A stretch of DNA of 64,000 nucleotides from Macrostomum hystrix (Eukaryota; Animalia; Platyhelminthes): NCBI GenBank assembly GCA_950097015.1, contig CATNEN010000001.1:2170001-2234000 (forward strand), in the 5' to 3' direction. The notes under the pieces are model-generated. The model saw nothing but the letters and a program-made list of their open reading frames with translations. It did no database searches and was not told the origin of the DNA. Position numbers and translations under genes: made by a program. Positions 1-64,000 of the stretch are shown one piece after another. Each line of letters opens with the position of its first letter. Positions within the stretch are counted from its first letter, which is position 1.

Positions 1-815
1 TGACGAACGTCACTTATTGATGAAAATTCATTAAACTGTACAGTAGCAGTCTGGCAAATATTAATCGTAATTAAAATTTCCTTCTTTTTCAATTTAAGTT
101 TAATTACACAAAAGAATGCTAGCATGAAATCACAAAGCTACAAGCTCTGATCGCTACTGCACCCGAGAAACCAAATATCCAATTTGAAGATGGAAGTTCG
201 TTAGGGAAAAAACCTGTTCTCGTAGGCAAATATTAAATAAAATAAAAACTGCACAATATTTTGTCGAGTAGTGCACCGGTGAAAGTCTTCAACCAAACAG
301 CGGAGAGAAAACAGTCCTTGGCTGAATAATTCAGCAGCCATCATGAAGCTTCTCTGGACCCTTCCCTGTACCAATCGCTGCCGCCTCTCCACAGGTCGAT
401 AATTCATTCGACTCAGCAGGCAACAGCACCTCCCCCTCCTGGGAGCCGGGAGGAAGCACGCCCTGGCTAACCATCTCGCTGCTTGGGGTGAGGAAAAAAA
501 TTAATGGGGAAGCGACGAGGAGAAAGCGAGAGGCTAGGATAAGAGAGGCCGGAGGGTGAGGATTTTAGCGCTCGATCAGTTCGCTGCCCGCAGGAAATGG
601 GATTTGCTAAGCCGTCTGGAAAAAGCGCAAGAATAAAAACGAGAGAATCGAGGAAAGACGAACTTAACGGCTGAGAGACGCAATCGATGAGGCATGAGAG
701 GCTAGGAGAGAGAAGAAAAGAACAGGTGCCATGATGAGCAAGCGATAGGGGATGCACAAAATTAAGGGACTCGACTGCGGCCTGCCAGGGGCTTGTTCAA
801 ACTAATAGCTCGATT

Positions 816-1349
816 GTCAGATAATAATTCATAGGGAGTGAGGTAGCTGTTCAATGGTGAGATAATAATGGACAGGGAGTGAGGTGGCTAGTCTATGGTC
901 ATGTAAGACCGTGGGTTAGGTTGTAGAACATAACAAAACACGCGAGGAGCCCTCACTGGCTCACGCCAATATATTTAACGGCCAAGTTGGGGTGGGTGCA
1001 ACCACCCTAAGCGAACGCACGCCGCAGCGCTAAACCCCCCACACCAAACAAGCCGCGCGTGCACATCTAATTAAGTGCACGCGCACCAACAAGCCAGACA
1101 CCAGTCAGATAAGAATGGACAGGGAGTGAGGTGGCTAGTCTATGGTCAGATAAGAATGGACAGGGAGTGAGGTGGCTAGTCTATGGTCAGATAAGAATGG
1201 ACAGGGAGTGAGGTGGCTAGTCTATGGTCAGATAAGAATGGACAGGGAGTGAGGTGGCTAGTCTATGGTCAGATAAGAATGGACAGGGAGTGAGGTGGCT
1301 AGTCTATGATCAGATAAGAATGGACAGGGAGTGAGTTGGCTGTTCAATC
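816..1349. repeat. 41-bp minisatellite (GTCAGATAAGAATGGACAGGGAGTGAGGTGGCTAGTCTATG), about 2 copies before and about 6 after an insertion
   Basis: Unit repeats directly at 1104-1349, with two more diverged copies at 816-901. Confidence 0.9.
902..1103. mobile_element. 202-bp TG...CA insertion with a 4-bp TSD; probable solo LTR
   Basis: Starts TGTAAG at 902 and ends ACACCA at 1103. GTCA is duplicated at 898-901 and 1104-1107. Removing the insertion and one GTCA restores a minisatellite unit. Confidence 0.6.
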
Positions 1350-2252
1350 GATGTATAACAAGGGACGAAGCTACGGAGTGTCACCTTTTTTCCTGCGTTA
1401 GTACATGCGCGATGTACAATGCGCTTTTAGTTGCTGGTTTACCTATGAATTCGACAATAAAAATCCAGATATACAAAAATCTTAGCCGCAATAGTCAAGA
1501 GCCTGCAGTGCTTAAATGTCAAGCAAAGAGATTCTACAGTTAAAGCAAGAGAAAAGACCTGACTGATTTTGAGTGGCTTCACTGCTGCAGACAGTTATGC
1601 ATATTTTCCTTGAATAATAAGCTAAGTATATCTATCCATGGGAAATAAAATCAAGCACTTTCGCAAAGAAGTAGTTAGCTAAGAAAACAATAATTTTCTA
1701 AAAATCGTTTAAACCTCTAAAAGTCAGCAAAAGGCTAATGAGAAAGTAAACTAACTGAAGAGTTTAGAAAGCAAAATGGCAATCACTTTTCCTAGCTAAT
1801 TCATACTCAAATACCTCTAACTCAGCGGTACAGGACACTGTATATACGGTCATGACAGTTCGATTGTCATAAAACATGAGAGTACATATCTCCCATGAAT
1901 TTACCTAGTTGCTCGATAGTCTAGCTGCACCGTTAGTCGATAGAAAATCGAGGGCGATCGTTACCTATTGTGCAACAGAACGTTCAGTAGAGTGAAATGC
2001 ACAGAAAAAATTTGCAGCAAGCAGACACGATAGTAAAAAGAGGGACATTGCGAAATCGGCTGGATCAAGCGGCTTCACATCGCGGACATGGACTCTTCAT
2101 GATAACATTAAGAATATTACCCCACCGTTTATTCGGATTTAGAATATTTACTCAGTGGCCTATAAGTGCATCTTCATGATTATGCCTGCGATGTGAGCCG
2201 AACGGTGGGGTCATGTGATAAAGTTAATTTTGGAGTACTATATGCTTGCAAC

Positions 2253-3784
2253 TCAGGAGTCCACTGGTGCTGCTGTTGATCTAGTCCTGCATCTCGCGTA
2301 AGCCAACTGAGAGTTCAAGTCCCAGCTCATTGCTTTGTCGAGTGCTCTGGCGCACATCTTCAATGTCTTCTCGTTTGGCGCGCAGACAACCACCTGGAAT
2401 GCGTTGTGGCCTAGTCGGCGGGTGCGTTCCTGCACCGTGATCAAACAGCCGTGCCTTTGCCCGATGCTGTTGATTCGGCGATCCTCCGGATCGCACAAAG
2501 CCGCTCTCAGCTGACAATTGTCCCGAATAACAAAAGTCTGGGTGACAAGCACTACGTTTGGTACAGCTGCGAGGTTCTGTTGAACTGCCGCTGCTGTCAC
2601 CGCCGCCGCCGTTGCTGCCGTTGCTGACGTTTTGCCCACCGCAATACATGGATACCGCGGTGGTCGCGATGAACGTGGGCTATCCCTCTGAACCGCTTGT
2701 CGATGATCCTTTAGTTTTTTGAAAGCGCGGAGTTTGCTTTTTGTGACAAAAAATGAACTCTTTCATAAACTATATCGCTATTGTATTTATGAAAGTATAT
2801 AGCATACAGTTATAATCAGCTTCCGTACCTTGGAAACCCGTAGGAACGGGTTTACAAAGTAGCGAGATGTAACTCGATTTTGCTGCTGCTTGTGCTGGTT
2901 CTGCTGAATGCGCGGTGGAAGAGGCGGGGACTGAGGCGAGCGAATCGCATTGCTGCAGTTCCGTCCATTTTTCAAGGCCACAGATGTCCGCAGTCTCGGC
3001 ATTGGGTCCGATGTCTTGGACTGTTCAGAAGGCGGCATGATGCTGTTTGATACCAATCGCTTCTGCTGACCGTTGGATCGAAAGTAAGCATCGCCGTCCG
3101 CTTGCAGAAGACCGGCGTCCAGCATGCGGTTCAGCAGCTTGGATTCCAGCTTCTCCAACAGTCGGGGCAGCAGCTTCTCAGCGAGGTAAGCGTGGCCCAA
3201 GCGACGCAGGATGAGTAGTACTTCGTGGCGCGAGTAAGATCTGCAGTGGCTAAGGCTCTCTACACACACTCGCATCAGAGTGGTGATACTGTCAGCGCTC
3301 AGGTTGTTTTGGAAGACGGCAAACAGTTCCGCCTCGCAGCAACCGCGAGACAGCTCGACGGTTCCTCTGGATCCGGGGGAGGACGCAGAGCGGGCTGCTC
3401 GAAGGCGATTCATGGCCGTCATCAAGTTGCTTGAGGCTCCCAAGGCCGGCGTTTCGCTGCCGAAGATGCTGCCAGGAAATAGGCTGGAGCGCAAGATGGA
3501 ACAGTCGGACAGAGTGCTGCAGACGCTGTCGCACAGGTCATTGATTCCGCGGCGCAAATATTGCTTTTGTTGTTGCTGCTGCAAGCCTTGCTGCTGCTGC
3601 TGCTGTTGAGTCTGCTGCTGCTGATGCTGCTGCTCGTGGTGTTGTATATCGATGCTTTTTGTCTCTTTTTGCGCCGGCCGCTGCTGCTGCTGCTGCTGCC
3701 CTGCATTGCTTAATTCCTTGCAAAGTCGCAACTTTGCAGCTTGAAGTAGGCTTGGGTTGTGCACAATTCCACTTCCACTGATCA

Positions 3785-3827
<43 letters not shown>

Positions 3828-3929
3828 CGGTTGAGGACGCAGCGGCTGCTGTTGCTGGATATGTCCTTGTTTGGCGTTGTTTCTAGTTTGCAGTCGGTGA
3901 CTACCGCCAAGGCCACCCTGCTGGCTCAT
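2253..3929 (-). CDS. PolyQ-rich protein with a death-fold-like helical segment and a C-terminal KH-like domain (2 coding exons)
   Basis: Exon 3929-2829 (MSQQGG...RVSK|GTACGG) splices in frame to exon 2708-2253; an alternative in-frame acceptor lies at 2687. The C-terminal DPEDRRINSIGQRHGCLITV...VVVCAPNEKTLKMCARAL has KH type I spacing but no GxxG loop. Confidence 0.6.
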
Positions 3930-6576
3930 AATCAACTGAACGGTCCAAAGTCTCTACAAAAACAATAAATTTCTAATACTGGTTTATCTTCTTGCAAGCA
4001 GTTAGGATTTTATTGTAAATCCATGCCTATTGAGTCTTATTAATAATCCGATTGCTTCAACCTGGTTTTCCGAAAAAAGCTCCGTAAAATTCTCTCCGTA
4101 TACGCAACGGGGTAAAAAATGCGGTCCTTTAGGCGGCCATCGCTTGTTGTTTCGTTGACTGTCTATGGCAAAAATGCTGAAACTCTCTTTTGTGGGTTGA
4201 GGAAATAAAATAATGGACGTGCTAATCTGGTTCAGTTATTTATATATTTTGCTCGGTTTCGCATTTTAGCATCCGGTTCCCCCCTTTCCATTCTATTGGC
4301 TATTGAATGCCATAGACGAAAATTCCACGAATAGTTTAATTTGAAGTCATATGGTTCGTTCCAGGCACTGGAAAGTACGGATGTAGGAATGTTATACTAT
4401 ATGCTACGAGCTATGTATTTAACACAAGGATCTTCGGTTCCTATAGCACTTTAGCTTCCGCATGCGCAGAGCTTTTCTATACTTTCGTGTGAGCGGTGCA
4501 GCAATTTCTTCTGTTGCAGCAAACGCAGCTGCCTTCGAAGTTTCTGCTTCATTCGCATTAGTGGCGACAAAAGAAGGTCAGGCTCTGATGAAGCATGCAG
4601 GACGACCCATCTGTTCGTCTACGCCCTGCTCAGATTGGGGTAAAGAGTTGGCCGGGCCTGAGACTTTTTCTAATTTTGCCTGGCGACTAACTGCCTTGTT
4701 GCATGCCGATGCGTTCTTGTAAGGAAATTTTTTTCTCACATAAAACGGAGTTTGGCTAGCTGAGGCAAGAAATTTGGTGCTGTTTTGAGATTCCGCGCAG
4801 CCACACAGATAGGCGATTTGCATCAGTCAGTGTGAAAGCAAAGAAACTTATTTCACCATTGTCCCTGACTCCAGATTTAGACAGTGGGCCCATAATGCGG
4901 CACAATATCGCTTCACACCATTCGGCATGGACAGCGAACGAATGAAAAAAAAGTCAAAACCCAAATCTGATCGAGAACTAAACTAGGAAGTTAAACTACT
5001 TGGTTCCTAACAAAACTTCAAACTGATCAAAATTGATGTAACCCTTAAATACCTAGGTGGGTACTCAGTGACTGCAATCGAAGCCATAGATATCAATAAT
5101 GCTGTAAATAAATTCTGCGACATTAAAAACTTTTCAGTAGTGTAGTGCGAGCGCACACGAAAGACAATTAATGTTTATTTTTAGTCAGAATTTAGCAATA
5201 CCCATTTTTATTACTGATGCAGAGACTGATATGGTAAACTGGTCTACAGAAACAGTTATATATGTAGTATTTAGGGAATGGCAAAGGATAAAGTGGTACA
5301 CAGCTATATTCACAGTTATATAGTGTATCGTAAAATGAAGATGATTTCAAAATGAGTCACTGGTACTTCTGCAGCTCTGTCTTCGCTGCTGCTTAATCCT
5401 TTGCTGCACTAAATACTCGCATTTTCAGTCTGCACCAGTGGTTTAGGCAAGTTAAGGAAAGGATTCTGAAGAACTGTTTAGTGGTGCTTGAATTTCGGAT
5501 TTTGTCTAAATAGCATTATCGTAACAAAATTGTTGAATAACGTAGTTATACAATTAAGTACAAGTATGTGTTTTATATATTTATATTTATTTTGTTGAAG
5601 GTGCAATAAAAAAATATCTAGGCCTTTATAGTTAACTTTATCTAGTTTTGTTATAATGTAGTAAATCTAGCTGTTACTGTCAACAAAATTTTTGACATCG
5701 TTAACGTTGTGACTTTCTGGTAACTTTTTCATATGCAAGCTTTGCTGTACAACGTATGTGCAATGATTCGTCGACATAAATGCTGCTGAAAGACTGCATT
5801 AGCTGTTAAGGCACGAAAAAATTATTGCTACCTTTTTCTTACGAAACTAAATAACATAAAAAACTATCAAAACGTCACCTTTCACATTTCCCTTCGACAA
5901 TCGACACATTATTAAGTCACGATTTAATAATATTGTTTTCTCATAGCTGTGATCTTTTTTAAGCGCTGTAAAGCTCGCGTAGTTACTTATAAAATAATTT
6001 TTAGTCTATATAAAGAATAGAAAATATGTATATTCGTATATTTGTATTTTCACAGCTAGAATTTTTTAATCTAAACTCAAGTCGACTAAGTAGCACTGAA
6101 TATTATAAATTGATTATTTTAATGTAGTTTATTACGTTTTTAGATTTCCGATACCCTTTCTTTTTTTAGGATCTAAATATAAACATTTTCGATAAGTGTG
6201 GAGTTAATTATGACCTTCACTTATCACTAAACTTTTCTATAATTTTAGTGTAGAATTGATATTTTATTTAGTCATTCCAACAACACGCATTTCTCAGAAA
6301 GACTGGAACAGTTTTCATTACAGGTCTTTATTATAAAATAAATATTTTTCTCTATATTTAGTTTATTTTGAAAATTCCTACTATTCTGAAAAACTTTTAT
6401 TTAAACTATGTGAAAAATATTGAGTAGAAAAGTAGACTACATGTGTTTTTATTACATAAATCTTACAAATATAAATTTAAGAATTTAATTGCGTTTTTTA
6501 ATCTAAAGCTCGGTTGCAACAAAAAAGACAGCTGAGGCTGCTTTAAAGCAAGGCCGGCAATCAAAGCTGCGACTTT

Positions 6577-6588
6577 ATGACAGCGGAG

Positions 6589-6622
<34 letters not shown>

Positions 6623-9600
6623 TGCAACTGGAGTTGCACGCCTCGTCTTCGCTGACGCCGCGCGCCGACGCTGCCGCCACCGAGGAGGTGCGCAGATTTC
6701 AGCGTCGGCTCGTGTCGCCGCTCTGGCGAACGGCCGCCCCAGACGCCGACGCGGTCTATTTTCGTCGCCAGGCAGCTGTTAGCCGTGGCCTGCCAAACCG
6801 GCTGCAGCACCGGCAGCAGCAGCAGCAGTCAAATACGTCCTCGGCAAGACGTCAGCAGCGGGCCATCATGGGAGCGCCTGCAGCCGCCACGCGCTCGTTC
6901 ACGGAGTTTATCTCGGATGTGATTGTGCCCGTAAGTTTAGTTTTTACGCTTTCGTAAGGCATTGACCTTCGAAAGATTGAGTTTCTTCTAATTAACTACT
7001 TTGCTACTTGCAGATTCCTGTGCAGATTCCGCAGGACGAGTATAATTATCAGCGTTCAGTAACCTCGCAGTCGTTTCAGTGAGTGAGAAACGGGAGAGAT
7101 GAGACAGGAGAGAGATGAGACAGGGAAAAGATGAGTCAGGGGGCAGATGAGATGGGAGAGATGAGACACGGGCCAGAGAATGGCATTGACAACTTGGCAG
7201 GCTGTACAAGTGTCTGTCTGGTGGGCCGTATAATTTTCCGCCATTTTTTGTTTGTTCTAGACCCAGCACTACTTTAAACAAAATATAAAATCAAGCGACA
7301 AACCGTATTTAAAATCGCATTCAGCTCGACCAACAAACTGACGCACGTGCTGCTGCCGACACTGCCACAGCCCGACTCGGACCTGCTGCTCTACTCTGGC
7401 GGTCGGCCAGCAACCAGTTCGTTTCGCAAGACCGTATCTATCTGCGGTGAGAGATACACAGTGAGTTTTCTGCCTCTTACTGGGAACATTTCACAACGGA
7501 TGGGTGAGGCGTGATGTGATGAGTTCATTGGCTTACCATTTAAAATTGAAATTAGAAAATTTAAGCTAATCATGAATGAGCAACTATAATTAGATGGCAT
7601 GATTCGACTGCCTTACATTTTTTGTATATTTTCATCATTCCATACTTCTGGTAGACTATTTGAGCACATAACACGCAACACATGTTGAGTTGGCTAAAAT
7701 TTCAATAGGCCTAATTTAATATGGTTCCAATGGAGTGCGGACTCGAACCCCTGACCTTCAAGTCGTGAGTCCGACGACCTTACCAATAGGCTGCAACGCC
7801 ATTCTACGCGCGTAGTTTGACTTGAAACACTCATGGTTTCTATTTCTTTCTGTTTTTATATTCTATTTTAAGAGTAACAAAGTGCAGCTCTTAACGAACA
7901 GATTCTCTCGTCTCCGCCAGGTGACGCCGATTCACGGGCCTTCGCCGAAGCCGATGCCGGCGGGCCCGGGTAGAGCCAGACCTCGCACAGTCCAGCAGGC
8001 GCGATTCGACGAGGGCGCAGTGGCGCTGGGTCGATGCCGATTGTTGAAACGCTCGTCGGAGGTTGGTCGCGTATAAATTTTAAAGCTTATCGGCTAGTAT
8101 CTGGGGTAGAACTCTAGACAAGATAAATGCACTTTTAATTCCAATTTGCCATAGAGAGGTCATTGGCAGAGCAGCTAATGAGTTTGACTTCTGCACAGTG
8201 GTTCATGAGCTCGAATCTTCATCGAGGCCGCATTCATCTGGACGTCTACGTTTACAGCTTCAAAATCGCGTATAAAAGGCGTGGGGGCTTGTCGCCTATG
8301 AGGGCCAACCTACAAGGCACAATGAGGGTGTACACTGCCTGCCTGACAATGAGAAAGTCAGGGCAGATGTACACACCTGTGTGAGTGTGTGCCTGCGTAC
8401 AGTATCTGTGTGCGTGTGTGCTCAGGAGTCAGTGAAATGGGCAGAACTGCCTCCTCGCTGGCTGCGGGTCTAGTGTCACCAAAGGATGCGCCATTGCTGT
8501 CAGCCCACCCTAATTACTATTATTTATTTGTTTGCCATCAAGAACTTTGAGTATGCTTTGAGTATTTGAATGTAAAGGAACAATGCAGCACATTGAACAT
8601 AATTATCATATCGTTTTTATCATATTCGCACTCATTTCCTCAATTCCTCAGAGGTTAGGCCTCAGATGAACTCTCGAAGGCCTAACCTACGCGTTACTGC
8701 TCCAATTAATTGGCATTAATTATTTACCTGTAAATTAACATCAACTGCTCAAAATCATGTCATCAGATACTGCCTCACCGAGTGGACCGAATGTACTTTA
8801 TGAGCGGCGCGAGTCTTAGCCCAAATGGCAAATACGGTGATTCAGCAGATGGAAGTGAAAGCGAACGCTACCGTCAGATCACGGAAGCTGTCAGAAGGGG
8901 CGAAGTCCGACTGGAGCCACTCAAGTGAGTATTTTATCCCAAAGGGATTCTATCCCAAGGGATTCTATCCCAAGGGATTCTATCCCAAGGGATTCTATCC
9001 CAAGGGATTCTATCCCAAGGGATTCTATCCCAAGGGATTCTATCCCAAGGGATTCTATCCCAAGGGATTCTATCCCAAGGGATTCTATCCCAAGGGATTC
9101 TATCCCAAGGGATTCTATCCCAAGGGATTCTATCCCAAGGGATTCTATCCCAAGGGATTCTATCCCAAGGGATTCTATCCCAAGGGATTCTATCCCAAGG
9201 GATTCTATCCCAAGGGATTCTATCCCAAGGGATTCTATCCCAAGGGATTCTATCCCAAGGGATTCTATCCCAAGGGATTCTATCCCAAGGGATTCTATCC
9301 CAAGGGATTCTATCCCAAGGGATTCTATCCCAAGGGATTCTATCCCAAGGGATTCTATCCCAAGGGATTCTATCCCAAGGGATTCTATCCCAAGGGATTC
9401 TATCCCAAGGGATTCTATCCCAAGGGATTCTATCCCAAGGGATTCTATCCCAAGGGATTCTATCCCAAGGGATTCTATCCTCGTCTCAAATGGTCTCAAT
9501 TTTTTTTCCAGGAAAATAGTTTCTTCGCAGGCTGCGGTGAGATTTCAGACTCAACCATTTGACGTCTCCGGCCGGCAGGAGACTTTGGCGAGGCATCGTA

Positions 9601-12600
9601 CAGCCACGGCAGCAACGTCTACGATGGCTGCAGCTTCGGGCAGCCCGCTGTCGCATTCGCATTCAGTGAAGGTAATTATTCAATTGGAACCTATTCAGTT
9701 CGATATGATTTTGTGTCGTTCATAGCGTCTGTCATTACTTTTAGTTCCATAAAATAACTATCGAGTTGTTAAATGTATCATAACACTGTCTTGGCAACGA
9801 CACGAGCGAATTAAAAAATACTTTTTTGAAATAATTTAAGTACCCGTACTAAAAACACATGAACTTACCAGTTGGCCTTTGATCGAATCGATTATTTTAA
9901 AAAACAAATAACAATGACTAAAGTCTTAACCAAGCAGCTTTCCATTTTCCTTATTCACTAAAAATGCAAAACGAGTATGCAATATTTTAAAGCATTTATT
10001 TACACTCAAAATTGTTTTTCAAAAAAGCAAATAAGCAGCATGTTATATTTATTTATTCTTCATTTTCTACTCACTCCCAAATTTCTCCGCTTTCAGCCAA
10101 CAAGGTAACGCGCAAACATCACCTGGCTTAATTTTTGAGAGTTCGTTTCTTTTTCTTGCATCACCAATTATTTTGGCATGTTTTTATACCTGCTTTTGTC
10201 ATTCTGTTGATGTATTTGAGGCTAAAATGTTTGATTCGAAGATTGATAAATTAAAATATGAATCTTTGGCTACATATTTGGCTACAATGAGCCGTTTTTT
10301 AATGATCACTAATAGCACAAGCAGACTATTTAGTGCTCAAAATTTCAGCTGACAGCCACAGTCAATAACACTATTTTTAATCATTTCGAAATGCACGATG
10401 AATCAATCGGTAAAGATTCCTTCAAAAGACTTGATCAAGAACAAATTGATAGAAATGGCACCTATTTGGCTAGATATACAGTCATTGGGGCAACCGCAGC
10501 TAATCTGTGTGTACAACCGTTCAGTCCGTGGACTAGAGAGGTCGCCAAGCAGCATGTACCAAGGACACGAATGGCTTCCCTTAGGCTGAGATCTCGACCT
10601 TTCAGCCAGAGTTTAATCTAAGCCATATCTCTGATCGTAATTCCTCTAAACACCTTAGTTTCATTTTCTTTAATTTCGATTTTTATTCCACGTAGATCAG
10701 CAAAAAGTTGTATATTGTCAGCAGATTTGCTTCAAATTAAACGAAAAAATTCTCGTTCCAGTGAGCTAAGAAAGTCTGTCACCATTGTTCTACCTGATGT
10801 GGCAGAGGATCAGGTAGTTGCGAGCAAGCCATAGCACTGCTGTTTTGGAACACGATTAGACTTCTTTTGCAATCTTCGTTTTGCTTTGAAACTGTCAGTT
10901 CTCGCTGATCTGGTGCTATATACTCGAATATTTTCGTTTCGTACCTGCTTCTGCATTCTTTGTACTGGAGTTTCTGCCAACAACAAATTGTGTAACTTTC
11001 TGCCTTCAATGCAAACTTGGTGAAGCGTCTAGAGCAAAATCTTAAGAGAAGATTTTCACGGAAAATGGACTAATGGGATATTGTGCTTCATGATAAATAA
11101 ATAAAAAACGAAGATATATTTAAAATACAGCATTGGACCTACTTCCAATAAAAAGTCATCAACATCTTAATGTGAAATACGTGAACAGTATCTCGCTAGT
11201 GAATTTTTGCATGAAAACCAGCCGTTAATAAATTTTCCAAGAAACGAAGTGTCCCATCCTTCTTCTTCTAGTGGTCCTTGGAACAAACATGTTCCCTGCC
11301 TCTGTTTAGTAAACTAATTTTGAAGCACAATCTGAGAGATGCAAAGTTCAGGAGGCTGACACAAATTTTCTACTGGCCACTCCGGTCCAATGGTCTCTCT
11401 GTGCATCCGCTCTCGCACCGAAAGCCTTTTGTTGCTTAGGCTTTGTTTGATTTCATTCATGTACTTTATCAAAGTCGCACTCGCCGTTGGAGCATTTCAG
11501 TTTTGTAGGATCAGCATGAACCATTTCTAGAAAGCACCAAACACAAAATTTTTTTATCCGTTTTCAGCAAAACCAGGACGATGCCACATTCTTCCTCACC
11601 CAAGGAACTGTCAGTGAGTCGAGAATAATTCCTTTGTTAAGAATTCGTTGAAGATTTAGTCTCAATTAATTATTCATTAATAATTTAAATTAAATACAGC
11701 TGTACCTGCCGAAGCAGCAACAGCAGCATCCGTCAATGCGGAGGAGCCAGAAAGTTCTTCAGTTGAGGCGCAAGAATACAAGATCGAGCACGAAGAAGAC
11801 ACGGGCGAAAGAACAGGTCTGGAAGACGCCCCTGCGGATGCGCCTGAAATGACTGTCGAGCCGACACAACTCTTCGACGAGCCTCAACCTGACAATCCTG
11901 ATGCTCATTCTGAAGTTTCAGAAGAAATAAAGAACATCGCTGAAGATGTAGACGTAGAGCAGTTTCCTCCTGAAGAAGCAACCGAAATACCGCCGTCAAC
12001 ACCGGAAGCTTCGATAGCTTCCTCGGAAGCCGGATTTAGCGCGGCAGTGGAGGAGACACCGAATGAAACGAAATTGCGAGACGAACTAGTTCAAGAGGCC
12101 GAAATTTCTACGGGGCTTGACATTGTCGATGCGCCGCGGCCTCTAACAGAAACGACAACTGAAGAAGTGACATTTGAACGTCAGACGCAGCGAGGCGACT
12201 CTACTTCTCCTGCAGTAGACAAGCAGAGTGCCGATCAGAGGGCCGATCAGAGTGCCGATCAAAATGCCGATCAGAGTGCTGGTCAGAGTGCGGATCAGAG
12301 TGCCGGTCAGAGTGCCGATCAGAGTGCCGGTCAGAGTGCCGATCAGAGTGCCGATCAAAGTGCCGGTAAGAGTGCCGATCAGAGTGCCGGTCAGAGTGCC
12401 GATCAGAGTGCCGGTCAGAGTGCCGATCAGAGTGCCGATCAGAGTGCCGGTCAGAGTGCCGATCAGAGTGCCGGTCAGAGTGCCGATCAGAGTGCCGGTC
12501 AGAGTGCCGATCAGAGTGTGGATCAGAGTGCCGGTCAGAGTTCCGGTCAGAGTGCCACAATGAGGGCTGCTTCCTCCAAGCAACAAGTGGTGCCGCAGCA

Positions 12601-15600
12601 ACGAACATCGCGACAAGACGCCGAGAAGCTGCAGAGTCTGGTGACTAGGCCCATTCAACTGAGATTCAACCAACAGGAACGGACAAGAAGAATCTCTGTG
12701 GAGAGCAAAAGGTAAGATATATTTCAATGTTACTCATTATTATGCAGTCTAGACAGTTGAACTGTTGTGGACAGTTGTACTTTGCCCTTGCTAAGTACAA
12801 TCAAAAACTCCATTATGACTTCTATTAAGTTTTCTTCTTAGTGCTGACTTTAGCTACTATTACAATTGCCTACACAGTCGCATCGATAAAATTTTATCCG
12901 GTAAATCTGCCACGAAAACTGCTGTGAATGGCACGACCGATAGGGCACTAGCAGCTGCAGGTCACGACGACGAAGACGAAGACACCGATGACGATGACGA
13001 TGATGATGATGAAGATGATGTAGACGAGGAAGACGACGACGATGAAGATATTTCAGAGTCTGAACTCATGGAGATGCTTGAGAAGGGCGAGATTAGGCTA
13101 GAGTGTGACAGAAGCGTGTTTAGCGGTAAGGCCTCAAATTTGACTTCAAAATTTCGAAAAATTCCACTTGTTTTGATTGAAAACTTTATTCCCTCGATTT
13201 TTCAGGTGTAAAATATCGACCAAAAGAGTTGGAACGAATGCCAGATAAGAGGACGGAATTTCGCGAGGTGACCAAACACCTGGTTGTTAAGCAGGAGATC
13301 ACTGTGAGTGTTATTATATAATTCAAAACTCGTAATTCGAGTAAAAATATTATAAGTTTTGAACGAGAAGACACACTAAATATTTCAGGGCAAGGATACC
13401 AATGAAGTAAGAGTCAATTCTGTCAGGTTTGGTGCATTTCAGTGTTGCCTTCATGCTTATTTGATATTCTCCTTCATTTAGTTATAAAAGTAATTTATCC
13501 ACCAGTTATGAAGCCGAGTCATTGTTTCGCAGGTATTGCATATCGAGCCAAACATGACGTCGGAGCAAGCCGACGCATTTGTGAAACTGTTCGACGAGTT
13601 GGACGTTAACAAGGACGGGCGCATCGCTATGGAGGAGGTGCAGAAACGCTTGGACGTGTTCAAATCCAAGCGGAAAACGGATGTGAAAAAGTTCATCAGG
13701 GTACAACTTCACTGTTCATTGTTTTCGTAATATAATACAAATTTTCGAACTGATTCCTACATCTCATATTCTTACCGTTATAGGTGTTCGATCTAAATGG
13801 CGATCGCACAGTTGATGTGCGAGAATTTCTCGCCGTAGCAGCTCTCAATGATAGCCTCTGCAAACAAAAAACTACCGATCCCAAAGCTGATTGGAATCTG
13901 AACTTGGACCTATGCTCCTATTACATCACCGTCTACAAGGTGAGTTTTTGATCTCGATCTTGAAATCTATTTAAGTAGCTCAGGGTCAGCGGCGGAGCGG
14001 TTTACCTCTTGCACTAAGGTCCCTGAGCTCGATTCCGAGGCGAGGCCAGATTAAATTGGGGCGCAGCCACGGAGAGAAGGCTTGGTGGCTTGTCGTGCAA
14101 TTTACGCCCTTGAGGGCCAACCTCCAAGGCACAGTGGAATGTGCACTGTCTGACGATGAGAAAGTCAGGGCAGATGTACACACTCTGTGTGAGCGAATGC
14201 CTGCGTACGGTATCTGTGCACGTGTGCGCGTCAGGGGTCAGGGAAATGGGGAGAATTGCCTCATCGCTGGCTGGGGGTCTAGTGTCACCAAATGATGTGC
14301 CATTGCCCACAGCCCTCCTGTAATTATTAATATTATTATAAATTATTAGCTCCATAAGTTTCTACTCTTTTAAAACGATTTTAAGGAAATGTTTGAGATG
14401 GCCGATCAGAGCAAGAATGGCAAGCTGGGGCTTGAGGAACTGATGGTGATTGTCGCAGTGAGTCTAGACGCCGATTCCGGTACAGACCTGCAGCTGATGG
14501 AGGACGTACTCAACTCCATCGATAGAGATCACAGTGGTAAGTTCAATTGATTGCAGACCAGTTATTATTATTATTCAGCACTTAAATTTTTAAAGAATAT
14601 TTATTTAAGTTACGTCTTTCGTTAAAAGCAATACTTGCTCGATAATCGTTATAACCATGACTAGTATAACTTTTTTCTAACCTGCATTCATCGTCATACA
14701 GCGTTAGGCTGTTCAATATATAGTGCTTATTGCTCGTGTATATGAGCCAATAAAATATTTGGTTGTCATAGAACATAGACTTCTCCTATGTTAAACAAAG
14801 AAATTACTTTTTTATTTAATTCGTTTTGACGTTTTTGAAATGTAAAAAAATAATATCGTTACTCTGAAAATAGTTTTTTTAGCAGTTGTTTAATAACTTG
14901 CATGGTTATCATGGATCAGAATGCCTGTGGAAGAAGCTAATGAAGTGCCTATTTCAATTTCTAATTTCTAATTTCAATTCCGAGCCCTGATCCTCTCTGT
15001 CGCTTCATACTAGACGGGCGAACTTAGTTATTTTTCGGAACCATTTGTCAAGTCTACTGAATTAGAATGAGGCAAAGACATTGGATTTGTATAGCTTTTA
15101 GCTGCAAGAGAGTACTGCATCCATGCGTCCTACTGTACTCGTACTTTAGATAGTACTTGCCATTTCTATGCTTCGTGAGCTATCGTTAGTAATACAATTT
15201 TTTTTATAATTTTCCTTACTATTACTGCTTAAATTACTTCTAGTTTTATGTTGCTACTTTCTGCCTACACTGCCAAACCTATTGTTCGAACCATCCGACA
15301 CCGCTAACCACTTTTGTTACAGATTTTCACAGCAATCAAGGTAAACTGTTAAGTCATGCATGTACTTTTTGCTCATGAATGGAATAAGCAATCAGAAAAA
15401 GTACTGATCTAAAAAAACCTCGCTTATTTTAATACTAGAGATAGAAAACAGGCTTGCTAATTGGAAAATTCATTTACGACTACAAATCAGCTCTTAGCAA
15501 TAGTTTAAAAATGAAATTGATCATTACTGTTCGAAGTGAGTATAGTATAAGTACGTGCGATAAAATCGTTTATGCCTGCTATCGTGCGATATCTACACGA

Positions 15601-17188
15601 TAAGCCGCCTATAAGCCTCAATGTACTGTAGTCAGCTTTGATGGTCTAGTCGAAGCCTTTGAAGTTTTTGGCGCGCTCGCTTTGCACCCGTTAAACTTTT
15701 AGCGATCTCATTTTAGCTAATGAGATACCAGGCACACCATTTTATTGATTCTGTAGCTACATTCCTTTCAGATACCTATTTTGTTTAAGTAATTCAATTT
15801 TGCAACCATTTTGTTTACTTTTTCTGTTACAAGTAGTTGTCATGCTATAACCTACACCTGCTTATTGTTTTACATATTGTTGTTCGTGTATAAATGTTAT
15901 TTCGAAACTCTTTGAAAACGAAATTTAAATCTGCTTCACAGTCTCAGTTGACTTTGATTGATCAGAATGACAAACAGACACGTTTTCTTTTCTGATAGAT
16001 TTATTTTAAAGTTCGACTCATTGTAAATAGTTTGTAACTTTCGTAGCGCGCATAATTCAATTATGAAGGTTGCTAATTACTCGTAGTTCGCACTCATAGA
16101 GAGGCACACACACGCGAGCTTCTTATGGTGCTAAATGATTTGATAACCAAAGCAGCACATTCCTGTAGTTTGTAGACCAGTCGGTTTGAAATGCACCCAA
16201 GGAACTTTGACCATCTGGAATGGTCTGCAAGATGTGGAATTGTATAAAAGTTAATCTGAAATAAGTAATATATTCTGCCATACAATTTATAAATGAAAGA
16301 TTTTGCAACTTGTGACAGTTTTCACAGGTACTTTCTAGCCAAACCTATTCAAATCAAAGCCTAATGTACAGGGGGTCGGTGGCAGAGCGGTTAACGCGTT
16401 TGCCACTCGCACCACAGTCCCTAAGTTCGATTCCACGGCGAGGCCACATTCATTTGGGGAGCAGCCGCGGAGAGAAGGCTTGGGGGCTTGTCGTGCAATT
16501 TACGCCCTTGATGGCCAACTTCCAAGGCACAGTTCGAGTGTACACTGCCTGACGATGAGAAAGTCAGGGCAGATGTACACACCTGTGTGAGCGTATGCCT
16601 GCGTACAGTATCTGTGTGCGTGTGTGCTCAGGAGTCAGCGAAATGGGCAGAATTGCCTCGTCGCTGGCTGCGGGTCTAGTGTCACCAAACTATGTGTCAT
16701 TGCCCGCAGCCCTCCTGCAATTATTATTATTATTATTAAGCCTAATGTACACTTCTGCACGCCAAAAATTTAAATATTAATGAGGGTTGTAGCCTAGTGG
16801 ATATAGCTCCGACTTGAAGGTCGGAGTTTCGATTCCCAACTCCACTACTTAACAGATTGTGTCCTTCAGCAAGACATTCAATTTCTCAAGTTCACCCAGC
16901 TGTTCAATGGGTGCCAGCATCAGATGGGAATTTCCACCAAACCACATGGACTCAACAGCAGTAATAGATGTCGGCTCAAAATCTAGCACAATTGGCTTGT
17001 TGCAATTGAACTGCATAACTTAACATTCCATTTCTGAATCAGGTGAGATCGACTTTGTGGAATACCTGACCTACATTCCTGTGTTCCTGAAGCTGCACCA
17101 GTTCCTGCTGAAGAAGCCAATGCTGGTTGAAGATCTAGAGAAGTCTCGCCGTCTAATCAAGAAGTCGCTGCGAGCTAACCGGAAGTGA
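6577..17188 (+). CDS. Large low-complexity protein with four C-terminal EF-hands (calcium-binding), 13 exons
   Basis: Frame-consistent GT-AG exon chain: 6577-6930, 7325-7446, 7902-8061, 8767-8924, 9512-9671, 11568-11613, 11700-12711, 12878-13125, 13206-13303, 13533-13700, 13784-13939, 14386-14536, 17043-17188. EF loops: DVNKDGRIAMEE, DLNGDRTVDVRE, DQSKNGKLGLEE, DRDHSGEIDFVE. The 3' exons are well supported; linkage of the first five exons is less certain. Confidence 0.75.
7085..7180 (-). mobile_element. Fragment of the internal repeat of the hAT-type MITE family
   Basis: GGGAGAGATGAGACA units are the reverse complement of the TGTCTCATCTCTCCC units inside the MITEs at 33812 and 52863. Confidence 0.45.
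7730..7800 (-). mobile_element. tRNA-like head of SINE family B (truncated)
   Basis: Reverse complement reads GTTGCAGCCTATTGGTAAGGTCGTCGGACTCACGACTTGAAGGTCAGGGGTTCGAGTCC, matching the head of the copy at 23070. Confidence 0.65.
8154..8530 (+). mobile_element. tRNA-derived SINE family A (diverged copy)
   Basis: Shares body blocks (AGGGCCAACC...GAGAAAGTCAGGGCAGATGTACAC...GGGTCTAGTGTCACCAAA) and a TTA-rich tail with the copy at 16371. Confidence 0.8.
8935..9480. repeat. Near-perfect 15-bp tandem array (TATCCCAAGGGATTC), about 36 copies, intronic
   Basis: Visible directly; fills most of intron 8925-9511. Confidence 0.97.
12223..12556 (+). repeat. Coding 12-bp repeat encoding (QSAD/QSAG)n
   Basis: CAGAGTGCCGAT and CAGAGTGCCGGT units within exon 11700-12711. 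Confidence 0.9.
13983..14346 (+). mobile_element. tRNA-derived SINE family A
   Basis: Has an A-box-like GGCGGAGCGG, a B-box-like CTCGATTCC, the family body and a (TTA)n tail. TAGCTC on both flanks is a possible TSD. Confidence 0.85.
16371..16737 (+). mobile_element. tRNA-derived SINE family A, full length with a 14-bp TSD
   Basis: A box TGGCAGAGCGG, B box GTTCGATTCC and a (TTA)n tail. AAGCCTAATGTACA is duplicated at 16357-16370 and 16738-16751. Confidence 0.92.
16784..16930 (+). mobile_element. SINE family B (tRNA head plus CORE-like domain), truncated
   Basis: GGTTGTAGCCTAGTGG head followed by GTCCTTCAGCAAGACA...TTCACCCAGCTGTTCAATGGG. Confidence 0.75.
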
Positions 17189-17359
17189 CCACTGTGACCA
17201 TAGAAGCTTCGAATGAAATCCAAACAACTATTTTATATTAAGACATCTAGCTTTTGTTTTGCCTTAAAATTTTTTTAAAGTTTTTTTAAACTTTTCTTCT
17301 GTTCATCTATGCTTTTGAAGTCCTGAGTTTTCTCTTTGATTACGCTTTTTCAATTTACT

Positions 17360-17657
17360 TAATAATAGTATTGGAACACTTGCACGAGGACTACGGGCTA
17401 TGGTAACAGTAGACCCGCAGCCAGCGAGGAGGCAATTCTGCCCATTCGCTGACTCCTGAGCACACACTCACACAGGGTGTGTGCATCTGCCCTGAAATTT
17501 TCATCGTCAGGCAGTGTACACTCTCACTGTGCCTTGGAGGTTGGCCCTTAAGGGCGTAAATTGCACGACAAGCCTAATGTGGTTCCCCTAATGTGGCTCG
17601 CCGCGGAATCGAGCTCAGGGACCTTGGTGCGAGAGGCAAACGTGTTAACCGCTCTGC
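17360..17657 (-). mobile_element. SINE family A, reverse orientation
   Basis: Reverse complement of family A blocks (AGACCCGCAGCCAGCGAGGAGGCAATTCTGCCC...GTTAACCGCTCTGC). Confidence 0.85.
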
Positions 17658-18273
17658 TTTTTCAATCGCTGAAATGAAGTATGATAGGAAAAATTATTTT
17701 TTATTGCATACAGCAAGTCTAGTGAATACATGCACCACAGAAACAAGAATCTGCAAGCTCAATTAATCTTCATTTTAAGTTTGGCCTGACTATATTTTTT
17801 TCACCGCATGTACTACTTTCTCCTGTTTGTTCAACGAATTTTAACAAACTTGAAGCATGAACCGTCTACTAATATTTTATTTAAATAAAATTAACGTTTG
17901 TTTTTATGTGAGTCATTAACAACGTGAAAAAAGAGTTAATGCAAAGGATTTCACTTGTATTTATTGTTGTCTTACTCGTAATTTATAACAATAAATTTAT
18001 ATTGACGAGTTATAACTTTTTTAATCGCGACTTTGTCTAAAAGTGCCTTTGGCCCCAGAAAACCCAAGGTGACGCTGTCGACAACATGTCTAGGGCCACA
18101 AGTGGTAGAATCGGTAATAGCGTGTATAGAGCAAACATTTTCCCACCATTTGTTAAAAAAACGAAGCAACTGTCTATGGCCAGTCTTAGATTTTCATCGA
18201 TATACTCAGCTGGCCAAATTGATTGAGTGAAAATGTGTGGTTTTTTAGTCCGGCGTTCACTAATTAGTTAGCC

Positions 18274-20675
18274 ATGCTTTACATTCTGCTCGTGACCGGC
18301 TGTTTGTTCATACAGCCATCCCAATCTGCGTACAATGAGATCCTATTCAACAAACAAATGCTCTATCAACAGCTAATAGCATATCGCACTGAGTACATTC
18401 GTTCTGGCGGAATGACAACAACGACAGCCAAAACACCTCAAGTCACTGTAGAAGACTTGCCTCCGTTTCCAGGTGTGCAGCTAATCGACTCAGACGGCTT
18501 GTCGTTCGATCTGAAAGTGCAGAAAATCGACCTGTCGTTAATAGCTTATCAAATCTTTACCATCATCTGTCAGGGCGACAACGGCACATTTGAATGGGGC
18601 GTTCGCAACGGAAAGGTGAATCTAATAATGTTTGCTTCAGAAATCGAAGTCCCGAAACCCAGTAGACACTGATGGAGACCCAAATAATGCACTCCACCAG
18701 ACATAGCTTCCGTAGATTCATGAAAATAATAAGAAAACGTCAACAAAAATCTTTGTGAATCGGTCGCAGGGCGCAATACCGCATCTCTTGCCGAACGGTT
18801 GGATGACGAATTCGATTCCCCAAGGCTATCTAGTGCCAATGTGCATGTGTGACGGCCAACCTGCGGTGCACAGGACAATCACTCGATTGGCCAATGCCGA
18901 GCCATTCATACCTCTGCTAGACAGGGGTTTTAGCCATCTGTCAACCATAGTGATGGAGTCATGCAGTGCACACAAGGCAATCAATGTTTACTGGCAGTCT
19001 GTCTGCAGCGCCTGCAAACAGGACACCACTAAGACCTGCGTGGCTTTGTCTAAGAGTAACGACACAGCCAATGTGATTTGCAGCTGCTCTCACGGCTTCG
19101 ACCCCCAGACTCGATGCACTACTGTTACAGACCAGTGCTCAAGTCGAGTTGCACCTCACAGCACAGAAACTGGGAGAGACCTTTGCGAGGTAAGCCAATC
19201 AACATTAAAATAATGATTTTCCCTATAATGTTTTCTGTGATCGACTGTCATTTCCCAGTACACCATTATTAGTAAATTATATTCTATTCCGTGCTCCATA
19301 TTCTATTTCATAATTTCGTAACAGTAGACCTTTAACCAGCGAGGAGGCAATTCTGCTCATTCCTATTGCTCCTGAACACACACACACTCGGATTCAGTAC
19401 GCATGCACACAGTCAAACAGAGACGTGTGCACCTTTCTTGGGTTTCTAATTGTCAGGCACTGTCACTGTCACTGTGCCTCATAGGTTGGCCCTAACAGTC
19501 GTAAATTGCACGACAAGCCACCAAGCTTACTTGCTGCAACTGCGTTTCAAATAAATGTGGCTCTCCATGTGGAATCGAGCCCACAGATCTTGATATGACT
19601 CTGCCATTCACCTTTCCACTACAGACCAAAGAAGGCAACAAATGCATAGCTAACGGTGACTCCTACATGTGCCTCTGTTACTTGCCCTATTTTGAGAATA
19701 AAACCGCCATCAGCATGCCTAATTGTCGGGGTAAGCGGCGTCTGATAGACTGCGAAACTAAATTTTGTGGTAACGGCGTCTGCGTCCAATCAAGCAACGG
19801 CGTTGGGGTTAAGTGCAACTGCGACCCGGGCTTCACTGGACCGCAATGCACCCAACCTTTGGCCAATATTACCGATTGGACAGAATGGTCGGATTGCTTT
19901 CCATTGTGCGCTAACATTGGCGGCCAGATCCGAGCACGCGATTGCCAGTCCGGCGACTCGGATCCGCGCTTTTGCGAAGGCTACCGACGTCAACATAGGC
20001 GATGCTGGTCTATGCGCTGCACTGAAAACAATCTGATTAAAGTGATGGTGCAGAACCTGAAGGATCCAGCGCCGACTAGTTTGTACATGTCGTCAATTGG
20101 CGCCTTTGTGGGCACCTTCTGCTTTGTATACTTCATCGGCATACTGATCTCGATGGGCTTGAACTTTCAGGACTGGAAGCTCGAGGCAGTCAATCAGTCT
20201 GGCAAGCTGGCTTACATCATCGACCAGGTCAGTCATTTTCATTTGGCAACATACAAAAATAGCTACAAGATAAGTTTTCAAAAACTAAATATGAAGGGTG
20301 CCAAAGTAGCTCAATCCCTTCATCCGAATGCCAGTCCTAATTTCCAATTCGGTCTTTTCACGCCAGGTGTGCGATGAGCTGCTGCTTAGGCGCAGTGAAA
20401 AAGAGTTGAATAATCGTCGGGAGAAGCGTCGGAGGCATCTAGAAGATCCTGAAAGTTTCGACGACGGCGACGGCGAAAAAAATATGGAAGAAGAGATCAT
20501 CGGCGAGAGCGAGCAGTTCTTCCACAGGGGCGTGTTCGTGCCTAGACCGGTGGTTGACCACCTGACCGGGGCGACTGTGCTACAGAAGCGCAGCACTAAA
20601 AAAAAGAAATCTGAGAAGGCGGAGAACACCAACTATGAGCAGACTTTACCACTTGAAATAACGGAATCTACTTGA
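18274..20675 (+). CDS. Type I membrane protein: signal peptide, cysteine-rich EGF-like repeats, TSP1 domain, TM helix, charged cytoplasmic tail
   Basis: Exons 18274-18615, 18716-19189, 19625-20227 and 20367-20675 join in frame. Signal peptide MLYILLVTGCLFIQPSQS; EGF CGNGVC...CNCDPGFTGPQC; TSP1 WTEWSDC...QIRARDC; TM IGAFVGTFCFVYFIGILISMGL. Confidence 0.8.
19315..19595 (-). mobile_element. SINE family A, reverse orientation, diverged
   Basis: Contains CCAGCGAGGAGGCAATTCTG and GTAAATTGCACGACAAGCC blocks. Confidence 0.75.
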
Positions 20676-20918
20676 AGTAGAAGCACCAGAAAATAAAATC
20701 AAAGCTTATCTGCCTAAATCAAGGGCGAAGACTGATCTCGAAGGAACCGAAAAAGTTATTTTGATCTATTGAAGTTGAAGTGACTGAAATGACATTGTTC
20801 GTTGATCTCGTACCTGTGTTTTATGCGACAGTTGCATTCTTTGTTTTACGAGTATTAAAAAACTGGTTCATAGTTACAAAAGTTGTAAATGGCATTGGTT
20901 TATATTTTCTTAGTTTCA

Positions 20919-21125
20919 GAGGGGTTGTAGCATTGTGGTTTGAGCATCGGACTCAACCATACTCACAGGAAGTGAGCTCGATATCCAGCTCGATCCCCAG
21001 CATCGTTTCACTCAGCTGTTAAAAGGGTACCAGCATTAGCTGGGGTAATTGAGAGTGGGTGAGGCGTCCACCCAATTCATGGAATAAACTTGAGCCGTAC
21101 GCCACCTTCAGATGCGGCACGCTGG
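20919..21125 (+). mobile_element. SINE family B, internally deleted copy
   Basis: GGGGTTGTAGCATTGTGGTT head and CAGCTGTTAAAAGGGTACCAGCATTAGCTGGG...GCCTTCAGATGCG-like body. Confidence 0.65.
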
Positions 21126-22152
21126 GACTCCTTTTTTGCTTGTCGTGCCAAGCGTGACTACAACTATCGAGACCACGCACCGAACAAGCCTCATCGTTGA
21201 TGTTAACTGAGCGAACCCATTCTTTACTACTGAAAGCATATATAAAGTAAACATAGAATAGTTTAATATTGATTTGAGGACGAAGACTAGGGGGGAAATT
21301 AGTCAAAAAGCACTTTTAAAGGCTGACTTTAGTGACCATCAATATTGAGTGCATTTACTCGTACGAGTAGGCAGTTATCTTTTGTTTGGCTAGCTTTTTT
21401 AATTAATTCTACGGGAAATCTAATTAATGAATGCATTCCGAAAACGCACAGTGAACAAATCTCAGATCAGTGAGGCCTCTATCACTGAAGAGCCATCCAC
21501 AGCTGATGCTGAACCGAGAGCTGCGAGAAGTTAGAACTGGAAATAATAAAGGAGGACACACGAAAAATGATAAATACGGGAAAAATAACAGGATGCGATG
21601 GGGAACAGTGCGCCCACTGCCAAGGCAAGGCGAGGAGAGAAGCCAATGATTTGTAGGTTATGAAAGACGCGCTTCTGTGTACTCACGTGTACTCTCCCCA
21701 ATCTCGCTCCCAGTCTGTCGCTCTCTCACCCTCTCTTGGCGCGGAATGTACTTTAAAAGATTGGCGAGAGAACTAGAGTCCGCCCTGGTGGCATGGACAC
21801 ACTTCTCTCTTCTGTCTTCTCTCAGTCTGTCCCTCGTCTCTTCTTGTCTCGAATCAATTCGCTAATAGACTGTGCTTGAGTTCCAACTTCCTTTCCTCTG
21901 TCCAGGGCGTCCAATAGTTATTCTCGATTCCCAACGCTGCCACAACAGCGGAGCTCGTCCGCCAAGTTTGTCTCAATTACAACATTAGCAAGCGGATCTG
22001 TGAGAGATAACATGAGCCTGCAAGGAAAGGAAGACCTTGACTCCAGCATGTTTTTATTTATAGCTAATTAGCATCTTCACGAAGTTAATTCTCGATTGAA
22101 CAGAATCAGAAAAACCTTCAATTAGTACCAATTGAAGAGGCAGCTAGTAAGC

Positions 22153-23499
22153 ATGACAACAGAAACTTCAGCAGTGAAGTACAGTCAGTACGGCGACATC
22201 GATCAACTACTAGAAGATGTTCTGTTGGCACCTTCAATTCGCAGTCGACAGTCCGCCAGTCTACAGCGCGAAGCTGCTGGCGTTACAAGCGTTGAGAGTA
22301 AACAGCTGGCGACACCCTTTGAAGTCGAAGCATACGCTCAAGTCGACAAGAAGCCTTCGAATGCTATGAGCAGCATCGAGGACCAGCTTGAACGGCTGCG
22401 AAACATCACCATAGCCGGCGGGACGACAGTCAGCAAGCGGTGCCAGTCCTACGAAGTCCTGGAGCGAGTCAGGACCTTCAGGGTCTATCCGCCATTGCCG
22501 CCGGCGCCTAGGAATCCAATGCCGATGAAGACTGCAGGTGTGTACTGATATGGGAGATGATTGCATAATAGAATATAGTCATTTATTGTCTAATCTGTCT
22601 AATCAACCAGCTTCGACTGCCGATCAGCTGCCAAGCGTGTCTCACGGCGAAGACGCAGACAATGCTGAATACGCCACAGAGGAGGTGACCGCTCTTAGAC
22701 CAATTGGTCGAGGAATTCACACTCTAAAGTCTTACAACAGGATGCGGCTTGCAGGGACAAAGCAGCAGCAGCAGCAGCAGCAGGTACAGCTATTCAACAA
22801 GCAGCAGTGTCAACATTATCAATCGACGCCGTCTCTGCAAGCAAGTCAGAATGCCTCGCCATATATTGGAGGCATGAGAGGCAAGTACTCGGATATTACT
22901 TGAAAGCTCTAAAAACACACATATGAACACACTTATGAACCTATGAAAACGAGAAACAATGCTTCTGCTAAAAAACTAAAAAAGATGCTTAAACATTTTT
23001 TTCTTTTTTTCGTGGCGAATATGGTTCAACCCCACAAACTTTTTCCGTTGAGGTCCACTGTACCACCTAGAGGTTGTAGCCTAGTGGTTAGGGCGTCGGA
23101 CTCACGACTTGAAGGTCGGGGGTTCGATTCCCGACTCCACTGGAACAATTTGCGTCCTTTAGCAAGACACTTAACTCTGCATTGCTTCAGTTCACCCAGC
23201 TGTTAAATGGGTACCAGCATCAGCTGGGATAATTGAAGGTGGGTGTGGCGTCCCACCAGTCCGTGGACTGAACAGCTGTACGCAGCCTTCAGATGCGCCG
23301 CGCATTAGCTGCGGCTGTGCTGTCGGCTGCACATCTGACCCAATTGGGGCAGGTGTAATAAAAAAAAACCACCTAAGTTTACCAACTTTAAGCTACTCTT
23401 GTTTGCACTTTAAACTGTCGACATCAAGTTAAGAAAAAATGCATTTCTTATTATATTACATCATTCAGCTGCGACATTGAAGGCTTCTTCCGTATTGCT

Positions 23500-23579
<80 letters not shown>

Positions 23580-26041
23580 ATCGTAGTAGTCTGGGTGGCA
23601 TCCAGAATTCACAGCGCCAGCAGCAGCTAGCTGGTGCAATCGCCCGGCTTACAGATGAAGCCGAAGCTGCTGACAACCTAAGCAAAGAAGACCTTGACGT
23701 TAATGAAGTTTTGGAGGCTGTCAGGGCCACTTGCCGTCTGTGGTACCAGCCCAGGCTAAGTAGAGTTGAAGGTAAAGTATTTCGTACTGTTGTTGCATTA
23801 GTTGACCATAATGAGATGATAGGGCTAATTATTGGTTCCTGGGTTTTAGTTCTCGAGGAAAGTTGCGTATAGCCCCTTTTCTTGTCGTTATTTTACGTCC
23901 ACGAGTGACAACCCTATTATCAGGTGTTAGCTCGTAGCATTTGACTGTATCGTCACTACGGCTCTGTGCCTCTGCTCACATTTATGGCTCAGAGCAGTAA
24001 CTGGCAACAGCTGACTGCGAGTTGACTTTGGCATATTAAGAAGTAGTTTTCCCAGTTTCTAAAGAAAATGTCTGATTTAAAAATACGCAAGGTGCAACTT
24101 AAAATCATGGGCTACTTGATACACATTCTCCACTTATTATGCCTCAAAATGATGGTTTAAGCTCTGCCCACTTCAGCCTCTGCCCGGCTCATCACGCAGC
24201 CAGCTGGTAGCTTTCTTATCCGGTACAGTGCCAGCCATCCAAACAGCTACGACCTGGTTGTCCGCGCGCCGCCTACAGACGACGACGCTGGCGCTCGCCC
24301 GGTGCGGCATCTCTTGCTGGAACGACGCAGCTTTGCCAGCGGCGTCTCGTTCGCTATCGCAGGTGACGTTCAAGCTGCGAGCGACTCCCTGTCGACGCTG
24401 ATTGCAAGCAACATCAGATCAGTATCAAAGCAGCTACCGTGCCGTTTGTTACTACCAGCGCCTCCACCAATACCACCGATGTCGAATTCAGCAACAGTCG
24501 AATGCTCCGCGCTCTACCTAGCCAGCATCGACGTCGAATCGGCAACTGGCGCGGCGGCGATCGCGCGCGCAACGGAAGCGTTGATGCGTTGTCGGCATCG
24601 GCTACGACCTCGCCTCTGTCGGCTGATGGCCTCGGCGAAACCTCGACCAGGCGTTCGGGTCGCGTTTGACGATGGTGCAAATGATGATAAGTTCTTGCCA
24701 GCTTCGTGCGTACTGCACTGCGGCTACGATCCGTGCTTGAGAAGGCAGGTGACAGGGAATCTAAACGCTTGTCATAGGCTTAGGTAAAACGGTTATTCAT
24801 AATAGAATGTTCTAAGTATAAAATGTAGTGTCCTACAAGCAATTACGCCTTAGAATGCACAACTAGACAAAATTGTGACGATAATGTTACGCACTTATGC
24901 GAGTATGTGCAGCAGAATAGCAGGAAACCTCGATTACTTTACCAACCTAAGCTATGAAAATGTGCTCCAGAAATTGGGTACTTCCTGTTTGTGTTTTTAC
25001 TCTCCTTTGCTAATTAGCAATATTGTTCCTGAGAATTTCTAACTAAATTAGCATACAAAATAGTTCAAGCATCAACGATAAACTTTTGAATCGAATCTTT
25101 CAGCTTTGACTCGGACGAAGCAAGTGAGGTTGGTGTCGAGCGACCGAGGTAATTATCAAACAATTTTTCAATTCTACTTGAAGTAGACCGAATTGGTTTT
25201 AAGGCCTAAAGATGCTTTGAGCCAGTAGAAAGACCACGGGGTATTCAAAGACCCACTGCCTACTTCACGATAGCTTACAAACCGAAAGAACGACTTTTTG
25301 TGAAAGTCCATCATAGTGGACCCTAAGCGATGAACTTTCTATTCAAAGCCGTCTGACGTCAGCATCGTAGAGATTTTCATTGGTTTTTGTCGAAGACCCG
25401 GTGACAGGATTAAATAGCATTGCTATGTTTAAACCTCTGTAGCGAATCCATATTTATTTTCTTATCATTATAATCTTCAACGAGAATTAAACGACTGGTT
25501 ACAGTTTGAAATTTTGTAAGCAAAAATTATGCTTATATTGGTGTTTTTGACACCAAACACCCCGACGAGATGCGTTGAATATCTCGACGGCGTTTTGAGA
25601 CTCTGGAAGTTATTTCATCGTAAGGAGAGTAAAATTTTAGTTCGTGTTCTGGATCGTCAGGGCGATTCGTTTAACATTTTGGGAGATACAGAAAATAGAA
25701 AAATGTTGTTATTTGAAACTACTCCCCGTGGTCCTTCTACCGGTAAAAAGCAGTACTTACGGCTAGCAAGTATGCGGTCAGATTAACTCACCTTACCAGG
25801 TGAGAAGGTTATTTGAGAACTGGTGAGAACTTACACATTTTTATGATGACACACATTTCGCAAGTTAGTGCAAGTTAGTTAAGATATTATTATAATTCTC
25901 TCTCATCGCAGAATGTTCGGCCTTGTGCTGCGTCAACGCAGTGGTCGAATGGACAACTGCGTGCTGCTGGCGTGCGATTACTTTGACCCGAAACGAGCCG
26001 TGGTTCTCGTGCAGTCGGTGCGACTATGGCTCGGGTTGTGA
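22153..26041 (+). CDS. Tensin-like adaptor with a polyQ region and C-terminal SH2 and PTB domains (no PTEN-like or C2 domain seen)
   Basis: Exons 22153-22537, 22611-22880, 23469-23771, 24177-24744, 25104-25148, 25912-26041. SH2: WYQPRLSRVEASARLITQPAGSFLIRYSASHPNSYDLVVR...VRHLLLE. Tensin-type PTB: ALYLASIDVESATGAAAI...HCGYDP...RMFGLV. Confidence 0.78.
23070..23367 (+). mobile_element. SINE family B (tRNA-derived, CORE-like), full length with an 8-bp TSD
   Basis: A box TAGCCTAGTGG, B box GGTTCGATTCC, MIR/CORE-like GTCCTTTAGCAAGACACTTAAC...CAGCTGTTAAATGGG and an A-tail. ACCACCTA occurs at 23062-23069 and 23368-23375. Confidence 0.9.
23499..23577 (+). repeat. (CAG)n microsatellite encoding about 25 glutamines
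   Basis: Visible directly within the tensin-like exon. Confidence 0.95.
25235..25600 (+). mobile_element. Dispersed repeat, probably a non-autonomous DNA transposon remnant (related copy at about 43020-43372 on the opposite strand)
   Basis: 25238-25310 is a diverged reverse complement of 43299-43371. The motif GTTGAATATCTCGACG or its complement recurs at about 25575, 43021, 43224 and 49000. Confidence 0.45.
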
Positions 26042-27893
26042 CACCTGCCAGTCTCACGAAGTCCAAATAACCACTAAAACCTACGAATGTGTAACCTGAT
26101 AAGTAGTGTACATTGATTAAGGTACAGGCTCCCCATTCTATACAACTGTCTCCCCATCTGACTATATTTTGAAATGACGAGTATCAACCAAATTATTTAA
26201 CTTTTCGTAGTTACACTGAAGTATATGAGACGCTAGGTCATGGTCTTACAAAGTTTATTACTTAAAAAAGAAGGCCTTTCGACATTCTGACTCCTATTTT
26301 CTATTATTTCTTGTTTGGTGGAATTAACTGACGAAGTTTCAAACAGGTATGAAGCTTTGAGTCTGCTCTCGGTGGATGTAGAAGCAAGCTTGGGAACAGC
26401 CAATTTCTCACAAGTGAGTTGGCACAAGGAGATGACAGGTCGAGTGAAACGTAAAAGACTTTAGATTGTAGGACGAACACCAGCCTCGCGACGATATGAC
26501 ACAGCGACTTTTATATCTTATCAAATCGAAAGCAGTTTTGGGGGCGGAGTTACTGACTCCGCGCGAGCACATTGGAGAGAAAGCTAAAAAGCACGTACAC
26601 ACACAGTACATTCTAAATAATTAGATATTTAGAAATGAGATATTTAGTGTCGGGCAGGTGCACAACACACCTGCCCAAGCTAGCCGCAACCAGAGTCGCG
26701 TCACCACAAGACGTAAACCACGCGTCTGAGAGAACAGAAACTAATTTGAGACATTACTACAGGTACAAGTACAACCCTAGCCCCGCTTGTCTGCCGGTCA
26801 TTATTGACAATGTACGTTTGAAACAGTGAGATACTATTATTGTCACAACGCCCCCACCCAGAGCAAACACTCATTTTTCGTTTTCCAAGCTGAGAATGAA
26901 GCTGAAAAGAGAATTAGCATGAAATTTCACCCCTTCATGCCTACAGAGAGCCTTGAAAATTGTTTGTGTTTTACGCATTACTCAACTCTAAACTGTCCAC
27001 TGAACTTGCTATAATCAGGCAGATTAGTGAAAGCGGCAGCTACAGCAGCACACTCTTCAATACACAGCGCACTACACGCAATCGGGCACTGATAGGTGAT
27101 CTAAAAGAAAATTTAGCTCTTTCTTGTTCTAATGCAGCAAAATATAGCAGCCAATAGATGTTGGTGTTCTCATTTTCAACTTCTTTCTTTCAGCCGCTAA
27201 ATTACAGCCGACATCAAACATTAACTGTAAAATAACTTTTTCCTCTAAAATTATAAAAATGTTCTGTATATTCTACACAGATCCTACATTATTCTGCGTA
27301 TTTAGACTGCAATAGAGATTAGAAAGCTACGAGTATTATACTTGTAGTTCAGCACCAAGCTCTGAAGTATCGCCACTTGGCCTAGTCCCTATTCAACATA
27401 AAAGTTGGCACCGTGTTCAATAAATCTTGCCGTTTCACTCGTGCGGTGCAATGTAAGCCAATTGAGGCTGTTCAGCAATAGACTGTGCTTCGAGAAGAGG
27501 GTAGACACTTTCTGGGCTACCATCACATGGAGAGAGAGCGAGAGAGCGATGTACAGTCACCCAGCTACCCGGTAAGGCTAGAAGTTTTGGACAGCCCAGC
27601 ATCACACTATATTCTTTGACGTAGAATATAGCTGGGGTAGAATGTACTCTCGTTGGTCGGAACTCGGAGGAAGGAAGAGAATGTCACTTTGGGTTGCTAG
27701 GAGTAACTGGATGGGATTTGGACTGGGTCTTATGCACGGGTGAATGACTCTTCTGCTGTGCTGTGCTTTCGTCTCTTTTATAGTCGCCACAACAAATCAA
27801 GCGCTTATTTTGTACAGACTGAAGCAGAACCATTTTTCTAATATTTAGCACAAAATAAAATACATTTTACACTTGCATACCGTTTTTCTGTAG

Positions 27894-30800
27894 AGCACTG
27901 CAGCAAATAACGTGTGCTGAACAGCTGGTCAACCGTGATAAAAAATCAACGGCAATGATTTTGCTTTGGTACGGCGTAGCAATTGCGCTAGTTGTGGGTT
28001 TTATCGGTGTACTTATTGGATTCTGTCTGCTCAGGAGCCGTGATATGGTGAGTAAAGTACGAGTAATTACGATCACGAATATTTCACTATTTGATGTTTG
28101 ATATTAGAGAACATTAAATTTGGACTTCTATACTCACATAAAACTTCAAATGCAATTATTAAACCAAACGCCTTTAAAGAGTTATAATTACGAAAGCAAC
28201 AGTACATGTTTAAATTATCCACGTGTCAGTATAATGATAGAATGAGTTGAAAGCAAAAAACTTTTTTCAGAATCCATCAACAGACCGCAGATTAGCAGAT
28301 GATGCGCAAAAGAAGCGGAAGCGAAAGAAGAAGGCCAACAAGAAAGCCAAGGTAGTAACCAATCTCTACTGAGTATTTTTTACAACTGGTGAAATTGTGT
28401 TACCCCCAATGATACGGTATTAGTAGGCACAATAACCAATTTATAGGTCAATTATTTCTCGCCAAATCATAACAATCAGATTTAAAGAACTTACTGTAGA
28501 GCAACGCATTGACTTGTTGTAATCCTTGACTTTTTGCGATAAAGGAGGCACCAAGTCCCGCACCTGATGACACTGGAGTCGCAAGCAGAGACTGTCACCC
28601 GAATGTGTCTCAAAGTTCGCGAGCACACGGAAACGTTGACAGGGAGATATCAGAGCTGCAATGTAGGGAAAATCAAAGAACTTCACCCGACAGGGAATCC
28701 ACCGCCAGTACTTTAAGTCGACAAAGTGGCATCCGAAGTGGCCATCGTTTGTCTGAATCTGCTTCTGCTGCCGAAACTGAACCTTCACAGTCGAGAACTT
28801 TCACGTCATTGTTGTTTAAAGGAAATCGTGAGGCAGCATCTTATTATGCATTATCGTTGCTTCAATTGGCTTAAATTTTGAAATAACTTCATAAATGTTT
28901 CAAATTTAGGCTATGAAGAGTTAGAGGAAATCGGCAGTTCGGATGAGCAAGAAACGTCCGTCCATTCTGCTGACGATTTCGAAAATCGTTTGTTAAGAAA
29001 GCGTAAGTAAAGGAACATGGTGTGATAATAATGGTGCAAAACTATATCACTTGGTGACAGCAGACCCGCACCAAGCAAGAGGCGATTCTGCCCATTACTC
29101 CGACTCCTGAACCAATACCTGAACTCTTACTGTGCCTTGATGTTTGAGGAGCTCGGGACCTTGTTGCAAGAGTAACATGCGATAATGCTCTGCCACTCGC
29201 CCTCTCGTTGGTTCTATGCCATGCCGCAACAAGGCATCATAGTAATGTCAACAATTACAATGGCTTTGTAAGTCTGTTAGGTGTAACTCCGCTCTTGTTT
29301 CAGATGCACCACTTCGAAGTGAGAAGGAGTTTAGCGGGCTGTCGCGAGATCAAAAAATGTTTGTCTACCTGCTGTCCAAGAACATAAAGGAGTCAACCCA
29401 CGTAGATTTCAAAACTTCTCTAAACACATCAAGTGACTGGAAGTTTCGTTTGCTCAAGTCAGCCTGTTCGATGTATAATGGTCTGGACCCGGACCTGAGG
29501 GAGCCGAGCCTGACGGACAAGTCCAGCCTTAGCTCATACATTCTCTACGGTGTCAAGGAGCTGGACAGAAAAACTGAAGACAAGAAGCACGAATTCGCTC
29601 CCCTGACCAGCTATCCAGGGGAAGAGGAAATTCAGGACTGCTTTAGAAGTAACACGACACCATTTGTGAAGACCTACTTTCACCTGGTGAAATTCAACTC
29701 TGAGTTGAGCTTGAGGAACAATGGGCTTACAATCCCACCAGGTTGCTACGGAATGGTAGAGATTCCCAGAGGCGACTCTGGTCCAGCTGGATTCAAAGAT
29801 ATTCGAGCTAAATCCAGTGCCAGATCTGGCTTTCAAATTAAAGCCAAAGAAGCCAGGAGACTGCTTTATTCAAGAAGCGATGCCCAAAACGTTTTAGAAG
29901 AAAACTGGGACAGCCACTTTAAAGAAATGGTCTACAGTCAGTTCGAGTCCAAATGTGACGCAAGCGAGCTATTTTGGGCCAAAGAGGACATTATTCAAGC
30001 CAGAAACGCCTTCAGAGTGCTTATAATCACCAAGTTTACAGCTGCGAAAACTGCCAAAGACAGAGAATGTCTCGCCAGATCGCTTGGCCGCGGCACCTGG
30101 GATTTGATTCTTGACTTTGATAGGGACAGTCGCAAGGAGGGAGGCATGTTCACCTTCATGGAGGAAGAAATGCGCAAGTTGGGACGCCTGAACTCAGTGA
30201 AGTCCTGGGACAATCTCTCCAGCCTGCAGTCCCACGACATCGAGGAGTGCCAGAGCGGTCACCGGACAATCTACGTTCAAGTGATGGGCTGCAGCGAGAC
30301 GAAAAAAGACGAGCCCACAAACGAACACAAGCTCCGCAAACTCTTAAAGAACCACTTACTAAACGTTGTTTTTGAGAAGAACCACAGTCCAAGGCCAGTA
30401 ATGTCTATCACTCTTTGCCTAGGCACCTCGAGCATGGAAATTGATAAATTGCTGCTGACGCCAATGGAGATAGAGTGCAGCCTGAAGGAGGCGTTTTTGT
30501 CTGAGTCTAGCAACGAGAAAGCCTTTAAGGCTTACACTTTCTACATTCAGCAGCAGTTACATACCATTTTGAGCGAGCAGCAGTCGAAGTTTTGCAAGAG
30601 TAGAACTCAGAATGTGCACCTGATTCTCAGTCCTATAAATCAGCTGCGGCATCTGTTCGAGTCCATCTATCCATCTTCGGCTGCTCCAAAGCAGTATGAA
30701 CTTCCAGGAAAGTGCGGGCCGTGTTTCTTAGCTCGGGATCGATTCGCCACATTTAAGCCTTATCTTCGACTGTACCACATTCAGTCTGGTCAGTACAAGT

Positions 30801-33438
30801 ACCGCAGCAAAGGGCTCGATCGCAAGGAGCAGTATGCCAATGACGTACGTCGACAATTCCTTGCCGGAAATGAGCTAACCAAAGAAATGTTGTATCTTCA
30901 CGAGGAGCTTCAGTACCAAAAGAGTGGCGTCTATGTCGAGCGCAGAGCTGTGGAACCACTTAAGGAGAAGGTTAGCAAATCACTAAGCCATTGTGGCAAT
31001 CGTACATTCACAAACTGGGACTCAAACGTCAGGCAAATCATTCGTCTGCAGCACGAAGCGGTCTCGGGTGCCACGACTATTGCCAGGATAGTGATGTGGC
31101 GTCTTAGAAAAGAGTATCCTTGCATTGAAGTGAAGAACTTTGACAGAATGCAAGAGGTTACAGAATGCATCTGCTATTTGCATAAAAGTACAGAGCTTCC
31201 AGTACTCGTTCTATTCGACTCGAAAGAATTTCCTCATTCCTCAGTTCATGCTTTCGCCTCTGAGCTAAACAGACGCGTTTCTTGCCCTCGCTTTGTAGCC
31301 ATATGCGTTGAGCAGGTTCGACCAAACAGCTGCGGTGACGCTGTGACTGCGAAGCTGTCCCGAGACGAGGCCAATGGCTTCACGAAAATCTACGAGGACG
31401 CTGGAGGTGACGAAAAACGCAAGCTAACCGAAAAGGTTGAGAAGGAAACGGACAGAACACCATTTCTTTTCGGAGTCTGGCATTTCAGGAATGACTACAA
31501 GAAGATAAACTTGTTTATTCAATATCTACTTGAAGATTGCGCAAAAGAAGCGAACGCTGTTTTGCACTTTGCCTGTCTCACGAAATACTTCATTCACTCA
31601 TCTCTAAATCTGTCAGTTGCGGCAAAGTTTTTTAATCTCCCACCTGAGCAGAAGGATCCTTTGCAAGTTTTGGAGCACCTTGGAGATCAGCGTCATCTGT
31701 TAACTGTCAAGAGAATGCGCAGGGGCTGGGGCTTGTCTCCGATTTCGATCGTCGGTGAGAAGGTGCTCGAATATCTATTTAAAAATGGCGACCCTGGTGA
31801 TAGAGAAGGAGAGCAGGTGAGAATGTTTGTCAACGTTCTCTGCAAAATGGGTGAGGATGGACCTGACTCCTTGATGACAAGCCTTACCCACTTAGTTCGT
31901 AGGTTGATTTCCTGTCAGAAAAGAACAAAAAATCCAAAGCTGACAGACTTCTTTATGACGATGCATGAAAACCTGCCCTTCGAAGAGATTGAACGCATCT
32001 TCTTAATGTTGGCGCGCTCTTTTCCTGACACCAGATCTCACACTTTGGTACATTTTGCTCGCTACGTCGCCTATCATAAAAATGATCATTTAAAGTCTAT
32101 TGAATTCGTCCGGAAGGCTCTCGACTTGAATGAAGACTCAACTTACTTTGCTGATACCACTTGCACTGATGACGTCGTTGTTGGTTTGTCAGCCCATCTT
32201 ATAAACTGCCGAGTGAGCTCAGGTCCTGAGATAAGTTTTGAAGAAGCCCAGTCCTGGACCATGGAAAGCATTCGACTGTGCAAAAAGATTCAAAAAAGGG
32301 GCCCAGCCAAGTCAACAGGTGCTTTCTCTACAAGGCGCACCCGTTTGTTTACGAAATCCAGGCGCAGCGACTGCTCCTCAAACGGTTCTTCGAGGCCGAG
32401 TGTCAGTCTGATGGCGAAGTGTACTTCAGGGAGCTCGAAAAGGAACAATACTGTGTTGCAATGGAAGCTCATCAGAAAATTATCGAAAATGTGCTCAACT
32501 TAGAAAAGATGCACGAGGAGGGTGAGGTGGACTCAGAAACGCTGACCGAAAAGGAAATGGGAAAACTTAATGAAGCTAAAGAAGAGTTTATTAGTCGCTA
32601 TCGGTCGTCTCAAAGTGCAATGAGAAACGCTCAGCTTCACTCGGACATCAAAGACAACGCCTATGCATGGACCATTGTCGATGTGTACACTCAGACTGGA
32701 AAGGGCTCGAAAGGTTTCGATAAAGATGACATTTTCGAATCAGAGGACAACAAGCTGCTAGCGCGTCAAATGTGGGATCGTGTATGGCGACTAAAGGGTG
32801 TGAAACCAACTGACATCGACACGCTATTGTCAATACTGCTTGACTGCAAATCAAAGCTGTCCCGAACTTACTTGGAGGCCTGTGTGCTGACAATACTGTC
32901 TCGGCCAACAAAGGACACTATCGATCGCGGCATTCATATTGCTGGTGAATGGCGACTGAAGTTCGCCTCGGATGTTCTGGCTAATTTCATGCACGGAGCG
33001 TTTTACCTGGCTGCTGCTTTGTCAAGGAAGCCGACGGACCCTGGCAGAAAGGAGAAATTACTGGAGGCTAAAAGACTGCTGGACAAGTGCGAACAGCTGA
33101 CACAGAGGGACAATGCAAGTCCGCTAGGAATTCGCAAGAATTTCCCAGGTCGCAACGTTCCGCGTCTCGTTCTCGGCAAGGGTGACAATCTAAAAGCTTT
33201 GATTTATCTACCGAGACGACGATCTTATGAGGAGCAGGAAAAACACATCAAAATAGAGACTCACTATCGAACCTTCACCGGCTATTTGAGCGACTGGGAT
33301 CGAGTGGTCTGCGAGGAGCTGGACTGGAACCTCCGGGTGCCCGGCAATCCCACCCGACAGGAGGAGTTCAGGCAGAGGCGCAAGGTCAGCTTTGCCATCG
33401 CGCTGGCCTACAGCGGACCCGTGCCTTTCATGATCTGA
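27894..33438 (+). CDS. SAMD9/SAMD9L-like STAND NTPase (AlbA/Schlafen-like, SIR2-like, P-loop, TPR, OB-fold) with a predicted N-terminal TM helix; one apparent frameshift near 32290
   Basis: SAMD9-family motifs: ESTHVDFK...SACSMYNG...YILYGVKE (AlbA), WDLILDFDRDS (SIR2-like), IIRLQHEAVSGATTIARIVMWRLRKEYPC (Walker A region), PVLVLFD (Walker B), HFARYVAY (TPR region), RKVSFAIALAYSGP (OB C-terminus). 5' exons 27894-28047, 28271-28351, 28545-28827 and 28910-29002 splice in frame to 29304. The start is uncertain (ATG 27955, or ATG 27549 via exon 27549-27571). Confidence 0.85.
29043..29200 (-). mobile_element. SINE family A, internally deleted, in the last intron of the SAMD9-like gene
   Basis: TTGGTGACAGCAGACCCGCA...GATTCTGCCCATT...GCTCTGCCAC matches the reverse complement of family A. 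Confidence 0.65.
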
Positions 33439-33811
33439 GCAGTCCTGCACTAATTTACCTGGTCAATTTAATCTTTTCTCTAAACCTAAATATTTTATTC
33501 AGCGGTTAAGATTAGCTAAATTTTCTTTTTTTATTTTGCTGCAACTAAAATTGGTAATTGACGAAGAGTCTCTGTACTTTAAGTAGTCATTGATATATCG
33601 ATCAGTGCACATGTCTACTCGAAAATTTTATAGTTTCACTGGTGATTGGTTAAAACTCCGTTTAAAAAATATCCAGAGAATTAAAATGTTGTTCTCTATT
33701 TACAAATATGTACCATTCCTAATCAAACTTTCCCTACCCAGTTTGTTCCATCTACAATATCCTCGAATATGTTTGTTTGTTAACGGCGAATGATTAATGT
33801 TTAATTTAAAC

Positions 33812-34170
33812 CAGGGGTCGGCAAACTCCGGCCCGCGGGCCAGATGCGGCCCTCGAAGCTCCCAAATCCGGCCCGTTGCCCCTTCTGACATCTACAGTGT
33901 CCTGTTTCATCTCTCTCGTGTCTAATCTCTCCCGTGTCTCTCATCGCTCTCGTATCTAATCTCTCCCGTTTGTCTAATTTCTCCCGTGTCTAATCTCTCC
34001 CGTGTCTAATCTCTTCCCTATCTTATCTCTCAAGTGTCTCATCTCTCCCGTGTCTCATCTCTCCCGTGTCTCATCTCTCCTCTAACTCATATTTATACAG
34101 TCAATGCGGCCCGCTGTCGTCTTTTAGGCTCTCTCTTTGGCCCGCCAGCAAATAAGTTTGCCTACCCCTG
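33812..34170. mobile_element. Non-autonomous hAT (Charlie/Buster-like) MITE with an 8-bp TSD
   Basis: Terminal inverted repeats CAGGGGTCGGCAAACT / AGTTTGCCTACCCCTG; subterminal GGCCCGCGGGCC; ATTTAAAC at 33804-33811 and 34171-34178. Confidence 0.92.
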
Positions 34171-34357
34171 ATTTAAACGATTAGTTTTTTGTGAAGCTAT
34201 TTTCCACTTCTACTTCTATTTGCTTACGTCCGCCTAAACTTGAATATGCTTGGGCACAACATAGGCACACACTAAAGTGCAAAGCACTAAAGCGTTGTAC
34301 TTTATTTGTCATTAGTTTGTGATACTGAAAATAAACAGTGGATCCTCGTGTTAACCT

Positions 34358-36300
34358 AGTTTAGGTAGACTGAGAGAGTTTAGGTAGACTAAGAGAGATT
34401 AGGTAGACTGTGAGAGTTTAGGTAGACTGAGAGAGTTTAGGTAGACTGTGAGAGTTTAGGTAGACTGAGAGAGTTTAGGTAGACTGTGAGAGTTTAGGTT
34501 GACTGAGAGAGTTTAGGTAGACTGAGAGAGTTTAGGTAGACTGTGAGAGTTTAGGTAGACTGAGAGAGTTTAGGTAGACTGAGAGAGTTTAGGTAGACTG
34601 AGAGAGTTTAGGTAGACTGTGAGAGTTTAGGTAGACTGAGAGAGTTTAGGTAGACTGTGAGAGTTTAGGTAGACTGAGAGAGTTTAGGTAGACTGTGAGA
34701 GTTTAGGTAGACTGAGAGAGTTTAGGTAGACTGAGAGAGTTTAGGTAGACTGTGTAGGTAGACTGTGAGAGTTTAGGTAGACTGTGTAGGTAGACTGTGA
34801 GAGTTTAGGTAGACTGTGAGAGTTTAGTTTAGGTAGACTGAGAGAGTTTAGGTAGACTGTGAGAGTTTAGGTAGACTGAGAGAGTTTAGGTAGACTGAGA
34901 GAGTTAAGGTAGACTGTGTAGGTAGACTGTGAGAGTTTAGGTAGACTGTGAGAGTTTAGGTAGACTGAGAGAGTTTAGGTAGACTGTGAGAGTTTAGGTA
35001 GACTGAGAGAGTTTAGGTAGACTGTGAGAGTTTAGGTAGACTGAGAGAGTTTAGGTAGACTGAGAGAGTTTAGGTAGACTGTGTAGGTAGACTGTGAGAG
35101 TTTAGGTAGACTGTGTAGGTAGACTGTGAGAGTTTAGGTAGACTGTGAGAGTTTAGTTTAGGTAGACTGAGAGAGTTTAGGTAGACTGTGAGAGTTTAGG
35201 TAGACTGAGAGAGTTTAGGTAGACTGAGAGAGTTAAGGTAGACTGTGTAGGTAGACTGTGAGAGTTTAGGTAGACTGTGAGAGTTTAGGTAGACTGAGAG
35301 AGTTTAGGTAGACTGTGAGAGTTTAGGTAGACTGTGAGAGTTTAGGTAGACTGAGAGAGTTTAGGTAGACTGTGAGAGTTTAGGTAGACTGAGAGAGTTT
35401 AGGTAGACTGAGAGAGTTAAGGTAGACTGTGTAGGTAGACTGTGAGAGTTTAGGTAGACTGTGAGAGTTTAGGTAGACTGAGAGAGTTTAGGTAGACTGT
35501 TAGAGTTTAGGTAGACTGTGAGAGTTTAGGTAGACTGAGAGAGTTTAGGTAGACTGAGAGAGTTTAGGTAGACTGAGGAGTTTAGGTAGACTGAGAGAGT
35601 TTAGGTAGACTGTGAGAGTTTAGGTAGACTGTGAGAGTTTAGGTAGACTGTGAGAGTTTAGGTAGACTGAGAGAGTTTAGGTAGACTGTGTAGGTAGACT
35701 GTGAGAGTTTAGGTAGACTGTGTAGGTAGACTGAGAGAGTTTAGGTAGACTGAGAGAGTTTAGGTAGACTGTGTAGGTAGACTGTGAGAGTTTAGGTAGA
35801 CTGTGTAGGTAGACTGTGAGAGTTTAGGTAGACTGAGAGAGTTTAGGTAGACTGTGTAGGTAGACTGTGAGAGTTTAGGTAGACTGTGAGAGTTTAGGTA
35901 GACTGTGAGAGTTTAGGTAGACTGAGGAGTTTAGGTAGACTGAGAGAGTTTAGGTAGACTGTGTAGGTAGACTGTGAGAGTTTAGGTAGACTGTGTAGGT
36001 AGACTGTGAGAGTTTAGGTAGACTGTGAGAGTTTAGGTAGACTGTGAGAGTTTAGTTTAGGTAGACTGAGAGAGTTTAGGTAGACTGTGAGAGTTTAGGT
36101 AGACTGTGAGAGTTTAGGTAGACTGAGAGAGTTTAGGTAGACTGAGAGAGTTTAGGTAGACTGAGAGAGTTTAGGTAGACTGTGTAGGTAGACTGTGAGA
36201 GTTTAGGTAGACTGTGAGAGTTTAGTTTAGGTAGACTGAGAGAGTTTAGGTTGACTGTGAGAGTTTAGGTAGACTGTGAGAGTTTAGGTAGATTGAGAGA
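34358..36300. repeat. 19-bp satellite (GAGAGTTTAGGTAGACTG[A/T]) with shorter variants and a 329-bp higher-order duplication
   Basis: Visible directly. Rare variants (TTTAGTTTAGG at 34823/35152 and GAGTTAAGG at 34901/35230) recur 329 bp apart. Confidence 0.95.
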
Positions 36301-36882
36301 ACTAAAGAGGGCAATTAGCAAAAGAGTCTGAAAAATCTTGAAAAGCTAAAGATAATAGAATTACTAGTTTAAGGTCAATTAAGACTGTCTGAAATTTAGG
36401 TTAGTCGGTGCATATTTTGCCAAAAATGCTATGTCGAACGAGTTTCTCTTTTTCTCGAGTCGAACTGTTCTCTGCCCGAATTTGAGAGGAGGTAAGGCGG
36501 CAAGTCAATAAAAAGCATTTTGCCGAAATTTTTATCGAATTCACAAAATACAAGTGCAGCTCGCAGTAATGGTGGGCAGGTAACTCGTTTGCGCAGAATT
36601 TAATGAAAGCCATTAAGCCTGAAACAAGCTGCCTTACCTTGGGGGGGCGCGCACCTAGTTAGATAAGGCTATCAGCGACTCGCTCTCTGCTATGTGATTC
36701 ATGGAAAATAACTCGGGCGCGCCTAATAAAAATGGGTCGAATCTTTAGTTTCCTCGAGTCGATTTAGACTGCTAATACTAGCCAAAACCAATTTTATTTT
36801 ACTTTGATTTAACAGCAATAAATCGACAGAGGCTGTTTGAAGCTATCAAACATTGATAATAAAGTTTGTCAACCTGTTCACA

Positions 36883-39800
36883 ATGTCCGAAGTGGAGTAC
36901 AGAGGCAGGGTAAGCATCCGTATTCACACTATACTAAATCTCTAAGATCTGACCGGTACGCATTTCAGTCTACAGACTTTACATAAGGTTAAGCTTTAAA
37001 CTTTTGACCGAGAGGTTAGGATTTCAAATTTCTGTCCACGGACTGAACAGCTGTAGCATTTGAATGCACCATGCAACTTGTGAACTATCGTGAAGTAGGC
37101 AGTGGGTATTTGAATAATTATTAATTATTATTATTAATAAAACACGCACGCCATCTATGGGTGCTGACTTCTTTCTATTTTCTGACAATATTTCACTCGA
37201 CAAAATAAAGAGCATAAAAACGAAGTTTTGTAAGAATTAACTATTGAGCTGGGAAAGGAAGAGCAAAGTTGTTAAAAATCAGAGTAGCAAAAACACAAGG
37301 GACGCCAGGAATAAAAAAATGAATGCATATCGTTAGATGTTATTAGCTTCAGGGCAGCTGTTCCCTTATTTTAGAGATATCTATGATGTACTTTGCTAAA
37401 GCTTCAGTAGTTTCTCTATCGTCTTGTGCAATTATGGATATGATAGAATGTAGTTATGTACACGTTTCAACTAAGTAGTTAATAGTCAGTGGCAGTAACG
37501 GTCAATACCCAGCGTGAGGTAAACATCGTTAGTCGAATTTGATCTCGATCCTGCCACCCTCGATGACAAGAGACTTGACCCCGTGGCCAGCAGTGGACTT
37601 ACCGGAGTTTCGGCCAGGCTCCGCTACAGCAGGTTGCCCGCTTGATGGACCACTGACGTTCGTCGGACGACTGGAGTCCTGCAAAGCGTCGGAAGCAATC
37701 CTCGCAACCTTGGCCGATGGGCCTATGTAGCGTTCAAGCGCAGCGGAACTGTGACCAGTAACCTTGGCAATCTCAGGCCTCGACATCCCAACATCACGCA
37801 ATGTTGTGGCACATGTCTTCCGCAGGGACTGATTGCTGTAGCAACCAGTGGTCGGCTCAGGTAGACCGTCCATCAGCGTCCGCACTACAGAGTCGAGAGT
37901 GTGTCGCCCGAGAACCTGGTTCTGGAACCACTTCCCAGCACTAACAGCAGCTTCACTGCGAAACCAGGACAAAAAGAGCTGCTGCTTCGAGCAGTTGGCG
38001 GGACGCAGGCTGACGTATCGCTTGTAGAGGCAGATGAGACAGCGGTAGTGATCCGACGAATGGTAAGCGGCGTTTCTCTTGATCGGTCGATTGAACGTCT
38101 TCAGGCCGCAGGGTCGCGTCTTGGAAACCGCAGTCTCGGCATACACCAGAACCTCCTCAGCGCCCTCATTCGTTAGTTGGATCTGCTTGTTATACTCCAG
38201 AGAGTGAAGCTCGTGTCCGCCACGAAGCCCAGACACTTTCCCTATAAGGAAAATCACCGTGAAAACCAGCATCTTAGGCGTACTATCTCCGAGCATTCCG
38301 CGATCCCAAAGTGAGGCCTCATCACAGCAGCAATAGGGGCGGCAGTCCGACTCCCATTCATGTTCCCTTCCTTGGCGGTCTCACGCATAGCAGCATCCAG
38401 GGCCCTCCACGTAGTTGCAAATTCGGCGTCCGTCCAGATAGACATCTGCTGCTTCAAGGTGTAGACATAATAGTGCTGAATCATTGCCACTAAGTCCTTG
38501 AGACTACCCGGTGGGTATTTCTCTCCATTCTCCTTACGAATCTCGAAGACGAAGAATTGGAGAAGCTCATTCACCTCAGACTTTGACAGCACCTCAAGTG
38601 GCTTTATCACCATGAGTCCGGGCACGTCGCCTTGCGCTTGCAACTGGACGCGACTTTCCTTCCACGTTCGAAACACCTTGACAGCCCACTTCTCCTTCGC
38701 ACGCGTAGCGTCGGGCAAACTCTCCGCCATCCTACGCTCCACGTCGTCGGCACTTAACACCTCACCAACACGAGTAGTATCAAGCAACGGCAGAAACTTC
38801 ACATCGGTGGCGGGTGAGGCTTCAAAAGAGTCCAAGAATGCAGAAAAGTCTAATTCTTCTTCAGCGTCGGCCATCGTGGATGCAAATAAACTCGAAGCTA
38901 GCAAGACTGATCTCTCTCTCTGACTGACTGAGCCAGCATCGAATTTCATATAAAATCGTGGCCGTTCAATTTGCAGTCTATGGTCTAAACTCTAAGCTAG
39001 CGAGAATGTTCTCTCTAACTGACTGACTGAGCCAGCATCGAATTTCATATAAAATAGCTACATGTTTGAAGCGTTTCGCGTCAATAAATGATTTGCGGCC
39101 CATTATTTGGCGCCCATTATACGGTTTAATGGGCCCCGTTTTCGGGACCATTATATGGCACACTGGTTTAAGACTTCGCATTTTCCAACCATAGACGATA
39201 GATTCGTGGCTCAGAATGCGCCCATTAAACGTCCATTAACGACGAAATCGGATTTTATATACACAATTTTGTCATCAGCTGTTAGGCTTTCGAAATTTCG
39301 AACAGTACCTGCTACTTTCTCTATGAATTTATTTCTAATTGGAACATAAACGGACCAATCGCATCTAAAAAGAATATGAGTTTCGTTCTCTACCTCGACT
39401 CTACATTTTGGGCATGTTCTGTTTTCATAGTCGATTTTCGGTCTTACAGTGCGCAATGTCTCACAGGCCAGTTTGTGGTTTCCTAGACGAAATCGGGACA
39501 TTGTGCGCCTTTGTTCTGGGTTAGAGATTATTGTTAGGTACTTTTCTCTATAGAGAAATCTTTCTTAAACGTGTAATAGAAGTGGCTGAGCTTGGCTGCT
39601 TTTCCCATCCTCTGAGTCCAGTGCCTTCGAAACTCTGACTCAAAGTTCTCTCTGTGCGTTTTGATGGACTTTGTTTTTCTAGTCTGTTGACAATTCCGCA
39701 TTACTTCACTGCTCATTTTTTCCCCAATGCCAACATCGCTGTATTCTGTATCTGCCACCAATTTCGCGATGATGGAGTCTGGTCGGCTCCGAACTGAGGA

Positions 39801-42800
39801 CCAGTATTGAAGGCTTCTTTTTTGAATACTATATAATAGTGGTAGTCTTCCTAATTCGGACCGAGCACCATTGCTGTCAGTGTTTGGACTAACTTGCAGA
39901 ATCGACTTGCAGATTCTAAAATTAATTCTCTCTATAAGGTTCCGATCCCAAGTACCCAGTTTCCAGGAGACAAAGGCTCCCCAGGCCTCTGATGCATAGA
40001 GAACTATGCTTTCAATCATAGTTGTGCTAAACAGGATGAGTCTGTTTGTGTTTTACTCTCTGAAATCCCGCCAACTTTCTCAGAAGCATTATTGGATATC
40101 CACTTTTTTACCTAGTTCTATGGCATGAGTATCTATTGTACCCTTCACGTTCATGTGAAACCCAAGATATTTCCACTGACATACATCGTTAAAATGTGCT
40201 TTTGACGTGGCACGCTGGCGTTGTAAGGACTTATCAGTTCTAATGAAAACTTTAGTAATGTATTGTACCCTTCACGTTCATGTGAAACCCAAGATGTTTC
40301 CACTGCTGTACGGGTTCACTGCTGTAACGTGCGGTGAATGAAAACAAATAACTATAATCCTGCTATAACTTCAGTTGCCATGTATTGCAAACCATCATAT
40401 TATTCAACTACTATATGAAACCGAAGATATGTATAAAGTATTTTCTAGGCTGCTATTCAGGAAGTAATTTTCAAAATTTCGTTTTTTAACGGTATATACT
40501 TTTACAAAGCTTTTTTTTTCTTTAGCAAAACAATTCGGATGAACCAGGCGAGCGCACAGACGAGCAGCCACAGCAACAGGCTTTCAGTTCGTCGGCTGCC
40601 ATCGTGTTCTCCTGTCTTGGCACCGTGGTTGGTACCGGCAATATTTGGCGCTTCCCAAGGATTGCGGCACAGAACAGCGCCTCGCAGGGTGAAGACTCAC
40701 AATACTTAAAGCAGACACTTTTATTTGTCACTAGTGAAAATGAAACAAAATTATTCGAGAGCACGAGAAGGAAGCTCACATTCCAATGAAGTACCAGAAG
40801 GTATTTTACATCCCACAGAAGTACCAGTAGGTATTTTACATCCCACAGAAGTACCAGTAGGTATTTTACATCTCATAGAAGAACCAGAAGGTATTTTACA
40901 TCCCATAGAAGTACCAGTAGGTATTTTACATCCCACAGAAGTACCAGTAGGTATTTTACATCTCATAGAAGAACCAGAAGGTATTTTACATCCCATAGAA
41001 GTACCAGTAGGTATTTTACATCCCACAGAAGTACCAGTAGGTATTTTACATCTCATAGAAGTACCAGTAGGTATTTTACATCCCATAGAAGTACCAGAAG
41101 GTATTTTACATCCCATAGAAGTACCAGTAGGTATTTTACATCTCATAGAAGAACCAGAAGGTATTTTACATCCCATAGAAGTACCAGTAGGTATTTTACA
41201 TCCCATAGAAGTACCAGTAGGTATTTTACATCCCATAGAAGTACCAGTAGGTATTTTACATCCCACAGAAGTACCAGTAGGTATTTTACATCCCACAGAA
41301 GTACCAGTAGGTATTTTACATCTCATAGAAGTACCAGTAGGTATTTTACATCCCATAGAAGTACCAGAAGGTATTTTACATCCCATAGAAGTACCAGTAG
41401 GTATTTTACATCTCATAGAAGAACCAGAAGGTATTTTACATCCCATAGAAGTACCAGTAGGTATTTTACATCCCATAGAAGTACCAGTAGGTATTTTACA
41501 TCCCATAGAAGTACCAGTAGGTATTTTACATCCCATAGAAGTACCAGTAGGTATTTTACATCCCATAGAAGTACCAGTAGGTATTTTACATCCCATAGAA
41601 GTACCAGAAGGTATTTTACATCCCATAGAAGTACCAGTAGGTATTTTTACATCCCACAGAAGTACCAGTAGGTATTTTACATCTCATAGAAGTACCAGTA
41701 GGTATTTTACATCCCATAGAAGTACCAGAAGGTATTTTACATCCCATAGAAGTACCAGAAGGTATTTTACATCCCATAGAAGTACCAGAATGTATTTTAC
41801 ATCCCATAGAAGTACCAGTAGGTATTTTACATCCCATAGAAGTACCAGAAGGTATTTTACACCCCATAGAAGTACCAGTAGGTATTTTACATCCCATAGA
41901 AGTACCAGAAGGTATTTTACATCCCATAGAAGTACCAGAAGGTATTTTACATCCCATTGAAGTTCAGAAGGAATTTTGAATCCCACTGAAGTACCATAGA
42001 TAAATACCATTTCTGAGGTCCTAGTTAGTATGTGACTTCCTTTACCGCGCTTACTAAATTTACTCCTTGGGTAGACTTTGAGTGAACTTTTAGCTAGTGA
42101 TTAGAGCTTCGGACTTGTGACCGAGAGGTCTATGGAATGAACAGCTGTACTCAGAATTTGGAAGCGCTACGCAATAGAACGACTCACAACTCTAGATGCA
42201 ATTTATATCGATATATCTATATGAAATACGAAAACCTCAAATTGAAATCACAGGTACGCTGATCTTCCTCATCACATGGGTTGTGTTCCTCTTTCTATGG
42301 TCCTCTCCAATGCTGCTAATTGAATACGCTATCGGGCGCTACTTCAAGAAGTCGCCAATCCAGTCGTTCAGGAAGGCGATGGGCGACAAGTTTGTCTGGT
42401 GCGGCGCCTGGGTCACCATGGTTACCTTTATGATCAGGTGAGAGCGTAATTGCACTTCTGAGATGGTGCGTTTGGAATCTACTCGTACTTTATCTGGTGG
42501 TTCTAATTGCGTTGTAATAATACAAGTTTGTAGATTTTAGCGGTAATATGATCGAATATGTCATTACAAAAAACCAGGTAAATAGTAATACAAAATGATA
42601 AATAATACGAAATCGGATGTAAGAAGCTTGGGCCTGCAATTGTTTGGGCCATAGACTAAAAATTCAATGCAATTATCCTGGTCCTCGCCTTGACAGCAAT
42701 CAGTTTGACTTCTTCAGACTTTTTGGCGTTCTCGCACAGTCAGCAAAGCGATAGCAGCCGCGAATGCTGCACCAAGTAGGCAGCTGACACACATCAGGGC

Positions 42801-45800
42801 GTAGTTGAGCGCCCCCATTGAAAGGCTCTCTATGGCGGGCCCTGCGAGATTTCATGTGTGCGGGATTGGTAAAGTTGTTCAACTGTAGAAAGACTGTGTG
42901 GGTGTTTCTAATAGCAACATTTTTATTTTATCTGTATGTCCCAAGATATTCAACTAATCGCAACGAAAATCCTGAATACGGCCTAAAATTTTCCGACGAA
43001 ACAACTTCCAACATCCGCATCGTCTAGATATTCAACGATTCTCGTCGAGGTGTCTGGTAGCAGAAAGCACCAATATAGGCTTAATTTTTCTGCTCGCAAA
43101 ATGTTATTATGTAACCATGACGAGTATTATTATTGTCATTTTTTTGTATTGATTAAATCGTTAATTAATAAACCAATATGGATTCACCAGAGAGGTTTAC
43201 ACAGAGCACTGTTAGTTGTCCCTGAATATCTCGACGATGCTGACGCCAGATGGACAGTTAGTTCATCACAAAGGGTGGAACATTTTGATCCGTGTGTTGG
43301 ACTTTCACGAAAATCGGTCATTCGGTTTTGGAGTTATCGTGAATTAGGCATTGGGTATTTGAAATACCCCCTGTGCCTGGGGGGAATATCGTGGTTTTTT
43401 ACTGTTAAATCATCGACAGTAGATATAAAAAAGCCACTTACTGTAAGCCACACATCGATATCGCATTAGAAATCCCCTATATGAGTGTGTCTCGCTGCGG
43501 TGCGCTGAATCGCTCAGGAATGTGACTAGCAGGTGTCGCTTCGAGCTGATGCTCAGGTTGCGATTAGTTGTTGAGCAGAAGCCGGGACTGCCGCAATAAC
43601 GGGCTGGAGAATAGTCCCATTGTCGCTTGCCTGATTGTAGGTTGGGAGATTTAGGTCCGATGAAATGGTAGACTGTACGATCGTGATTCTAACTCAAGGA
43701 GTTGCATGAGTTAAAATTTCTTCTCTCTCCAGTCTCATCTCTCTCCTACTTCACTCGGATAGGGCGGATAGCTCAGTCAGTAAGGTGTCGGACTCTGGAT
43801 CAGATGGTCCTGGGTTCGACTCCCGACCTAGTCTAGAACTATTCGTGCAGCCTTTGGCAAGCTGCTTTGCCCTGATGTGCACACAGTCTACTCAGCTGCA
43901 AATGAGTACCGACATTTCGTCGGTAAAAATAATTCCGGCTGGCGTGGAATAAAGCAGTTCTGTGGGGCAATTCAGGTTTGGATGCTGCCGATATGTTTGG
44001 AAATACATAAACTCCATTGCTGACACGCTGCTGTCAACCGGTGTCCGAGAGAGCCGGGGAGTACAATAGGTGTGCAGTCCCCTCCTGCTAGTGTGCTAGA
44101 CACACAGCACCTGCACTGGCCATTGGGTCTAGTGTAAAATTATTATTATAACATTTTTACTTCACTCACCATCGCGGACTTCAACAAAGTCCCTAGTACA
44201 GGACGGGCTCTCCTGCAGCTGGTAATCCATCATTTCCAGCTCCACTCGATATTGAGCATCGTCTAAATTGCCAGCTGACTGCCGACAGTTGCACGACGAA
44301 AGCACCCAGCGGCACGTGGTCCGACTAAAATAGGAAGAAATAATTTCTGCCCTAAGGCTACTCAGTTATTTCGTGTGCTCATCAGTAACTCACTCTGGAT
44401 AGCTGTTAGGATAGTTGGGACTGCTGATGGTTTGGTAATCCCAATTAGCGTGCACCTGATAGTACTCAGCGCAGCTGCCTGAGTTCGCAACCCTGTCGCA
44501 CGGTGATCCGGCTGGAGACCTGTTCTCACCTAAACGAAAACCAAATTTGAATTAAAAACTTTGATATCGATTTGCTCTTTAGAATATTTTCTTAGTAAAT
44601 TTAAAAGTCTTACACGAATCAGCCAGTAGTCTCGAGAGCAGCTGCAGAACCAACAGGATCAGTGGAAGACGCTTTGAAGCCGACATATTTCTTATTTTCT
44701 AAATGTGGAAAATCTCTTCAGATGCTGAGATTGTCGGCTCAAAAATCCTGAACAAAAAATTCGATGGCACATAGTATAAAACCAGCCAGCCGACAAACCG
44801 AAAGAACCGCGATAAAACCCGGTGTTGTGTACCTTTGATAAGAGACTGACTGTTCGGAGTTACATTCAACTTCTTGTTTGCTTATACGTTGAAGTGTGAT
44901 AATAAATGCTGCATGCGCTTACTCTGCGCTTTCCTGAAGCCGAGATTCGAACACAGGAACCCCTCTGGCATGTTAAGAGGCCGAGTAGCAAATCAGGAGT
45001 ATCGTCCTGAGCTCGATTCCGTGTCAAGGCCTCATTCATTTCGGACGGCTTGGAGGCTTTCATAGGGTCAACACACAAGGCAGGATCAGACGATAAGAAA
45101 GTCAGGGTAGATGTACCTGTGTCACCAATTCCCACATCCCTCCTGTACTACTAGTAGTAGCCCTTGGCACAAACTCACACAGGTGAATTGGAAAAAAAAT
45201 ACGAATGCTAGAAAAAAGTTGGGACACGTACAAAAGATTACATGTAGAGCAAAAGCGTTCCTGTTTTCGTCAATGTTTTATTAATTTCAGTAGTGTTTTT
45301 TATATCTTATGCAGTAGTATGGTACGCGAATTGATTCCGTGATAAAATACCCACCTGCAGCTGCTACTATTCTGTGGTGCTAGGCTGGTGCTTCTACTAC
45401 GTGTTCCAGTCTATCTACATGTCTGCAACTGGAGATTTGCCGCAGAGTGAGCCGGAGAGTTTAAAAATATTTGAGGAATTCGCTGTGAGTAGTTCAGAAT
45501 GTCTTTTTATTTGCTGCGAGCTGGTTAGCCATGGGGGTTGCTTGTTGCGCCGTATTTTGTGCGTAAGTTATTGGAATTTTTTTTATGCACAGGTCTCAAC
45601 CACTATCGGCTAGTCAGGACAAACATGTCAGGTGATATATAGGGCAGTTACCTGTTAGACAGAGTGATCACAAGTCAATCAGGACCCTTAACTGTTAGAT
45701 AGTACTCTAATCTATTAGAAAGCACTCTGATCTATTAGACCGGACCCTTGTATGTCTGACAGGACCCTGTCTGTCAGTCAGGACCCTTATCTGTAGGATA

Positions 45801-48800
45801 TGAACTTTTCCTGTTAGACGGGACCCTTGTCTATCAGACAGGACCCATATCTATCAGACAGGACCCATATCTATCAGACAGGACCCATATCTATCAGACA
45901 GGACCCTTATCTATCAGACAGGACCCATATCTATCAGACAGGACCCATATCTATCAGACAGGACCCATATCTATCAGACAGGACCCTTATCTATCAGACA
46001 GGACCCATATCTATCAGACAGGACCCTTATCTATCAGACAGGACCCACATCTATCAGACAGGACCCATATCTATCAGACAGGACCCACATCTATCAGACA
46101 GGACCCATATCTATCAGACAGGACCCTAGAAATCTATCGCGTCCTCATTGCTCGTAGGAGAAAAGCTCCTGGCCAATCCTGTGTCACGGCTTGGCGATTC
46201 TGGCCTCTGGCGCCTGCGTCATCGGCGGCATCACGTGGATTGAGAAGGCCAACATGATCTTGGTGCCAACCCTGCTGCTTATCATTATTGGCACCTATTG
46301 TTGGTCTGTAGTTCAGAAATACAGCGACTACGGCATCAGGTTCTTGTTCACACCTGACCTGGGTAGGTATCAATTGTTTGTTTACCATTTGAAAATTCCA
46401 AAAAAGTGGGTTGTACATCTTATCCTGACTATCTATCTAAAACTAAATGTACTTAGGGAATTCCCCGCTCACGTGAACAGGTAGATATGTGCAGGGTTGA
46501 CAATTACAATAATTGAAGATTTCCCGTGATTTATATCGCAGAATCGCTGCGGGATCCGCGACTGTGGGTGGACTCGGCGTCACAGAACGCATTCGACACC
46601 GGGGCTGCGATGGGCCTCATTGTGCCCTACGCTACTTATATGACTAGGAAGAATGGCGTGGTCAGATTCTCTACGCTGATCCCTGCTATGAACAATTTTG
46701 TCAGGTGAGATTCCCTTTGTGCATATAATAATAATTTTATGAAGGCTGCTAGCACTGGCACATTATTCGGTGTCAGTAGACCCGCAGCCAGCGAGGAGGC
46801 AAATCTGCCTGTTCCGCTGACTTCTGAGCACACGCGCACACAAGTGTGTACATGTGCCCTGAGTTTGTCATATCTCATCACTAATTTCTACTGATTCGCA
46901 TAAACTCCACAGCCTGCTATGCGCCTTGACGATCTTCTCTACCGTGTTCTCAACGCTAGTCCTGACCCAGAGCACCCTGTCTCGCACGGGCATTGTGGAG
47001 ATCATCAAGGAGTCTGGTCCAGCCTCCACTGGCCTGACCTTTATCTGGATTCCTGTGCTGTTCTCCCAGGTTGGCATCCTAGGGAAGGTTCTCTGCGTCC
47101 TGTTCTTTCTCTGTTTGAGCTTCGCCGGTGTGAGCTCGCTAATTGCCAATTTTGAGTTGACTTCGCTCACTCTGCAGGATTTTGGCGGTGAGTTACAATA
47201 TTTAGCCCTGACCTTCAGTTCCAAAAAGAGTGCACACTTTATCGATTCCGTCGTGTCCTCTTCGAATCCTTGGTGTCTCTCTTCAAATCCGTGCAGGTGT
47301 CTCTCTTCAAATCCGTGCAGGTGTCTCTCTTCAAATCCGTGGTGTCTCTCTTCAAATCCGTGCAGGTGTCTCTCTTCAAATCCGTGCAGGTGTCTCTCTT
47401 CAAATCCGTGCAGGTGTCTCTCTTCAAATCCGTGCAGGTGTCTCTCTTGAAATCCGTGCAGGTGTCTCTCTTGAAATCCGTGCAGGTGTCTCTCTTCAAA
47501 TCCGTGGTGTTTCTCTTCAAATCCGTGCAGGTGTCTCTCTTGAAATCCGTGCAGGTGTCTCTCTTGAAATCCGTGCAGGTGTCTCTCTTGAAATCCGTGC
47601 AGGTGTCTCTCTTGAAATCCGTGCAGGTGTCTCTCTTCAAATCCGTGCAGGTGTCTCTCTTGAAATCCGTGCAGGTGTCTCTCTTCAAATCCGTGCAGGT
47701 GTCTCTCTTGAAATCCATGCAGGTGTCTCTCTTCAAATCCGTGCAGGTGTCTCTCTTGAAATCCGTGCAGGTGTCTCTCTTCAAATCCGTGCAGGTGTCT
47801 CTCTTGAAATCCATGCAGGTGTCTCTCTTCAAATCCGTATCCCACGGAGTATTCTAAGGTCGATCTCTCGACTCGATATTTTTTACAGTTTAAAAGTTTC
47901 AAAACTTTTGTTTTTGGGGAATCAAAGCTTATATACTCTGAATTTCAGTTCCACGAAAGTATGGCACACCGTTAGTCATTGTGGCCACTTTTCTAATTGG
48001 CTTGGCTTCGGCCATGGAAATTGAGATACTTCGAAACCAGGTCAGAAATGGTGGACAATTCGACCATTCGGCTCATTGTTTCAATATAACATGTTGCCAT
48101 TTTCACCTTGCAATTTCGTTACAGGACTTTGTCTGGGGCTTTGCCCTGATGCTATCTGGGATTATGTTCCAATTTCTTGTGATCAAGTACGGCTTTAGAA
48201 ATTTCCAACGAGAGCTTGTAAACGACTACGGCGAGAATGACTGGAAGCTAACGATCGTTACAATGATTATCATCATGTAAGTTTTGCATGAAGTTTTTAC
48301 GTTTTACGTTACGTTTTTACGTTAAGATTTGCTCGTTTGCTCCGTTAGGGGGCAGGTGTAATCACTCGGTTACTCACTATTGAGACACTAATCACACCTG
48401 TTCCTCGACTAACTCAGCGTAATCGCGCCGATTGAAGCGGTTGGCCTGCTAGTCTGGTGGGCTTTCGAGTTGATTCGCAGCACCAAAGACGCCCAGCCTG
48501 GTCAGCGTTGGTACGATTACGGCGTTGAAACATTTGTCACCGTGATCACAGAGGTGAGTATGAGACTAGTGCTTCATTACTCTTTTGTTATGGTGTCTAA
48601 TTATAAGCTTTTCGATATTTCTATTCCTAGTTGCCGATAAAATCCAGTTTTTTTACATTTTACCGGAAATTAAGCTAAACTAATGTCTGTCACGCACTGA
48701 AGTTTAGACAGCCAGAGGCGCTCGATGCACTTCTGGGCTGAGCAATCGATTTAATGAGTTGTTGCGAGCTCAAAATTAGAAAGATCACTTTTCAATATGA

Positions 48801-49840
48801 ATCATATAAACTAATTTTATTCTACATAAATTTAGAAGCTTGTTAACAGTATAACTACTAAAGGGGAGATTCCCCAACTGACAATTTTTTGTGCTGCACC
48901 TGAACGGAGCAAAGCAAGCACACGAAACTCAAGAACACGGGCCAACTTTTTGTTGCGCATCTTCTGAAACAAGAATCAAGTCGCCAGCCCTTCAAACCGT
49001 CGAGATATTCAACGGTTCTGGCCGAAGGTCGGATTTTTCTCATAAGCGCTATAGTGTATATCATACACCCCTATACACGAATTAGCACTGCGCCTCAGTG
49101 CGGCCTCGCTAGGCCTTCAAAATTTATCTGCGTGTCACCCGAATGTGCCTGCATCATCTCCGTCTTCGGTGGTCACCTACCTTTATCTAGATGTACTGCT
49201 GGGCTTTTAAGGGCTACAACAGGTGGAACTAGGCCACCTAGTCTGTCAACCAATCAGTCACCACCCAACGCTGTTAGCATTCGGGCGCTGCCATAGAAAT
49301 TCTCTCGGTGGGGGTGGGTAGTCGCTCCTGGTATGGTATAAAATTATATGGTTTTGTACGGGCGGTAAATTGCTTGGTAATCCTACTATCGAATTGCAGC
49401 AATTATCTGTTGCTGTGTCAAAATGCTTGAAATATTGAATTGCAGCGCAGATAATAACAGCTTAATCAAATATCATAAGTCCATTTCATGCATGTTGTAA
49501 TAATTATCAAATACCTCATGTGTCTATGATGGCTAGTCCATGAATGCTGCTGTGATTGGGATAAATGGCAAACTCTCATAGATCCCTTTCAACAACCTGA
49601 CAAACCCGTGAATGCTTACAGTGGATCGCCCTGCTACTGCTGCTGCTGTTTGTTAACGTGCTAGTGTATTACCTGCGTCCTGCCTGGATGGAGGAGGACT
49701 CATCCCCAGCTCAGGACTATGGCGCCGAGTTTGAGTTGAAATCTTCTGGCCCCTATGCTCGAAATGAGGAGACTAGCGCTGGCGCGGTGAACTCTACCTA
49801 CATCAATAGTGACGAGAACCTGGCGGAAGTCAAGTACTGA
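36883..49840 (+). CDS. SLC6 / neurotransmitter:sodium symporter family transporter (prokaryote-like, short EL2 loop)
   Basis: Exons 36883-36909 (putative first), 40526-40688, 42254-42437, 45361-45484, 46158-46362, 46542-46704, 46913-47187, 47949-48040, 48125-48276, 48418-48553, 49622-49840, all in frame. Motifs VGTGNIWRFP, PMLLIEYAIGR, YYSVVLGW, GIxxIEK, LWVDSASQNAF, GLTFI, FFLCLSFAGVSS. Confidence 0.88.
37529..38874 (-). CDS. Crypton tyrosine recombinase (DUF3504 / ZMYM-QRICH1-KCTD1-related), split by a frameshift near 38325
   Basis: N-terminal EIRKENGEKYPPGSL...IQHY. Catalytic-position motifs GLRGGHE (R), SKT (K), NQSLR (H-x-x-R position with Q) and TGH...LERY (H, Y). ORFs 38874-38254 and 38296-37529 join as ...DEASLWDRGMLGDSTP. 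Confidence 0.85.
38894..39055. repeat. About 60-bp direct repeat pair upstream of the Crypton ORF
   Basis: AAGCTAGC...CTGACTGACTGAGCCAGCATCGAATTTCATATAAAAT at about 38895-38955 and 38994-39055. Confidence 0.85.
39262..40200 (-). pseudogene. Fragment of non-LTR retrotransposon ORF2 (end of RT through the C-terminal CCHC finger), frameshifted
   Basis: WKYLGFH; LYASEAWG; ARSELGRLPL; SRFRLGNHKL...RTCPKC...VENETHILFRC. Confidence 0.85.
40787..41995. repeat. 30-bp minisatellite (GAAGTACCAGTAGGTATTTTACATCCCATA), about 40 copies, intronic
   Basis: Visible directly; lies within the SLC6 intron 40689-42253. Confidence 0.97.
43756..44157 (+). mobile_element. tRNA-derived SINE family C (CORE-like) with a probable 10-bp TSD
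   Basis: GGATAGCTCAGTCAGTAAG (A box), GGTTCGACTCC (B box), CCTTTGGCAAG...CTCAGCTGCAAATGAGTACC and a TTA tail. TACTTCACTC occurs at 43746-43755 and 44158-44167. Confidence 0.75.
44985..45150 (+). mobile_element. Degenerate SINE family A fragment
   Basis: GAGCTCGATTCC...GACGATAAGAAAGTCAGGGTAGATGTAC...GTGTCACCAA. Confidence 0.55.
45830..46126. repeat. 20-bp minisatellite (ATCTATCAGACAGGACCCAT), with degenerate copies back to about 45650
   Basis: Visible directly. Confidence 0.95.
46725..46865 (-). mobile_element. 3' fragment of SINE family A
   Basis: AGACCCGCAGCCAGCGAGGAGGCA...GTGTACATGTGCCCTGA. Confidence 0.7.
47272..47838. repeat. 24-bp minisatellite (GTGTCTCTCTT[C/G]AAATCCGTGCAG) with 21-bp variants, intronic
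   Basis: Visible directly. Confidence 0.95.
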
Positions 49841-50737
49841 TTGTAGCTCGTATTAGCGCTGCTGTGCTAAAGCTGTGCTAAATGTCCGTAAAACATCTTT
49901 CGCACCACTCCTTCAATGACATATTAGTTAAAGACCTGATAATTCCTTTAATAAAATCGTAACATGCGTTAGAAAACATAAATTGTTCCAATAATTTAGC
50001 CTGTCTTTGAGTGTCTTGCGCTACAAAATAAACTTTTGGGCGTGATCAACTCGTTCATATTAAGAGATGAAACGAAATTAACGATACCCACTAGTACTTA
50101 GCTTTTAAAGAATGTTTTACCTCATTTTGTTTAACTTTGACGTCAACTGAAAACTATTCTACGAGTATCCTCCACTGAGTTTATACTTTTTTATTTCACT
50201 CGCATGCAGTTACAGCAGAAGCACTGTTGTACGATTACTATTCCCAATGCGTCGTTAATTACCAGAGTGAGTGAGGAGCACACAATTTCTAGAAAGAGTT
50301 GAGACCAAGTTAAGGCAGGCAGAGTATTATATGACGAATATTAACCCAACTAGAAACAAATAGCTTCGTTGATTATAAAGACATTGTTGTTTATACAGAT
50401 TTCACATGATCACGGGATAAACCAAGCCCAAAGACTATACTACGAGTAACTGGTCACAGTGTGTAGGTGCAGTCACATTTGTTTAATTCTCAAAAAGTTT
50501 TTTTTAATGAGTCGATTTCTCTCGTCCGCTTGTATTTTTTCAGCACTGGAGAAAAATAAGCGACGCCGATCAAGAAACACTATAGTAGTCTGTATAAGAA
50601 TAATTTTTCGGTTCAAGAAATGGGCGTAGCTAATGTCAGCAAAAAAGCTGCGGCAAGAATAACATTGCAAAGATATGTAATTTCCAGTTTGCTAAGCTGT
50701 TATGGGACTAACCAATTAAACTCATTCCGTTACTCTC

Positions 50738-53700
50738 CTACTCACTCGCCTCCTGGTGGTTGTTGGTATGGTTAATGGTCCTCAACTCAAGGTTTTCGTC
50801 AGGCAATTCGCGTTGCTGGCGATTCTGAGAGCTTCTTGGATGCCAACAACGCGATAAAAACAGCTGCACAAAGACGTCTCGAAATTGCTTGGACATTGAA
50901 GTGTACATCACAAAGTTTGCGCTGTTGTTCACCAAGGACAGGAGGTCGATCACATCGCCCAGCGGTGTGTAAACATCGTCCTGGAAGCCTTCAACCTTGG
51001 AACACATGAGCGACATGATCCCCTGAGGTAGCTCGGTTATCACGAAGATCATCATGATTGTCACGAGCATTCTGGTGGTTCGCTGCTCTCTGCGCTCATT
51101 TCTCTGCTTGCGTCTAGATGGTGTCTGGCCGCTGTTTAGAAGTCGCCTTCGTCGCGTTGATGCCTTGGACATCTCGATGATGAGCAGCACTGTCATAATG
51201 GAAAGGATTAGGCAGGGAATGATCTTATAGCCGACTGCGATTGTCCAGTAGTTGGTCTCGACTAGTCCGATCGGCAGCGACTCCGGATAGTCAATGAAGT
51301 AGACAGTGGCATTATTTCGGCTGGCTGAGATGCAATACCGAACCGCATTGCTCAGGTAGTTCGGTATAGCTGTTATCGGCAGGATTATCACAACAGCGCT
51401 GATGATGATGTATGCGTTCTTGAAGTTAGCGAGCCTCGGACCGATCGTCGGCATGGCGATGTAGACAAAGCGGAACACAGCCAAGGCCGCCGTGAGCCAA
51501 CAGGCAACAGTGTGCAGCACTAGCACCTGCGTGACAAAAAATGGAATTTTGTTAGCACTCTTTAATGTTTAATGAATACAAGTTCCTTAGTTCCTTTTAT
51601 AGAGCGTAAGACAACAGAAATTAATTTTTGTAAGATTAAGATTAAATTGGGCAGCATACTATACGTACTTGTTTATATAATTTTACGTATTTTCTAAATT
51701 TAATATTCGAGGTTATCAGTCGCTGAAGCCACTAATAAAGATTGCAGCCTTGTGGTTAGAGGGTCTGACTCACGACTTGAAGGTCGGAGGTTCGATTCCT
51801 GACTCCACTGGAACAATTTGTGTCCTTTAGCAAGACACTTGACTCCGCATTGCTACAGTTCACATAGCTGTTGAATGGGTACCAGCATCAGCTGGGATAA
51901 TTGAAGGTGGGTGTGGCGTCCCCCCAGTCCACAGACTGAAAAGCTGTACGCAGCCTTCATATGCGCCGAGCAATAGCTGTCGGCTGCACATCTGTCCCAA
52001 TCGGGGCCGGTGTAATCAATAATTATTGTACTAAATAAAAAAATTAAACGAATATAATTCGGTTTTCGCTGCAATGCCTTTTTATTCCAAAGCAATCGGG
52101 AACTTGTGCACTGAGATTGCTAAAGAATAAGACGAAAACTTCACGTTGTGTGAATATTTCATACTGGGCAATCATTTTCAGATCTGTCGGCCCAGATTCC
52201 ATGCTTTCAGCTGCAGAGGTGCAAGTGGAAATCTGCAATTTTACCGATAGATATAGTTTCCCCGAAAACCCGCATGCAGTTCGAGTGTTTGGCGCGGACA
52301 TTGCTGTGGCTCTGAATTTACAAGAATGTATAATTAGTGAAGCTCCTGGCCCAAGTTTTTGTTTTAGTATGTATATAGGTATGGTACTGATATTGTACTT
52401 GGGCGCCTTAACACCAGGAGTAATCGAGTTTCAGAAATCTGTGGACTACACTCCATCTGAAGCTCCATCTGCCCTTTGGTGAGCGCCCAGCGTTCCCAAA
52501 GCTCATTATTGATCCCCCCGCGAATTTTAGCGCGAACAAACTGGGCGTTTTCAGGACAGACATTTTGTGCAAGAGGCACCTAAGTGCAGATACACACAGA
52601 CAGATTTTAATTGCGCAGCAATTTAAAATCTCGCACAGACAGTCTCTCACCTGCATGTGCACAGTGTTGTGCCTGCTTGCACAATTTCTTATCTATAACT
52701 GCGCACAATCCTGATCAATCGCCTTTTTTCATTTTCGTCAAAGAGCTTGCAGACTGATAAAGAAAAATGACTGCAATCAACAAGTTATTATTTTTTTCTG
52801 CTAATGATGGTGTCACATTTTTCAACTTGTGCATGTACCGAAAAAAAATTTAGATTCTAGATCAAGGGTCAGTAAACTCCGACCCGCGGGCCAGATGCGG
52901 CCCTCGAAGCTCCCAAATCCGGCCCATTGCCCCTTCCGACACCCACAGTATCCTATCTCATCCTTCCCCTATCTCATGTCTTCACGTTCTCGTCTCCCCG
53001 TGCCTCATCTCTCCTTTGTCTCATCTCTCCTTTGTCTCATCTCTCCCGTGTCTCATCTCTCCTGTGTCTCATCGCTCCCTGTATTTCATCTCTCCCGTGT
53101 CTCATCTCTCCTCTATATTTTCTCTCCCCTTTCTCATCTCTCCCGCGTCTCATCGCTCCATTGTCTCATCCCCCTGTCATCTCTTTATCTGTCTCATCTT
53201 TCTTATTATCTAATCTTTCTACAGTCAATGCGGCCCACTGTCGTATTTTAATTTCTCTCTTTGGCCCCATCTAATCTCACTAGCTAATAAGTTTGCTGAT
53301 CCCTGTTCTAGATACACCGAGGCTATTTTTTCTATAAAGCAGCTACATTGAAAGTAGGGTTCTTTGGATCCTTGGCTGTAGAGCCATTTGCCCTCTTAAT
53401 CAAACAGTATGATTTCGTTTGTAGGAAAGAAATTATCCGATAAAAATTTCACTGTCTTGTATCTTATTGCCTATACTTAGGTTCCTTTGTTCTAGGACTG
53501 ATTGGTAGCTCATATTAAGCTTGGTGGATTATTTTGAGTATTTTCCAAGTTCCTTATTCGAGGATATCAGTCGCTGGAGCCGCTCACCGAGCTGATGGTG
53601 AACAAGGAATAGGAAATCCACGGATAGGAAAACGTGTGCGGATGCGGCAGGCCGACGGATGGCGAGTTGAGAGTAAACTTCACCACGTGGAACAGGTAGA

Positions 53701-53959
53701 GCATCATTGTCAGGAGATCGGCGGCTGCCACCGCGATCAGGAATTTGTTGACAGAAGTGGATAGCACGCGTCTAGTTAGCACTATTATATTCGCCAGGTT
53801 GGCTATCACACCGAACACGCACAGGAAAGCGCAGATGTAGCCATGCACGGGCCGGTAGGCGTCTTGGAAAGCTGCCAGGCCATGATAGCGTGGCGCCTTG
53901 GTCACGGACAGGTTGCGACAGTCGGATCCGATGTCGTCAGCGCTGAGCGCACTGCCCAT
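50738..53959 (-). CDS. Class A peptide GPCR of the DmsR (myosuppressin) / sex-peptide-receptor-like group, about 386 aa, 2 coding exons
   Basis: Exon 53959-53588 (phase 0) joins exon 51526-50738. Motifs YRPVHGY...FGVIAN..NIIVLTR, LIAVAAADLL, LHTVACWLTAALAVFRF, KIIPC, RTTRMLV, ITELPQG, NNSANFVMYTSMSKQFR. Confidence 0.9.
51742..52030 (+). mobile_element. SINE family B, full length, in the GPCR intron
   Basis: Closely similar to the copy at 23070-23367 over its whole length. Confidence 0.88.
52863..53305. mobile_element. hAT-type MITE, same family as the element at 33812, with an 8-bp TSD
   Basis: Terminal inverted repeats CAAGGGTCAGTAAACT / AGTTTGCTGATCCCTG; TTCTAGAT at 52855-52862 and 53306-53313. 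Confidence 0.92.
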
Positions 53960-56900
53960 GTCGTTATTGTTTGTCGTTGCTGCTTTTTGGCGAAGACTCT
54001 AGATGGAAAAACAATGGATTTATTATAATAAATAAATCATGCATCAATATCTTCAGACCATCTTTCAGATTTTGTTATTTGAGCTCACGAATTGTTGGAT
54101 TGTTGGTTCTGATTCAAAGTATTTTTTAAGCTTCTTAGCATAACACGGTGCAAAAATATGAACTGCACTGTGTTCTGAAGCTAATCCTTTTAATCCTGCG
54201 GTTGCTAATGTCAAGAAGTCTGTAAATCATTGTGGACATAATTTTACTTTTTCGCTCGATGCTATGGTCTAGCTAGATTAGAACTAGTAATCAATGATGT
54301 ATGGCGTCTAGAGTGCTTCTGCTTGTCAGGTCTTGGTCAGGTTGACCATTTTGTGCACATGAGCAATACTATTAAGCACGGATTTCTTCTGTTAATTTTA
54401 ATGTCGAATGGATACTGGCATTAGCTACGAGGAAGCTTTTGCGCCAATCTCCAGTCCATGGACTTGAACAGCCGGTGGACAGTACAACCGTTTGAAGAGA
54501 AAATTTAGCTTTCCCCTTGATCACAGGTGCACATAGATACGAGCTATACTACCCCGATTTTTACATTGTCCATTCGGTTATACTTAGACGCCGAGGATAT
54601 CGCGAAACTTTTGGACAAATGAAGACGAGTATAAAAAAAACTAAGGAAAGCGATGTGTTTGAAAAAAGTAGCTTATATAAAAATACTTTCTTCACTATCA
54701 TATACCTTGTTTGTTGTTTTCGGTTACCACTTAATTTTCATGCACTTTTAAATAGATAGCTTAACCTCCTGCCCCGTCCCTGCTATGCATGCCCTGTGCT
54801 GCCACCTGATTGGCTGGGCGAGGGTATGGTCTCTAAACCCTTACCCCAGCCCTGCGTGGCTTTGCTCCTCCCGCCAATCAGCTCCGCGCTGCTTTGCCGT
54901 TCACCCGGCTAGCGCGTACAACCCAACCCCTCCCTGCAGGTTGTTTTATTCTTCGGAACTCCGGGTCTGTGATTTTCGTAAGGTACCTTTCTGGTAGGTA
55001 AAATATTTTGTAGCTATTGTAAAACTTTAGCTACTTTTTATCTCCAGTGTTGCTCTCAAATTCAAATTTTGCTCTGCCTATTTCTGCATGCCTTTGGAGT
55101 ATCTGTATTTCCTAAACGCTGACCATCCAAATATTATTTGTCAAATGGTCGTTAAGACATCTTCTCAAAAGGTCGAATTTCTTAGTCTTAAAAGTCGCGC
55201 ACATTCTGTCAAATTTATACAAAGTCTATCATTTATATATTCTATTGTCCTAAAGGTCAGCAGCTTAATAGCTATTTAGAAAATTTGATATTGAAGGTTG
55301 AGATCGAGTGCTGTGTCCAGCTAAATTAGGCGCGTAGTCGGATAGCGGATTACGGCATACTAAAAGTAAGCCCGCTTTTGTAAGCGTATTTGCAGTGCCT
55401 TTCTGTTCTTCAACTACTAAAAGCCACTTGATGGTCCAGTAAACAACATCAAACGCTGACTCAATTTATAGCTGAATACCGAGGTGACCTAAGTCCGTCT
55501 ATAAGATGTGGCGTTTCGTCATTCTTAAGCCGTCAGCCCAAGTCGCGAATTGTCTTCCTGCTGGACGGCAGCTTCGAGACTTGGCAGCCGGCTTAGAAGA
55601 AAGCAGAGGTAGCCGAGCTTCTCGCAACCTTTCTTCCCTATTCTATTTTCTTGCCTTACCTATCCCACGCTAGTAGTTTGAGCCAGCGGCGAAAGCTTAA
55701 ATAATTCTCGAACAGAATTACAGGATCGCCTCAATACATGATTCGGGAGGCCGGGGAGGGGCGGGACTTGTTGAGGCTCAATTTTGAAGAAGGGCACGAT
55801 AATCCTTCCACAGCGTTAACTAGTCCTCTGATAATTAATCAAAGTCAAGCAACGAAACTGCAATAACGAGGGCCATAGCAACAACGAGGGGATATGGGCG
55901 AAGGTAGGTGTACAATTCTTAGTTATATAGGGAAACACGGGACAGAAGGATGTGTGACTATACTGAACAGCCTTTTGCAATTATATTGGTATATATGCTG
56001 AAGTTACTTTTCAAGCATCTGCGCAGGAAACCCCGATTAATCTGCCTGGGTGCTTGATTTGTAAATGCTTCGTCACTTTTAAAGTGTGCTAAAGAATCGT
56101 TTCTCCACCGATTACCAATGCAGTCCAGTGGTTGGCCCTCCTAACTATCTAGCCCTACCCCACTAGCTTTTAGCTAATATATCTAATTGCTTTAAGGACA
56201 AACGATCTGCGCTGGGCTCGACAGTACCCTTTGCCTTCAGTCCTCAAATAATACTCGTACTTAGTCTTTGGCCCATGGGGAGCTGAACTACTCAAAGGAT
56301 GTGCACCTGACGATTCAACCACTAAACTTATCTTCATTGCATCTTGTCTGTTTCAAAAGGGAACCTAGCTCTTCACGAGACTTCTACAAGCACTCTGTCC
56401 TTTGTATCCTAACCCCTAGAGCTGTGTGACTTTTCCAAGCCATAGTTCCCAACTATTATATCTCCTGTATTGTCCTAGTTTTGGGTTAAAAGCACAAAAA
56501 CAGAAAGGTTTGATTGTGAAGGCTCAGAAATGCTTTCACTTTGAATTCAGTGCTCACTATACCGTTATCAAGAAATCAGATTCAAGAGCAGCTGGTCCTG
56601 CAGTAATGTACCCAAGTGTTCCACAAATATTTTGTATGTATCGTAATCGTCATAAGCATTTAGAGCACGCAGAATTTCCAATACATAAAATCAATATAAA
56701 CCTACTTGGAGAGTTCATGCCTTCCGACAAATAAAGTACAACCAAATATCTCAGAGTTAAAATGCCTAGCATTGACTTGCTGACTAGTTACACTTATAAC
56801 AAACTTTATGAAGCATTGAAATTAATATTGCAGTTATAATTTATGCAATTTTTCTGATAGAATTAATAAAACTAATTTTAAAGTATACTAAATTTAGTTA

Positions 56901-58142
56901 GCAATGCTGGGCATTGTCTAGGACGAGAGTTTTCATCACTCCAGGAACGCCTACAACTTCGCGTGAAGAAATATTCAGAAATAATCAAGTATATCTGCTA
57001 AATATGCTGCTGATTAAAACAAAAAATTAATTATTCATTAAAACAATCAAGCAATCAATCTTGTATTCAGATTTAGGCCGCTGTCGCTGTCGAAGATTTT
57101 TCGTCACATCTCTCCGCATTTGGTCTTTCGAATGACTCTGGGGCGGATCCTAAACCTTCATCATATGTCAGCTTGACTTCAAATTTAAATTAAGCGTGGT
57201 TGCGGGGCTGTATGATATTCATATTTGATGAATCAAACCTCGTATCGAATTTTCGTGTCGCGCAATAAGCCTCCCCCCTCGGGGGAGCGCCACATCGTCG
57301 TGTCGTGATTGTGAGTCGGAAAAATTACATTAAATATTTTAAAAGACAGACGAAGGTCTACAGGAAAGAGAAAGTAAATTTTTAGCTCATTTTGTTAAAT
57401 AACTTACCTAACTCCGATTTGAGACTGACAATGGTTCCCTCCTTGATTGTAGACTACCGATTGACTCTGCTTCTAGATTCTTGATCTTTTAATCCTTCAA
57501 AAAGGTTCGTTGGGTTTGGTCTAAAAAGGCAACGAGTTAAAGCATTCGCATAGGATTTGGATAGACCATGTCGAGCCAATCCAGAGCCACAGCATAGCCT
57601 GCGATTGGCTATTGGCTTCCTGGACTTCCAGACAACATTAGAAGCAAATTGGACAGCAATTCGCACAATTTTGGGGCTAATAGATACACAATCGCACGAT
57701 CTTAGGCCAATGATTCTGTGATTTAGGAGCGCAAGATGTTTGCCTTCGTTGACACACCATGCAACCCCCCCCCCTAGTCTAGAACTATGTGCCTAGTCTG
57801 CAGTCTGCACTATAATATACGCTATTTAATGGAAGTTGTACAATATTAGTACAAAAGTGAATAATTTAGGCATCATATTCCATCAGTCTAGTTTTCTTAG
57901 ACTGACAGTCCGGGGCTCACAGTATAACCAAATATGGACTAATTGGACTATAGGCCCTAATTACAGCATTTTGCGTTGTGGACTTGGCTTTTTTCGCCTT
58001 CAATTAACTTAGCTTTTACTGCATATGTATGATTGCATCTTTCCTTTTTTCTGTAAGAGATGTAAGAGGCCAACATTGACCTCTCAAGATGATCAATAAT
58101 CAGGTCTCATTGATGTCTGACTCTACGCTGGAATACATGCTT

Positions 58143-58905
58143 AAAGACCCATTTTGATGTCTCACTCATGTCTCATCTCACAGGTATGGTTTTAAGACCC
58201 ATTTTGATGTCTCACTCATGCCTCATCTCACAGGTATGGTTTTAAGACCCTTTTACGAGGTCTCACTCATGCCTCATCTCACAGGTATGGTTTTAAGACC
58301 CATTTTGATGTCTCACTCATGCCTCATCTCACAGGTATGGTTTTAAGATCCTTTTACGAGGTCTCACTCATGCCTCATCTCACAGGTATGGTTTTAAGAT
58401 CCATTTTGAGGTCTCACTCATGCCTCATCTCACAGGTATGCAGCTTCAAGACCGATTTTGAGGTCTAACTCATGCCTCATCTCACAGGTATGCAGCTTCA
58501 AGACCCCTTTTGAGTTCTCACTCATGCCTCATCTCACAGGTATGCAGCTTCAAGACCCATTTTGATGTCTCACTCATGCCTCATCTCACAGGTATGCAGC
58601 TTCAAGACCCATTTTGATGTCTCACTCATGCCTCATCTCACAGGTATGCAGCTTCAAGACCCATTTTGATGTCTCACTCATGCCTCATCTCACAGGTATG
58701 CAGCTTCAAGACCCATTTTGATGTCTCACTCATGCCTCATCTCACAGGTATGCAGCTTCAAGACCCATTTTGAGGTCTCACTCATGCCTCATCTCACAGG
58801 TATGCAGCTTCAAGACCCATTTTGAGGTCTCACTCATGCCTCATCTCACAGGTATGCAGCTTCAAGACCCATTTTGATGTCTCACTCATGCCTCATATCA
58901 CAGGT
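58143..58905. repeat. 50/52-bp minisatellite (AAGACCCATTTTGATGTCTCACTCATGCCTCATCTCACAGGTATG + GTTTT or CAGCTTC)
   Basis: Visible directly. Units are 50 bp up to about 58440 and 52 bp afterwards. Confidence 0.95.
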
Positions 58906-59692
58906 CTCACAGGCACTAAGCATGTCACGCCTTTAAGCTCATCACTAGCTGTGTACAAATTTTATTGAAAACAAAGTGGAACTCAACTTCCGAATAGAAG
59001 TGCTGATGAAAGAGAATAGTGTTTTTTCCACTTCCGTCACTTTAGCGCAGGATTGTCTGCCATTTCGCGGCTAGCAGAAACAACGCGCTTTAGCTGTGTG
59101 TTTAGAGGAAAATTTATAGAGTTGCACTGGGAACTGTGGACTCCGTGTCTCTCTGCGCGCGTGCGTCCTCTTCCTGTCTCCTGAGCTGTGCTGAATAAGA
59201 TTTCACAGAAAAGGCCCTGCAGCGCAAAGCGAGAAACAGAAAAGTGAAAAGAAGTGAAGGGAAAATTGTGAAGCGGTCTGCGGTGACAACCCCCTACCAG
59301 AGGCGGCTTCTGCTCTCTGGCACTCCTTCACTTCCTGTCTGTCTGGGGTCGGGCTTCATCGTCACACTTTCAGAATGCTTCGGACTCTCGACTGTCGAGC
59401 GGAAGTGTCTTGCGGTTCTGCAGCGCTGCACTTTTGGGTAGCTTGGCTAATCTATCACTTAATGAATGCTTTTGGCCAGCTATTTTACTGAAAGATCTTT
59501 GTGCTCTTTGTACTAGGCGTGCTGCTTCTGCTTCTACATCTCGTATTAAAGGGTGACAGATGTAGCAATAATACTAATCAATCAAATGAGCTGATTGAAA
59601 ACTATGGACCCACCACCTTTCATACTAGCCAAGACTTTAACATATTTAATCAATCAAATACAGGGAAACTCTTCATATGTTAATTTACGTAG

Positions 59693-60398
<706 letters not shown>

Positions 60399-60805
60399 TT
60401 GCTTTAGGTTTACCTTTTTCCTGTCAGAAAGCCCACAGTCCAGTTGGGAGCCATTTTATCCCCAGTTTGAGGCAATTTTTCAGCCGCTTCCTTGGCTTAA
60501 AATTTATGACTTGCACGTGAAATAGCATTTTGTTCAGTTTTAAAGCATCGAGCATACTGACTAAATTGCTTGGAGCCTACGAAAGTCTATAGAAGTCGCA
60601 ATAAATCATGGCGCTAAAATTTGGCTAGAATTCGCCATCTGCTCAGAAAGAGTTAGCGTTCGCCTGAAATTTGTCACTTCAATTTGGCACCGTCCACTTC
60701 ACTCCTATTTCCTTTTTCGGCTTTTGCAGACACTATTTTTCAACGAAATTCTGAACGTGCTTTAGACTTGTGATTTGCATTTATGTATGTATTTGTATTC
60801 GTGTT

Positions 60806-61520
60806 CATTCTCAGACCAATTTGAGACCTATTCGAGAACATTCTCAGGATAATTTGAGACCATTCTCGGACCAATTTAAGATCATTCTCAGGATATTTTG
60901 AGACTAATTCTCAGGATAATTTCAGTCCATTCTCAGACCAATTTGAGACCATTCTCAGACCAATTTGAGACCGCTCTCAGACCAATTTAAGACCATTCTC
61001 AGACCAATTTGAGACCATTCTCAGACCAATTTGAGACCATTCTCAGACCAATTTGAGACCATTCTCAGACCAATTTGAGACCATTCTCAGACCAATTTCA
61101 GACCATTCTCAGACCAATTTGAGACCATTCTCAGAACAATTTGAGACCATTCTCAGACCAATTTGAGACCATTCTCAGAACAATTTGAGACCATTCTCAG
61201 ACCAATTTGAGACCATTCTCAGAACAATTTGAGACCATTCTCAGACCAATTTGAGACCATTCTCAGACCAATTTGAGACCATTCTCAGACCAATTTGAGA
61301 CCATTCTCAGACCAATTTGAGACCATTCTCAGAACAATTTGAGACCATTCTCAGACCAATTTGAGACCATTCTCAGACCAATTTGAGACCATTCTCAGAC
61401 CAATTTGAGACCGCTCTCAGACCAATTTGAAACCATTCTCAGACCAATTTGAGACCATTCTCAGACCAATTTGAGACCATTCTCAGACCAATTTGAGACC
61501 ATTCTCAGAACAATTTGAGA
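60806..61520. repeat. 22-bp minisatellite (CATTCTCAGACCAATTTGAGAC)
   Basis: Visible directly. Confidence 0.95.
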
Positions 61521-63938
61521 TACTAGAATTAGATAACAATTAGATACTAGAAACTAGATGCTAGATACTAGATGCTAGATACTAGATGCTAGAAACTAGA
61601 TGCTAGATACTAGATGCTAGATACTAGATGCTAGATGCTAGATACTAGATGCTAGATGCTAGATACTAGATGCTAGATACTAGATACTAGATACTAGATG
61701 CTAGATACTAGATAATAGATGCTAGATACTAGATACTAGATAACCGATGCTAGATACTAGATAATAGATACTAGATGCTAGATACAAGATACAAAATACT
61801 AGATACAAAATACTAGATACTAGATACTAGATAATCGATACTAGATACTAGATACTGGATACTAGATACTAGATACTAGATACTAGATACTAGATACTAG
61901 ATACTAGATACTAGATACTAGATACTAGATACTAGATACTAGATACTAGATACTAGATACTAGATACTAGATACTAGATAATAGATACTAGATACTGGAT
62001 ACTAGATACTAGATACTAGATACTAGATAATAGATACTAGATACTAGATACTAGATACTAGATACTAGATACTAGATAATAGATACTAGATACTAGATAC
62101 TGGATACTAGATACTAGATACTAGATACTAGATACTAGATACTAGATACTAGATACTAGATACTAGATACTAGATACTAGATACTAGATACTAGATACTA
62201 GATACTAGATAATCGATACTAGATACTAGATACTGGATACTAGATACTAGATACTAGATAATAGATACTAGATACTAGATACTAGATACTAGATGCTAGA
62301 TACTAGATAATAGATACTGGATACTAGATACTAGATGCTAGATACTAGATGCTAGATACTAGATACTAGATGCTAGATGCTAGATGCTAGATACTAGATG
62401 CTAGATGCTAGATGCTAGATGCTAGATACTAGATGCTAGATGCTAGATGCTAGATGCTAGATGCTAGATACTAGATGCTAGATGCTAGATGCTAGATACT
62501 AGATGCTAGATGCTAGATGCTAGATACTAGATGCTAGATGCTAGATGCTAGATACTAGATGCTAGATGCTAGATGCTAGATAATAGATACTAGATGCTAG
62601 ATGCAAGATACTAAATACTAGATGCTAGATGCTAGATGCTAGATGCTAGATACTAGATGCTAGATGCTAGATGCTAGATGCTAGATAATAGATACTAGAT
62701 GCTAGATGCAAGATACTAAATACTAGATGCTAGATGCTAGATGCTAGATACTAGATGCTAGATGCTAGATGCTAGATGCTAGATACTAGATGCTAGATAG
62801 TAGACGCTAGATGCTAGATGCTAGAAACTAGATGCTAGATAATAGATACTAGATGCTAGATGCTAGATACTAGATGCTAGATACTAGATACTAGATACTA
62901 GATGCTAGATACTAGATGCTAGATACTAGATACTAGATGCTAGATACTAGATACTAGATACTAGATACTAGATGCTAGATGCTAGATACTAGATGCTAGA
63001 TGCTAGATGCTAGATGCTAGATACTAGATGCTAGATACTAGATACTAGATGCTAGATACTAGACGCTAGATGCTAGATGCTAGAAACTAGATGCTAGATA
63101 ATAGATACTAGATGCTAGATGCTAGATACTAGATGCTAGATACTAGATACTAGATACTAGATGCTAGATACTAGATGCTAGATACTAGACGCTAGATGCT
63201 AGATGCTAGAAACTAGATGCTAGATAATAGATACTAGATGCTAGATGCTAGATACTAGATGCTAGATACTAGATACTAGATACTAGATGCTAGATACTAG
63301 ATGCTAGATACTAGATACTAGATGCTAGATGCTAGATACTAGATACTAGATACTAGATGCTAGATACTAGATACTAGATACTAGATGCTAGATACTAGAC
63401 GCTAGATGCTAGATGCTAGAAACTAGATGCTAGATAATAGATACTAGATGCTAGATGCTAGATACTAGATGCTAGATACTAGATACTAGATACTAGATGC
63501 TAGATACTAGATGCTAGATACTAGACGCTAGATGCTAGATGCTAGAAACTAGATGCTAGATAATAGATACTAGATGCTAGATGCTAGATACTAGATGCTA
63601 GATACTAGATACTAGATACTAGATGCTAGATACTAGATGCTAGATACTAGATACTAGATGCTAGATGCTAGATACTAGATACTAGATACTAGATGCTAGA
63701 TACTAGATACTAGATACTAGATACTAGATGCTAGATGCTAGATGCTAGATACTAGATGCTAGATGCTAGATGCTAGATGCTAGATACTAGATACTAGATA
63801 CTAGATACTAGACGCTAGATGCTAGATGCTAGATACTAGATACTAGATAATAGATACTAGCTGCTAGATGCAAGATACCAGATGCTAGATACTAGATGCT
63901 AGATACTAGATGCTAGATGCTAGATGCTAGATACTAGA
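61520..63938. repeat. 7-bp satellite (TAGATAC/TAGATGC)n, about 2.4 kb
   Basis: Visible directly. Confidence 0.97.
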
Positions 63939-64000
63939 TTTTCTAGAACTGGTTATTGCCTTGTTAAGAACTGAAATTACTCGTATTTTTCAATCGATGA

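Follow-up and report, generated by a model that had tools for sequence, protein, structure and literature searches.

Does this flatworm locus encode a SAMD9-type protein in which a membrane helix and a basic stretch stand in for the SAM domain, as the original prediction from the letters of the window (the whole 64,000-nucleotide stretch analysed) had it? We find a spliced, transcribed gene of the SAMD9 family in Macrostomum hystrix, and on the whole lean towards a reading in which a tRNA nuclease, likely autoinhibited, is predicted to be held by its helix at the cytosolic side of a membrane, while a frameshift likely inactivates this particular copy.

The coding exons (27955-28047, 28271-28351, 28545-28827, 28910-29002 and 29304 onward) start from the first in-frame ATG, at 27955, and splice in frame with phases 0, 0, 1 and 1. 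All four junctions are GT-AG, and in each of four runs a single RNA contig spans 28047/28271, 28351/28545, 28827/28910 and 29002/29304, so linking the core to the hydrophobic exon; no letter differs from the genome exons, and there are no gaps. The contigs thus recover both the four small exons proposed to splice onto the core and the N-terminus read from them; transcripts starting at or after 29304 without the helix exon, or a helix exon belonging to a separate gene, are not what they show. The introns have no cover in the four runs, and a retrocopy in DNA runs as origin of the spliced contigs was rejected on that ground. Outside the originally reported interval (27894..33438) we observed one more exon, at 26913-27095, which holds in-frame stops and upstream ATGs; its joint to 27894 was seen in one of the four runs (X2), with a matching loose end in X4. 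No paralogues were found inside the 64-kb window by tblastn. The features, in order, are the following.

26913..27095, + strand: 5' UTR exon carrying two short uORFs out of frame (31 and 25 codons), GT-AG to 27894
27894..28047, + strand: exon 1, with 5' UTR, ATG 27955 and predicted transmembrane helix (residues about 3-26)
28271..28351, + strand: exon 2, with polybasic KKRKRKKK (residues 45-52), identical in the orthologue P0001
28545..28827, + strand: exon 3, Ser-rich low-complexity linker
28910..29002, + strand: exon 4, acidic end of the linker
29354..29950, + strand: AlbA_2/Schlafen-type nuclease domain (Pfam PF04326 at E 2.6e-4, below the curated cut-off; fold match)
29957..30679, + strand: SIR2-like Rossmann domain, after AlbA (structure match)
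30680..31800, + strand: Delta domain and STAND NOD module (approximate bounds)
31801..32326, + strand: HD2/TPR1 helical region up to the break (start approximate)
32321..32327, + strand: frame break, one base short of the orthologue's frame, in genome and RNA contigs
32327..32503, + strand: 58 out-of-frame residues, then premature TAG (32501-32503)
32326..33438, + strand: stranded -1 frame with the end of TPR1, TPR2 and OB (OB about 33060-33430), still open

The core belongs to the SAMD9 family. Its profile matched human SAMD9 at E 1.2e-81, and a structure model (pLDDT 90.1) was closest in fold to SAMD9 (Foldseek E 2.8e-27; VIA Z 20.7, rmsd 20.6 over 670 residues, a high rmsd that leaves the domain packing of the model unconfirmed). 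SAMD9 was reached by profile only, as a single-sequence search with P0001 against the PDB gave nothing at E <= 10. The AlbA domain resembles that of SAMD9 7ksp (Z 9.2, rmsd 3.7, 157 aligned) and has the SAMD9 tRNase as its top Foldseek match (E 5.9e-4); among 48161 chains searched with this fold, all seven at Z >= 5 were of AlbA_2/Schlafen type. Model residues 218-458 matched SPARSA (Z 14.7, rmsd 3.4, 205 aligned) and ThsA (Z 13.3, rmsd 3.6, 192 aligned). The family assignment of the original prediction therefore stands, profile searches having recovered rather than missed the SAMD9, AlbA and STAND domains; its order of motifs held for AlbA, SIR2-like domain and P-loop, but the OB-like motif near 33400 lies outside the encoded product. 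TPR and OB are nevertheless encoded in the gene, profile positions 1235-1354 matching the SAMD9 C-terminus at E 3.6e-5; these correspond to P0001 1452-1574, which align to the M. hystrix -1 frame.

Three acidic nuclease positions appear to be kept, at codons 29390 (Glu), 29405 (Asp, then Phe-Lys) and 29558 (Glu). The counterpart of SAMD9 E184 is presumed from the Schlafen motif, Asp-Phe-Lys keeps the E196/K198 spacing, and D241 aligns to the Glu at 29558; the residue at the E218 position is not acidic. The SAMD9 tRNase requires all four of E184, E196, E218 and D241 (PMC10246899). In the NOD module we located the Walker A His (31052) and Thr (31073), the Walker B Asp (31217) and a Gln at the Sensor-1 position (31313). 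Walker A is without lysine, as in all SAMD9s, and retains the upstream His and, of the family's GGT/S signature, a Gly and Thr-Thr, the second Gly being replaced by Ala, likewise in 16 of 107 aligned rows. Judged from the alignment, Sensor-1 is Gln in the M. hystrix copy, P0001 and P0002 and Arg in 99 of the 107 rows, and the winged-helix His column is empty in those three sequences, P0152 and P0005 and filled by His in 94. Since R837A abolishes the activity of human SAMD9 and H985A activates it, the loss of the Sensor-1 Arg and the winged-helix His suggests that the switch may work differently here. With the Walker A lysine absent as well, the NTPase label originally given to the core, and an NTPase function for it, look doubtful.

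The closest relative is P0001 (M. lignano BOX15_Mlig002174g2, SAMD9-like by its UniRef name), which is 76% identical to the M. hystrix core (776 of 1007 residues before the break and 282 of 370 after it) and for which we found no paper, though the sequence is in public databases. It shares the helix, the basic run, a homologous linker and the same NOD changes but, unlike the M. hystrix copy, forms a single intact frame of 1577 residues. The same N-terminus thus exists in a second species. The original prediction had suggested looking in related genomes for paralogues with transmembrane N-termini; among 151 relatives, none apart from P0001 had a comparable helix, so that the carriers are two sequences of one genus. 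Gene models of the paralogues P0002 and P0152 start at the position equivalent to exon 4. Searches for the origin of the N-terminal exons matched P0001 1-400 only to itself among 3206 candidates of 867-2760 residues; P0001 1-190 gave no usable match in Atlas, none of 1591 candidates was a longer fused form, and none of 105 pattern matches in metagenome contigs was confirmed.

No other 19-mer of the whole product is as hydrophobic as the predicted helix (KD 2.95). Stretches of KD >= 2.6 occur nine times in the six frames of the window, and the score alone is not rare; what lifts the helix above chance is that it is spliced to the core and conserved in P0001. The N-termini of the two proteins align with a score of 166, reached by none of 1000 shuffles (maximum 28.5), and hydrophobicity is kept, the summed insertion scale being -3.57 in the M. 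hystrix copy and -3.61 in P0001. The basic run is likewise conserved, while the linker, of 130 residues, has diverged. The polybasic stretch foreseen for this region is present but does not directly follow the helix, starting 18 residues later; the Ser-rich and acidic linker is as predicted. Net charge over the 30 residues after the helix is +10 and +9.5 in the two proteins, against +1 and +1.5 before it, and the charge difference over the 15 residues nearest the helix is zero in both, so that the predicted topology rests on distant charges. P0001 gave no SAM match at E <= 0.01, and the M. hystrix N-terminus consists of helix, basic run and low-complexity linker where vertebrate SAMD9/9L have SAM, in agreement with the proposed replacement.

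A complete AlbA-to-OB protein, also part of the original prediction, is not supported for this locus. The core is split over two overlapping frames, 29246-32503 and 32242-33438, and the one-base frameshift that cuts TPR1 had been overlooked. We rejected assembly error as its cause, as the spliced contigs carry identical letters, and a small intron across it, as no intron or indel joins the two frames in the RNA contigs. The frameshift being transcribed, the mRNA encodes 1249 residues ending inside TPR1, without the TPR2 and OB present in P0001. Human truncation data point to loss of function: gain-of-function truncations of SAMD9L are confined to about 883-950 and most of SAMD9 lose function (PMC13750292), the break here maps beyond that interval, at SAMD9 about 1175-1190, and the OB/SIR2 contact is needed for SAMD9 activation (PMC13600222). 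The downstream frame has no stop, although 165 of 3330 single-base changes would create one; this limits neutral decay to about 5% per site. The sequenced line likely carries a loss-of-function allele of recent origin. The transcript evidence comes from four runs, of unrecorded type, from one study; as rare variants are lost from contigs, an intact allele may exist. An ATG lies just past the premature stop, at 32509; reinitiation there would yield a 309-residue TPR2-OB piece but is unlikely after so long an ORF.

We consider it unlikely, though the best of the alternatives, that the intact protein is anchored but not antiviral, working at the ER or another organelle in the surveillance of RNA or the control of stress, or acting as a scaffold with a weak nuclease. 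The altered E218 equivalent, Sensor-1 Arg and winged-helix His would fit such a role, and the N-terminal helix followed by a Lys-rich run is reminiscent of ER receptors for ribosomes and mRNA such as p180 and kinectin. However, all characterised relatives that we found (SAMD9, Avs5 and Avs9) are defence proteins, the three acidic nuclease positions appear to be kept, and M. lignano has several divergent paralogues, as an immune family might.

That the 1249-residue product is itself functional, as a de-repressed or dominant-negative anchored nuclease freed of its C-terminal clamp, seems quite improbable. The break maps to SAMD9 about 1175-1190, in the TPR1 loop (1173-1192), which touches the NBD and where gain-of-function mutations are found; certain SAMD9L truncations activate, the premature stop sits in the last exon with mRNA recovered in all four runs, and OB is absent from scattered family members (PMC12680541). 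Against this, the activating truncations lie in the narrow interval given above, a stranded frame without decay leaves little time for selection on the short form, and a constitutive tRNase would presumably be toxic.

We give very little weight to the view that the helix is cleaved off as a signal peptide or is inserted in the inverse orientation, so that the core would not be tethered on the cytosolic side; the lack of charge bias close to the helix and a Leu-x-Ser site after it in the M. hystrix copy might speak for this view. In P0001 the equivalent site carries Trp at -3 and Pro at +1, both disfavoured by signal peptidase; the hydrophobic stretch of ~24 residues has no basic region before it, and a luminal tRNase with an ATP-binding module would probably be without substrates.

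Highly improbable, too, is a bypass of the break by -1 ribosomal frameshifting, the mRNA yielding the short anchored protein plus a minor amount of the full-length one. All four runs show the break in the transcript and contain no second copy at >= 80% identity; past the break the -1 frame is open, and its conservation equals that of the region before it. One formal X XXY YYZ heptamer occurs eight codons before the break (32299-32305), in a loop variable among paralogues; chance alone predicts about 0.08 such heptamers in this section of the overlap. Yet P0001 reads through in one frame, homology places the switch at 32321-32327, away from the heptamer, and no stimulatory structure was detected, z ranging from +0.18 to +1.07 over five 70-nt windows. 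The heptamer has C in its Y positions, which is inefficient, the pattern that it fits had been loosened once the data were seen, and a recent deletion accounts for the open frame equally well. A version in which the break is a recoding site, slippage setting the ratio of a sensor-less short form to the full-length anchored kill switch, is the least probable of all.

Under the favoured reading of a cytosolically anchored nuclease, the helix of the intact form would stay uncleaved and serve as a signal anchor, inserted most likely at the ER with the C-terminus facing the cytosol; the basic run would bind acidic lipid or RNA and ribosomes, and the long linker would give the AlbA domain access to tRNA. 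Activation of human SAMD9 sets in above a threshold concentration, by way of intermolecular SIR2/SIR2 and OB/SIR2 contacts, and because of this dependence on concentration, tethering to a surface, by raising local concentration, could substitute for clustering through SAM or DEATH-fold domains. An infection cue would then open the STAND core, the clustered AlbA domains would cut tRNA and local translation would stop. That this flatworm branch forms an active, compartment-restricted kill switch of this kind, with SAM clustering traded for an anchor and the nucleotide switch rewired, we propose only tentatively.

Comparison with known systems sets the architecture in context. Human SAMD9 and SAMD9L share with the flatworm form the order AlbA tRNase, SIR2-like, Delta/NOD, TPR and OB, the lysine-less Walker A with its upstream His and a disordered segment before the nuclease; they differ in having SAM in place of the predicted single-pass helix and basic run, at about 15% identity, in the Sensor-1 Gln, winged-helix His and E218 differences described above, and in that the M. 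hystrix copy is cut in TPR1. Bacterial Avs9 (AlbA-SIR2-STAND-TPR-OB) and Avs5, the latter also a fold match, have the SAM-less core in common with it, and the matches include many AlbA and nSTAND5 proteins of about 1225 residues; those examined are without the N-terminal helix and fall outside the 17-row clade holding the M. hystrix sequence in a quick tree (first 40 of 107 rows, from an unfinished search). SAMD9-family proteins with HEPN_DZIP3, DEATH-fold or kinase N-termini show that the N-terminus can be swapped on the same core (PMC5445408), and HEPN-fused proteins were the best-scoring relatives after four M. lignano sequences and P0005. Whereas these exchange an effector or adaptor, the flatworm form keeps AlbA and adds a localisation module. 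Anthozoan NLRs with three to five N-terminal transmembrane segments are STAND proteins predicted to be membrane-bound (PMC3879445, PMC5094078), but they are of the NACHT-LRR class, with a multi-pass segment in the effector position and no nuclease. N-terminal swaps and membrane-bound NLRs are thus known; we found no membrane-anchored SAMD9 in the literature, in line with the original prediction, which knew of no description of this architecture, and no match there for a short Asn-x-Phe-x-x-Leu motif.

The M. hystrix copy, probably a broken allele, is of lower value as a study object. M. lignano is kept as a laboratory animal and is amenable to RNAi, which makes the intact orthologue P0001 testable. 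The locus extends the family to flatworms, with two residues that tune the human switch naturally lost. Those SAMD9 and SAMD9L proteins that have been characterised are cytosolic, and a natural membrane-tied SAMD9, if true, would offer a direct test of whether tethering can replace SAM and of whether the cutting of tRNA can be kept within a single compartment.

The core of the SAMD9-family gene was found in four public runs from one study, and its N-terminus is produced by a five-exon coding chain with the first ATG at 27955. The original prediction had proposed that four small exons splice onto the core; all four junctions are GT–AG and are crossed by a single contig in 4/4 runs, and in-frame joining from the ATG yields the N-terminus quoted at the time. 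The spanning contigs are 4.9-5.2 kb long, extend beyond the last stop codon and show 0 other letters and 0 gaps in all four runs; because the introns are without cover, the contigs represent spliced RNA and place the hydrophobic exon in the same gene as the core, with its helix at the N-terminus.

Exons of the SAMD9-family gene
26913-27095 (+): extra 5′ exon, spliced to 27894
27955-28047 (+): coding exon 1
28271-28351 (+): coding exon 2, joined in frame
28545-28827 (+): coding exon 3, joined in frame
28910-29002 (+): coding exon 4, joined in frame
29304 onward (+): coding exon 5, joined in frame

No isoform lacking the hydrophobic exon was seen among the contigs of the four runs, which lose rare forms. 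One run contained the joint of the extra 5′ exon and another a loose end that matches it; as this exon contains in-frame stops, 27955 stays the first in-frame ATG. The exon is optional and carries two short uORFs, and the 5′ ends are of two kinds, other contigs having an unspliced extension to 27766-27824.

To Pfam on its own, the core is weakly visible (AlbA_2, E 2.6e-4, under the cut-off), and the M. lignano orthologue P0001 matched no solved structure as a single query. A protein search of 1.84 billion representatives at E ≤ 0.001 gave 319 relatives, of which 150 were listed; the closest named proteins belong to Macrostomum lignano, and an identity of 76% makes a related flatworm the likely source of the window. 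A 107-sequence profile matched human SAMD9 (E 1.2e-81) over a span that starts at the nuclease domain and reaches the TPR region, with a second match at its C-terminus. For the 1,006 residues before a frame break in the core, an AlphaFold2 model (56-row alignment, pLDDT 90.1) had SAMD9 as its top match both in Foldseek (E 2.8e-27) and in VIA (Z 20.7, rmsd 20.6, 670 aligned), with Avs5 and SIR2 defence proteins next; an rmsd as high as this means that the domain packing differs or was modelled differently. When the first 215 residues were folded separately, the matches at Z ≥ 5 were all AlbA/Schlafen domains (7/48,161 chains), and the ESM Atlas returned SAMD9-like clusters with scores of 0.95-0.96. 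The proposed SAMD9-family core was thus recovered by profile and by fold.

P0001, a protein of 1,577 aa, starts with a hydrophobic helix and a KKRKRKKK run identical to that of the window protein. Shuffling supports homology both of the two N-termini (score 166, reached by 0/1,000 shuffles) and of the linker by itself (score 110, 0/1,000), with divergence much greater in the linker than in the core. Among 151 proteins, some of them fragments, P0001 alone had a 19-mer at KD ≥ 1.9 within the first 150 residues; the paralogue P0152, outside this set, had none either. P0152 and a second paralogue, P0002, start at an acidic stretch equivalent to window exon 4 and fall outside the window–P0001 pair in a quick tree (40 of 107 rows), which suggests, provided that the two paralogue models are complete at their 5′ ends, that the helix exons were gained in this lineage and that the ancestor was soluble. 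The topology of the helix is a prediction, the flanking charge being balanced within 15 residues and strongly positive within 30. At the exon 3/4 junction (28819-28927), both proteins share an Asn-Arg-aromatic-Glu-x-Leu motif surrounded by poorly conserved linker; it is possibly a binding motif, and a literature search for the pattern found nothing.

Eight of the best-scoring relatives listed (P0006-P0009, P0011, P0013-P0015) have an N-terminal HEPN_DZIP3 match on a SAMD9-type core, above the Pfam cut-off in six, and none has an AlbA hit; judged by these domain matches, HEPN has taken the place of AlbA as the effector in them. In an Atlas cluster of 84 members, HEPN_DZIP3 is present in 45%. 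Another relative, P0054, combines a PNP_UDP_1 N-terminus with an nSTAND5 core, the architecture described for Avs6 (PMC12680541).

SAMD9 is reported to require E184, E196, E218 and D241 (PMC10246899). In the alignment, the window protein has Glu at the D241 position, an Asp-Phe-Lys with the spacing of E196/K198 and no acidic match at E218. The Glu upstream of Asp-Phe-Lys presumably fits the Schlafen motif. The NOD retains the Walker A His and Thr and the first Walker B acid; Sensor-1 is Gln in the window protein and P0001 (Arg in 99/107 rows), and both miss the winged-helix His (present in 94/107). As changes at these two positions are described as acting in opposite directions in human SAMD9 (PMC13600222), the nucleotide switch of the flatworm proteins is likely rewired, and with these residues the earlier label "NTPase" is not warranted.

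The core is split over two overlapping frames. The alignment to P0001 follows the first frame to 32326 and then the −1 frame, so one base was lost at ~32321-32327, corresponding to SAMD9 ~1175-1190. The mRNA encodes 1,249 aa, of which 1,191 are in register and the last 58 are read in the wrong frame; the C-terminal part of the SAMD9-type motif order, read originally across the ORFs, lies outside the encoded protein. Identity to P0001 is 776/1007 before the break and 282/370 after it, and the −1 frame continues without a stop, bounding decay at ~5% per site. The equal identity and the open frame imply that the break is recent or that the −1 frame is still read. Recoding, by which the downstream frame would still be translated, could draw on one atypical heptamer eight codons upstream, but no stable structure was found near the break and P0001 reads through in one frame. 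An assembly error and an intron are both ruled out, as the RNA contigs show the same letters as the genome. In the human proteins, SAMD9 activation is reported to require OB/SIR2 contact (PMC13600222), SAMD9 truncations to lose function mostly, and activating truncations of SAMD9L to occur only at ~883-950 (PMC13750292). By analogy, the likeliest outcome of the break would be loss of function, and the window copy would most likely be a recent loss-of-function allele.

Other features of the window
19505-20377 (+): Cys-rich frame weakly matching thrombospondin-1 (E 2.7e-4), then a hydrophobic stretch
33810-34170: dispersed repeat just 3′ of the gene, depth >1500 in 4/4 runs
34360-36000: G-skewed minisatellite following the repeat
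37529-38991 (−): two overlapping frames with matches to QRICH1 (E 2.4e-9) and DUF3504 (E 2.9e-20)
50738-51568 (−): Rhodopsin-family GPCR exon, top match 7TM_GPCR_Srw (E 1.1e-26)

The dispersed repeat is highly represented and its ends look inverted. The QRICH1/DUF3504 locus, interrupted near 38300 by either a frame break or a small intron, resembles a Crypton-type tyrosine-recombinase element.

N-termini in the SAMD9 family are described as SAM in vertebrates, DEATH-fold in other animals and kinases in bacteria (PMC5445408); three supplements of that paper contain no mention of transmembrane, Macrostomum, HEPN or TMHMM, and neither transmembrane nor Macrostomum occurs in the main text of PMC12680541. 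No anchored SAMD9 was found among titles and abstract openings of the papers listed, in a literature with subscription papers mostly outside coverage, and our search found no paper on Macrostomum and SAMD9 together. Anthozoan NLRs are a reported precedent for STAND proteins predicted to be membrane-bound (PMC5094078, PMC3879445) and have 3-5 helices, whereas the window gene and P0001 encode an AlbA-bearing SAMD9 with a conserved, transcript-backed and predicted single-pass anchor, in two sequences of one lineage. We propose that the intact form, whose anatomy is observed and whose activity and location are predicted, would be a signal-anchored, autoinhibited tRNA nuclease with its core facing the cytosol, most likely at the ER. 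Tethering would provide the local concentration given elsewhere by SAM or DEATH-fold domains, and upon an infection cue the core would open and the AlbA domains cluster.
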